A DNA stretch of 54,661 bases, counting the filler, from Asterionella formosa (Eukaryota): assembly GCA_002256025.1 (NCBI GenBank). It is 4 parts of 4 records of this genome, joined end to end, with 100 filler letters (N's around TTAATTAATTAA, not from the genome) between each part and the next. Parts side by side here need not be neighbours in the genome. Positions count along the whole stretch, not along the records: positions 13,695 to 27,287 come from NKIB01006574.1; 3 more parts are not named here. One strand, given 5' to 3'. The position numbers and the translations under genes were made by a program. Shown piece after piece: positions 1 to 54,661 of this stretch. A model generated the notes under the pieces. The model was not told where the DNA came from. It saw only the letters and a list, made by a program, of their open reading frames with translations, and did not search any database. Position 1 is the stretch's first letter, and each line of letters starts with the position of its first letter.

Positions 1-708
1 GGAGTAAGCATATGCCTTGCTCCCCCCCCCCCCCCCTTTGAAAATGGTTGGGATGTATGGACCCAGAACTATAAAACTGGGGATACTGGTAATGAAATTG
101 CTGGCAGTGATGGTGGTTCAGGTGTTTTGGTGAAATGCTTTTCTCCTAGCTTCTACTTTTATCATTTAACATTTAGCTCACTTTATTCCGAAACATAGAG
201 TCTACAAGCCTTCACTTAAGTTACTATTCTTCAATTATCTACAGTTTCCATAACACTTTCAAGTGTTGGGTTTAAATATTCCAAGTAGTAATTGATGAAG
301 AACCTCTAGGAGTTGTCGCCAGTTGACAAAAGGCAAGTTGGAGAGACAGGAAATCATTAATAATGGAGTTACCACAATGGACATGACTGTTGTGGGAACT
401 TGTTAATAGGTGAGTAACCCCGATGGACAGGACTGTTGTGGGACAAGAAAATAGTAATAGAGGAGAAACAACAGTCCTGGCAGGACTGTTAAGAGACAGG
501 AAGTTAGTAGTAGTGGTGGAGTATCCACGATGGGCAGAGAGGTATAAGTTGGTATTTAACTATGTTCATGAATATGCAAAAGTAGGATACAAATGTAACC
601 AAAATGGGAGGTAAGAAATGAATTGTTATTATTAATATTTGTATCATTTTCATTTACTTGTTAACACTAATGTAATCACAATTCTAATGCGGGTAAGTTC
701 TTGCTTAT

Positions 709-1493
709 ATGCCACCAGTGATTAGGGTAAGAAACGACCTGGGGAAGGCAAAAACTCCAAGTAGTACCGCCAGTATCCCTCCCACAGCCTCTTTAATTAG
801 CAATCTTTCAGGCACTACACCAGCAACTGAACGAAGCAGAACCCCCTTAAGAAATCCAATTCGTGTTGATGGTACTTTCCCACAGCCACCCAATGTGGCC
901 TCGCTACCAACAATGGAAGAAATGTGACACCATCAGAAAATGAACTTAATGGCCCAGAAAGTCAGGAAGTTCTATTAAAAGCTTATCGAATCGCTCACAA
1001 AGTTCGACTAAAACACCCACTACTTTGAACCAGGTGCAAGTTAACTGGAAATCACCGTTGGACAAGGATTTCATGAATTGTAAGCGCCAAGGAATGGCTA
1101 TTCTGGTTATGGAAGCCATGACAAAACTTATGGAACGTCATTACCTGACAGTTACCAAAAAACACCAAGAGATGTTAAAGGCAAACAAAAACTATAAAGC
1201 ATTCTACCAGATGACTATGGAGGATCTCTATGACAGTGAGAGACATTCCTGAGTATAGGCGACTCGTTAAAAAAAGATTCAAGAAATATTTCATTGAGTG
1301 CTATGCTGAGACATCGGGCAATTTCTCTGCTTTCAATATAAGGGAACGAGCTTGCCATACTGAGGAGCTGAACAGAAGAGATGCTGCTGCAAGAGAAGAA
1401 AACGTTCATCTACCTTATGAACATTACATTACTATGGGTAGTAGTGTTCGGAGAAATATGATGCAGTGTGAAGGAGAAATGGAAGAGATCTAA
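709..1493 (+). pseudogene. Frameshifted ORF remnant of unknown function (possibly a transposon accessory gene)
   Basis: Three consecutive protein-like segments in different + frames (709-927, ~930-1252, 1230-1493) read as one ~260 aa product broken by two frameshifts. No family was recognised. Confidence 0.35.
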
Positions 1494-2193
1494 CCGTAAC
1501 ACATATATCTAGCTGTTAGTAAAAGATAACTAGCTAATTTCGTATCTATGAAACAATGCATTTGCAGAGGATGTTATTTCTATATATCTCCAACGTCTGC
1601 GCGTCCTGCCAATATCTACTCATTACCTCAATCGTTTCGACTGGTGGCATCGAGTAAAAATTTGCGAGAATGTATGGATCGATGGGATATTGATCACAAA
1701 CAGGAAGAAACATAATTTTTCGTGAGCGGTACTAGATAGTACTATACTAGTACATCTAGTAGTTGCTCGTTGCCTGTATTAGTATTTTAGGCAAAAACTG
1801 ATGAGCTTTCACCCTCTATCACTTAATTGCATCATTGAATGAAAATCAAGGAGTGTCTACTGTACTGATGTGGTACATATATATAAAATACGTATCATAA
1901 AAAGGCGCAATGGCTGATAGTCAGCTAGTAGTAGGAGTAACAATATGCTATTCTAACAAATCCTGCTTGTAGATACAGAATTTGGACCGGACGAAACATT
2001 TAGCAAAACCGCGCCGGTGTTTTTCTGGTAGAATGTACGTTGTTGTGGTACAACGAGAGAATCCAGGCCTTGCCAGGAGTTTTGCCAAACAGCAGGGTCC
2101 ACAAACACAAAAATTAGTATGGTGAAAAATTAAGCAATCAATATGGCCAACAGCCAATCACCCCCTGCTGGCTCTTCAGCAGCTAGATTAACA

Positions 2194-2826
2194 TGTTTTT
2201 GTTGTGTATCTAAATGCTAGTATGCATGGCTTGTCAGCTCACGCATTGTTGTTGCCAACATGGAAAATGAGGTCCAGAATGAAAATTGTTCAGGTAAGAT
2301 TAACGCTACTGATAACTCACACTGATCTTCCTCTACATTCAATTGACAATGCAGCAAACCCTTTCAATTCAGGAGCAGTCGGATGAAATCCAGGATTGAG
2401 TATTGTTGCTTTCTGATTCTGTGTTAATGTCATATGATAACAGGGCTCCGTAAATCATGAGTTGTTAGTGTGCCTTGGCGTGCTGTTTGTCATGCTGCCA
2501 GCTGCTGCTGTATTTCTACTGAATTATTGAACAACTATGCGAAACTTTATGTGCCAGCAGCTACCTCGACTCAAATAAAAGAACTCTGCAATACAATTGA
2601 ATGGTGAGTGTGTTTTTGTTGTGTACTTCTAAATGCTACTACTATGGCTTGTCAGCTCACGCATTGTTGTTGACAACAGGAGGGACAATGAGGTCCGCCA
2701 CGATAGTTGTTCTGGTAAGATTACTGCGCTATTTTGACGGCTATATGAGCAATGCTACTGATAACTCACACTGATCTTCCTCTACATTCAATTGACATTG
2801 CAGCAAACCCTTTCAGTGCAGGAGCA
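2194..2826 (+). repeat. Direct duplication of a ~190-215 bp unit carrying splice-site-like motifs
   Basis: Copies at 2194-2377 and 2611-2826 share blocks such as atggcttgtcagctcacgcattgttgttg and gctactgataactcacactgatcttcctctacattcaattgaca. Confidence 0.9.
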
Positions 2827-2900
2827 TTCGCATGCCGTTCCGAATGAGCAGGCTTTATTTCATTAATGAAACTCTTTAATTTAGTTTAATTACCTACAGT

Positions 2901-3110
2901 AAAATGGTTGAACAACCTTCAGAAAAATAGTGGAATGGCTTTCAGAAAATTGGTTGAACAACCTTGTGATAATTAGTTGAATGAACTCCAGAAAATTACG
3001 TTAACAAATTTTACATATTAAGTGAACTTTATTCTAGAATTATGTGAACGAAATTATAAGGCAATGTGAACTAAATTACAGAATTACGTGAAGTATTTCA
3101 AATAATTACT
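2901..3110. repeat. Degenerate ~22-bp-period minisatellite
   Basis: Recurrent aaaattg(g)ttgaacaaccttcag / aattatgtgaac-like units. Confidence 0.6.
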
Positions 3111-4825
3111 ATTCAACAAAAAGTTGAAATCGGCGCTGGAAGTTATTTTCGGTCAACATTTGCTCAGTTTTGAAGATATGACCAAAGTAGCGACAGTGTT
3201 GAGTCCGCGGTGATTTGTTTGATAACTTTGACAAGACAAGTTTTTCTATGTTTTGTAGAAATAGTTAAGAAAACTTGAGCGATAGTATTCTTGGAGAGTG
3301 TACAACATTTCAAGATGCAACAAATTCCTCTACATCAATTTTGTAGTGACTTTCATTTACACACTTTTTGTCGTGGTCAACATTTCTATGGAATGTTGAT
3401 AAGGTCATTTGACAGCTTCCTATGGACATACTTTCAGCCATTCAACAATACTGCTTGTTCTTTACGCAAATAAAAACTTCGCATTGCGGAAATGATCACG
3501 AACTCCGCCCCTGACTGACGGTTTATGCATTTTCGGATACTTTTATGCAAAAAAGGTATTCTTTCCAACTAATTGTTTTGTCAGAGACATGATCCTGAGA
3601 GCGAAGAAGCTCAAGGTATGTATTTCTATGATGATACGTATGCATACCTATGTTATAACTCATGTGCGTTCCTTACTACATTACTTCTCAAATACTTGGC
3701 ACTAAGAACATCGCAAGCTAGGGGCTAACATAAAATGCACTAGCTTTCTGTTAACTTAGCTTGCTTGTACAGCTTCAGGTATGTAAAATGCTGCTCGTTG
3801 CACTGCCCATAGGAGGAGGAAGAGTGTGGTTTCTTCCCTTGTAAACTCTAGTGTTGTCTTACCTAGTACGAAAATCATTCTTAATAAATCCATTTGTGGA
3901 TTGGCTGAAATAAATGCCAGGTACCAGCTGCCATCAACAGAAATGCAGCACCAAGCAAAGCTTGCACTTTTGAGAAGTTTGAAGAAGACAAGGACCAACT
4001 TCCAGTTCCCGATAAATATTCTTCCAAGCTTGCATTTATTCCTCCTCCTGGCCGGTGATGTCAAACCAGTTGATAGCTATTCAAAGTTCCTTTTTCATAT
4101 CATCCTATCTACTGCTGTTGATTGTCATGGTGATAAAATTTCTGCACCTCTTCCTGCTGCCTTGGTTCCACTTCTCAAGTACTATAATTCCAGCACTGCA
4201 AACTCCTCAACACATTTACCATTCTGGTCTTCTGCCACCTCCACAACATGATGCAATCTACCATTCCGGCCCTCCTCCCCCAGCAGTACCCAACACTGGA
4301 TATTCCTAGCTAGCAGCAGCAATAATATTCTTATCATTCCCAGCCGACAACACCACAAAAAATTTACCATGCCCCTGCTCCTCCTCCTTGTCTGGTCAGT
4401 CTACTACCACCAGCTGACTTCAACCCCAGCTCCCACCCATCTGCCACACCATCACCAACATGCAGTGGCATATACGATTACCCCAGCTCCTGCCTCCATA
4501 TAGAAAAATTATTTTTATGAGGTGACATGATGGAAACTTGAGTGTAACTTTTTTTGTGACGTTGAAGTTTGAAAAAATATTTTTTGTTGATTATTTTCTC
4601 ACCCAATCTATATTCCTTTCCTATTCTCTCTTCACGCTTTCTCCTGGCACTCTTCACTTGATTCATTATCTTGTTGCTTACCTTTGTTGTTGATGATTCA
4701 TTTATTTAATCATACTATGATTGCAAAAAATGATGATCAATTTTTGACATCCATGTGTTACTATCAGTTTTGTGTGAATTTTTCGATGGTCCAAATTTCT
4801 CTTCTCCATGGAGTTCTTTGACCTA

Positions 4826-5042
4826 ATTGATAAACCGACATTTACTGTTACTGGTAGTCTAGCTGTCATTCGAAAATCTGCAATTTTAATACTGAAAATT
4901 TCGATGTGCCCCAAATTGCCCCTAATTATAAATTATTGATAAACCGACATTTACTGTTAGCGGTGGTCTATCTCAGCTGTCATGCTAAAATCTGCAATTT
5001 TAATGCTGAAAATTTCGATGTGCCCCATATTGCCCCTTAATA
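4826..5042. repeat. Tandem duplication of a ~105 bp unit
   Basis: attgataaaccgacatttactgtta...aaaatctgcaattttaat.ctgaaaatttcgatgtgcccca.attgcccc at 4826-4929 and 4935-5042. Confidence 0.92.
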
Positions 5043-5614
5043 GAAATTACTTAGAGGTACTCGAGTGGCAAGACAATAAAAGCTGGTGCGGGAATTGCTA
5101 TGTAGAGCAATAATGTTGGAGTTTGTTTCCATGCGAAGTGCTCCATGGACTGTGTGTTGCGTCCCCGATATTTTCGGGCAAATGAGGATTGATCTTCGGC
5201 CGTGAGCAAGGGAAATGCGATGTAATTAGCCTACCGGTAGTAAGACAGTAAAAGCATACGAAGATTTCAGACCCAACAATTTTCTGTGCCTGTGAGTGTG
5301 TGCACCTTCGTATTTCGGGCAGCACGGTAAAGGTTTCGTCCTTGATACCAGTAACTACCGGTTTTACAGGGCGGGGCTATTACACTTCAAAATCCCCTGG
5401 AAAAAGAACGAATAGTATACCGGTAGCAATACTAGTTCCAAGGAATATTCCGCTGCATTTATATGTATTGCGTCATGATGAGCGAATGAATCTTCCTTGG
5501 ACCAAGAATTCTTGTTTTCGGATCTACATACGAGGGAGGCACTTGTTTGTATCTACGTAGCAACATAGAGACTGGTAATACCGGTGGGCTGCAAAGGGTA
5601 CCCCTCATTCCTGG

Positions 5615-5755
5615 GGTACATGGTACCTGGTACCAGGTACCAGGTACTGTAGTCTACCTGGTAACAGGTACCAGGTACTCTACACCTCGTGCCCTGGTAC
5701 CAGGTACCCTACCAGGTACCAGGTTCAATACCTAATATACCTGGTACATGGTACT
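5615..5755. repeat. Cluster of overlapping TACCWGGTA/GGTACC quasi-palindromes
   Basis: Nine ACCWGGT copies counted by eye in ~140 bp. The same motif clusters at ~10321-10378, 23158-23222, 37481-37537, 40725-40737 and 48054-48180. Confidence 0.85.
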
Positions 5756-5934
5756 GCACAAGGTAAATACAAAAAAGACCTGCCTTGACCTTATGTATGC
5801 CTGCCTGCCTGCCCCGAATCGTTATGATTGACATATTTCATGGTGGAACTTTGCTGACTCTCATTTTACCTAATAACCACCCACAAATACAACCATAACA
5901 TCATACCTTAACGAGGACGCGATTATTTCCTTCC

Positions 5935-8102
5935 ATGGCCTCTCTTGCTACTTTTGAGCAGAACGTTCTTCAGGACACAGGATGTGATCCCAACCAAGTT
6001 GTAACTGGAAAATCTTTAGTCTCATCTGCCCATTCTGCGCAGAGCTCCAATCACAGTTCCATCGTCGACAAAGGGGATGGTTCATCCTGTATAACTCCGG
6101 TAGCGTCCGTAGAAGATCAAGACGGAGCTAAGAAGGCCACGAAAAAGAAGAAAAAGGATAAAGACAAGAAAATCAAAGTTGACGAGAACGGAAACCAAAT
6201 AAAGAAGAAGAAAAAACCGAAGGCGAAGGAAAACGAGAACCTAGTAGGGATACCAATTTCGCAACAGAAGGAATTACAAAGAAAACGACTAGAAGTGGTG
6301 CCTTCAGAAGAGCACTTCTTGTCACAAACGGACGAACTAGATGAGTTCGAAACCTTCTTTGTCGAGCACATCCAAAAACAGGCTCCCGTTGCTCCTGGCG
6401 AAAGGAACAGTGATGTTTTTCCCTTCGAGAAGTGTTCGCATCAAACCTCGCCTCACTTCGGCATCCAATGTCTTCAGCCTCCGAAAGCTTCTTATCTCCA
6501 GAAAGCACCAGCCCGAACCGAAGGTACTGTGACCACAATCGCATCTACAGAATCATACCCTCCACCACCAGTGACTACTGTCGAGGTATATCACGACATG
6601 GAAAGGTACGATGACGACGATGACATCACACTAGAAACGATGGACAACCGCGGTCACTTGCTTCAGACTTTTTTACGGCGTAACGGGCACGACGATGAGC
6701 TTGCTCTACAAACCGCAATGGCATTTCAATCATTTCTGCAAAATCAGCGAGAGTTAATGGCGACCACCACTGGTATCGATAGTTCCTCGCAACGATCAGA
6801 TTCAAAAGCTTCTTCAACAGGAATATCACAGTACGACGACGAAGAATCTTTTGAACGCCATCAGAAGGACAAGATGAAACACGAAAGAGAATTTTCCCTC
6901 CGGGATGGTTGGGATGCAGGGTCATTTGTCTCGTATGATGATCATCTGGACCGAAAACCAGCCGCTGTTTCTAGGAAGCAATTTACGGAGCCAGCAAATG
7001 ACAATGAATGGACCAAGATTCGACGAAACGAAACCTTTATGCGAGGCAGGTTGGGAGATGGTGAGGAGAATACATACTCCGCTGCACGACCCCGCAATAT
7101 GGTGGCTGCGACCCAAAGGAGCATTGTGACTCAAACCCATCCCCTAAATCCTCTGATTCCAATACCTCAACCACCTCCAATGACTCCTCTCCAATATTAC
7201 AACGATTCTCCATTGATTCGCAAAGCGCCTGTATCATTACGTAGCTATCAGCAACAAATGTCATCGCTATCAATAGAACAACGCTCTTGTGTCATTCAAT
7301 TAAAGACGAAATGGGAAGAAAGGGCTGATAGAGGCAATAAGCCGCTTCCGGATGAGTGGTTCATTCGATTTGCAAAGTGTAGCCCAGGCAAACCGTTCGA
7401 TTACACGACTGCATGGAAGATCATGAAGAAGTTCGACTATCGATACTTGGACCTATCGATCCTGTCTATGGAGAGGCAACTCTTGACTAAGACACTATTT
7501 CCTTGTCCTGGCCTCAAGTCTAAGTCGGGTTATGACAGTAAGTATGGATTTAGTTGGTCGTCGGCTGAACCCTTTTCTATTCACGATTTCTAATCCCCCT
7601 TTCATGCCCTGCAAAAGTGTTTTACATGAAACCTAGTCGATACTTTCCCAAAAAGACTTCTGTGACGACGGTAATTGATAATTTGGTTTACGTGATGGAA
7701 TGCATGTTAGACGACGAGCAAACCGCTACCGATGGTGTTGGTTTTATCGCCAACATGACGGACTGGAGGATGGCAAACTTTTCAGTTCCATATTGTCACA
7801 AGTTCATGATGACACTTCAGGGTCGTCGCGTGCCGACTAGGGTTGGGCTTTTCTTGATTGTTAATCCTCCGGCCTGGTTTGGAAGCATTTGGGCTATTAT
7901 GAAGCCAATGTTGAGTGAAGGTTTTCGCAAAAAGGTTTACATGATCAGCTTTCATGCGATGGCGTTGCATTTGGCACCAGGATATGAAAGGTACTTGCCT
8001 GATGATATTTACAGTGGAATGGCATCAACAAATGCGATTGTGCAGAAGTTTATTGCAGATCGAAAGGTTATCGAGAGCTTCAGGATGCTTCAGTCCCGGT
8101 GA
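5935..8102 (+). CDS. CRAL-TRIO (Sec14-like) lipid-binding domain protein with long low-complexity N-terminus; exons 5935-7537, 7618-8102
   Basis: C-terminal CRAL-TRIO motifs: DEWFIRFAKC, DGVGFIANMTDW, LQGRRVPTRVGLFLIVNPPAWFGSIWAIMKPMLSEGFRKKV, YLPDDI.GG-like. An 80-nt phase-1 intron (GTAAGT 7538...AG 7617) joins the two ORFs in frame. Confidence 0.9.
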
Positions 8103-8923
8103 GTCAAGTCGTCTGGGCTTAAAATTCAATGAAGGATGCTATGACGTGCTTGAAAATCTTGTTTCCCCTGCATCACAGCTGGAGAGCAGGTGCTTGCTGG
8201 CCTTGGGTGATGGGGTGATACATTTTAGACGTGATTCGTTGCCGCATTTGTCACACATTATTAGGGATGCCAGGTTGAAATTATTATCATACATACCCGG
8301 TAGATTGATATCTCTGATGCATGGCTGATAGTTTCTCGGTTTTGGCTCACATCTTCAGGGTTCTAAGGTCGAAATTATTATTGGCCTTCACAGGTATCTC
8401 CGATGCACAGTAATAGTCATCATGGTACCAGTACAGCATGACTATCGGTAAATTGCTATTCCGTCCGTTAAAATAGTGGTATAGTGGTTTGATGCTTGGA
8501 AGTTTCATGTGTCGGAGTTACTAGTGCACACTTTTAACGACATGACTTGGTCAGTGAAAATGAAAGGCACGATGTTTGACTAAGCGAATTCAAATCGACA
8601 ACAGATGTGTAGTAACAAATTACGTTCCTATGGCTGGTAGGTGAATCGAAACTGCGACAATGACTGCTAAGTCCCTACTTGGACCGCATCGTACACACAT
8701 GAAAGAAGATAAGAGAGAACAAATATTGCTTAACCTAGGAACAAATCCGGTATTGATAACTGTTATCATGTACACTATGAATATTATGGTTGACAAAAGC
8801 TCCAAAATGAGAAAAAGATGATGGCGTTCTTTGTTGTCGTAGACCATTGCAGCCTTGACTAGGATCCACGACAATGCCCAATTGAACGCAGCATGAGATT
8901 TCGAGCAAACAAAACATTTGCGG

Positions 8924-9676
8924 TTAATCTCGTGAATTCAAGCAATCCCTTAGTCGTCTGACTTCCTCGAGTGCGATCGTGTGAGTGTGGGCTTCGTATT
9001 CAACTCTTCCTTCGAACGCGCGCGGTATGCATTCTTCCAATAGCTCGTCGAGATATTTTCCCATCGTCAACGAATATTCAGGATCAGCACGGATGTAGAT
9101 TGGATCTGAACGATCGTCAACCCAATTTGTGACATTATGATCCGATTGCCATCCGCTCGTTGTATCAATGAAGGACTTGGCAAAATCGGGAGAGATGGAG
9201 AGACATCCTCTTAATATGATATCTACGTATGATTGTGGAATGGGATGAGAGATATCGGAGGGAACGGCGCACTTCTGAACATAGATCCATACGTTGAGTT
9301 TTTTGTGGAACCTTTCTTGGAAAACCACGTGATCACCTTCGTCTTCAGAGTCAGTTTCGACGAGAAAAGGCACCTTCTCAACTTCATGAAGGGGGATGGG
9401 AAGACGATCGTATGCCTTCTCACGTTCATCCAGCTGCAAAAGTTCCTTTCCATTCACCTCTAGGAGCACTCCGGTGCATTTTGCTCCTTCTTGGAATCGA
9501 ACACCCATTGCCGTGTATCCGGTCTTCGTCCGCGCGGACCACGTGCGTTTGACGTTGTTGAGAATAACTGGAAGGGCTTGATGATTGGCAAGAGACGGAG
9601 AAGTGATCATGCGAGATAAGGGGCAAATGAGAGAACCATAGCCGAAGATGAAGTGCCTTTGTTTGAGAGTCTTCAT
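8924..9676 (-). CDS. Gamma-glutamylcyclotransferase (GGCT/ChaC/AIG2)-like protein
   Basis: FIFGYGSLI motif, GVLLEV..ELLQLDEREKAYDR, VWIYV and PIPQSYVDIILRGC; intact 250-aa ORF. Confidence 0.85.
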   Translation of the reverse strand: MKTLKQRHFIFGYGSLICPLSRMITSPSLANHQALPVILNNVKRTWSARTKTGYTAMGVRFQEGAKCTGVLLEVNGKELLQLDEREKAYDRLPIPLHEVEKVPFLVETDSEDEGDHVVFQERFHKKLNVWIYVQKCAVPSDISHPIPQSYVDIILRGCLSISPDFAKSFIDTTSGWQSDHNVTNWVDDRSDPIYIRADPEYSLTMGKYLDELLEECIPRAFEGRVEYEAHTHTIALEEVRRLRDCLNSRD

Positions 9677-11599
9677 GGCGCATGTTCAGTTCATCTTCTC
9701 AAAGGTGAGTGGAAGAAGAATTGTGAGTGAACAAAAGAAAAGGTGACGACATATTCCGAGGAGCTCACAGCCCAGCCGGCGATGATGCGATAAATCACAG
9801 TCGGAGTGGACAGGCGCGCAATGCTGACGTAATCAGAATATTGCTCAGCTAAATAAATAAAAGAATTCGATAGAATTTTAGAATCAAAGATAGCTGTGAA
9901 GCATTTTCCATTTTTCGAACTCGTACTGACCATTCATTCAATTCAAATGTGTACCGGTGTATTCCGAGAGTAACATCTAGGGCGTTGATGAAAAAATTAT
10001 ATACCGGTAGTGTGATTTCAGCATCCCACTGTACTTGCCGGTAGTTAGCTAAGCAAAGAGCAATGGGGCATGAAACACCCAAAACCTGCGAGGTAATGAC
10101 GTCACAAAGTTGAGTTGTTTCCTACAGAATTGAACCTGCGAGGTCGTTTGTGTCCGCATTTAAGCTTTCGAAGAGGTCTATCTTTTGAAATTGCCCATAG
10201 AGCTCGATTCGAACAGTTGAATATTCTTTTTTGGCGGAACAACGAAAGGTGTGGCACAAGAATTCCCACCGTACTTCGCTCGAATTAGTGCTGAACAAAG
10301 AGATTTCGCCTAATTTTGATTACCGGTTACCTGGTACCAGGTACCTAGCCTGATACTCCGTACCTGGTACTGGTACCATTTGTTGCTTGCCATGGAGTGC
10401 ATTGAGGTGCTCCACACGACTCACTCGAACAAGATTCTGGTGGCCTTACACAAGAGTGAAAAATTGTGTTCTTATCCTTTTTCTTCCTCCTGATTTTGAC
10501 TACATCAAGAAGTGGGCCTTTCTTGAGCACATTCCTGTTGGTAGCTGGATGAGTGATGGTGATCCCTGAAAATGCTACCATGAGTTCCATACTTTTGACA
10601 AAGTTGTATTACAGACAAAATTTTGCATTGCTTTGAGAATTGGGCAATAGTAAATTCCTATTATGTAAATTAGTAAACCCCAAGATAATATATTTTAATC
10701 TTGAGCAGACAATGAGAAACATCATCATAAAATGAAAGGGCTGAAAGTCAAACAAATGAGCAAGTGATGATGGTGGATACTGAAAATGGGACCCAATTTT
10801 GGAGCAGTACTGGGTGGCAAAAGGCTACTGCTCAATTATATCTAATGAATATGTAAATTAGAATGGCACATATTCTAGTAATGAATGTAACAACTATGGG
10901 ATGCATTTATTGCACTTTGAAGTGTGGTCGCAAGCTAGTAGTATCATAAGGTGATGGCAGGACAAAAAAACAATGTAAGGCATGCAACCTGGAAGCAGCA
11001 GCTGATGGGGAGCAATCCAAGGCAATGAATCACAATATTTATTTCATACTAGTCCTAGTACTCAGAACTTGCCATCCCACCAGATCCTGAACTTCTGATG
11101 TTGACTGCTGCAAATACAACTGAAAAACAAATTTTCACCATGAGCCATTCTCAATTTTTGCTAATAGAAGCAGTATTGCACCCCTGAGAAAGAAAACATC
11201 ACAACCAGCAGCAAGGACCCACTCTCGACTTTCGCTCACCTTAGAATCTGACCCACCTGAGAGGAGTCAGTATCCACAATCCACAAGCAAATTGGATCAA
11301 CAAGATTCCAATACATTCAAAGACGACTACTGCAATAGAAAGCATCATCGTATATCATGCTACAATGTATTGTGTGTTTGTGAATGTTCCGTGATAATTT
11401 CACCAAGAGTTTGTGTGACATCTGAATGGTCCCTCTGACCGCGTATAACATACACAGACGGTTATCCAACAGTCGACACAACATTGAACATTGTTACAAT
11501 GTCAATCTATCTATAACCGCATTCATTAAACTTCATTTTACTGAGCTTTGTATCGAACTTTTATTTGTTGCTATTCTCACGGTATTAACGTTGTTGATT

Positions 11600-12720
11600 T
11601 ATGCAGGTGTTATGCAACCAGGCGAGCAAAATGGGCAAACTGAGCGAGGAGGTACACGAAAGAAAAAGAGTTTGATTTTTGTGTCAATATCGATGTTGGC
11701 ATCTGAGATGGACAGACTTGCTTCTGCTATGCTGGTCAAGGCAGTACGCACGTATATAGCGTCGTGAGTAGAACTGTGTGCTGACTAGGAGTTTATCAAA
11801 GAGACAAAAAGATAAGAATTCATTGAGTCACAAGCTGAGAAGGAGGGTACCCCAAGATCGGCAGTGGAAAACTTATTCCCTGTGGAGTTCAGGACTTGTA
11901 TAGTATTTGTTTCATCAGGACCATGATTTCGCTAGCATTTAATTCTTCATCCTGCAGGCTTGTCTGAGCATAGATTATTGGAAGTCAGATGAGGCCAGGA
12001 CACTAATTTCTCCCAAAGCAAAGTAGGGAGATGAAGCCAATGTCAAAAGAGTTGTTATTTCCCGAATTGAGCTGTTCGAATCAATTAATAGACATCCCAA
12101 CCATTGGAATTTTTGGCGGAGGAGGGACATGCTGAGAAGCATTGCTCCGAATTTGAAATCTTCATGCTGAGACAGAGGAGGTTATAATTGGCCTGTGCTT
12201 TGAGGCAGTTTGTTCAGAAGGAAATCGGGGAATCCAGATGGACCTGGCAGCGGTGCCTCCAATATTCAATTGTAGTTATGAATGATCTTGAAATAGAAGC
12301 CAACTCTAATAATGTGTGGACTCTTGGAAGGTGGCATCAGCGACTGGCATACCATTTGCAAGATGCTTTCTGTAAGTAGCCAATCAAAAAGGATAAGGTC
12401 GCTCCCTCCATTCTTCCAATCAAATCCTGATGCCATGAATGCATTCAAGAAATTTGGGATCGCCAATTTAAATGACTTGTCTGTGGAAAAAATGTATGAA
12501 TATGTTCATGAACATCTGTTAACAACATTGGTTGCGAGTTTGGGTGTAGATGTTCCTGATGATTGCGATGTCTATGAAGACTTATCAGCAAGACCAGGAC
12601 AAAATATCCAAAATTCTCGTGTGATCATCAAAGTGTACTATCAGAACATGAGAAGTTTTGGCCCTTTCCATGAACAATGTCTAGATATTCTTTGTCATCG
12701 TCGATAATTATAGTCTGCCT
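11600..12720 (+). mobile_element. Decayed transposase-like coding remnant
   Basis: Interrupted protein-like segments (RWTWQRCLQYS...TLGRWHQ; LPPFFQSNPDAMNAFKKFGIANLNDLSVEKMYEYVHEHLL) with stops and frameshifts in CpG-poor DNA. They resemble the N-terminal part of a repetitive DDE-transposase-like family, but no catalytic core is visible. Confidence 0.4.
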
Positions 12721-13307
12721 GATAGAAACGCTTTTTCCAAGAAGGATTCAGATTTCTGATTTATGCTAATGTGATGATAGGCACTATCACTTTGAAGGTA
12801 AGTTACAAAGTCTTGTACTGTTTGTTTACAATATTCTTTGACATATGCATTTACAAAACTCTTTCAAATCACATTGTCATTCAACAATCTGGTTAATGAA
12901 TTACCGTCGATAAAATGGTTCCTGTTCTGCTGTTAAGATGGTTGTTGTTTAGTCGCTTTAATTGTGAGGAAAAGGGGCGAGGATGTTGATGACAATGACC
13001 ACCAATTCTGATTTTCATCGCTGATGACATTTCGACCTCCATGTCCACCAGCTCCAATTCCGTAAACAAGACAGCCACCACTAGAGCGTGGCATGTTGAT
13101 GTTGTAGTCTATATTGTTTGTTGTTACTATTGATGGGTTACACTATCAAACTATAGAACAATGTTAAAAAAATTGTATAGAGACAATATCGAAGAATACA
13201 TGCCACCTCACTTGCTTCTAAAGGATTTTGAAATGACATACGTAGGTGCATTGAAGTGATAAATATATATTGAAATGAATGAAAATAGTAAAACAAACTA
13301 ATCACTA

Positions 13308-13592
13308 CTAGCTAGATTTAGAGCGTTTAGAAACAGACTTGAAGCCAATGTACTCTTCGTTTGTGTCCTTGTTCTTCAAAAGGGATCAAACACCCTTCAA
13401 ACAACAGTCAGGAATTTGCATCCGAACACCTTTTCCTAATGGACCGCAGAAAACTCTGATTAAAAACTTGTATAGAAGCTTGCGGGATCCTCTTGATGCC
13501 GTAATGTCTTCATCCTTCACTCTGCTGAGAATGAATTCACCTTCCAAGAACTTTTCCACCAACTCTTTTACTTCATCCCATCGGCACTGACA
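13308..13592 (-). pseudogene. P2X7 C-terminal 'ballast'/nanor-like domain ORF, 5'-truncated by gap, with one in-frame stop
   Basis: Own translation: CQCRWDEVKELVEKFLEGEFILSRVKDEDITASRGSRKLLYKFLIRVFCGPLGKGVRMQIPDCCLKGV*SLLKNKDTNEEYIGFKS. This fits the R..Y..F....G.LGKG.R..IP.C....IR...P.....Y.GF pattern. The TGA at 13386-13388 replaces the conserved Arg. Confidence 0.65.
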
Positions 13593-13618
13593 TTNNNNNN
13601 NNNNNNNNNNNNNNNNNN

Positions 13619-13630
13619 NNNNNNNNNNNN
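13619..13630. other. Scaffolding linker TTAATTAATTAA inside N run (also ~27332 and ~41018)
   Basis: An identical 12-mer with stops in all six frames is centred in N runs; this is an assembly artefact. Confidence 0.95.
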
Positions 13631-13697
13631 NNNNNNNNTTAATTAATTAANNNNNNNNNNNNNNNNNNNNNNNNNNNNNNNNNNNNNNNNNNNNTTT

Positions 13698-14387
13698 TGG
13701 GCCCAGATTGTCAATGCCATTACCGATACGATTCCTATTTTGTCTCAATGGGTTGATCTTAAACAAAGCCAGCTGGCGGCCAAGGGAGCAAGCGCTTTCA
13801 AAGCAGATATCAAGCGTCGCAAGATGTTTGTTGCCAAGGCTTGCCCGGCATCTGCAATCAAGACGGAAATTCCAACTTCCACTGTTGAAATGATAGATCT
13901 AAATGAGACGAGAACTGACTTTTTTGCCTTTTGCTATTCCCCTCCTTGTTACCCCATTATTGACCCAGAGGGCGAAAACCCCAATACTGGTGTGAATGAG
14001 AACAAAGTGGTATTGGGCATTGGCTTTGCTTTCTATGATTGCGAAACCATGTCCATTTACACCTTGGGAATTGTGAATTTTTTTGCTGGATTGTTCCTTG
14101 ATACTGGTGCCAAAACCAAATTCGCTATTGAGAAAGGACTCATTGTCAAAGGTACATCAACCAATGATGACATCATTTTTGACCCTGACGGTGTGGAATC
14201 CCCAGCCATCCTGTTTATTGCCAAGATTGACTTGTCCCCAGAAAATGAATACACATTGTTCAATTATGGTGTTTCCATGTCAGCGGAGATGGGAACTATT
14301 CAATTGAGTGAAACTGGTGGAAAACCCAAAAAGGGAAAGACATTGAAGACTGGTAGCATCTGTATTACTGCAACTTGCATCGCTTAG
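13698..14387 (+). CDS. Hypothetical protein, 5' end lost in gap
   Basis: Frame is open from the gap edge to a TAG ending at 14387 (~230 codons) with protein-like composition. No family recognised. Confidence 0.5.
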   Translation, partial: WAQIVNAITDTIPILSQWVDLKQSQLAAKGASAFKADIKRRKMFVAKACPASAIKTEIPTSTVEMIDLNETRTDFFAFCYSPPCYPIIDPEGENPNTGVNENKVVLGIGFAFYDCETMSIYTLGIVNFFAGLFLDTGAKTKFAIEKGLIVKGTSTNDDIIFDPDGVESPAILFIAKIDLSPENEYTLFNYGVSMSAEMGTIQLSETGGKPKKGKTLKTGSICITATCIA

Positions 14388-15074
14388 AATCACTAACTAT
14401 TCTGCACCTAGGAGTCAAGGTGGGGTGCACTTTCACAAAGTATTGTAAGTTAAATCTATAGTTAATGATTTATATATGTAAAAAATTGGTCAGTGTTTTT
14501 TTCATAACTGTGTTGCAGTTGTAAATTGTATTGCTATAGAAGTATGAGTATCAATGTCAAAAAAGTTCTGAACTGTTGACCAATGATGTTTGGTACTCCT
14601 ACCATTTTTAAGGAAACATAGAACTGTAGACAAGTGTCAAATGATGCTCAATTGTGGATTTTGCAACCTCAGAAGAGACAATAAGGAGCATTGACAACAT
14701 ATTTGGCTAGCTTGTTGTTGCTGCCAGGAACTGTTGAATTCCTGTCTTGTAGATTTGCCCTGCATAAAAGTACTATACCATGCATGTGAAATTGCATGCT
14801 CACCTTGCACCAATTAGATGATACCAAAACTTAAACAAAGCATGTCTTAATGTAATCTGTCCTAAAAATGAGCTGAGCTGCTTTAAACTAAAGTAAGTCA
14901 CTGCAAATTGTGGCAACTCTTTTCAACAAGAGGGAGTACCAGGAAGCATGACTAAGGAGCCAACTGTTGGATCCTTGTTGAATGTGTGGGGTTATGCCCC
15001 ATTTTGGTACCCTGACATGCAGCAAGCAAAACCATGTGAAGTTCAACAATTATATGTAAAAACTGTTGCAACAC

Positions 15075-18000
15075 TTATATCTCTTCCAATCCATCCGGAA
15101 AGATCATAGAACGCTCCAAAAGTCTGGTTACATCAATGTGCCTTAAGTTTCTAGTCAACATATCAACGTGATGAGCGGCCACCAAGGAGGCAAACTGAAC
15201 CGCTGATTCCAATGTCAAGGCTCGATTTGCCATGTACTGGTTTGTGGTGTCATCTATCTCAACAGACGGTTGTGCAGTACAAGTATCAAATGCCAACATG
15301 ACATTCTGTAGTTGCATTGAGACATCATTCTCTTCTGCTGTTTCATTTTCTTCAGTTGCCCTCCGACTGTACAAAAACTTGACTTCATCTGTCTCGTGTT
15401 CCCACATTTCATGACATCTGGAGAAGATTGCTTTTTTATCATCATTGCATTGCTTCTTTAGACTGACATAATTTTCACGCATGTACAATTGATATGGAGT
15501 TATAAACTTGATAGGTGATTTGGATGGAGAAGGAAGACGATCCATGTTACCACCCATATCCATGGATCTGTCCGACAGATCAGTCAATGAGCTAATATTG
15601 TTGTTGTTGACGTTGTTGTTACTGCTGCTGACAATTTTTGGAGTAGGTGTACTAGGCAGCGTTAGGCCGGTGTGTCGCAGCATGGCCGCAACCAAAAATC
15701 CAGCAGTAAAGGAGTCACCTGCCCCATTGGAGTTGATGACAGCATCACGAGGAAGTTCCACAGCATTGATTTTGGCAGTGCAATCAATCCAAGAATGTGG
15801 TAACATTTCACTCTTGGCAAAGCGTGATTCATCATTGCAATGTACGAAACTTCCTTTTTGTCCTCTGGTGACGACCACAATAGCAACACCACATTGTAGA
15901 AATAGATGGACTGCCTTTTTCATGATATTTTCATCCTCTTCAACATCAAAGCCCTCTAATTGACAACCTGTCAATAACTGTAATTCTTCGTCATTCATGT
16001 GCAGGATATCCACATGTTCTAGAGCAGCTCCAATCACTCGATCTTTTCGTAGATCGGAGGCAGTCCGAAGGACTCCTCCATCATATTGTGGCAAGTCGGG
16101 GACTCCATTCAAGTCCATGACAATGAGTCCTCCATCAACCATGATGCTTCTGGCTTCCACAAAAACTTGGGCCAAGGCTTCTCCTCGCAACAGAGGAAGC
16201 AAATGAGGATACCCAAACAAAAAGGCTCCATATGGTGGTGTGGCACCATCAACACGATCGTGATATAATTCCATCTCTTCATTGGACAGTTGTTGTTGAC
16301 TGTGGTCCAAACCTTTGGTGACATTTGCCAAGTTATGAATCATATCTTTCATGTCGTTAGCTGAAAATGTATCATTGGAGGCAGCATCAAAGAAACACCC
16401 TCGTCTACCATCTTTATAGATGGGCAAGACCGCCAATGCTGTTCGAGTTTTGCTGTCATAGTTGTTCCGTGCCATTCGAATGTATTTGGTGTTGACATTC
16501 CTGCAAGCACTACCACACTTTTCCATAAAGGACAGTAATTTATTTCCTGTATCATCGTTTCCAATTTTACATAGTGGAATCACAGAATGCACCACGGGAG
16601 GTGTGACTTGCATATAGAACCCATCCTCTAATGGGGCGCCATGGCACAGTCGTGCCAATGTTTGACATGCCATTGACACACTTCCTCCACCAATAGATGT
16701 TTCTCCTTGAAAGGTTTCAATTGATTCTCCGCCATTTCCACCAGTAGCTTGATGTAATTGCATATCAACACATGCCAACCCAGCACAAATGATTCGAGCA
16801 TCATGAGGAATGGCCCATTCAGTTGTTTTTTCTTCGAGTCGAATTCGAACTCGTTTCTTTGTTTTCGTAGTAGTACTATAATCACTCCCATTGGATTTTA
16901 TTGATGCGGCTTGGAGTTGTGTTTGCAGGTCATACATACCGTAAATTTTGGTTGACGAGGAGGATGATTTGACAAACAGATAGGAAAGTGCCTTTGCAAC
17001 ATTGTCGTGAGGCCATGATTTACTAGAAAAGAAATCACACAAAACAGCTGCATCCATCAATAATGGGACACGGAGCATGTTTTCTTCACGTATCGTGGGA
17101 GGGATGGTAATCACAGTATGTGGTTGATCCAAAAAGGCACGGGCAGTAATTGTATGAGTATTTGTTGATGATGAGGACATGTCCTCCACCAACATTCCTC
17201 GTTCCTTCATAGAATCTACAATGGCTTGATGTACAAATCCAGTAAAAAAGTCATTTCCTCCACCCACACAGTACACCCCCACTTGTTGATTCACAACATC
17301 CATAAAGCCTTGACACTTTAGTAAATAATCTGGTGCGTTGATAAAGGAACATCCTTCCAATATTGCTGCCAATGCATACAATAATGCTGATGGTAATCTT
17401 TCATGTTTTGCTGTATCAGTAGATTCTACAGCGTCCAACAAATCTTTGGCCGTTTGGTACTTGACTAATGTGATGGGACGAGTCTCGTCGCCATCATAAT
17501 AATATTCACCAACATGTCGATAATTCCAAACAACACTAGTATGTCCAACAACTCCATGCCTCCATTTAAAATATCGTATATCAGACCTTATCCATTGTAT
17601 CACTTCCGAGGCAGGTTCATCACCTTCTTCCTCTTCTTCTTTGTTGTTGCTGTACCCACGAAAGACTTTTAATTTATTCATTTCTTCTTTCAATTGACGT
17701 ACTAAATCATAGTCAAGTATCTGAGACTCCAACAAGGCATCTCCAAGTCTTGTTGTTGTCATGTCCTGTATAATAATAATTGTCATTAAAATCAGTCAAT
17801 ATAAATATTAGCCACATTTATTGAGGTTCATCAATATTCACAACAGAGGTAACAAAAGGAAATACGCCATTCCGACAAAACAACAAACAAACGCGTCGCA
17901 ATAAATCAATCCATACAGACTAAATAAAATACAAAGTATGTGAACAGTACGTACCCATCCACCAATAGCAGCCATGGTTGCCTTGGCAAAGCCCCCAAAT

Positions 18001-18461
18001 GGATCTGATTGTTCTAATGGTTGTTGTGTTTTACTCCCAAAAAAGGTGGAATTTGTTGCTGTTGATGATTTGCCTTGACCTTGTGGTCCATACCAATGTA
18101 ATTTCATCCGATGTGCCAATATACCAGCAATGGCAATCATACTTGAATATTCTCCCACACCAACAAGTAACATTCCAAAACTTCCACGTGTTTTCGGCGA
18201 ATGAGTTGGATCTTTTTCTAATAGTAATTGAGGAGTTGCTGGTTTTGTTGGAGGAGGAGTAGTCATGTTGTACCGTCGTTGATCCTGTTGTTCATGGATA
18301 CTGGAATTGGAATTGTTGTTGTTATTGTTCCAATGATGCCGATAGGAGGATGGACTAATCTTTGCAGTTGGAGTAGGAGGAGGTGGTGGACCAAAGTCCG
18401 TTGTATGGATCGTATTTGTAGAAGTTGTGCTGTCAAAGCTACTGACTCCAGCACTAGACAT
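15075..18461 (-). CDS. Fusion protein: degenerate myo-inositol-1-phosphate synthase + PfkB-family carbohydrate kinase + HMG-box; exons 18461-17955 and 17765-15075 (~1065 aa)
   Basis: A 189-nt phase-0 intron (GT at 17954, AG at 17766) restores the MIPS motif GGW|D. Other MIPS-like motifs: GMLLVGVG, LDYDLVRQL, IRSDIRYFK, PSALLYALAAILEGCSFIN, PLLMD, LSYL. PfkB motifs: AGLACVD, GGGS, KIGNDDTG, DLN, NDEE, VVTRGQKGS, NSNGAGDSFTAGFL. HMG-like segment: PIKFITPYQLYMRENYVSLKK...CHEMWEHETDEVKFLYSRRA. The start ATG is inferred. Confidence 0.88.
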
Positions 18462-21400
18462 GATTGCCTGAAGATAATTGTGTTTGGATGGATGACTATC
18501 GGTATCGTTGTATGAAACAATACAATAAATTACTAATGGAGGATGAAAAAAAAACGTCAATATGTTCTTGTGAAACGAAAGCAAATGTGGGGAATCGATG
18601 CCAACGATCAAAGCAGCTACCGTAGCTGATGCTGGAGGGGATTCCAACAACGATTAAATCTGATGATGATCATCCACACAGGCCTGTGTAGGTATGTAGG
18701 TATTTATGTATGTAGACACTACATAGTACCGTATATTCATTTCAGCATAAATTCATCAATGTATAGGCTAGGCAATGACATTGACATTTAAATGTACATA
18801 GATGAATACATAATGAAATAAAACAGCCGCCGAGCAGAACATATTGAAGCCAAGCAGACTCGTCATGAATTGATGATTCTGTTGCTAATTTATCGGTATT
18901 TACGGTAGACTGACGCTAGACTGCCGGTTGACATTTATACAATTGACAAATGTTTAAATGTCCATGTACAAAAAGTAACGGTGGTCGGTGTCAGTTACTA
19001 CAGGTAGTAACTACATACCGGGAAAGCACTTCGTACTGTGTAGCCATGTACCCGTACAGGAACACGATGAAAAATAGCTACAATGTACGTGACGGCATAC
19101 CGGTACTTCTGCCTTCTAAAGTTTATAAATGTGAAAGTTGGCAGAATAACAACGTGATAATTATTCTACACATGCAACATGTTGTGCTTCAACTACACTA
19201 CAGGTAGATGCGACTAAAAGGGCAATTAATTTTGGTGGTAAAAAGATTTCTAAATCCTTCGCATTGTTAAAAGCTAAATTAATTTCGTTTCATCCCTGCA
19301 ATCAAGAGAAAGGAAATGAGGGGGTCAATCGAAAATTATTTCTTTGTAGAAGTAGTTTCATCACGATGAAGCCAGACAAAACTACCAGTACTACTTATAT
19401 ATACAAAGGATTGTCACAATGATGAGCTTGATTCAAGCGACAATTACTCTACTGGTGCTAACTGGGATGTTTCGCTCCGCATTCCCACAGTGCTGGCTGT
19501 TGACCTCGAATTATGCTAACATCATGTCATGAGTGCAACCATTTTACAGAAATAAGTCGAAGAGTTGTCTGTATTTGAATGCAGCTTGTTGTGGAAACGA
19601 AAATCAAAGTGCCACAATGGAAATGTCGCCCACCAAAGCATCAAATGCTATCACAAGCGCCACAACAGCAACGAATGACATCTACAAAATCAAGGAGGAC
19701 AAGAGGAGCTTTTTTCAGGACACACAAGTGACAACAAGCGCCCACAACTAGCACGCAAGCATCGAAGCGACAATGATACGGGAAGATCTCACTGCCAAGA
19801 ACTAACACAAGGCATAATGAGTGCTGCAACAGCAATGACATCGAAAAAATCAAGAACAACAGTACCGGAAGATCTCATTGCTAAGAAGCAAGGCATAATG
19901 ATAATCACATCTATGAATTCATAATGAAATACATTGTTGGCATAACACCACTACTCCTTTACACTGTAGCTTCAATGGCGATTTGATTGTTTGATTGATT
20001 TTCGACTAGAAATAGTACAGCTTTACTGGCGAATATGACATACCATCACACCATGATACATGAAGAATATGTGACGAAGCTAGTAAATTTGGGTCCCATT
20101 ATACTGTCCCTATTTTGTATAGGAAATCTCATCCGTTTAATGTACATAGTCTCCAATGAATCCAAATAGACAGGGCTGTTGCCATTAAAGGTTGTTTTTA
20201 GATCCGTAGTGATCTAAAAAGTTACCGCCATCATGGTCATTTGAAAGTCACTAGCTTTGTCGTGTTCATTGATTTTTCGGGGTATCAAATCAATTTTGAC
20301 CAATGATTACTATGAACTAGTCCAAAAAATATCATAGGGTTTTATTAACAAACAACCTCATCAACATATTCGGGTAAAGTAGAAAACAAGTGTTAGCGTT
20401 AACAACAAATCCGGAAAACTGGAAAAATTTGACTACAGGCATTGTTGCATGTGTACTGTTGTATCTGCTATAATCCCGCTGTCCAATAACACTCGCATGG
20501 TGGATTACCAGAACACTCAGTGCCAAGCAGCTTTTTTATGACGGAATAAGTAGAATACATACCATCTTTTTACGTGAAGTTCATGTCAGCTTGCTCGAGA
20601 AATGCGGTTTTTATGAGTAACATACTAGACGTGAACATAAACTCTGTGCATCTTATTTTATAATTAGCATCTAAATATATTAATCAAAACCAATGTAACA
20701 TACATATATTCATTGGGTACATGCATATGCATACCAACTATGTTCATGTGTTGATTTTGCTAGCTACGTCTGTAAATGAAAAAACCGATAGGCCTAACAG
20801 TTTTGCTGTATGACCCACTGCCCCAAAAATTCTCAGCATGACGTATCATTTTTTGATTGATCATATAGAAATACTGATTGATCATAGTAGTACCAAAAAA
20901 ACTGATTGATTGATTAAAAAGAAAGCTACTTGTGGGGAGCAAGATGGCGAGGGGCATTGCGTTACACTCATCATATATATATATATATCAATTAGTTTCA
21001 AATCAATAGATCATACCATATGCTTATGATCAATACAGCACTCTCTAATAACCTAACGTACAAATTTGATTGATCATACAGACACTCCCATTGATATAAC
21101 AAAATTATCATAAACATGTCAAAAATAGTTGAATAATCAATCAGTTTTTTACGTTTGCAGAGTAAAACGTTAGATCTAATGGAAAATCTATTCACAGACG
21201 TAGTATGATTTTATCCATCATCCTAATCAATATTTTTATCGTTATCATCAAAATGAATGTTGACTCCTCTAGGGAGCTAATAATGAAAAGAATGAATAAG
21301 GTGGGAGGTAATACAGTTGCACTATTTACATTTCTCAATGTTAGGGTCAAAATCGAAGATGCTGTTAAGGTTGAAATTCTCGATGTAGATGATCAGTTAG

Positions 21401-24080
21401 ATAATCACAATTCTGCTGCTCTGTAGTAGATAAAATAGAATTCAATTTTAATTACTAACCAACTCGTCGAAACTATAAGTAGAATACATGAAGAACCATT
21501 AACAAAAAGTACTAGTATATATATATATTAAAAAGGGGCGAACTTCTTTGATACAAAGCAGTGCCAGCTGATATGGCGCGGGAGACGAAAACCCCCTTAC
21601 CAGCACACCATACAATTAAAACTGGTAATCCAGGAATGTGCGGGTCAACCAGTCTATTGCTCCTTCCCCGGCTAATAGCCTAGCAAAGTCGCCTTCTTAA
21701 TTATGTGAGGTATCTCAAAATTGTTGTTCTTGCTATTAACCAAAGTTATCTAATGTTAAGAAAGAACAATTTAGTCTCCTTGCAACAAACATATGGAATT
21801 CTGCCTGTACTGCCGCCCTCGATCAAACCATCAATGTCGTCATTCGATCATTCTTTCACGGAATGCAATTGACCTCCTGATAGATTGTTGATATTTAAAT
21901 CCAGACTTTTCCTGGTTGACACCATTCTTCATCTGTTGTTACCACTGCAAAATCCGAAAAAAATGTGTTGAAGCATTGTTGTGCTGTATGGCTGTATATT
22001 TGTTTGTTTCAATCGGGCCACTTTGCTTTGATCATAGTAGGAAAAAAATTATTAACAATCATGTCAGTATAAGACTAGTATTTTGTCAATTGTAGTAAGT
22101 TGAAACAAAGAACCACTTTTCATCTACTATACAATGGACCTGGTTGTACTAGAACAAGCCATCATATTATCCAAACAGTTCAGGATCAAAATCAATTTCA
22201 GGAGAAGGATGTCCTTGATCTGGATGGTTTAATTGTAAATGGCCAACACAGCAAAACATAGAACAACTAATCTTACCCTCCTCAAAAAGCATTGGCTTGA
22301 CTGCACTTGCATGCAGTCATATCACATTCTCTCTATTATCCTTCACAATCCAAAAAAACTGTAGACTTGGGAAGAAGGGCAAGTGGTATGTGAGAGAACA
22401 TTGACCAGTCAAGAATTTGTGGGAAAGCCATGCAAACACTTCACTATTACAATTAAAATAGGATTCAAGAAACACATAGTTCCAAATACATTGCACAGCA
22501 GCTGTTTTATCCACTTTGAACCGGCCTGCCAAATATTTAATGGTTAGATGCAATAAAATGAGCCAACCATCAATTTTTCCCCTCCATCAGGACCTCTTTG
22601 GAGGTTGCATAAACCATAATCCAAAATAAGTCATACTAGTATGCTTGTTGAGAAGGATTGGTCAGGCAACTGCATTTTACTCAAGATGTGCAAATGTGGA
22701 AATCGAAAAATCCTCCAGATTTTTTTTTTGAAACACACTTCTAGTATTTATAAAATGATAATCTGTTTCATAGTAGCTAGCCCATTCCTTTTCCCCTTTT
22801 TCAAGGCAAGAACTCATTGTGCTGCCTTCTGATAAGACCTGTGCTTTCTCAGTTTTGTTAGTACATATGAAAGGTGATTGTCTTAGTCTAGCCACAGCGT
22901 TAGCTACTAGGGGAAACTCGTCTGACTGCCTAGGAAAGTGACAGAAGCAGCATGAAGGGGGGCAAACACTTCTAAACAGTGTATAGTATATGTATATATA
23001 TTGATAGAATAGTGCAATTATACTGGAGAAAATAGTTCAAGTCGAAATGTCCCCAGTGAAATTTGAATTTTCAATGCCGCAAGTATTATTGTGCAGAGTC
23101 AGTAAATTCGGTATACAGTGAACCAGTATATGTAGTTTTTGGCGGATGATTGTTGATTACCGGTACCTGGTACTTTCCTGTCCCAGTGGTGGTATGCACG
23201 TCGTACCTGGAGTACCAGTATAGTCCTCCGTGACTTGCTACGGTATGACGGAGTAACCATGTAGCTTTCCAGGTAAAATGATTCTTTAGAATTGTCCACT
23301 CCGAATCTGCAAGCAACTCGCTAAATTTCTACTTAAATCAACAATCTTGTAAACAAGATATTGGTCGACTCGTATAACGCTTCTATATACGTACAAATTT
23401 TTCATAAATAGGAAATAATTTATTCATGCATATATATACATGTTCAAAAATGTCTACTTCTAAGTGAATATTTCAAAACTGATTGTATTAAAAATAAGTT
23501 AGTAGAATGATTTTAACAAATGTACCGTTAGTGGGAAGTGAGCGAGTGTACTGTATGTAGGGGCATATCCTGTATGTAAGTCGCTGGGCGTGTCGTTGGG
23601 CGATTCCCATAGCTCTCGTTCTTGGCCGTTTTGTGCGTTTCAACGACAAAATTCAAACAGCTGCCAACTCGTTTTGTGTCTTTCCCGTGGCTGCTGATCC
23701 TATATTATCGTGAAAGGGGAGTTACATACGGTGTGGTGCGTACAGTACGCATCATGATAATGTGCCGATACATGGTTAAAATTATATATATCCTAAAAAT
23801 CACTGCTGTGCGCGTACCATCTGAGGAGTAGTTCCTAAGCATATATATGTAGGTGGTAACCAGTAAAAATCACAAGATTTAATTGTACTCCGAGTATCAT
23901 ATCATTTGTGTACCAAAAAGTGTGGGTGTGGTGAATCCTTTTGTTGTACTACCGGTAGTCTACTATTTGTCGTTGAGAGAGGGGGAGAGAGAGAGCAGCA
24001 GCAACAACAACGACAACAACAACAACGACAACGACAACAAAAGGAGGAGAGATTCTCATCAATTACGACAACCAAAAGCA

Positions 24081-25236
24081 ATGTCCAACAATACTTTCAA
24101 CAGTCGAAACATGACGTTTGATAATTTCAATGATGTCAATAATACATTTGCGACTCATTTGGAATTTTCCTCCGTTGGAATACCAATGAAATATTGGTGT
24201 AGCAACACCAGAACCAGCAGTTCAACCAAGTCGACGACGATGAATGAACTATTATCGACAATGGAGGTTTCGTTTGATTATGAAATGACCATGACACAAA
24301 GTACGGATTATGCAAAATCATTACAATTATTAGAATGGTCCATTTTATGGAATACTGTGCAATCCATGGGAATTGATAATTGCCGACACTTGAATAGCTC
24401 GCAACAACAATTATCAACAAGCACAACTATGAATGCCAGCACCATTCTTGTCTATGGACTATCGTCACTCCGACCTGATGGGATTGCAGAAACAGCTGTT
24501 TGTACTACAGCAATATCAGCCAACAATAATGGTCTATGTTTACCAATTAAGGGATACATGCAAGTGGTTTATGGTGGAGCCATTACATCAAATGTCTTTG
24601 AAGAACAAAAGTACATTGGTTCTTTGGTGCTATCTCATGTCAAGCAAGCCATGATGAATGTACCCATGATTTTAGTCGGGACTGTGACAAATGTTGCCTA
24701 CGTTGGTAATCGAGCAGCAATTACGTCGACTACTCCTACCAGTGCTAGTAGTCAACAAACAACGGTGGGCGTATCAAGCACTAGTTGGTTGATCATTGCA
24801 ATGTCTGGTATGATGATCATTACTGCCCTTGTTGGCCTTTTAGTACTAAAACGAAAAAGGAAACAACGACAAGATAAACAAGAAATTACAACAAAAGATG
24901 TACTCAACTTGGAATTGCAACCAAACAACACTTCTCCGCCTCGTGGTGCAACGGTATGGGACTTTGATCCCATCATTACTACCATTACTACAACAATGGA
25001 GAATAGTGACAATGTATCGCCATTGGCAGACCATCCATCATCACCACGTTCTGCATCTGTTCATAAACAACGGAAAAAGAAGAAACCAAGCAAACAACAA
25101 TTGGTTCAACGAGTTTCATCTGGATCTTCATTGGATCCTATTCATGAAGAAGATGTTGACTTTGATGGTGTGGTGAGGAATGTGTACCAATTCAACAGTG
25201 ACTACTATGCCACGGATGATGATGATGATGATCATC
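24081..25236 (+). CDS. Single-pass membrane protein of unknown function, 3' end lost in gap
   Basis: ~385 open codons: a Cys-containing ectodomain, a Ser/Thr-rich stalk, a TM helix WLIIAMSGMMIITALVGLLVL followed by KRKRKQR, and a basic/acidic tail. The N-terminus is uncertain. Confidence 0.75.
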
Positions 25237-26148
25237 NNNNNNNNNNNNNNNNNNNNNNNNNNNNNNNNNNNNNNNNNNNNNNNNNNNNNNNNNNNNNNNN
25301 NNNNNNNNNNNNNNNNNNNNNNNNNNNNNNNNNNNNNNNNNNNNNNNNNNNNNNNNNNNNNNNNNNNNNNNNNNNNNNNNNNNNNNNNNNNNNNNNNNNN
25401 NNNNNNNNNNNNNNNNNNNNNNNNNNNNNNNNNNNNNNNNNNNNNNNNNNNNNNNNNNNNNNNNNNNNNNNNNNNNNNNNNNNNNNNNNNNNNNNNNNNN
25501 NNNNNNNNNNNNNNNNNNNNNNNNNNNNNNNNNNNNNNNNNNNNNNNNNNNNNNNNNNNNNNNNNNNNNNNNNNNNNNNNNNNNNNNNNNNNNNNNNNNN
25601 NNNNNNNNNNNNNNNNNNNNNNNNNNNNNNNNNNNNNNNNNNNNNNNNNNNNNNNNNNNNNNNNNNNNNNNNNNNNNNNNNNNNNNNNNNNNNNNNNNNN
25701 NNNNNNNNNNNNNNNNNNNNNNNNNNNNNNNNNNNNNNNNNNNNNNNNNNNNNNNNNNNNNNNNNNNNNNNNNNNNNNNNNNNNNNNNNNNNNNNNNNNN
25801 NNNNNNNNNNNNNNNNNNNNNNNNNNNNNNNNNNNNNNNNNNNNNNNNNNNNNNNNNNNNNNNNNNNNNNNNNNNNNNNNNNNNNNNNNNNNNNNNNNNN
25901 NNNNNNNNNNNNNNNNNNNNNNNNNNNNNNNNNNNNNNNNNNNNNNNNNNNNNNNNNNNNNNNNNNNNNNNNNNNNNNNNNNNNNNNNNNNNNNNNNNNN
26001 NNNNNNNNCATACATGTATTGGTTGAGCTTGTTTTTATTACGTAGTTCTTCCTTCAAATATCTCTGACATGCCTGTTCATTTTGCTTCAGTTCCTAAATT
26101 CCATGCACTTTTCAAGAATGCTTCAAAGCATCCTATTTATGATGGGAA

Positions 26149-27090
26149 TTAATGGCACATATCGTCAATGAGTTCATCTTGCAATGCTTTAACCATAAGA
26201 TTCCTATTCATCAATTTTTTGGATTTGTTCATGACACAGTAAACATACTCATGAGTGTCCATTGCGCTTGGGCAATCCCTTGCGAGAATCTGTTCAGCAC
26301 TGCATCCAATATCTTTTTTAGGACTGACTTCCTCAACTGTTGCTCCAGCCTCAGTGTTCGAACATCTATCAACTAAATTGGAGACACCATCATGATCGGA
26401 ATCACAATCATTCGTAATGATCTTGACATTATCAAATCCAGCAACATCAGTGTAGCCAGCATCCAATGTCAAATCTGGCTTAAATGTCACTTTAATTTCA
26501 CCAAGAGGTAAATCCAATTTTGTGCCTGGGAACTTGATGGAGAAATGATGAATCTGGTCTTTTTTAGATCCTGAACAAAGATCACCAAAAGGATCAGATG
26601 CTCGTGTCACAGTAAAGCCGTTTTGAGATGTTTCAGGATCTACTTCGTTAACATCTTTCTTCTGATAGGTGCCCAAATCAATCGTCTCACCGTTGATCTC
26701 AACCTCAAGACTGTCAGGTCCCTTGTTGGTGTCTGTACCATCCCAAGTGCCGAGTTCGTAGAAATCAAACTTCAATTCCACTTCCATGGTGGTAGAAAAG
26801 GAAGGAATTTTGTATGTCTGGCTTGGGTTGCCACCATCCGGGATAATATATTTGGTAAGGGGATCCTGACATGCTGTTTGTTTTTTGGCATGTTTCCAAC
26901 CCTGATCGCCGTTCGATTCGAAATCATATGTTACACGTATGACATCTGGACATGTCGCTGTTGGTACATCATTGCATGAAGGTAAGGAAAGGAATGAGCA
27001 AAGGAATGCGACGAAGATGGGTATAATGTTTTTGGATGGGGTGAGAAATATGTTTTTGGATGGTATCTCTAAAATTATATCACATGACAT
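26149..27090 (-). CDS. Probable extracellular protein: beta-sandwich (carbohydrate-binding/MAM-like) domain + thrombospondin type-3-like Ca-binding repeat + Cys-containing helical tail
   Basis: YDFES..QGW...ELKFDFYELGTWDG...DSLEVEING.TIDLG...AGFDNVKI, then DSDHDGVSNLVDRCSNT. The first ~40 codons may be intronic (pyrimidine tract + CAG near 26960). Confidence 0.7.
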   Translation of the reverse strand: MSCDIILEIPSKNIFLTPSKNIIPIFVAFLCSFLSLPSCNDVPTATCPDVIRVTYDFESNGDQGWKHAKKQTACQDPLTKYIIPDGGNPSQTYKIPSFSTTMEVELKFDFYELGTWDGTDTNKGPDSLEVEINGETIDLGTYQKKDVNEVDPETSQNGFTVTRASDPFGDLCSGSKKDQIHHFSIKFPGTKLDLPLGEIKVTFKPDLTLDAGYTDVAGFDNVKIITNDCDSDHDGVSNLVDRCSNTEAGATVEEVSPKKDIGCSAEQILARDCPSAMDTHEYVYCVMNKSKKLMNRNLMVKALQDELIDDMCH

Positions 27091-27388
27091 CTATTCGACG
27101 ATGCATGACAAAAAAGCAATGAGACTACCGTATTCAGCATGTACCGGTACATAGAATCAATCGTCGTTCGTCCGCCCACCCTCATGACTGACTTGATTCG
27201 TCGGACTCTTTATAACATTGATACGAATTGCCTCATGCACGACACAACAACTGAGGATGCATGTGGAACCAAGAGGATGTAATGGTGNNNNNNNNNNNNN
27301 NNNNNNNNNNNNNNNNNNNNNNNNNNNNNNNTTAATTAATTAANNNNNNNNNNNNNNNNNNNNNNNNNNNNNNNNNNNNNNNNNNNNT

Positions 27389-27574
27389 GTGCAACACTAT
27401 GGTTGTGCAGCACTTTCAAACTTGGTAAATAATAATGAAAACAACAGGGTGATGATTGCTGATGCAGGAGGTATTGATGCAATTCAGTCAGCAATGGAGA
27501 ATCATTCATTGAATGCTATGGTGCAACAATATGGTTGTGGAGCACTTAAGAACTTAACCAGGTTAGAGAGATAA
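27389..27574 (+). CDS. 3' fragment of an armadillo (ARM) repeat protein, truncated by gap
   Basis: VQHYGCAALSNL..NNENNRVMIADAGGIDAIQSAMENH....VQQYGCGALKNL: two ARM repeats. Confidence 0.8.
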   Translation: MQHYGCAALSNLVNNNENNRVMIADAGGIDAIQSAMENHSLNAMVQQYGCGALKNLTRLER

Positions 27575-27599
27575 ATAAAATTTTATAGTTTGTTATACC

Positions 27600-28230
27600 T
27601 AAACTTATAATTGCACTTGGGCCATGGAGACACACAGATGCTAGTATTACGCGAGCTCATGACATAAACAAACCCTCGGCCGATGTCCCTCCAACCTTTT
27701 GATCTGATGGGCAAGGTGGAGCCAAGCTCCTTCTCCCAGAGTAATCCCACCTTCTTTCTGCCAACTCTGAATTGAGATATTCACTGTTTTCACCCATAGT
27801 AGTTTTTGTCCCACTGTATGATGTTTCTGTCAAACCAGTCTTGGGAGTAGAAACAATGCCGAATCATATGGATTAATAATTCTTTCATATCATATAGATA
27901 AGTAATCAAAGTATCCAGGTCCAGGCGTAAACGTATGTCTTGCTCTTCTTCTGTGTTGCCATACAAATACTGATTTCTTACCCTCCAGCACTCAAGCCCA
28001 TGTTGCCACAATATGTTCACCAGGTTTGCTGTCCACTGTTCTGCCCAGGACACCTCCTCTGCTAACTCTTTTCTTTTACAGTACAGCAAGTTCGTGATTC
28101 CCCATTGACGACTACTCCTTCCCTGGATTGCTTGATTCCATCTGATGGCTTGTTGATTCAAGAAGGCTTGGAATGTGGCCTGTCCAATTTCATCATCACT
28201 GTTCGTAATTTTACCTTCCCACCACACAAA
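27600..28230 (-). mobile_element. 5'-truncated non-LTR retrotransposon (LINE) 3' remnant
   Basis: Translation AFLNQQAIRWNQAIQGRSSRQW...WTANLVNILWQHGLECWRVRNQYLYG matches the Q..IGW....G..S..W / W..RN C-terminal pattern of LINE ORF2. It is homologous to 30790-31550 and shares the 3' motif CAAGTGCAATT. Confidence 0.7.
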
Positions 28231-28234
28231 ACTG

Positions 28235-28257
28235 TTAGGGTTAGGGTTAGGGTTAGG
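28235..28257 (+). repeat. Interstitial telomeric repeat (TTAGGG)3 + TTAGG
   Basis: ttagggttagggttagggttagg read directly. Confidence 0.9.
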
Positions 28258-28630
28258 TTTTCGTTATTTGACTGTCTAAGTAATAGAATTTGTGATGGAA
28301 GGGCTTATGTGTATACCTAGCACGCATGACAAAGCTAACACTTTACTGTTCAGTATAATGTACTGGTACTATCGTGTACCTCTGCAGATTTGTACCGGTG
28401 ACTGTTAGTCAGTGGAAATGGGGATCGGTATACTGGTGTGTATATTTTTCTTTATGTAATTGGTAAATATCTGGCAACTGGGATCTTGTACCATGACCCC
28501 GTTTTAGTAACAGGCATGGATTAAAATCCACCGTATTGGTTCCTGACACCTGATCATAATATTTTTGTATGCCTTTCGTTATTTGACTATGTAAGTAATA
28601 AAATTTGTAACGGAAGGGCTTATGTGTATA
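28258..28630 (+). repeat. ~57-bp direct repeat pair
   Basis: tttcgttatttgact.t.taagtaata.aatttgt.a.ggaagggcttatgtgtata at 28258-28315 and 28574-28630. Confidence 0.9.
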
Positions 28631-28990
28631 TGATATGGAACAATTTTTCATTAACAAATATCATCTATTTTTCAATAATTAAAAATATATTCTATGCCTG
28701 CATGTAAACTTATATTGAATATAATGAATAAATATCTTGTATGAAAAGGTTGCATGACTGTTGAGGACATTTAGAGAAATTACGAAGTTTCGCTCTGAAA
28801 TGAAATTTTGTCACCAAATTATAGTCTTACAATTCCAACTGAAGGTACTGGAAAGTGCTATCGTTCGTCGCCATATTCAAGGTTACTTCGAAAATGAGTG
28901 GTACACCCGTTGATCAAGATGCATCACATTAAATTCTTCTGTACGATTTTTGGTAATATTTTTTCATGCTATTATCCAATGAAAATCATT

Positions 28991-29120
28991 CACTCTACAG
29001 ACCCCACGGATCCACCTCGCAACCCTAACTCTACAGACACCTCGCAACCCTAACTCCACAGACACTACGGATCCACCTTGCAACCCAAACCCGAACTCTA
29101 CAGACCCCACGGATTCTCCT
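28991..29120 (+). repeat. Imperfect minisatellite (actctacagaccccacggatccacctcgcaacccta-like units)
   Basis: About 4 partial copies, some containing AACCCTAA. Confidence 0.8.
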
Positions 29121-30789
29121 TGCTTATCTCCAAACCTTGACCTTGAAATGAACTATGAGTGATAGTTTGTCTTGGAACTATGAAATGGAATTTTGAAGAC
29201 TCTAGTTTTTCCATGAATTTCTTGTATCTTTGGAATGTTTCCTTTATATTTTCCTAGTTATTTTCAACTTCTGACTATCTGAGGACATGCTGGCTCAACA
29301 GTGAAGGAGCCTTGATAAATAATCAAGAGATCAAAGTGAACTTTTAGAAAAGAAATTGCGTTGTTATCATTAATACTTCTTGGTTTATATTTTATCCGAA
29401 AATCATCCACAACTCAGTAATCATGTTCCTGATGATATGGTGTGACGTTGACCTATCTGATGTTGTGTTTGGATATATACATAAACATGTATGTGGAGAA
29501 TGAGATATAGTCATGCAAGCCCATGTTCCACAGGTTCAAAATATTATCATTATCCATACCAAGAAAAAGGAATTTTTTGCCAATATGTTGCTTGGATTGG
29601 CTCACCATGTTACATAATATTGCCACAGGTTCCTGTGCTAAATTTATTCCCCAAAGGCTTTTATATTTGTTTGTATACGGTACTCATGAGTGAAATGCTT
29701 TTTGGGAATCACTTTTCACATGATATTCAAAAAGTTATAGCAATATATCTGTTACTGCCACCACATGCAACCATGCTATTCAGGGTGTATGATTGCTGGT
29801 CAATCAGTTCAGGGAACATCTTCACAAAAAGTACTCTTTTGGTAATAACATACAATTTAATACTAAAAGGTTGATAAGGTATCTCATTAACATGTTTCCA
29901 AATCAATCTTTGAAGTCAAATGAGGTCACAATTTCTACAGCCATAAAGGTTATAGTATTTCGACATGAGTATCGAATGGAGGGTAAAGATTTATCTACAT
30001 TACAGGAAAGATGGTATCAGCAGTTCCTAAGCTTCCTACATATGGATATTCATCTGAATGGGAAGCGAAATTGTTATAGGGTTAGGAAGTTGGGGTAATA
30101 AAATTCAAAATTTTCTTGATTGGTCACCATGTAAATTTATCTAGTAGTAGTAGTAGTTCTTGAGGAGAGAGAATGAAGTTACTCTACATACTCGCTGTGA
30201 TTCAAAAAGTAAATTTACTATGGCTGGTATAATAAATTCAAGGAAAGGAGAAGGACAAGTTGACAAAAAAGAGGAGAAGGCAAAGAAGCAACTAGTAGAC
30301 TATTATTGCTAGAGGGGAGTGATGACTCATCAGCATCCCATCAGAAGACCTAAACCCTGCCGCAAATCATGAAAACGAATGGAAAGAAGTATCGACGAAG
30401 AAAAAGGCAAAAAAAGAAAACAGCGGGATCACTTGAAATGTCGCACATATAATGTCTACAAGTATTGCCACCCCAGCCTCACACAGGACGCAACCTAAGC
30501 AGTATCAGTCATGAAAGCAACAATATCGGGAACAAGGCAGCACAAAGATGTGATAAGTACATTTCCATCTCATACCATCACAAGCAATACGAGGCCATTG
30601 ATAGTTCCAGCAACGGAAGTACAGGATTCTAAAGGAAATAGTGATGTTTCCAAACAGAAGGAGAATGATATGGCGAGAGTACAACCAACTTTTAAGATAA
30701 GAACAAAGAGAGAATAATGATCATGTTTAATCTCAGGAAAAATAAAAACACATGATTTTTGATTTCACAAATGATATTTAAAGTACATT

Positions 30790-31550
30790 TAAACTAACTA
30801 AAAATTGCACTTGTTCCCTCTTGCAAGACACTCCAACCACATTCATGTTGATTTCTTCCTTACCCTTGGACACCTGCCTTCATGTTTTGTCCACAATGGA
30901 GCTAGGTAAAGCTGAGCTTCATCATTTTACCTGTGACCTTGGCGCGGAGCCAGGCATTGTAAGCTAAGTCCACTGATTCCACCCACCGACGTTTTTGATT
31001 GATTTGTACATCAAAAGGAAGAAGAAATAAGGATTTGTCCTCCTCCCCCATGTGCCCTTGGTCGAATTCATATTGTATTCTAATTAAATCATCTTCTTGT
31101 ATCATCATCTTAGTCAGATGTTCTTCCTCTGTTTTCCCATACAATTCTTCATTTCTGTGAATCCAACCCTATTTCCCCATTTGCCATAAAGCTCGTATGA
31201 CCTTTGCTATCCACTTTTGGCATAAGCCATTGTTGCACTATTCCACTTTTTGCTGACTCTACCACGAAAAGCCTGATCCCAACCTATGTCCATTTGGTCT
31301 AAATAAGCCTCAAAAGTAAGGCTTCCAACAACATCATGAGGTAATGGAAATGGGCCCTCCCACCGAACAAGTAGCTCATTTGCCAGCCACTATAACATTC
31401 CTTCTTGAAATTTTTGTGCAATATAAAAGCATGATCCAGAGCCCATTTAGACCGAGACCCTAACATTCTCCCAAAGTTTTCCCCTGTATGCGGCTGCCAT
31501 TGGGCATCGGAATAAATGATTGAAATTCTCATTTAGCCTTCGGCACCAGA
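30790..31550 (-). mobile_element. Second LINE 3' remnant, same family as 27600-28230
   Basis: Frameshifted translation LTFEAYLDQMDIGWDQAFRGRVSKKW...KWIAKVIRALWQMGK*GWIHRNEELYGKTEEE...RRWVESV. It ends in CAAGTGCAATT plus an AT-rich tail. Confidence 0.72.
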
Positions 31551-32889
31551 AACACCAATTATCTGACAGTTGAGCATACGTCTGCAAATAAAAAGTATCA
31601 TGCATATAGGATCAAGGGTATCGTACGCTAAGTGGCACAGGATTTTCGTATAAATGATAATTTTTGGATCAAAAATATGATCAAGGTATCTTGTAACTAT
31701 GATGGTTTATTAATATTTTACCGACCTTGAAGTATAATGATAATATGAGCATTATCATCACACAATGTATATAAACTGATCAACAACATTTCCCATCAAT
31801 ATCATAAACCTTCTCATATTATTTTCACTTCTCGTGATCGCCCAATGTAAATTATAACTACAACGTATCCTAAAACCAGATCAACTCTATGCTATCATGT
31901 GAATTGTTTCATCGTAAATCTATTGTAAACATGATCATAATTCTAATCACAAGCATTGTAAAAAATAGATTGAAATGGATCGTAATTGAACTATCAAATT
32001 AAGCAATGCTATCTATTAATCTACATGCCAGCGACCCAACATTTCTCTCTCTACTTGGCTCAATGTATATTGTTCCTGTCTCACCCTTTTCTGAATCTTG
32101 TGCCAAGCTTGTGCCAAGCAATGCCTTACTAATGTTGTGTCTCTCTCCCTGCTGTTAGTGTCATTGTGAACTCGCCAGCTATTCCGTTTGATCGGCTTTA
32201 TTTTCCTATGCATGCAGTTACAGTTACAATGAGAAGGAATGATTTGTTAGCTAGTCATGTTACATTGACACAAGAACACGCAATTCCATTGTATCCTTTT
32301 GCTTCACTTACCACAAATAAATGCAACTGATGCATAAATCTATTACAGTAAATTGTCAGTAAATTCTTGAATAAGTAAGTTTCGGGTATCCAATGTTGTC
32401 GAATAAAACTTACCGGTTCATTTTTGTCAGCTTAACTTTGAGAGAATGTAAACGTTTTGTCAGTTTTGTTCCAACAGAAGTGAATAGGTTCAATGAGCGA
32501 CAAGAACACTTACGCAATTTGGTTTTGTTTTACATTGGTGCTCCCCAACAAGCGAAACGAGTAGTTGAATCAACTGAGAAAAAAGGAAATGTGTGTTTAG
32601 TTAACAATTTGTTGTTGTCCTGCCTCCCAACAATTGTCATCCAAGTAGCTACCACATTGATGGCTTCATTACCTTAAACATTCTCCATCCTTCGAAGGCG
32701 CAATGTGTCAAAGCCACAATGTTTTTCGTTATAAATAGCATTTCCATTTAAAGTTATTCACTAAATCATTTTGGTAGTCTCAATACTCAAAAATCCTTCA
32801 GTATCAAATTTGCATTATTGTTAACAGTCATTGCATGCCAAGTCATTCTACAGTCATCTGCATTATTTTTGATTTCTTTATGATTTGAT

Positions 32890-33880
32890 GCTAACTTTGA
32901 TGATGTGCTTTTTCTCTCAAAAATTTTTTTCTGCTCCTTGTAATTTCTGGAGAGGAAATTAACAAATCAACTGCTCTAAGAAAGATTTTGTAATAGCAAG
33001 TATGCATGAGAAGAGAAGCAATCCTGGATTTCCTTGCAGGAATTGTCAATGACAACGGATGCTGCAATGATTTTTTTGTACTGTTTGGTGTTGCGGCTGA
33101 TGCAATGCCCAGCAATTTTCCGGCAGACATTACATCAACAAGTACAGGCTTGTCTCACCCTTCACCAGTGGTCAATTGATTGAACCTATCCACTGAAAAA
33201 TTTCATTTGCCAAGATTCCACCAGAGAGGGCAGCTGACATCTCCAGACACTTTATTAACCCTCCGGAAATTGATTCCTTTACCTCTGAAGGTAACAGTAA
33301 AATTCAATATTCACAAAGCATTATCTTCGTTAGCAAAGTTTGCAGTAGAAAATGATGGAGCATCTGAAGTCCATGTTGCCGGAAAGCTGCATGGTCAAAC
33401 TCAATAAAAAGATGCATTCAAGAATAGCCCTCTTTCATAGCGTTCTGATTGGGAACAGATGCTTGTGCAATGTCAGGAACATCAGGATGAGCCCCCATGG
33501 CAATACTACAAATGTTGGAACAATGCTGTTCAGCATTCCTTGTCCATCATTTTTTTCATGCTCCTATAGTTTGGCAAGCCCCACGGCAGATTCAATTGAA
33601 GAAAATTCAGCTGTGCAGTGTGTCAATACAATGTTGAACCCGGTTTCAGGTTTAATTTGGGCCAGAGATTCAAAATATTTTTTGCATGCATCATGATGAA
33701 AGGATATCATGTCCTCCTCTGTCCTTCTAGAATTCAGAGCAGCCGCCATGCGATGATGAGCAGTCACAAAACCGCTTTGTATGTCATAATTATCAACCAA
33801 TTTTCATCGATTGACAGGCCTGAAAACCTTTGTGTCATCGTCTGCAACGGAAAGGTTCATGTTTGCAAACTTGTGGAGCA
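32890..33880 (-). pseudogene. Decayed long ORF of unknown family
   Basis: Protein-like reading (MNLSVADDDTKVFRPVNR*KLVDNYDIQSGF...GLAKL*EHEK...) is interrupted by isolated stops and frameshifts in a CpG-poor context. Confidence 0.3.
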
Positions 33881-34392
33881 TCTGTAGCAAAGTGCAAAAA
33901 AGGCCGACGTTTCTTGCATTTGTATTTGAATGTGCATTCAAAAAGATACAACAAAGGATAACATGAAGACGACGTGGTTGCGTAGCAACAAGAACGCAAC
34001 GACGAGGAGGTGTGGCTCTCACAGCAGTCGCTTTTGAAAAAGTTCTGCAAAGCCAAGGCTCATCGCACTCCTGCTAAAAAGAATCCACAATGACAAATGA
34101 TACAAGGCGTGAATTTATGCCTCGAGCATGAGCATGAGCACGATCACGATGATGACGACTTCGGAGCAGGAGGAATGGATTGGGATGATTGTTTTGCGAT
34201 TTTAATGGAAGATAGAATTACTACAATATTGGATTTACCATACCGGTGCCTGTACTGTAGTACCACCGGTAAGACTATAATGATGGTGAGCGACAATCTG
34301 TTTTATACTGATGCTCATCACTGTATAATAGTGTAAAGTGTTTCTGACTTGGTATATAATAACCAGGTTATTAATACTGCTTTACTATAATA

Positions 34393-34474
34393 ACCGTGGT
34401 TATTTGTTATCAAGTCTGACTTGGTGGCGTCAGACTTTGGACTCAAGTCCAGACTTGGTATAAATAACTACGGT
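34393..34474. repeat. Short inverted repeat/hairpin (possible MITE remnant)
   Basis: accgtggttatttgttatcaagtctg (34393-) pairs imperfectly with cagacttggtataaataactacggt (-34474). A third partial arm lies at ~34344-34370. Confidence 0.6.
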
Positions 34475-34850
34475 ACATGTATGTAATTTTTTAAACAATG
34501 GCTTTGAGCCACTTCGACCATTTTTGTGACATTTAAAATGGATAGATCTCAGTTCATATATGTTCAATTACCGGTAAAGAAATGATCTAATTCTCATGTA
34601 GCTTAATGAACTACCGATACCGGTAACTAATAGCTATTGTGCCAAAGGGCGAAAGAGGGGATCGATTTTAAATACTTCTAGAATTAGTCGGGAAATAATA
34701 TAGTAACTGGTACTCTGACTCAATATAATATTTAAACCCTACCTCTAATCTAGGGTTGAAATGCAGAAACCTTAAATATTTATTAGTGAAACATTATGGG
34801 TAGGCTATTTTCTGCAGATTGATAATATAATACAGTCCAAACATGTGGTT

Positions 34851-36326
34851 TTACCAGAAAGAACATTCGATAACCTCCCATATTTGATAAGCTGTCATAA
34901 CTGAGGCAATGCCAATCAACACACCCACAAGAACATCAAGAGGATAATGAAATTGATCACGGACTCGACTGTATGCAACCAGGCCCCCAACAACCAATGG
35001 ACTTAGAGTATAGGGGGCATAATGGAACTTTTCCTCGAAGAATAATGATAGGAGCAGCATGGCAGTAGTGGCATAGCTGGAGTGTGATGAGGGAAATGAT
35101 TGCTCAGCATCTCGTGGGTCATACCTTACCATTTCATCATAATTTGGTCTTCTTTTAGGATAAAAATACTTCAAACAGTCAGTGCTGAATCCTGAAAGGC
35201 CAATGGCTATAAACAAAATGCAGCATCTTGAAATGCCATCCCAAGGATAGACGAACCAATCAGCAACAAGAAAGCAAATAATTGGCAACACCCCACATAG
35301 CAGAAACAATTTAAATTTAGATACCGACTCAGTTGGTCTCGGATGCTCTTGGTTTTGTTCTGGAACAATCATTGATAAAGGTTTGAAGATTATATTTGCA
35401 AGCACACAAAAGCAAAAGCATAAGAACAAGAGAAACAAATGTCCTGCAACGACTTCCTCATATCTCAAGTTGACAAACTTAAGAATAGCTATCAGTTGCT
35501 TCTGGTTATTGACCTTGTTTTCGAGTACATGAGGCTCGCCAGCAAGCATCGTGGGGCTTGGCTCATAGTTTCGCCTGATGTCAATGACAGCCAAGGTGCA
35601 GCTGTCAGCAAGTAAATGACAGGCCTTTGAAAGTACTTGGTAGTGACCATGGTGAGGCACTTCATCAAAGCTGTACATGATGGTGACTAAATCAAAGGTT
35701 TCCCAAGGAAGATTTGTCTCTTCTGCGTTGCCAATGAGAAAGTGTGGTGAACAAGACCCATAAAATGCATACTTCGGATTGTCGAGAAGAAACTTTGCAG
35801 GTTCCAAATCAGAACTACGCAACTCAGCCATATCAATCATATCCTTTGAAGTGTTGACGCCAAGGATCACAGCTGCATCTTGACAAGCTCCTTGCAATGC
35901 TCGAGTCGACATTCCAATGCAGAAACAAAGATCAAGCACATTGGCCTTCCCAATGTTTTGACGAAGTCCTTTGGCAATAGTTATGCGAACATTCTCTCCG
36001 AAGAAGGCAGAAAAGTCGATAAGCTTGGTCTCTAATGGAGCAAGTGCAGCGTGGATTGCCCCAAGTAAACCTGTGTTTCCGAACGTGTGAATCTTGGGAT
36101 ATTTGGATGGATCCTGGAGGCATGTCGTCCTGGGACCTGTTGCGAGGCTACCAGCGTCTACGTGCATGACAACCGATACTCCAACGGCAACGTAAAAAAG
36201 CACCTTGATTGACTGCTTCATGCTTCTCTCGATTGCTTGTTTGAAGGATGGTGAGCACATCTCTTGGTTGACGTTGTAGACAGAGACGAAGATAAGAAGG
36301 AGAACACCGAAAAAGGAAAGCTTCAT
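34851..36326 (-). CDS. Chimeric ORF: degenerate SAM-dependent methyltransferase (type 11/UbiE-like) fused to a PAP2/lipid-phosphate phosphatase
   Basis: MTase part: IHTFGNTGLLGAIHA, VLDLCFCIG, LGVNTS..MI, GNAEET.LP..TFDLVTIMY.FDEVP. PAP2 part: K.....RP (KYFYPKRRP), SFPSSHSS, SRVRDQFHYPLDV plus TM helices. One open frame of 491 aa. Confidence 0.75.
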   Translation of the reverse strand: MKLSFFGVLLLIFVSVYNVNQEMCSPSFKQAIERSMKQSIKVLFYVAVGVSVVMHVDAGSLATGPRTTCLQDPSKYPKIHTFGNTGLLGAIHAALAPLETKLIDFSAFFGENVRITIAKGLRQNIGKANVLDLCFCIGMSTRALQGACQDAAVILGVNTSKDMIDMAELRSSDLEPAKFLLDNPKYAFYGSCSPHFLIGNAEETNLPWETFDLVTIMYSFDEVPHHGHYQVLSKACHLLADSCTLAVIDIRRNYEPSPTMLAGEPHVLENKVNNQKQLIAILKFVNLRYEEVVAGHLFLLFLCFCFCVLANIIFKPLSMIVPEQNQEHPRPTESVSKFKLFLLCGVLPIICFLVADWFVYPWDGISRCCILFIAIGLSGFSTDCLKYFYPKRRPNYDEMVRYDPRDAEQSFPSSHSSYATTAMLLLSLFFEEKFHYAPYTLSPLVVGGLVAYSRVRDQFHYPLDVLVGVLIGIASVMTAYQIWEVIECSFW

Positions 36327-37136
36327 TTCAGATTATCAATCTGAGTATTTCGAGGACAATCAGTAGTCAGTAAAGAATCCATATCGATGTATCGAATCAA
36401 ATGCCTTCGATTGTACCTACTGTAACATGAGAGTGCAAAACTCCCCTCAGGAAGTTCAATCGGCATCATATCATGCCACCTTTTCACCATGTACATCGAT
36501 TGCAATCATGGTCCGGTACTCGAATTCTCACCTCGTTTAACCAACAACAAAATGATACTTTTGTCACATGACATAATCTTGAACGAACAATGGCTCCGTA
36601 ACCCGAGATTCGAATTCTTTTCATCGGAAATGCAAATTGCAGTACGCTGGTACCAGTACCCCCATCGGTGACGAGAGACAGGTGGACACGATAGATGTCA
36701 GAATTTAACCGGTTATTGTGCAGAGGTATGTAGGAAAGAACAACTGAACAGAACATTATCTAATTCCGGGTTCTTTTTTGTATCAATCTACTCAGTGTTA
36801 GTGTCCGCTCGGCCTGTTGAATACCATGATGCAGCGGGATCGCTGCCATTCATTAACCGTCAAGAAGAGCAAATACCTCTGCATTTGAGAAGGACGTCGA
36901 TTCATCATCATCGATATAGCACCGGATTTTGAGTGTTAACACGATAAGGAGGCGCACGGATGGATATACATTTTAGTCCTGACATGACCCGAAGGAAACG
37001 ACAAAACAATGAGGAGCTACCGCTTTCCAAGTAATTCTTCAATGCTTTGCGATACCAATGCAACTTTCAACACTCTGTGATGAATGTGACACGTAGATAC
37101 AAAGACAAACCATAAATCATTCTCGCCAGTGTTGTT

Positions 37137-37188
37137 TTGCATTTGCATTTGCATTTCCATTTCCATTTGCATTTTCATTTCCATTTCC
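37137..37188. repeat. Hexamer microsatellite (TTTGCA/TTTCCA)n
   Basis: ttgcatttgcatttgcatttccatttccatttgcattttcatttccatttcc. Confidence 0.85.
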
Positions 37189-37754
37189 GACAAGCGTGAA
37201 TGGTAGAGCAGAGGGTAATTTTATGATACCTGTAGGAGCTCAGATTAAAAAGCTCGCGCCAGCCCGATTTAGGACATACCAAAAAACCGTGTTTAAAATC
37301 GTGCAACGGCAAAATATATTGGGGGGTTAAATATAATTAGCTAAGAACTTGATATTTTTAATTAACCAATCGCCTGTGTCTGCCTCGTGGTCGCTTGGTA
37401 ATCATTGTTTACAAACAGGTATTTTCTAGGCATTGTATAAATAAAATATTAGCTATAGTTCAAGAGCAGAGAGCAGGGCACGTACCAGGTACCTTGTACC
37501 AGGTAATCACCAGGTAACCAGGTACTGGTACCGGTACAACATAGTCTTCACTTGGGCTTTCAAAAGATATTTTACTTAATCTACGGTATGTGTACAGGAA
37601 TATACGAGAAGGCTGGGTCTACCGGTGGTTGAAAAGTTGCTTTCGATCAAGGCAGCAGCTTTCGACACAACAGCATCATCCCTGAACACTACTTATCGTG
37701 CACAGCTCACATTATTATTCCTAACATTTTGCACATGGAACGACAACGACGGTG

Positions 37755-38087
37755 ATGATTTACAAAATATCCCCCCGCATAGACTGGGAAGCAGCCGAAG
37801 CTGCCGGTGTGTTCCTCGGCGCTCCTGTTGATCTAATGGACGGGTTCATTCACTTTTCTACCAAGGATCAAGTTGCCGTAACAACTGCCAAGTACTTTAG
37901 TGGACAGACGGATCTGATTCTAGCAGCCATTGATGAAAACGACTTGGCCATGTTGAAGTATGAGCTATCGCCGAGTCGAGGTGAATTATTTCCTCACCTG
38001 TACGGACCGTTGCCCATGACTGCGGTACGTTGGAGCAAACCCATGCCATTGGGTAATGATGGAGTACATATGATCCCTGACCTCTGA
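37755..38087 (+). CDS. DUF952 domain protein
   Basis: IYKI....WEAA...G.F.G.PVD..DGFIHFST..QV..T..KYF.GQ.DL.L..ID...L.YE.S..GELFPHLYGPLP..AV; intronless. First in-frame ATG is at 37755. Confidence 0.92.
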   Translation: MIYKISPRIDWEAAEAAGVFLGAPVDLMDGFIHFSTKDQVAVTTAKYFSGQTDLILAAIDENDLAMLKYELSPSRGELFPHLYGPLPMTAVRWSKPMPLGNDGVHMIPDL

Positions 38088-38717
38088 TAATGGAGTAGTG
38101 AATAATATGTGTAATATGAGATGAGCTTCCGTTCCACAATCCCTTGACGATAAAATAGTGCCTCAAGGGTCATGAGCAATCATGAAAAACGCTATACTAA
38201 ATCTGCAACATATTGCTTATTCCTTTTGATAGAAAAAAATGGAAAACCCGATCACACTCCGAGCCCTTGTTCATAGATATAACAGACTCCAAATTCATGT
38301 AGAACCTGTGCCTTATCCACTGTGACCATCTGTCATCAACAACATTTGGATAATACCCATCTCCATCTGCAATTCACATTATATAGGCATCATCTCCAAA
38401 CAGTCATGACATGTGCTTTTGAAATGTAAGGAGAACTCTTGAAAGTACATTAAATTTACACAAATTCGTATTTGTGTCCTGAGGACACTAGTGAAACTTC
38501 AGAAAGAAGGAATGTTAACCCATTATCTCCAAAACGTTTGTGGTGGATTGACATTGTGTTGAGATTGGAAGTGTCACTTAGAAGGAATGGGCTAACGAAA
38601 ATACCGGTTATCATTAACGACAAAATATAAAAGAGTAAATAAAAATTATGGCATATATCAGCATTTTCTCAGATTTGCAAAAGTACCATGTCCCAGGAAT
38701 CTAACAAGGTAAATGAA

Positions 38718-38789
38718 TTGCTGTTCGAGGTTTCGATCCTCGGACCTTTGGGTTATGAGCCCAACACGCTTCCCCTGCGCCAAACAGCA
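38718..38789 (-). tRNA. Initiator tRNA-Met (CAT)
   Basis: TGCTGTT TG GCGC AGGGGAA GCGT G TTGGG CT CAT AA CCCAA AGGTC CGAGG ATCGAAA CCTCG AACAGCA A. It shows a full cloverleaf, three G-C pairs in the anticodon stem and the ATCGAAA T-loop typical of eukaryotic initiators. Confidence 0.96.
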
Positions 38790-39199
38790 TAGTTCCTGTT
38801 CCTCAGTAATTGTCAATAAAGTTATATATATATATATATATATATTCAGCCACTTATACCATATTACGTGAATTCTTGTACCCGGTGGTCGTCAATTCGT
38901 CTTATTTTTCCAAGGAAAAATGTTATTTTCTTCCTTTTTTTGACATTTACCACTTCACATGCTGGTGGGCTCTAATAATGACAACAGCAACCTACCAGTT
39001 GTCCAGTTGTCCAATTGTACAACAATTGTATATTATTCATATCTTTGAATCTTGGAGTGCTATCTATACATGATGTAATTCCTACAGGCCATGCTGATAC
39101 AGTGCTGCAATCATGAAGTAATGATGATTAATAATGTATACTAAATGGGCAACATACAATGCTTAAAACTGGTTCAAAAAGAAACAATGGAAATCACCA

Positions 39200-40576
39200 T
39201 CATGCTCCATCGCCTCCCTGAACAACATCCCTATGAGCAAAGCCCTTGTTCATGTATATTTCGGACTCCAAATCATTTAAAAACTGAGCTTTATCCACTG
39301 AGGCCGCCTGTCTACGACCGCTTTCGGATATATCCATTTTCAATCGCCCCTTGGTTTGATTAATTTGGAATGTGTCATCTCCAACTGATGTCGCATATGC
39401 TTCAATCACACTGGCAGTGAAAAAGTTTTCATCTTGTTCCAATAGTGGGCCATTCTCATAGGTTGTATCCACAGATGTGGCCTTACAACGAGTCCAATCT
39501 GTGGTAAGATGAACTCGAGGACAATCATGCGTAATGCCCCCAATACACAACCCTTTAATTTCATTGGTCCGGTGTGCAGCAGGCATGTGCAAGTACTGAT
39601 AATACTTGCCACTCCCTGTTGCTGGGTACAATTGCAATTGTGGTTTTAACGTAAATAAGAAGGAATCAGCATTGTCGTAAAAGTGCGATACATTAGTTCC
39701 CGGTGCTCCAAACCACTTTGAACTCAACTTCCAAGGGCATTCTGTAAAGTATCCAAACACTTCCCCTCGTGTTGTTTGAATAACAATCGTCGTGGGGCCT
39801 TGATATCCAATGAGTGCTTGTTGGAGTATTTCAAAGGACGATCCATCATCGAGATTGTTGTAGAGCCTTCGCCAGTTCCCTTGTAATTTGCTAGAAAGCA
39901 ATGCAAGTGAGAGGAGATCAAGTGGTATATCGGACTGTTTGTCGAGAATAGGGAATTGAAGAACTGGTGTCTTTCCAGGGCTAAATTCCCGAAGTAGAAT
40001 ACCGTGAAAGAACGTCGCAACAGCAGTGTATATCTGAGGCAATTTCATGTTGGCCCACTCCATGAACAGAGGCCTGGAGGATAGGTCAACCAAGTGCCAC
40101 TCCGCTGGCACCGCAGTGCCAAGTACGAGAGAGTCCTCCACAAATAGGTTGTCGTGCCGGCAGTCAGTTGTCTGCAACACACGAGAGGCCACGGAAATGC
40201 GATATATCCATTCCAGCAGTGTCGCCTTTGATTCAGCTTGAACATTCTGGGTACATGTCCACAACACGTCCAACAATGGCCTAGGTCCTCGGCGACCCAG
40301 CAGGACAGAAATGCCCTCCATGTATTTGTTCAGGGGCGTGTCTATCAAACAAAACGCCGATAGGATGCTCTGGTGCAATAGAGATGACGTGCAGTCATCA
40401 GGGAGATCGAGCGATGGGATCGCGGCAGTTTCGCTGCTGATGCGCTCGGCCACAACAGAGACATCTTCGTCGTACAGGCGGAGCAATTGGTCCAGTTCGT
40501 CTTCTTGGAAAGGAAAGCTATCCAAGATGCTTTCCTTATCGATTGACAAGGACGATGAGCTTGCGTTGTCTAACAT
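39200..40576 (-). CDS. TLDc domain protein
   Basis: WRRLY...DDGSSF..L...LIGYQGPT.IVIQT..GEVFGYF...W......FG...SFLFTL.P...Y; CIGG; IEAY. The start may lie further upstream. Confidence 0.9.
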   Translation of the reverse strand: MLDNASSSSLSIDKESILDSFPFQEDELDQLLRLYDEDVSVVAERISSETAAIPSLDLPDDCTSSLLHQSILSAFCLIDTPLNKYMEGISVLLGRRGPRPLLDVLWTCTQNVQAESKATLLEWIYRISVASRVLQTTDCRHDNLFVEDSLVLGTAVPAEWHLVDLSSRPLFMEWANMKLPQIYTAVATFFHGILLREFSPGKTPVLQFPILDKQSDIPLDLLSLALLSSKLQGNWRRLYNNLDDGSSFEILQQALIGYQGPTTIVIQTTRGEVFGYFTECPWKLSSKWFGAPGTNVSHFYDNADSFLFTLKPQLQLYPATGSGKYYQYLHMPAAHRTNEIKGLCIGGITHDCPRVHLTTDWTRCKATSVDTTYENGPLLEQDENFFTASVIEAYATSVGDDTFQINQTKGRLKMDISESGRRQAASVDKAQFLNDLESEIYMNKGFAHRDVVQGGDGA

Positions 40577-40744
40577 TCCTGGGGCTGGTGGCGTTGGAAT
40601 GCTGACAGATTTTACAATGTAACAGTGTGGATGACTATGAAATAGTGTACAAAAGGCAGTTGCTTATAATTAGTTCAGAATCAACATCAGCTACCGATGG
40701 ATAGCGAAGTGAATTCATATAGCGGTACCAGGTACCACTTAAAA

Positions 40745-40951
40745 ACTGTAAGCCACCGCTATTTTACTCTATCTTTCGACTAAAAATATTTATGTAATTC
40801 AACGATCAAAACTTGACGCAAGTACAAAGCTTATGTTAGACAATGCTCTCTGCTATACTATTAAGGAATCAGTTTTGATTCAGTGTATCTAGCCATGAAG
40901 AAATAATTTTTCCAAAGTCACTAAGATTATTGCATAGCGGTGGCTTACAGT
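40745..40951. mobile_element. MITE-like element (~207 bp) with perfect 18-bp terminal inverted repeats
   Basis: actgtaagccaccgctat (40745-40762) and atagcggtggcttacagt (40934-40951) enclose AT-rich non-coding DNA. No clear target-site duplication. Confidence 0.7.
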
Positions 40952-42027
40952 GCATATTTTTCTATCTGTACATNNNNNNNNNNNNNNNNNNNNNNNNNNN
41001 NNNNNNNNNNNNNNNNNTTAATTAATTAANNNNNNNNNNNNNNNNNNNNNNNNNNNNNNNNNNNNNNNNNNNNGCCTTCCTCTTTTTAACTTTTGTTTCA
41101 GCCTCCAGAGCCAGATGACAAAGGATAAAGAATTGATCATGGTCATCATAATCAAAGAATTGATGATTGCTTTCATTATCAAAAAATTGATTACTGATGA
41201 CATCATTACCATCGTTGATATTCATGGCACCTTCTTCAGTCCAATGTTGATCCACTTGTTTGTCATTGTGCAGTGACAATGATGATATGGTGCTGATTGC
41301 TTGAAAACCTGAAAGGGGACGATGGCAAGCGGAAGTGTATAGACAATCTTGCATGTCTGTGTTGACTCATGGCAAATCAAGAATTTAGCAGGTATGTCAG
41401 CTATATATTGTATACTGGTACATGATACGCGTAGTTTTCCTACATGGTTTTAGTAATGGAAAATTATCGAAATAGTCTGGAGGGAAACTTGGAGGGATAT
41501 GCACATGATTGTAGCCAGCCCGTAACCGTTGAATTTTCGTGATGCTTTTTGGTGATACAATTTCATTTTTATTTTTGTGGAGAATGGATTTTTTCGGTTT
41601 AAATCGAGTAGCCGTTAAATGATACTTTTTCAAAAAATTGATACCAATCCGAAAATGATAGGAACGACCCTAACGGTGCAACAACGCCCTACTGCTACAC
41701 AATGAGCATAACAGTAAGGCATTTTTTAGGTTCTTTGCTCACATATGGCTGGTTTGATTACCGGGTATAATTTGTACGGACAAATATTCGCAATATTCGG
41801 ACTTTCCCGGAACTCCCTGCAACATCGTTGTTCATCTCTACAGCCCATTTGGTCCCTGACGCGTCCTTACAGGATACAAGAAAGCAATAGAGGGCTTCGG
41901 GACGCAATTTCAACAAGGGACAAGGGATTGAAAACCCAGACTGAATCCAGTCTATTTTAGACTGAAATCAGTCTAGCCGGAAAGAATCCGATATATAACA
42001 ATCGAAGCCCACCAATATCTTGTTCCC

Positions 42028-43971
42028 ATGGCCGACAACAGCGACGCAGGAGAGGAGCCACCAAGGGACGACGAAGGCTTGCTGCTCGAGTACGACGTGA
42101 TCTTGTGCGGAACGGGACTTGGGCAATCCATTCTGGCATCCGCCTTGGCCAGAGCAGGCAAGAGCATTCTTCATGTCGACGCGAGAGACTTTTACGGAGA
42201 AACTGATAGTGTTCTGACCCTGCCTTACATTCGAAATGGAGGCATATGGAATGTCGAAGTAATGGAGGAAGAAATAAATGAGTCCTGCGAGAACATCCCA
42301 ATGCATACTCCACATCTGACACTGCATTCCACGAGTCAGCTCGAAAAGGTATCCATCCGTGTCGGTACAGAGGTTGATACTCCCTATGGACGAGGCAAAG
42401 TCATTTCGTTACCTTCGAGCGAGTCGAAATCTGTATCTATTTCGCTCGACCCATGGATGCTGGCGAATGGAAAATCACCCACCCTTTGTGTTGGAATAAT
42501 TGACGTGGACACAGACGACTTAACAGCCCATCTGGCAAAGCAATCGATTCAAGCTATTTCACTGAGTCATGCTCAACGTATTCTGCATTCTCAATCTAGA
42601 TCCTTTGCACTTGATTTGAGTCCGAATCTAATTTTTGCCTCGGGAGTTGCCGTGGCATGCTTTTTGACGTCGGGTGTTTCTGATTATCTTGAGTTCAAGT
42701 CAGTCGAAGGGTTGCTCTGGTTCCAAGGTGGTCAGCTCGCACGTGTCCCGTGCAGCAAGGGAGATGTATTCGCAAGCCAGCTCCTCAAACCCATGGACAA
42801 GCGACGATTGATGAAATTTTTACAAGTTGTAATGGACTATGGGATCAGCCAACAGTATTCACAAGCTCAGCATGATAATGAAGCAACATCCTTAGTGAAT
42901 GAAGCAACTGTTCAGTCGCTAAATGAACGCATGTTAAATCAAGGTCGATCACTGAGTCGACCTCAAAACAAGGCAGTTTCTACGAATGATTTAGAAGAAC
43001 TAATAAAAGAAATGGAGAGTGAAGACCGATCGCTACTATCCTATCTCCAGGAAAAACACAATCTATCGCCTAATTTGATGACACTTGTTCGATATGCTCT
43101 TGCGCTGGAAACCTCCTTGGAATCGACATCGTTGGAGCAAGGTATGAAGAGTCTGTGCCAACATTTGCAAGGATTGGGTAAATTCGGAACCACTGCTTTT
43201 TTGACTCCAATGTATGGATCTGGGGAGTTTTCCCAGGCATACTGTCGGTCGGCTGCAGTTCATGGTGGAACATACCTTTTGAGACGGCAACCACGTGAGA
43301 TTGTGGTGGGCAACGATGGTATAGTAGACGGTGTCGTGTTAGTGGATGGCGACATGAAAACAACCAAAACTGTAAAGTGCAAGCATGTCATTACCTCACG
43401 GGCATCCCTACCGACTACTACCATGCAGTATATTCTACGAAGAATCAGTATCGTTGTGGGACCAATTGTGAGTGACCAACCCGAGCAACGTCATGTGATC
43501 TTGATACCACCAGCATCAAAGGATATTGGAAATTCCAATGTCATTCACGGTCTGGTATTGGATTGGTATTCTCGAGTAGCAGCTTCAGGAACGACAATCT
43601 TACATTTAACGACAACAGTGAGCAATCTAGAGGACGTGAGAATACTAGATCGAGCCTCCAAATCCATGGTACCTCCAGGATCGATAGAGATTTATCAAGT
43701 CACCTTCAGCCACGTTTTGCCTACGTCAGAGTCGCCAAAGCTGCCCGGTCTTCACGTTTTTCCTTCCAGTGGTCAACGCCTAGTGGCGGACAAGGTATTT
43801 CAAGAAGCCAAGATCATCTTTGACCATATTTGTCCCAATTTGGATTTTCTAAAATTATCAGCTGAGATGGTCACTGCTGTGCAGGAGCGTCAAATGGGCC
43901 GTGACGACGAAGATGACGAAAAGTTGCTGTTGGAGAGCGCCTTTGGTATGCTTGAAGGAGAGGGTGCCTAG
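42028..43971 (+). CDS. Rab escort protein (REP/CHM; Rab-GDI family)
   Basis: YDVILCGTGLGQSILASALARAGKSILHVD..DFYG, SRSFALDL.P, SGVSDYLEFK, VPCSKGDVF...L..MDKRRLMKFL, GKFG.TAFL.PMYGSGEFSQAYCRSAAVHGGTYLLR. Confidence 0.93.
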   Translation: MADNSDAGEEPPRDDEGLLLEYDVILCGTGLGQSILASALARAGKSILHVDARDFYGETDSVLTLPYIRNGGIWNVEVMEEEINESCENIPMHTPHLTLHSTSQLEKVSIRVGTEVDTPYGRGKVISLPSSESKSVSISLDPWMLANGKSPTLCVGIIDVDTDDLTAHLAKQSIQAISLSHAQRILHSQSRSFALDLSPNLIFASGVAVACFLTSGVSDYLEFKSVEGLLWFQGGQLARVPCSKGDVFASQLLKPMDKRRLMKFLQVVMDYGISQQYSQAQHDNEATSLVNEATVQSLNERMLNQGRSLSRPQNKAVSTNDLEELIKEMESEDRSLLSYLQEKHNLSPNLMTLVRYALALETSLESTSLEQGMKSLCQHLQGLGKFGTTAFLTPMYGSGEFSQAYCRSAAVHGGTYLLRRQPREIVVGNDGIVDGVVLVDGDMKTTKTVKCKHVITSRASLPTTTMQYILRRISIVVGPIVSDQPEQRHVILIPPASKDIGNSNVIHGLVLDWYSRVAASGTTILHLTTTVSNLEDVRILDRASKSMVPPGSIEIYQVTFSHVLPTSESPKLPGLHVFPSSGQRLVADKVFQEAKIIFDHICPNLDFLKLSAEMVTAVQERQMGRDDEDDEKLLLESAFGMLEGEGA

Positions 43972-44826
43972 GAGTCGCAAGCTGAAGCCGTTGATCAAAA
44001 GGCTTTTCTATTAACAAATCGTTATTCTTGATCGTAGTGGTCGCACCTTTCGAAGTTCAATTGGCATTAAGGACTACACCATTGATGGATGTCTACTTCT
44101 TTTCTAACTTGTCAAACCTACGTCTTACGCCGCATATTCTAGTATTGATACTCTGTCAAGCTCCTAAATTGCAAGCNNNNNNNNNNNNNNNNNNNNNNNN
44201 NNNNNNNNNNNNNNNNNNNNNNNNNNNNNNNNNNNNNNNNNNNNNNNNNNNNNNNNNNNNNNNNNNNNNNNNNNNNNNNNNNNNNNNNNNNNNNNNNNNN
44301 NNNNNNNNNNNNNNNNNNNNNNNNNNNNNNNNNNNNNNNNNNNNNNNNNNNNNNNNNNNNNNNNNNNNNNNNNNNNNNNNNNNNNNNNNNNNNNNNNNNN
44401 NNNNNNNNNNNNNNNNNNNNNNNNNNNNNNNNNNNNNNNNNNNNNNNNNNNNNNNNNNNNNNNNNNNNNNNNNNNNNNNNNNNNNNNNNNNNNNNNNNNN
44501 NNNNNNNNNNNNNNNNNNNNNNNNNNNNNNNNNNNNNNNNNNNNNNNNNNNNNNNNNNNNNNNNNNNNNNNNNNNNNNNNNNNNNNNNNNNNNNNNNNNN
44601 NNNNNNNNNNNNNNNNNNNNNNNNNNNNNNNNNNNNNNNNNNNNNNNNNNNNNNNNNNNNNNNNNNNNNNNNNNNNNNNNNNNNNNNNNNNNNNNNNNNN
44701 NNNNNNNNNNNNNNNNNNNNNNNNNNNNNNNNNNNNNNNNCTTGAAGCCATCCATTCTAAACCAACTCAGCGCATATACCGATACTGCTTGAAGCCACAG
44801 AAGGGTGAAACAAGTCCCGTCGAGAC

Positions 44827-45879
44827 ATGAGCCGACGAGCCTATGTCACTGCAGATGGAAGACTCTCGCGTCAACAGCCCTTGCTGCCGACTTTCTCGAC
44901 TCGCCGAGTCCTAGTTGTCGTGATTTCATTGCTCCTCTGCGCCCTAACAAATCCTGCCAATGGAACGCGACAGTTACTTCCTGATTATGTTTGGAGAAAT
45001 GTGCGCTACGACGAGCGAAGCTCGACAAGTCGCAGCTGGTTGTTCGCCAAAGTCTCTGTTAGCAGGCCCAGATCAACCAATTTTGTCCTCGTTGCATTCA
45101 CCAAAGACTCCAATCGCGTCATGGCGACTGCATTGCTTCACACGTGGAGTGTCTGTTCCACGGTGTCAACGAATCCTTTGACTCAGAGTTTTTGCTCCTG
45201 GATGGACGAGACCTTTTGTCACGGAAAGCCTGTGTTAGATTCGACAGATTTGCCCTATAGCTTGACCAGGATACTGTCCTTGTCACTTTTTGTGTCCATG
45301 CTTCTCTCGTTTTGCGCCTACCGTCCGTTATCGTTCAGAATATCGCCTTGGATGGACCCAGTGTTATCCTTGTTGGAACAACCCACCTGGCACGACATTG
45401 TTCGCGTGAATGCATGTGTGAACCCCGCATTGAAATGCATGCATCGCATGGTGGCGGCCATGATTTACGACCCTTGGAGTGTAAACATGCATATGGTGGT
45501 CGGCAGTATGATACTCCTTGCTGGTATCGGTATCATGGGGAATGGTATTGCTGCCGTTGTTACAGGAAGGCACCGTGTCACTGGGTTGGACGCTTCCATT
45601 GGGGGTTGTCTTTCCTATCAACGAACTATGGTCGTTGGCTCGTCTCTTCTCCTTCTTGACAACACTGCATATAACATGAGCAGTAGTCACTATTTTTGGT
45701 TTACCATTGTCACACACATTTCAGACCGTAGTTATGGACGGCTGGTGGCGTTTTTGGCTGGTGCCATGTTGGGTCATGGATTTGGATTATTGCAACGTGA
45801 CGTTATTGTCGAAACTTTTTTTGCCAGAATAATGGTGGGCTGGAGGCGCTTTCTCGACAAGTGGCTCATAATGCGTTGA
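44827..45879 (+). CDS. Multi-pass membrane protein, possibly rhomboid-like pseudoprotease
   Basis: 350-aa intact ORF with ~6-7 hydrophobic segments. VTGLDASIGG sits where a rhomboid GxSG would be, and there is a terminal FLAGAMLGHGFG helix. Family call is tentative. Confidence 0.6.
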   Translation: MSRRAYVTADGRLSRQQPLLPTFSTRRVLVVVISLLLCALTNPANGTRQLLPDYVWRNVRYDERSSTSRSWLFAKVSVSRPRSTNFVLVAFTKDSNRVMATALLHTWSVCSTVSTNPLTQSFCSWMDETFCHGKPVLDSTDLPYSLTRILSLSLFVSMLLSFCAYRPLSFRISPWMDPVLSLLEQPTWHDIVRVNACVNPALKCMHRMVAAMIYDPWSVNMHMVVGSMILLAGIGIMGNGIAAVVTGRHRVTGLDASIGGCLSYQRTMVVGSSLLLLDNTAYNMSSSHYFWFTIVTHISDRSYGRLVAFLAGAMLGHGFGLLQRDVIVETFFARIMVGWRRFLDKWLIMR

Positions 45880-46025
45880 CAAACTAAAAGTAAAGTGAAT
45901 GATGCACAGAAACGAATGATAAGGTTCATAAACGACCATGTTGTTTTGTTGATACAAAAGTCAGCTGATGGTGAAAATACCAATTATATAAACTATCGCA
46001 GTACCTATTGATACTTTTTCAGAAA

Positions 46026-47697
46026 CTAAAATGATGCTACCGATACCTCGCTTGGTTCCACAACATCTGACCCTTCCACGGAAGGTATATCATCACGATC
46101 ATGTGGTAAATTCAACAATCGCATGAAACCGAGGCCTTGAGGAACGATTGAAAACTTATTCCATTCTGCATGGGACGAATAAAAATGTGTCTTGATATGG
46201 TCCATATTACATGTTGCAGCAACTCCATCCATCTGATAAATCTCTCGGCAGTAGTTTAATAATGATGGAGTCAAAATGACAAGTCGGGTATTGGCTCGAA
46301 AGTAAAACGCATACACTTCGTCAAATCGTAGGAGCGTGACAAAGAGTCGTATGTCAGCATCCGTCAAAGTATCACCCGTCAGAAATCGTTGATGTTGCAA
46401 GACAGAGTCTGCCTTGTCAAATGCCTGCGTTAGTTCCGATATTGCCTTGTCATATCCCAACTGATTTTTGGCAAATCCACATCGGTATACACCATGAATC
46501 ATGAGGGGGGAAAGCCATTCAATTACTTCATTCAACTTTTCTGGGTCAGGGTCATCCTCCGTGTACAAATCAATATCAGGATTTTTGGCAAATGCATTGA
46601 AACTTGAATTCAGCATATATGAAATATCTGAGGATTCGTTGTTGACCACCGTTTTAAGTTTCTTGTCCCAAAGAAATGGAACCACATATTTTCCAGCATT
46701 GTCCCCCGCTTGTTCATAAATATCTCGAATCGAGAAGGCCCCGAATTCCGGATCCGGCTCATTTCCAGGAAACGCCGAAGGAAAGGGACCGCCTCGACCA
46801 GCTGTATTGGTCAACGGCTCACCGTCGGGATTACCAAATACCCATCCACGTTGCTCCTCATCCGTTCCTTGCTTTGTTAGTTGCCACGTTGGGTGAACAA
46901 TGGTAACTGATACACAGTCATCTAGTCCCTTGAGAGCACGTACAATGAGACATCTATGAGAACCAGGACATGCATACGAAGCATAAATATGATACCTATC
47001 CTTTTCTGCTGCAAACTTGTCATTTTCGCCTGTGAAACATAATGTTGGAGTGAGCTCGGACCCTACCAATTTGAGCAACTCTTGGGACAGTCACAAGGCA
47101 AAAGAACATAAATTTCGCTACGAAATACGCACCTGTGGTTACAAATTCTCGCCATTCTCGTTCATCTGGAACCATGTGTCTTGCAGGGGTCGGTACAGCA
47201 CTTGGTTTGACAGGTGGACTAAATATGGTTGATTCGTTTCTCAGTTGTTTCCTCAATGCGGTGTCACAGTCCGGAACATCCCTGGAGAGTACCTGCTTGT
47301 TGGACGATTCGGCTCCACCAGTCGCAATCTGTTCGTCTCCTCTCGTTTCTACAATTTTAAGTCTTCCAATGACACGTCCTTCGCTTTCATACACATCACT
47401 ATCCGGATCTTCCATGGTTTCTCTCACTGTGGCTCGTCCCAGCCCCATTGCCCCAAACATGTGTCGTCCCACAGGAAGTGCCGATGCGTGACATTCGTCA
47501 TCTCCTCCATGCAACGTGCCTTTCGCATCGTATGTGGCCCTGTAACCACGCAACAGAGCTTCTGCCTCTTGTCGGCGTTTGCGCAATTCCTTTTCCCTCT
47601 TCTTCTGCTGCATATACCACGCATCCACACCAGCGCCGGACAAATCGGCTGGGGGCTTTTTAGGTACGATTTGAGACATCTTGGACTTGTCTCTCAT
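46026..47697 (-). CDS. Glutathionyl-hydroquinone reductase (ECM4/YqjG, Xi-class GST) with N-terminal extension; exons 47697-47133 and 47029-46026
   Basis: EKDRYHIYASYACPGSHR, VPFLWDKK..TVVNNESSDI, GVYRCGFA, RFLTGD.LT.ADIRLFVTLLRFDEVY..YF, HIK.HFY.SH, IVP.G. A 103-nt phase-1 intron spans 47030-47132. The start ATG is inferred, and there is a possible 5' intron at ~47750-47829. Confidence 0.9.
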
Positions 47698-48566
47698 GTC
47701 CGCAAGAAATGCTTGCGCTTCTTCTGGTGTTGTGAGCGGTGCGTTTACTGCGAACGTCAAACAATTAGAACATGGAAGGGGGCAGCGCGGACTCTTGATA
47801 ACGGCAACAACAAGCACACACAAACGTACAGTCCTTTAATTTATCTCGTTGATTCGTTGTTAATCCCTTTTCACGTAGTTCCACAAGCTCGCGCTGTACG
47901 CGGCTCATGCCGGCAGATCCGCTTGTCATGGTCAACAGCAAGATTCAGTACATTCAGAGCCAGCACAAACAAAAACGACTTGAATTTTGTGTGTGTGCGA
48001 ATACCCAGCATAATAGGTAGGACCTGAATTTTATTTTTTAAGATCGAGTGAAATACCGGTATACCGGTTCAGTACCTGGTACCAGGTCAGCAATATGTAT
48101 AGAATAACATACCGGCATATATTCTATATTCATAGCCAAATTATATGCTACCGGGTACTGGTACCCTGGTACCAAGTACTACTCCTTAAATAGATTGAAA
48201 CGAATGCCAATCCTTCTCCCCGGGCTGAGCTTCGTGCGTCCTCCCGCCCGGCCGGAGATTTCAAACATAACGGATACCTTGCCGCTTTTGCTTGTGCTCT
48301 TGTCTCGATGAACGCCGGGAGCACACGTGCCATTTGATGGTTCTTGGCTGCATCCATTTGGCACCTCAAGAATAAAAGATCGGCCAAGCAAGATGTTATG
48401 TATGCGCAAAAAAGGGAGATACCAGTACATAATGATAATGCATTCTTCATAATGCGGGTATGCATAATAGGGATTCCAGTTATCAGAGGTCGAACAATCT
48501 TGTAGTCTCTCTTTCTCATTACACTCACTGCTGCAAATTTCAACTACTAACAGACAAACCATCATC

Positions 48567-49122
48567 ATGAGAAGCATCCAGAGATTAATCAGCAGCTGTT
48601 GTGTGTCGGCAATCATCATCCTGGCAATAATGAGCGGTAGCGGTTCTGCATTTTGTCCACCGAAACCATTATCGTTGGCCACTCACCGAAATCAACGACT
48701 GGTGTTTTATTCAGAAGAAAATCCCCAAGAGCCTGCTGTTGTCGAAACGCCTGTAGGAAGTCCCAAATCTGAAGGCACTTCGTACCCAATACCGCTTCCG
48801 TCGCCAATCCTATTGTCGGCGTCCATGGGCCTTGCTATTATTTCAACAGGTAAGTATAGCAGTTGTACTGGTGGACTGATTGGTTTCAAAAGTGTCAAGA
48901 TGTTAGGGAGGTGGTCTAACTATGCTATGTACTCTCGTACTGTTGTTACCGACAGGTTCTATTTTTGAATTGTCAGGCGGGAATCCTCAATTTGGATTTG
49001 CGGCAACATGTGCAACTGCAGCCGTGGGTGTACCTTTGTGCTTTTTCCTTTTCTACGCCGCTATTAAAAAAGGAACAGCGGAAACGGAAGAAGATGACAA
49101 AAAGTTTCTCGGAGAAAAATGA
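48567..49122 (+). CDS. Small plastid-targeted two-TM membrane protein (~149 aa); exons 48567-48849, 48956-49122
   Basis: Signal peptide ends in GSAF (ASAF-like diatom motif), followed by a transit-like segment and two hydrophobic helices. A 106-nt phase-1 intron (GTAAGT 48850...CAG 48955) joins the frames. Confidence 0.8.
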
Positions 49123-49678
49123 GAATAGGAGCAAACCTTGAGCGAATACGGTATTCGCCTGTGTCATGCATCGCTACACAAGGTATTGTGACTCTATGGC
49201 TAAAACCGGTAGTTAAAAGTGGACCAACTTTTATATACATATATTTGTATTCTCACGGAGAGAACAATTGACAGAAAAGTTCCAATAATAATCTATATTT
49301 ATATCTGTTACCGGCAGTCCGCGATGTTCAACCTTCGCCACACTTTGAGTATTGCGACAATAGGAGCATCTATTGTCAAAAGAGATAGGTAAAGCTATAG
49401 TTGTGGAGGAATTAATCTACATTTGTAGACAAGAAACTGATGTCAAGAGTGGACCTGATATCTACTTAACCGGTATCTCAACGTCATCTTGATAAATGGG
49501 AAACATGAACACAATGCGGAGGTGAAAACCCGATGTCCAGTCGATTCCCCCAATCATTACATTGGCATTACTCCGTGATCAAAATGTCTCCAACCAAGCC
49601 ATGATTGTGTTGGGATAAGTAAAGAAGAGTGGATAACGAGCTACAAATACCCCCAATACCGCAATACTTCGAATCTCG

Positions 49679-52600
49679 TTAAAGTGACTTCTTCTTCCCT
49701 TTCTTGTTTTTCACTGCCTTGAACCCCTCTTCATCCTCTTGTGGTTCATAGTTTTTCGCATTCAAAATAGTTTCCATGCCAGCCCATTTTGCCGATCCTT
49801 TGCGGCGCTGATAAAACAAGAGATACGCTCCCCCAGTCACTGATGCATCCCCGGATGTACTTCCAACATGGGAGTCATTGTAACGATACCAGTTATGGTC
49901 TTTCGAATTGCGCACACTTGCAGTATAGTGACCACTATTCGCTGTTGAACCACTATGTTCACTCACACCAAACAGTTCGTAAATCGGTGGGGCTTCTTCG
50001 TCGATTGGGCCGAGGATGTATGGTCGCATGTCTAACTTGTCGATTGGAAAACTAACTGTATCTTCAATCTTTTTTCGAACGACCCCGTGACTTCGAACCT
50101 CGTAGGTAAATCGCTTCAGATGCACGATAAGAATGTCGGGGACAGTCCACAATGCAAGCATTTTCAATGCACAAACATGTTTTTTGCAGTTTGGACAATA
50201 CCACGCATTGTTTTCGTCAAGCTGCTCTCCTTCAGTGAATTTTTCCAAACATTCTTTTAATGAAATCCTTGAATGACCTTTCTTGGGAACGACAGGGACA
50301 GATATAGAAGAATAAACGTCAAATTTGATACTTTCTCGTCCACATACAGGGCAAGTAAGGTGACTGCGATGCATTCCTTGACAGTGGTCTACAATGATAC
50401 TATCGTGTCGTAATAAGTGTCTACTCCAAGATTCAGTAGCCACTTGACTATCTGGCATTCCCTTCCCTTCAAATTCTTCCACATATGGCTTACTCTTCAC
50501 ACGATTGCAGTCTTCGTGAATGCCATCCATCAAAAAAGAGCAAAACTCATGACTGTCATGTTGATATGCATTGTTGAATTGCGGTGCAAAGGCCGCAATG
50601 GTTTGTTTCAATAGCCGTGGGGCCAACGCTGCGTATTCGCCACTCCAGACGTCGTTTAAAAGTGAGGCATATGCAGTTGCCACGATACCACCACTGCCGA
50701 GGGGATTCGATGTATTAAGATCATTTAAGTACGAGCCCTTCAAGAAATATTTGGTTATCGGTTCGATGTGATTCAAGCATTGAAGAATACTGTTCATGAA
50801 ACAGGAGTTTCCCAAATTATGAAGTCCGACAGCCCCAGGAGCAGGAGGCACACCGCGAAGCGATTCACGGACAAAACCAGCGCCACGTGCATGTAGCGGC
50901 TTCATGATTTCAACAGGAGGATTTCGTGAGTCGAATGCATACGTGATGGTAGCCGGTCCATTATGCTCGGCAATCTTTAGATGTGTACCCAGATCACATA
51001 TTTCTTCTCCGTATAGATTGATCCATCTAATCATTGGAGGACATGGGACTGGTTTAGAGCCGTCTTGTGATAACAGCGATTCGAATCCTTTTGGCATGTT
51101 GGCTTTTTCCTGTGCTACTTCGATCAAGACCTGCCTCGTTCGTCCTAACAATAGAAAATGGATCTGCTCGCCATTCTCTAACGAGTCAATTGTTTCCAGA
51201 ATGGCACCACCTTCCAATGGGTGCACTGGATCTGTCTCCTTGCCGGTTGCAACTATTTTCCCCCTGTACCATTTTGGCCTTGTTACAAATGACGAAGATT
51301 CTCGGACCTCAACCACGAGCCCAACTTGAACATCATCTCGCCATCGTTTTGTATGAGTCCATAGTGGAGCAACTGTATTGAGAGCAGGTTTATCATCTGG
51401 AATTGCAATCTCCTTCCTCCGCCTCTTCAACTTAATATCCCACCGTGATGCCCATCCTGCGTAATGGACGACTACAATTTCATCCGTGATATCTCGAACA
51501 ATTGCCTCGTACCATTTACCAGTGGTGTCTTGCGCATCAACAAAATCTCCCGGTTGAAGTCGTTCTTCCAACTCCAACGCCGCTCGTGGCCACCTAGTCG
51601 AAGGGGATGTTCGTGTTTCGATTAGAATGTGTACACTGTTTTGATGCCCCTTTCCATTCTGTCTTTGCACCCATTCCAAAACTGTCATATTAGATTTTTC
51701 TTTCTTCTTTTTACTCAGCAGCTTTCCATCCAAATGATCAAGTTCGATCAAATCATATCCGTCCCCGTCAACTGTTGCTTGTGTGGTTCCGTCTTTTCTC
51801 AACGTATTCCGTCGGCACCATACTCGCACGCATGACAAGCTCTTTTCAGGTACTACTTCTTTCAGTAAGGCTGGAACAGCATCAGCAACCAATGATGATT
51901 GTGGAACGAGACAAAACAAATCTTCGTCATATCCGGCCCCCACCGTTCCATCGACAACTTTGTATATAAACTTTACAGGGTATAACTCAGCTACAGCAAT
52001 CATCCGGGGCACTTGCTGTTCTTGCATGAGCTTGGACATTGGTGACATATGAAGCTGCGTTGCTGTCACCGATATGGGAGCTGGCAACAACAAGACAGGT
52101 CGGAGAAATTCAATTGGATGCGACTGACCATTCTTGGGTTTGCCGTGGTGATACACTACTGCTGGGCTTTGCAAAGGATTAGCTTGAAACGCTACAGAAT
52201 GTCCGTCTTCGCACAATGCGCCGTGAACTGACCGGAGGAGCTGAAGAATATTGAGCTGATATAGTCACTATGGAACAAGAATTTGACACGACGAAATCCA
52301 AAGTAACTTACCTCATAGAATCGCTCTGGAACGCCACAGCAGCAAACTTTGTTGAGAGAGCTTCCATTTTCTAAACTCTGCATGGCTTGTGGTGATCCAA
52401 CCACGACGTTTGGTCGCAGCAAGAGCGGGTGACCATCGACCGATAGTTTCGATGCATCGATGGGGCCGGGCTCGTGGAAGCTACTTGACAACGTTAATCC
52501 TTGCGCTTCTATTGCTAGTCGCAAGGCCATCCTTACACGGTGTTCCTCGTCAGGGGAAACTGGCTGATTCAAGGCCCATGTCAGCCAATTTTGAAGATAT

Positions 52601-52794
52601 TCTCTTGTCATCAGGAAGACCCATCGTTCCCGTGATTCCGGGGAAGTTAAGGGTGAGTCCAAGAGCATCAACGCAGCTATAAGCGTCATGCTCTTCGGTC
52701 TTGGACGATACAGTTCTTCATATTGGATAGCTATATCTGGAGCAGCAGCAGCAGGGGCGGCAAGAACGGCGCTTGCATAGGAAGGAGCCGTCAT
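49679..52794 (-). CDS. Ubiquitin carboxyl-terminal hydrolase (USP/C19 peptidase) with DUSP-like, ubiquitin-like and Tudor/MBT-like N-terminal domains; exons 52794-52312, 52240-49679
   Basis: Cys box GLHNLGNSCFMNSILQCL, QHDSHEF..FLMDGIHED, WYCPNCK, LIVHLKRF, His box HSG....GHYTA, WY.YNDS, AYLLFYQR. A 71-nt phase-0 intron spans 52241-52311. Confidence 0.94.
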
Positions 52795-54661
52795 CGTTAA
52801 ATGATTGGCATTGCTGGCCGAATGTATGGTATATTGATGACGACAGGAACGACTGAGACAATCAGCTACGTTTCGATAAATCGAAAAAAGTAAGCNNNNN
52901 NNNNNNNNNNNNNNNNNNNNNNNNNNNNNNNNNNNNNNNNNNNNNNNNNNNNNNNNNNNNNNNNNNNNNNNNNNNNNNNNNNNNNNNNNNNNNNNNNNNN
53001 NNNNNNNNNNNNNNNNNNNNNNNNNNNNNNNNNNNNNNNNNNNNNNNNNNNNNNNNNNNNNNNNNNNNNNNNNNNNNNNNNNNNNNNNNNNNNNNNNNNN
53101 NNNNNNNNNNNNNNNNNNNNNNNNNNNNNNNNNNNNNNNNNNNNNNNNNNNNNNNNNNNNNNNNNNNNNNNNNNNNNNNNNNNNNNNNNNNNNNNNNNNN
53201 NNNNNNNNNNNNNNNNNNNNNNNNNNNNNNNNNNNNNNNNNNNNNNNNNNNNNNNNNNNNNNNNNNNNNNNNNNNNNNNNNNNNNNNNNNNNNNNNNNNN
53301 NNNNNNNNNNNNNNNNNNNNNNNNNNNNNNNNNNNNNNNNNNNNNNNNNNNNNNNNNNNNNNNTTAAAAAAAATTATATTATGTGTATTATAAAACATAA
53401 ATTACTGTACTCATAACCCCAAAATTTGGTCAACACAAACACAAATTTTTTACTGTTAGAAATAACAGTGCAAACTACAAAACAGTAAATTTTGTATTTT
53501 TTGTACTTTTTGGTGCCAGTTAAATCTTTGCAGGCCAAAATTTTTCGATCTGAATTGCTATTTATTGTCATGATGTGACATCATATCAAACACCAGCCAC
53601 CTCGAAATCGCAAAACATTGGCACTGCTAGCTAGTAACTGAAAATGCTAGTCACATGGTGCATTGAGTGTGCTATGTATACTGGGTGAACCACACAAATT
53701 CATGCACGATTTCATACATGCATTGTGTATTTATAATTTGTTGCTGTATTTCGACATCAAGTATGGCATACAAACGGATTCTGGATTCCGTCCTGTCGTA
53801 CGTTTGTGTGTAGAATTCATTGTATGTAGCCTGTTCATATCTCACCTACATAAATGTCGAACTGTCTGGTAAAACTGAAATGCAACTCATCATCGCTAAA
53901 ATTACCGGTATACCACTGTTGAAAAGGTTGGTACTCCTTCCTGCAGGCTGGGTCTCTCTTCACGTAGACCCTTACGTGCTCGTAGTACTACCTAGTACCA
54001 CTTACTTTCTCTCTCTTCTCTGCTTCTAGCCTTCCTGCTAGATATACTAATTGACCTTCCTGTCAATCATTAACACTCTGTTTCCTCAATTGATAATCTA
54101 AACTCAAATTAAATTATAAGCTAAACTAAATGTTTCCTTTCCATGCATCTTTGCTTCCCGCAAAGTCGTTCTAAGACTCTCTTCGACTCTTCGAGTTTCC
54201 ACTTAACATTTCCATAGAAATCTTCAATCTTTGATCTCGTTAGACAGCTGATTGACATGGCAATGCATTATTCGACTCGCTTGATTACAATCGAGTCCAC
54301 AATCCTTGTGACTTGGGCTAATATTCTTGTCATACCACGAGTATATGCACGAGCGATAATCCTTTTAATTTAGATCATTGCCCAACCACCGTGTATCAAG
54401 GAATTTTTCGACGTTTTCTGCGACTAAAAAAGTCAACATGGAAAATTTCTTGTTGTTCCAAAAGCCGTACGCTAATTTCAATTGTTGGTCGTCCTGACCA
54501 GTTCCAATTGGCGCGCTTCTCACCATTGATAGCAGGGCTCGTTGTGGAGTACATCCGATGGAGAGATTGCAAAACGAGGACTCATGGGTTCAGGAATCTA
54601 CCACTTCCACATCAACAAGACTATAATTGAGTCAGTTGAGTCAAAGCACGCAGAACAGCAA

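Follow-up and report, generated by a model that had tools for sequence, protein, structure and literature searches.

Enzymes of the inositol-3-phosphate synthase family (MIPS, or INO1) convert glucose 6-phosphate (G6P) to inositol-3-phosphate and act as tetramers. In DNA-bending HMG boxes, one or both wedge sites carry a hydrophobic residue that intercalates, and the binding face is basic. In plants, according to the accessible parts of the sources, maize MIK is a PfkB-type myo-inositol kinase (PMC4765147) and Arabidopsis MIPS1 acts in the nucleus (PMC3597657; PMC13210883). YdjH of E. coli, a kinase of the PfkB-ribokinase type, is described at second hand as preferring long-chain carboxylated sugars (accessible part of PMC9602453). 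For diatoms, the accessible text of Kroth 2008 (PMC2173943) lists three other fusions and mentions the synthase only generally, and that of PMC6742357 and PMC10276504 mentions INO1 or MIPS without a kinase. Family members could appear in the stramenopile INO1 alignment S1 of PMC6742357 or in Kroth's tables.

Here we analyzed a gene of the diatom Asterionella formosa (assembly GCA_002256025.1) encoding a single protein with a MIPS-like N-terminal half, a PfkB-type kinase and an HMG box. The window, that is, the whole stretch of DNA that was analyzed, is 54,661 nucleotides long, filler included. An earlier note on this DNA did not recognize the architecture from any characterized protein, and the literature searched (mostly open-access main text) likewise contained no account of a MIPS-PfkB-HMG fusion. 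The fusion is apparently unstudied, a new domain arrangement of known folds combined with recurrent conversion of MIPS into a pseudoenzyme. Little of the inositol and sugar-phosphate metabolism of diatoms has been mapped, and the family is annotated simply as MIPS. The analysis brings out an unassigned kinase subfamily common to red algae and red-plastid algae, an enzyme whose own fold encloses an HMG box, and natural loss of MIPS catalysis that has recurred.

A spliced and expressed gene for a three-domain protein

The gene lies on the minus strand, where a 906-codon open frame (15075-17795) covers the kinase, the HMG box and the greater part of the MIPS-like region. Removal of one 189-nt GT..AG intron (17954-17766) joins the 169-codon exon 1 to this frame and yields a spliced product of 1065 aa (Table 1), as had been proposed from the genomic sequence. 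In each of the sequencing runs X1, X2 and X3, which come from three studies (X2 being RNA by guess only), one contig of 3.4-3.5 kb covers positions of about 14860-18560 and omits exactly the 189-nt intron. A fourth run, X4, the last of the four examined, was fragmentary, with no exon joint visible. The runs carrying the gene are labelled as algae, lake-water and freshwater metagenomes. The contigs span the gene and no indels are listed for them; the deletions in the MIPS part described below are therefore real and transcribed. Across the runs examined, polymorphism is much higher in exon 1 than in exon 2.

The gene is real and expressed, and one spliced mRNA encodes the three-domain protein. 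The chance that two adjacent genes or a mis-assembly created the fusion artificially is negligible: the joint between exons 1 and 2 does need a splice and there are assembly gaps elsewhere in the window, but MIPS (for the most part), kinase and HMG box share one open frame, single contigs span the gene in three studies, and 183 homologues, complete MMETSP transcripts included, were recovered among 8000 scored candidates. Two genes or a wrong splice were ruled out by the open frame, the intron removal and the RNA contigs.

Outside the three domains, an S/T-S/T-Y/F-R-H motif is conserved in the N-terminus encoded by exon 1 (17 of the 27 homologues whose N-terminus is long), and the C-terminal EEI tail closes 90 of 120 rows. 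A full-length model reached a pTM of 0.59. No neighbour gene in the window matched any of 51 loci in a synteny comparison.

Table 1. Features of the A. formosa fusion gene, with positions counted along the window
Feature	Position	Strand	Remark
Exon 1 (aa 1-169)	17955..18461	-	low-complexity N-terminus followed by the first part of the MIPS Rossmann fold
Pseudo-MIPS domain (aa about 93-460), split by the intron	16893..18185	-	residues that form the fold retained; active site gone
Decayed NAD-binding glycine motif, GVGEYSS vs GLGGANG in intact homologues	18141..18161	-	
Spliceosomal intron, 189 nt, GT..AG	17766..17954	-	skipped in contigs of X1, X2, X3
Exon 2 (aa 170-1065 + stop)	15075..17765	-	open frame and RNA contigs
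Fusion-specific segment DIRYFKWRHGVVGHT (aa 231-245)	17538..17582	-	kept in every decayed copy
Decayed substrate-binding motif, GNDFFTGFVHQ vs GTDFKAGQTKF in intact homologues	17226..17258	-	
Basic linker motif KKRVRIR (aa 472-478)	16839..16859	-	related motif in 115/119 homologues
PfkB/ribokinase-fold kinase, main part (aa 490-869)	15666..16805	-	CVD, GYPH, DLNG, NxxE, NGAGD motifs
Catalytic Asp853 of the kinase	15714-15716	-	in the NGAGD motif
HMG-box fold (aa 922-975) within the kinase, flanked by two variable linkers	15348..15509	-	
Last kinase-fold helices and conserved C-terminal EEI tail (aa 1016-1065)	15078..15227	-	

Active-site residues are lost from the MIPS half

Exon 2 matched Pfam NAD_binding_5 with an E of 6.7e-17 (62.4 bits against a cut-off of 25), which bears out the MIPS-like N-terminal half, and exon 1 gave a weak match to the same family (E 0.087). 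MIPS entries of the PDB were also matched by the A. formosa copy; Pfam did not detect PF01658 in it. To place the active site, 15 positions were mapped via alignments to solved MIPS, the pairing of two lysines resting on spacing; we take these positions (DxKxGQTK, NHLGNND, four lysines and two aspartates) to have catalytic or substrate roles. Only 2 of the 15 residues are present in the A. formosa copy, so that the epithet 'pseudo' used in the earlier note proved right for this copy. The NAD-binding GxGGxNG motif is not preserved, the NHLGNND, KLRVK and KRD motifs downstream of the decayed substrate-binding motif are deleted, and the substrate flap is shorter by about 45-60 residues. Judged by these motifs, the A. 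formosa copy would fall outside the active MIPS family.

We aligned the A. formosa protein with 119 listed homologues, leaving out P0003, A. formosa's own entry. Of the 105 rows covering the active site, 86 are complete at 15 of 15, 2 truncated rows reach 13, and 17 have no more than 6; with probable fragments (P0102, P0108) and possible gene-model errors (P0043, P0106) set aside from the latter, 13 decayed copies are left, including that of A. formosa. Loss is graded across the decayed copies, from 6/15 down to 0/15, and further partial losses were seen at loci L001 and L034-L036. In the kinase tree, which like the MIPS tree was a quick search with SH-aLRT support only, a group of 12 decayed rows, among them both fragments (P0102 and P0108), has a support of 81, and other decayed rows lie elsewhere; the decayed and intact labels need at least 4 changes, doubtful rows counted. 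As read from the sequences, the decay follows a pseudoenzyme pattern, with the fold retained and the chemistry lost, more than once, and the database label inositol-3-phosphate synthase is probably wrong for the decayed lineages.

The MIPS domain of A. formosa is 0.44 identical to 11 intact homologues, compared with 0.79 for intact pairs, and among decayed copies the domain is only about 50% identical. It is nevertheless very unlikely that the MIPS half is a remnant under neutral decay, retained only because it is in frame. Big deletions, the graded loss, the greater polymorphism of exon 1 and very long branches would suit such a remnant (MIPS terminal branches of decayed copies measure 0.5-2.5 against a tree median of 0.26, the kinase branches being mostly ordinary). 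However, of 14 decayed copies (P0274 added), 0-3 retain a given catalytic residue in most cases, against 13-14 for residues of the structural core and those specific to the fusion. The fusion-specific segment, DIRYFKWxN/HGVVGHT, was found in 14/14 decayed and 65/82 intact copies of the fusion, and in 0/70 stand-alone proteins and 0/4 two-domain fusions.

Because the NAD-binding glycine motif and some 45-60 flap residues are lost, the dead MIPS is more likely to be a scaffold than a metabolite sensor, which tells against the sensing function suggested in the earlier note. We consider it quite probable that the dead domain is kept as a structural scaffold and that inositol synthesis is left to a putative stand-alone MIPS paralogue.

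A conserved PfkB-type kinase

The kinase was recognized by Pfam PfkB on exon 2 (E 2.8e-14, 53.6 bits against a cut-off of 25.8), and the GAGD anion hole with the catalytic Asp, the NxxE motif and the N-terminal substrate Asp are all present in A. formosa, in agreement with the intact kinase read initially. These three elements occur in 117-120 of 120 rows, and all seven kinase motifs are kept in 13/13 decayed copies. Identity to the 11 intact homologues is 0.63 for the A. formosa kinase against 0.65 for intact pairs (0.68 against 0.66 for the HMG box); neither domain shows extra divergence in this copy. It is very probable, given this conservation, that the domain is an active ATP-dependent small-molecule kinase. 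A dead synthase beside a well-kept kinase and HMG box hints at a regulatory role.

The solved kinase nearest to the model of the Seminavis homologue P0011, among the matches listed, is E. coli YdjH (Z 31.5, rmsd 2.9, 27% identity, with model range 527-1075 aligned to 308 YdjH residues), which was also best in a profile search (E 1.8e-27; 60 best of 104 matches). The lid Arg of the GxRG motif aligns with an Arg of YdjH. NCBIfam kinase models for the named PfkB subfamilies scored (ribokinase, IolC, fructokinase, 1-PFK and KdgK) all stayed far under their cut-offs, the best reaching 40 bits against 300, and the stand-alone relative P0337 at best 64 against 300. The kinase represents a eukaryotic subfamily marked by GYPH, with stand-alone members in red algae, Fibrocapsa and Stenamoeba, and thus does not need MIPS. 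Pattern scans of 185,579 genomes, an insensitive approach, gave 7 pattern matches and 0 confirmed prokaryotic members. An invariant GYPH, together with Met in place of the usual Asn, which presumably binds sugar, sets the subfamily apart from fructokinase and ribokinase. On these scores and motifs, the A. formosa kinase appears to lie outside every named PfkB subfamily.

The proposal that inositol is the substrate gained little from these comparisons: the closest match listed is YdjH rather than an inositol kinase, and no inositol kinase was among the 60 best of 104 profile matches or the 50 VIA rows, although this is not evidence of exclusion. The fusion to MIPS and the precedent of plant MIK favour a cyclitol substrate; the structural neighbours do not. 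We rate free myo-inositol or a related cyclitol as the substrate at slightly less than an even chance. Were the substrate a cyclitol, the ancestral fusion would therefore have held both the de novo and the salvage routes supplying inositol monophosphate, and the A. formosa copy would retain salvage alone. A tight metabolic link between MIPS and kinase is weakened by the persistence of the kinase after MIPS activity was lost.

We regard as improbable a hexose, ketose or keto-sugar-acid kinase that ancestrally fed hexose phosphate to MIPS and is here left with a spent partner. Known diatom fusions couple consecutive reactions (accessible part of PMC2173943), the closest solved relatives among the matches listed are YdjH and ribokinases, and the lid Arg is aligned as in YdjH. 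Yet such a substrate sits poorly with the low NCBIfam scores and with the GYPH and Met positions that differ from fructokinase and ribokinase, and it leaves the HMG box unexplained.

An HMG box inserted within the kinase fold

In the earlier note, an HMG-like segment stood third in a row of domains. The segment does have a real HMG fold, but it interrupts the kinase, entering after the GAGD helix and ahead of the final kinase helices, as seen both in the alignment to stand-alone kinases and in the structural alignment of P0011. Pfam HMG_box on exon 2 remained under its cut-off of 25.4 bits (E 0.0037, 18.1 bits), as did the isolated segment against PF00505 (E 5.2e-05, 24 bits); PF00505 was matched by 29/32 homologous segments and is precomputed for 23/120 listed homologues. 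A model of the segment had a pLDDT of 86, with three helices at 95-97, and its 30 best matches of 48,161 chains were all HMG boxes (Z 6.0-9.7; unrelated chains at most 4.5); the fold matches include many DNA-bound boxes. A Foldseek search with the same model gave nothing at E<=0.001, the rows listed being almost all HMG boxes. Its Atlas score was 0.84, a lead only. The box is about 80% conserved, against 12-34% for the adjoining linkers, and its aromatic core, Tyr927, Trp957 and Tyr/Phe968, is present in 115/115 homologues at each position.

The surface chemistry differs from that of DNA-bending boxes. Across 115 homologues the core has a mean net charge of -0.4, with four near-invariant acidic residues. 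Aligned to TOX and NHP1, wedge site 1 is T/S/Q/N and site 2 is Lys in 114/115, both being polar positions that we assume to correspond to intercalation sites. The box has neither the hydrophobic intercalator nor the basic face, and would thus combine the HMG fold with an absence of the usual HMG chemistry; the supposed link to DNA or chromatin loses force accordingly. Basic residues ahead of helix 1 are kept in most homologues.

The basic linker motif between MIPS and kinase, which we take to be NLS-like or PP1-docking-like, could be an NLS or a PP1-docking motif. It lies in a stretch with a pLDDT below 50 in a homologue model; a K-K/R-x-K/R pattern occurs in 73/119 linkers and a strict RVxF in 12/119. 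The motif was unmatched in the four two-domain fusions inspected, and P0328 has a loosely similar basic stretch.

The HMG box was lost in at least one fusion (P0118, at locus L011), and the diatom-like fusions at L027, L029, L031 and L033 are also devoid of it. The idea that the YFKW segment and the HMG box evolve strictly together was considered and dropped, L030 having the box without the segment and L011 the segment without the box.

A cytosolic enzyme, in which the HMG fold has been reused on the kinase (or docked on MIPS) to bind protein or to act allosterically and is unrelated to DNA, would account for a box that is near-neutral, has invariant Glu/Asp and is devoid of hydrophobic intercalators, for its insertion directly after the catalytic GAGD helix, for the retention of the fusion-specific MIPS segment in all 14 decayed copies and for linkers with an occasional strict RVxF rather than a clear NLS. 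We still consider it unlikely, as the basic residues before helix 1 are conserved, many DNA-bound boxes are among the fold matches, and the YFKW segment and the box do not strictly go together.

Distribution and origin of the fusion

The three-domain fusion is diatom-wide. The search for it in other diatoms, recommended on the basis of the first reading, found it widely: the 120 listed homologues include proteins of Seminavis, Mayamaea, Epithemia, Nitzschia, Fistulifera, Amphora, Entomoneis, Chaetoceros and Cylindrotheca. Homologues in databases carry the name MIPS or no name at all. In most diatoms, the MIPS part of the fusion is intact. Stand-alone diatom MIPS, about 480 aa long and 55-58% identical to the fused domain, is found together with the fused form in Seminavis robusta, Cylindrotheca closterium and Amphora coffeaeformis. 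Two-domain MIPS-PfkB proteins without an HMG box are present in Ectocarpus (P0468), Chrysoparadoxa (P0449), Phaeothamnion (P0302) and unnamed relatives, and 14 stand-alone copies form a clade (support 99) within the two-domain fusions in an unrooted quick tree of 55 selected rows. In prokaryotes, an insensitive pattern scan for the algal MIPS gave one weak 31% match out of 73 pattern matches. In a single-protein metagenome scan, 0/592 were confirmed.

Given the two-domain fusions in other ochrophytes and the stand-alone MIPS in three diatoms, the three-domain form appears to descend from a duplicate that later acquired an HMG box. In the simplest reading of the unrooted tree, we infer duplication, then HMG gain, then lineage-wise loss of the synthase. 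An ochrophyte MIPS-kinase fusion would have duplicated; one copy would have dropped the kinase and stayed the synthase, and the second would have acquired the HMG box together with the basic linker, its paralogue leaving it free to shed synthase activity in some lineages.

Proposed role

Our preferred reading, to which we assign a probability of roughly 0.4, is a small-molecule kinase of the PfkB type scaffolded by the dead synthase, with the HMG box as a nuclear or chromatin regulatory module. In our estimate, there are even odds that the protein is a regulatory enzyme brought to the nucleus or to chromatin by its HMG box and basic linker; the near-neutral core, the polar intercalation sites and the incomplete conservation of the K-K/R-x-K/R pattern speak against it. 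The putative nuclear contacts would probably be made by protein or weak nucleic-acid binding rather than by classical DNA bending.

A fuller version of the preferred reading is a chromatin-associated metabolic regulator, in which the HMG box and linker would bring the kinase to DNA, a cyclitol or sugar phosphate would be made or read there, and the synthase would repeatedly become a pseudoenzyme scaffold. We hold this version to be rather doubtful. If true, it would be a hard-wired version of the moonlighting of plant MIPS, with a new kinase specificity. The decayed copies separate MIPS catalysis from other roles and therefore make a non-catalytic MIPS function, and the coupling of metabolites to chromatin, testable in diatoms.

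Comparison with known systems

Eukaryotic MIPS/INO1 (PDB 1jkf, 1vko, 9m53, 9f2k) has the same fold as the intact homologue P0011 (Z 42.2, rmsd 2.7, 407 aligned), and intact diatom fusions likewise have all 15 active-site residues. The algal MIPS, in contrast, is about 30% identical, forms its own group and is fused to a kinase, and the A. formosa copy is without the cofactor and substrate motifs. Further counterparts are the two-domain MIPS-PfkB proteins of Ectocarpus, Chrysoparadoxa and Phaeothamnion, with the same MIPS group, kinase subfamily and domain order; these have no HMG box and no KKRVRI linker, their MIPS is intact, and they are annotated as MIPS or unnamed.

With YdjH and other PfkB-ribokinase kinases (3in1, 3h49; ribokinase, IolC, fructokinase), the diatom kinase has in common the fold, GAGD, NxxE, the substrate Asp and the lid Arg, but it belongs to the distinct GYPH subfamily and carries the HMG insertion. 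Plant MIK/lpa3 provides a functional precedent for a PfkB fold beside MIPS in inositol phosphate synthesis (accessible part of PMC4765147); MIK is a separate gene, likened here by function. The diatom HMG box has in common with those of TOX, NHP6A/HMGB, BAF57, SOX and UBF the L fold of three helices and the aromatic core (Z up to 9.7), but it is at most 28% identical to solved boxes, near-neutral, polar at the intercalation sites and embedded in an enzyme. Finally, the nuclear MIPS1 of Arabidopsis, which binds ATXR5/6, offers a precedent for a catalysis-independent nuclear role of MIPS (accessible parts of PMC3597657 and PMC13210883). In Arabidopsis the moonlighting protein is an ordinary enzyme, whereas the diatom protein is a paralogue into which an HMG box and a kinase are built and which has lost catalysis in some lineages.

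Kinase subfamily and HMG-like insertions

The near-invariant GYPH motif of the fusion's kinase domain marks an unassigned eukaryotic PfkB subfamily, represented by the related proteins P0331, P0337, P0353, P0359, P0398, P0413 and P0417. Among the red algae, Porphyridium and Galdieria have kinases of this subfamily as stand-alone proteins, as do Fibrocapsa and Stenamoeba, and no prokaryotic members were found in a pattern search of 185,579 genomes. Two distant relatives, the protein P0332 and the locus L032 (2454-2843), carry an HMG-like insertion at the same kinase position as in the fusion. This insertion looks more canonical and possibly represents an early stage of HMG insertion.

Variation within the gene and window

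Across the 600 bases covering exon 1 and the leader (17954-18553), the contig of sequencing run X3 and the window disagree at 25 letters, against 1 letter in the 2,900 bases covering exon 2 (14870-17764); run X4 carries the variants of X3 too. Within exon 1, 18 codons are changed, about half of them non-synonymously. Exon 1 of X3 and X4 looks like a divergent haplotype.

The CRAL/TRIO, TLDc, GDI/Rab escort, glutathione transferase and ubiquitin hydrolase genes listed below are ordinary eukaryotic genes, none with a link to inositol metabolism.

Other genes in the window
Feature	Position	Strand
Methyltransferase-like and PAP2 phosphatase domains in a single open frame	34854-36332	-
CRAL/TRIO	7569-8099	
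TLDc	39203-40663	
GDI/Rab escort	41977-43968	
Glutathione transferase	46029-47090	
Ubiquitin hydrolase	49682-52264	

MIPS relatives and linker motif

Partly decayed MIPS halves, close to Seminavis-type sequences, were also present in the loci L001 and L034-L036 and the proteins P0198 and P0341, which suggests several independent losses. P0252, labelled as a Myxococcota MAG protein, is 71% identical to a Nitzschia stand-alone MIPS and is probably derived from diatom DNA binned with bacteria.

Most homologues carry RVRI in the MIPS-kinase linker; at the same site, the Chaetoceros-like group (P0082-like; 12 of the 119) has KRSVKF or a variant of it, which fits the strict RVxF type. This motif may serve for docking of protein phosphatase 1.
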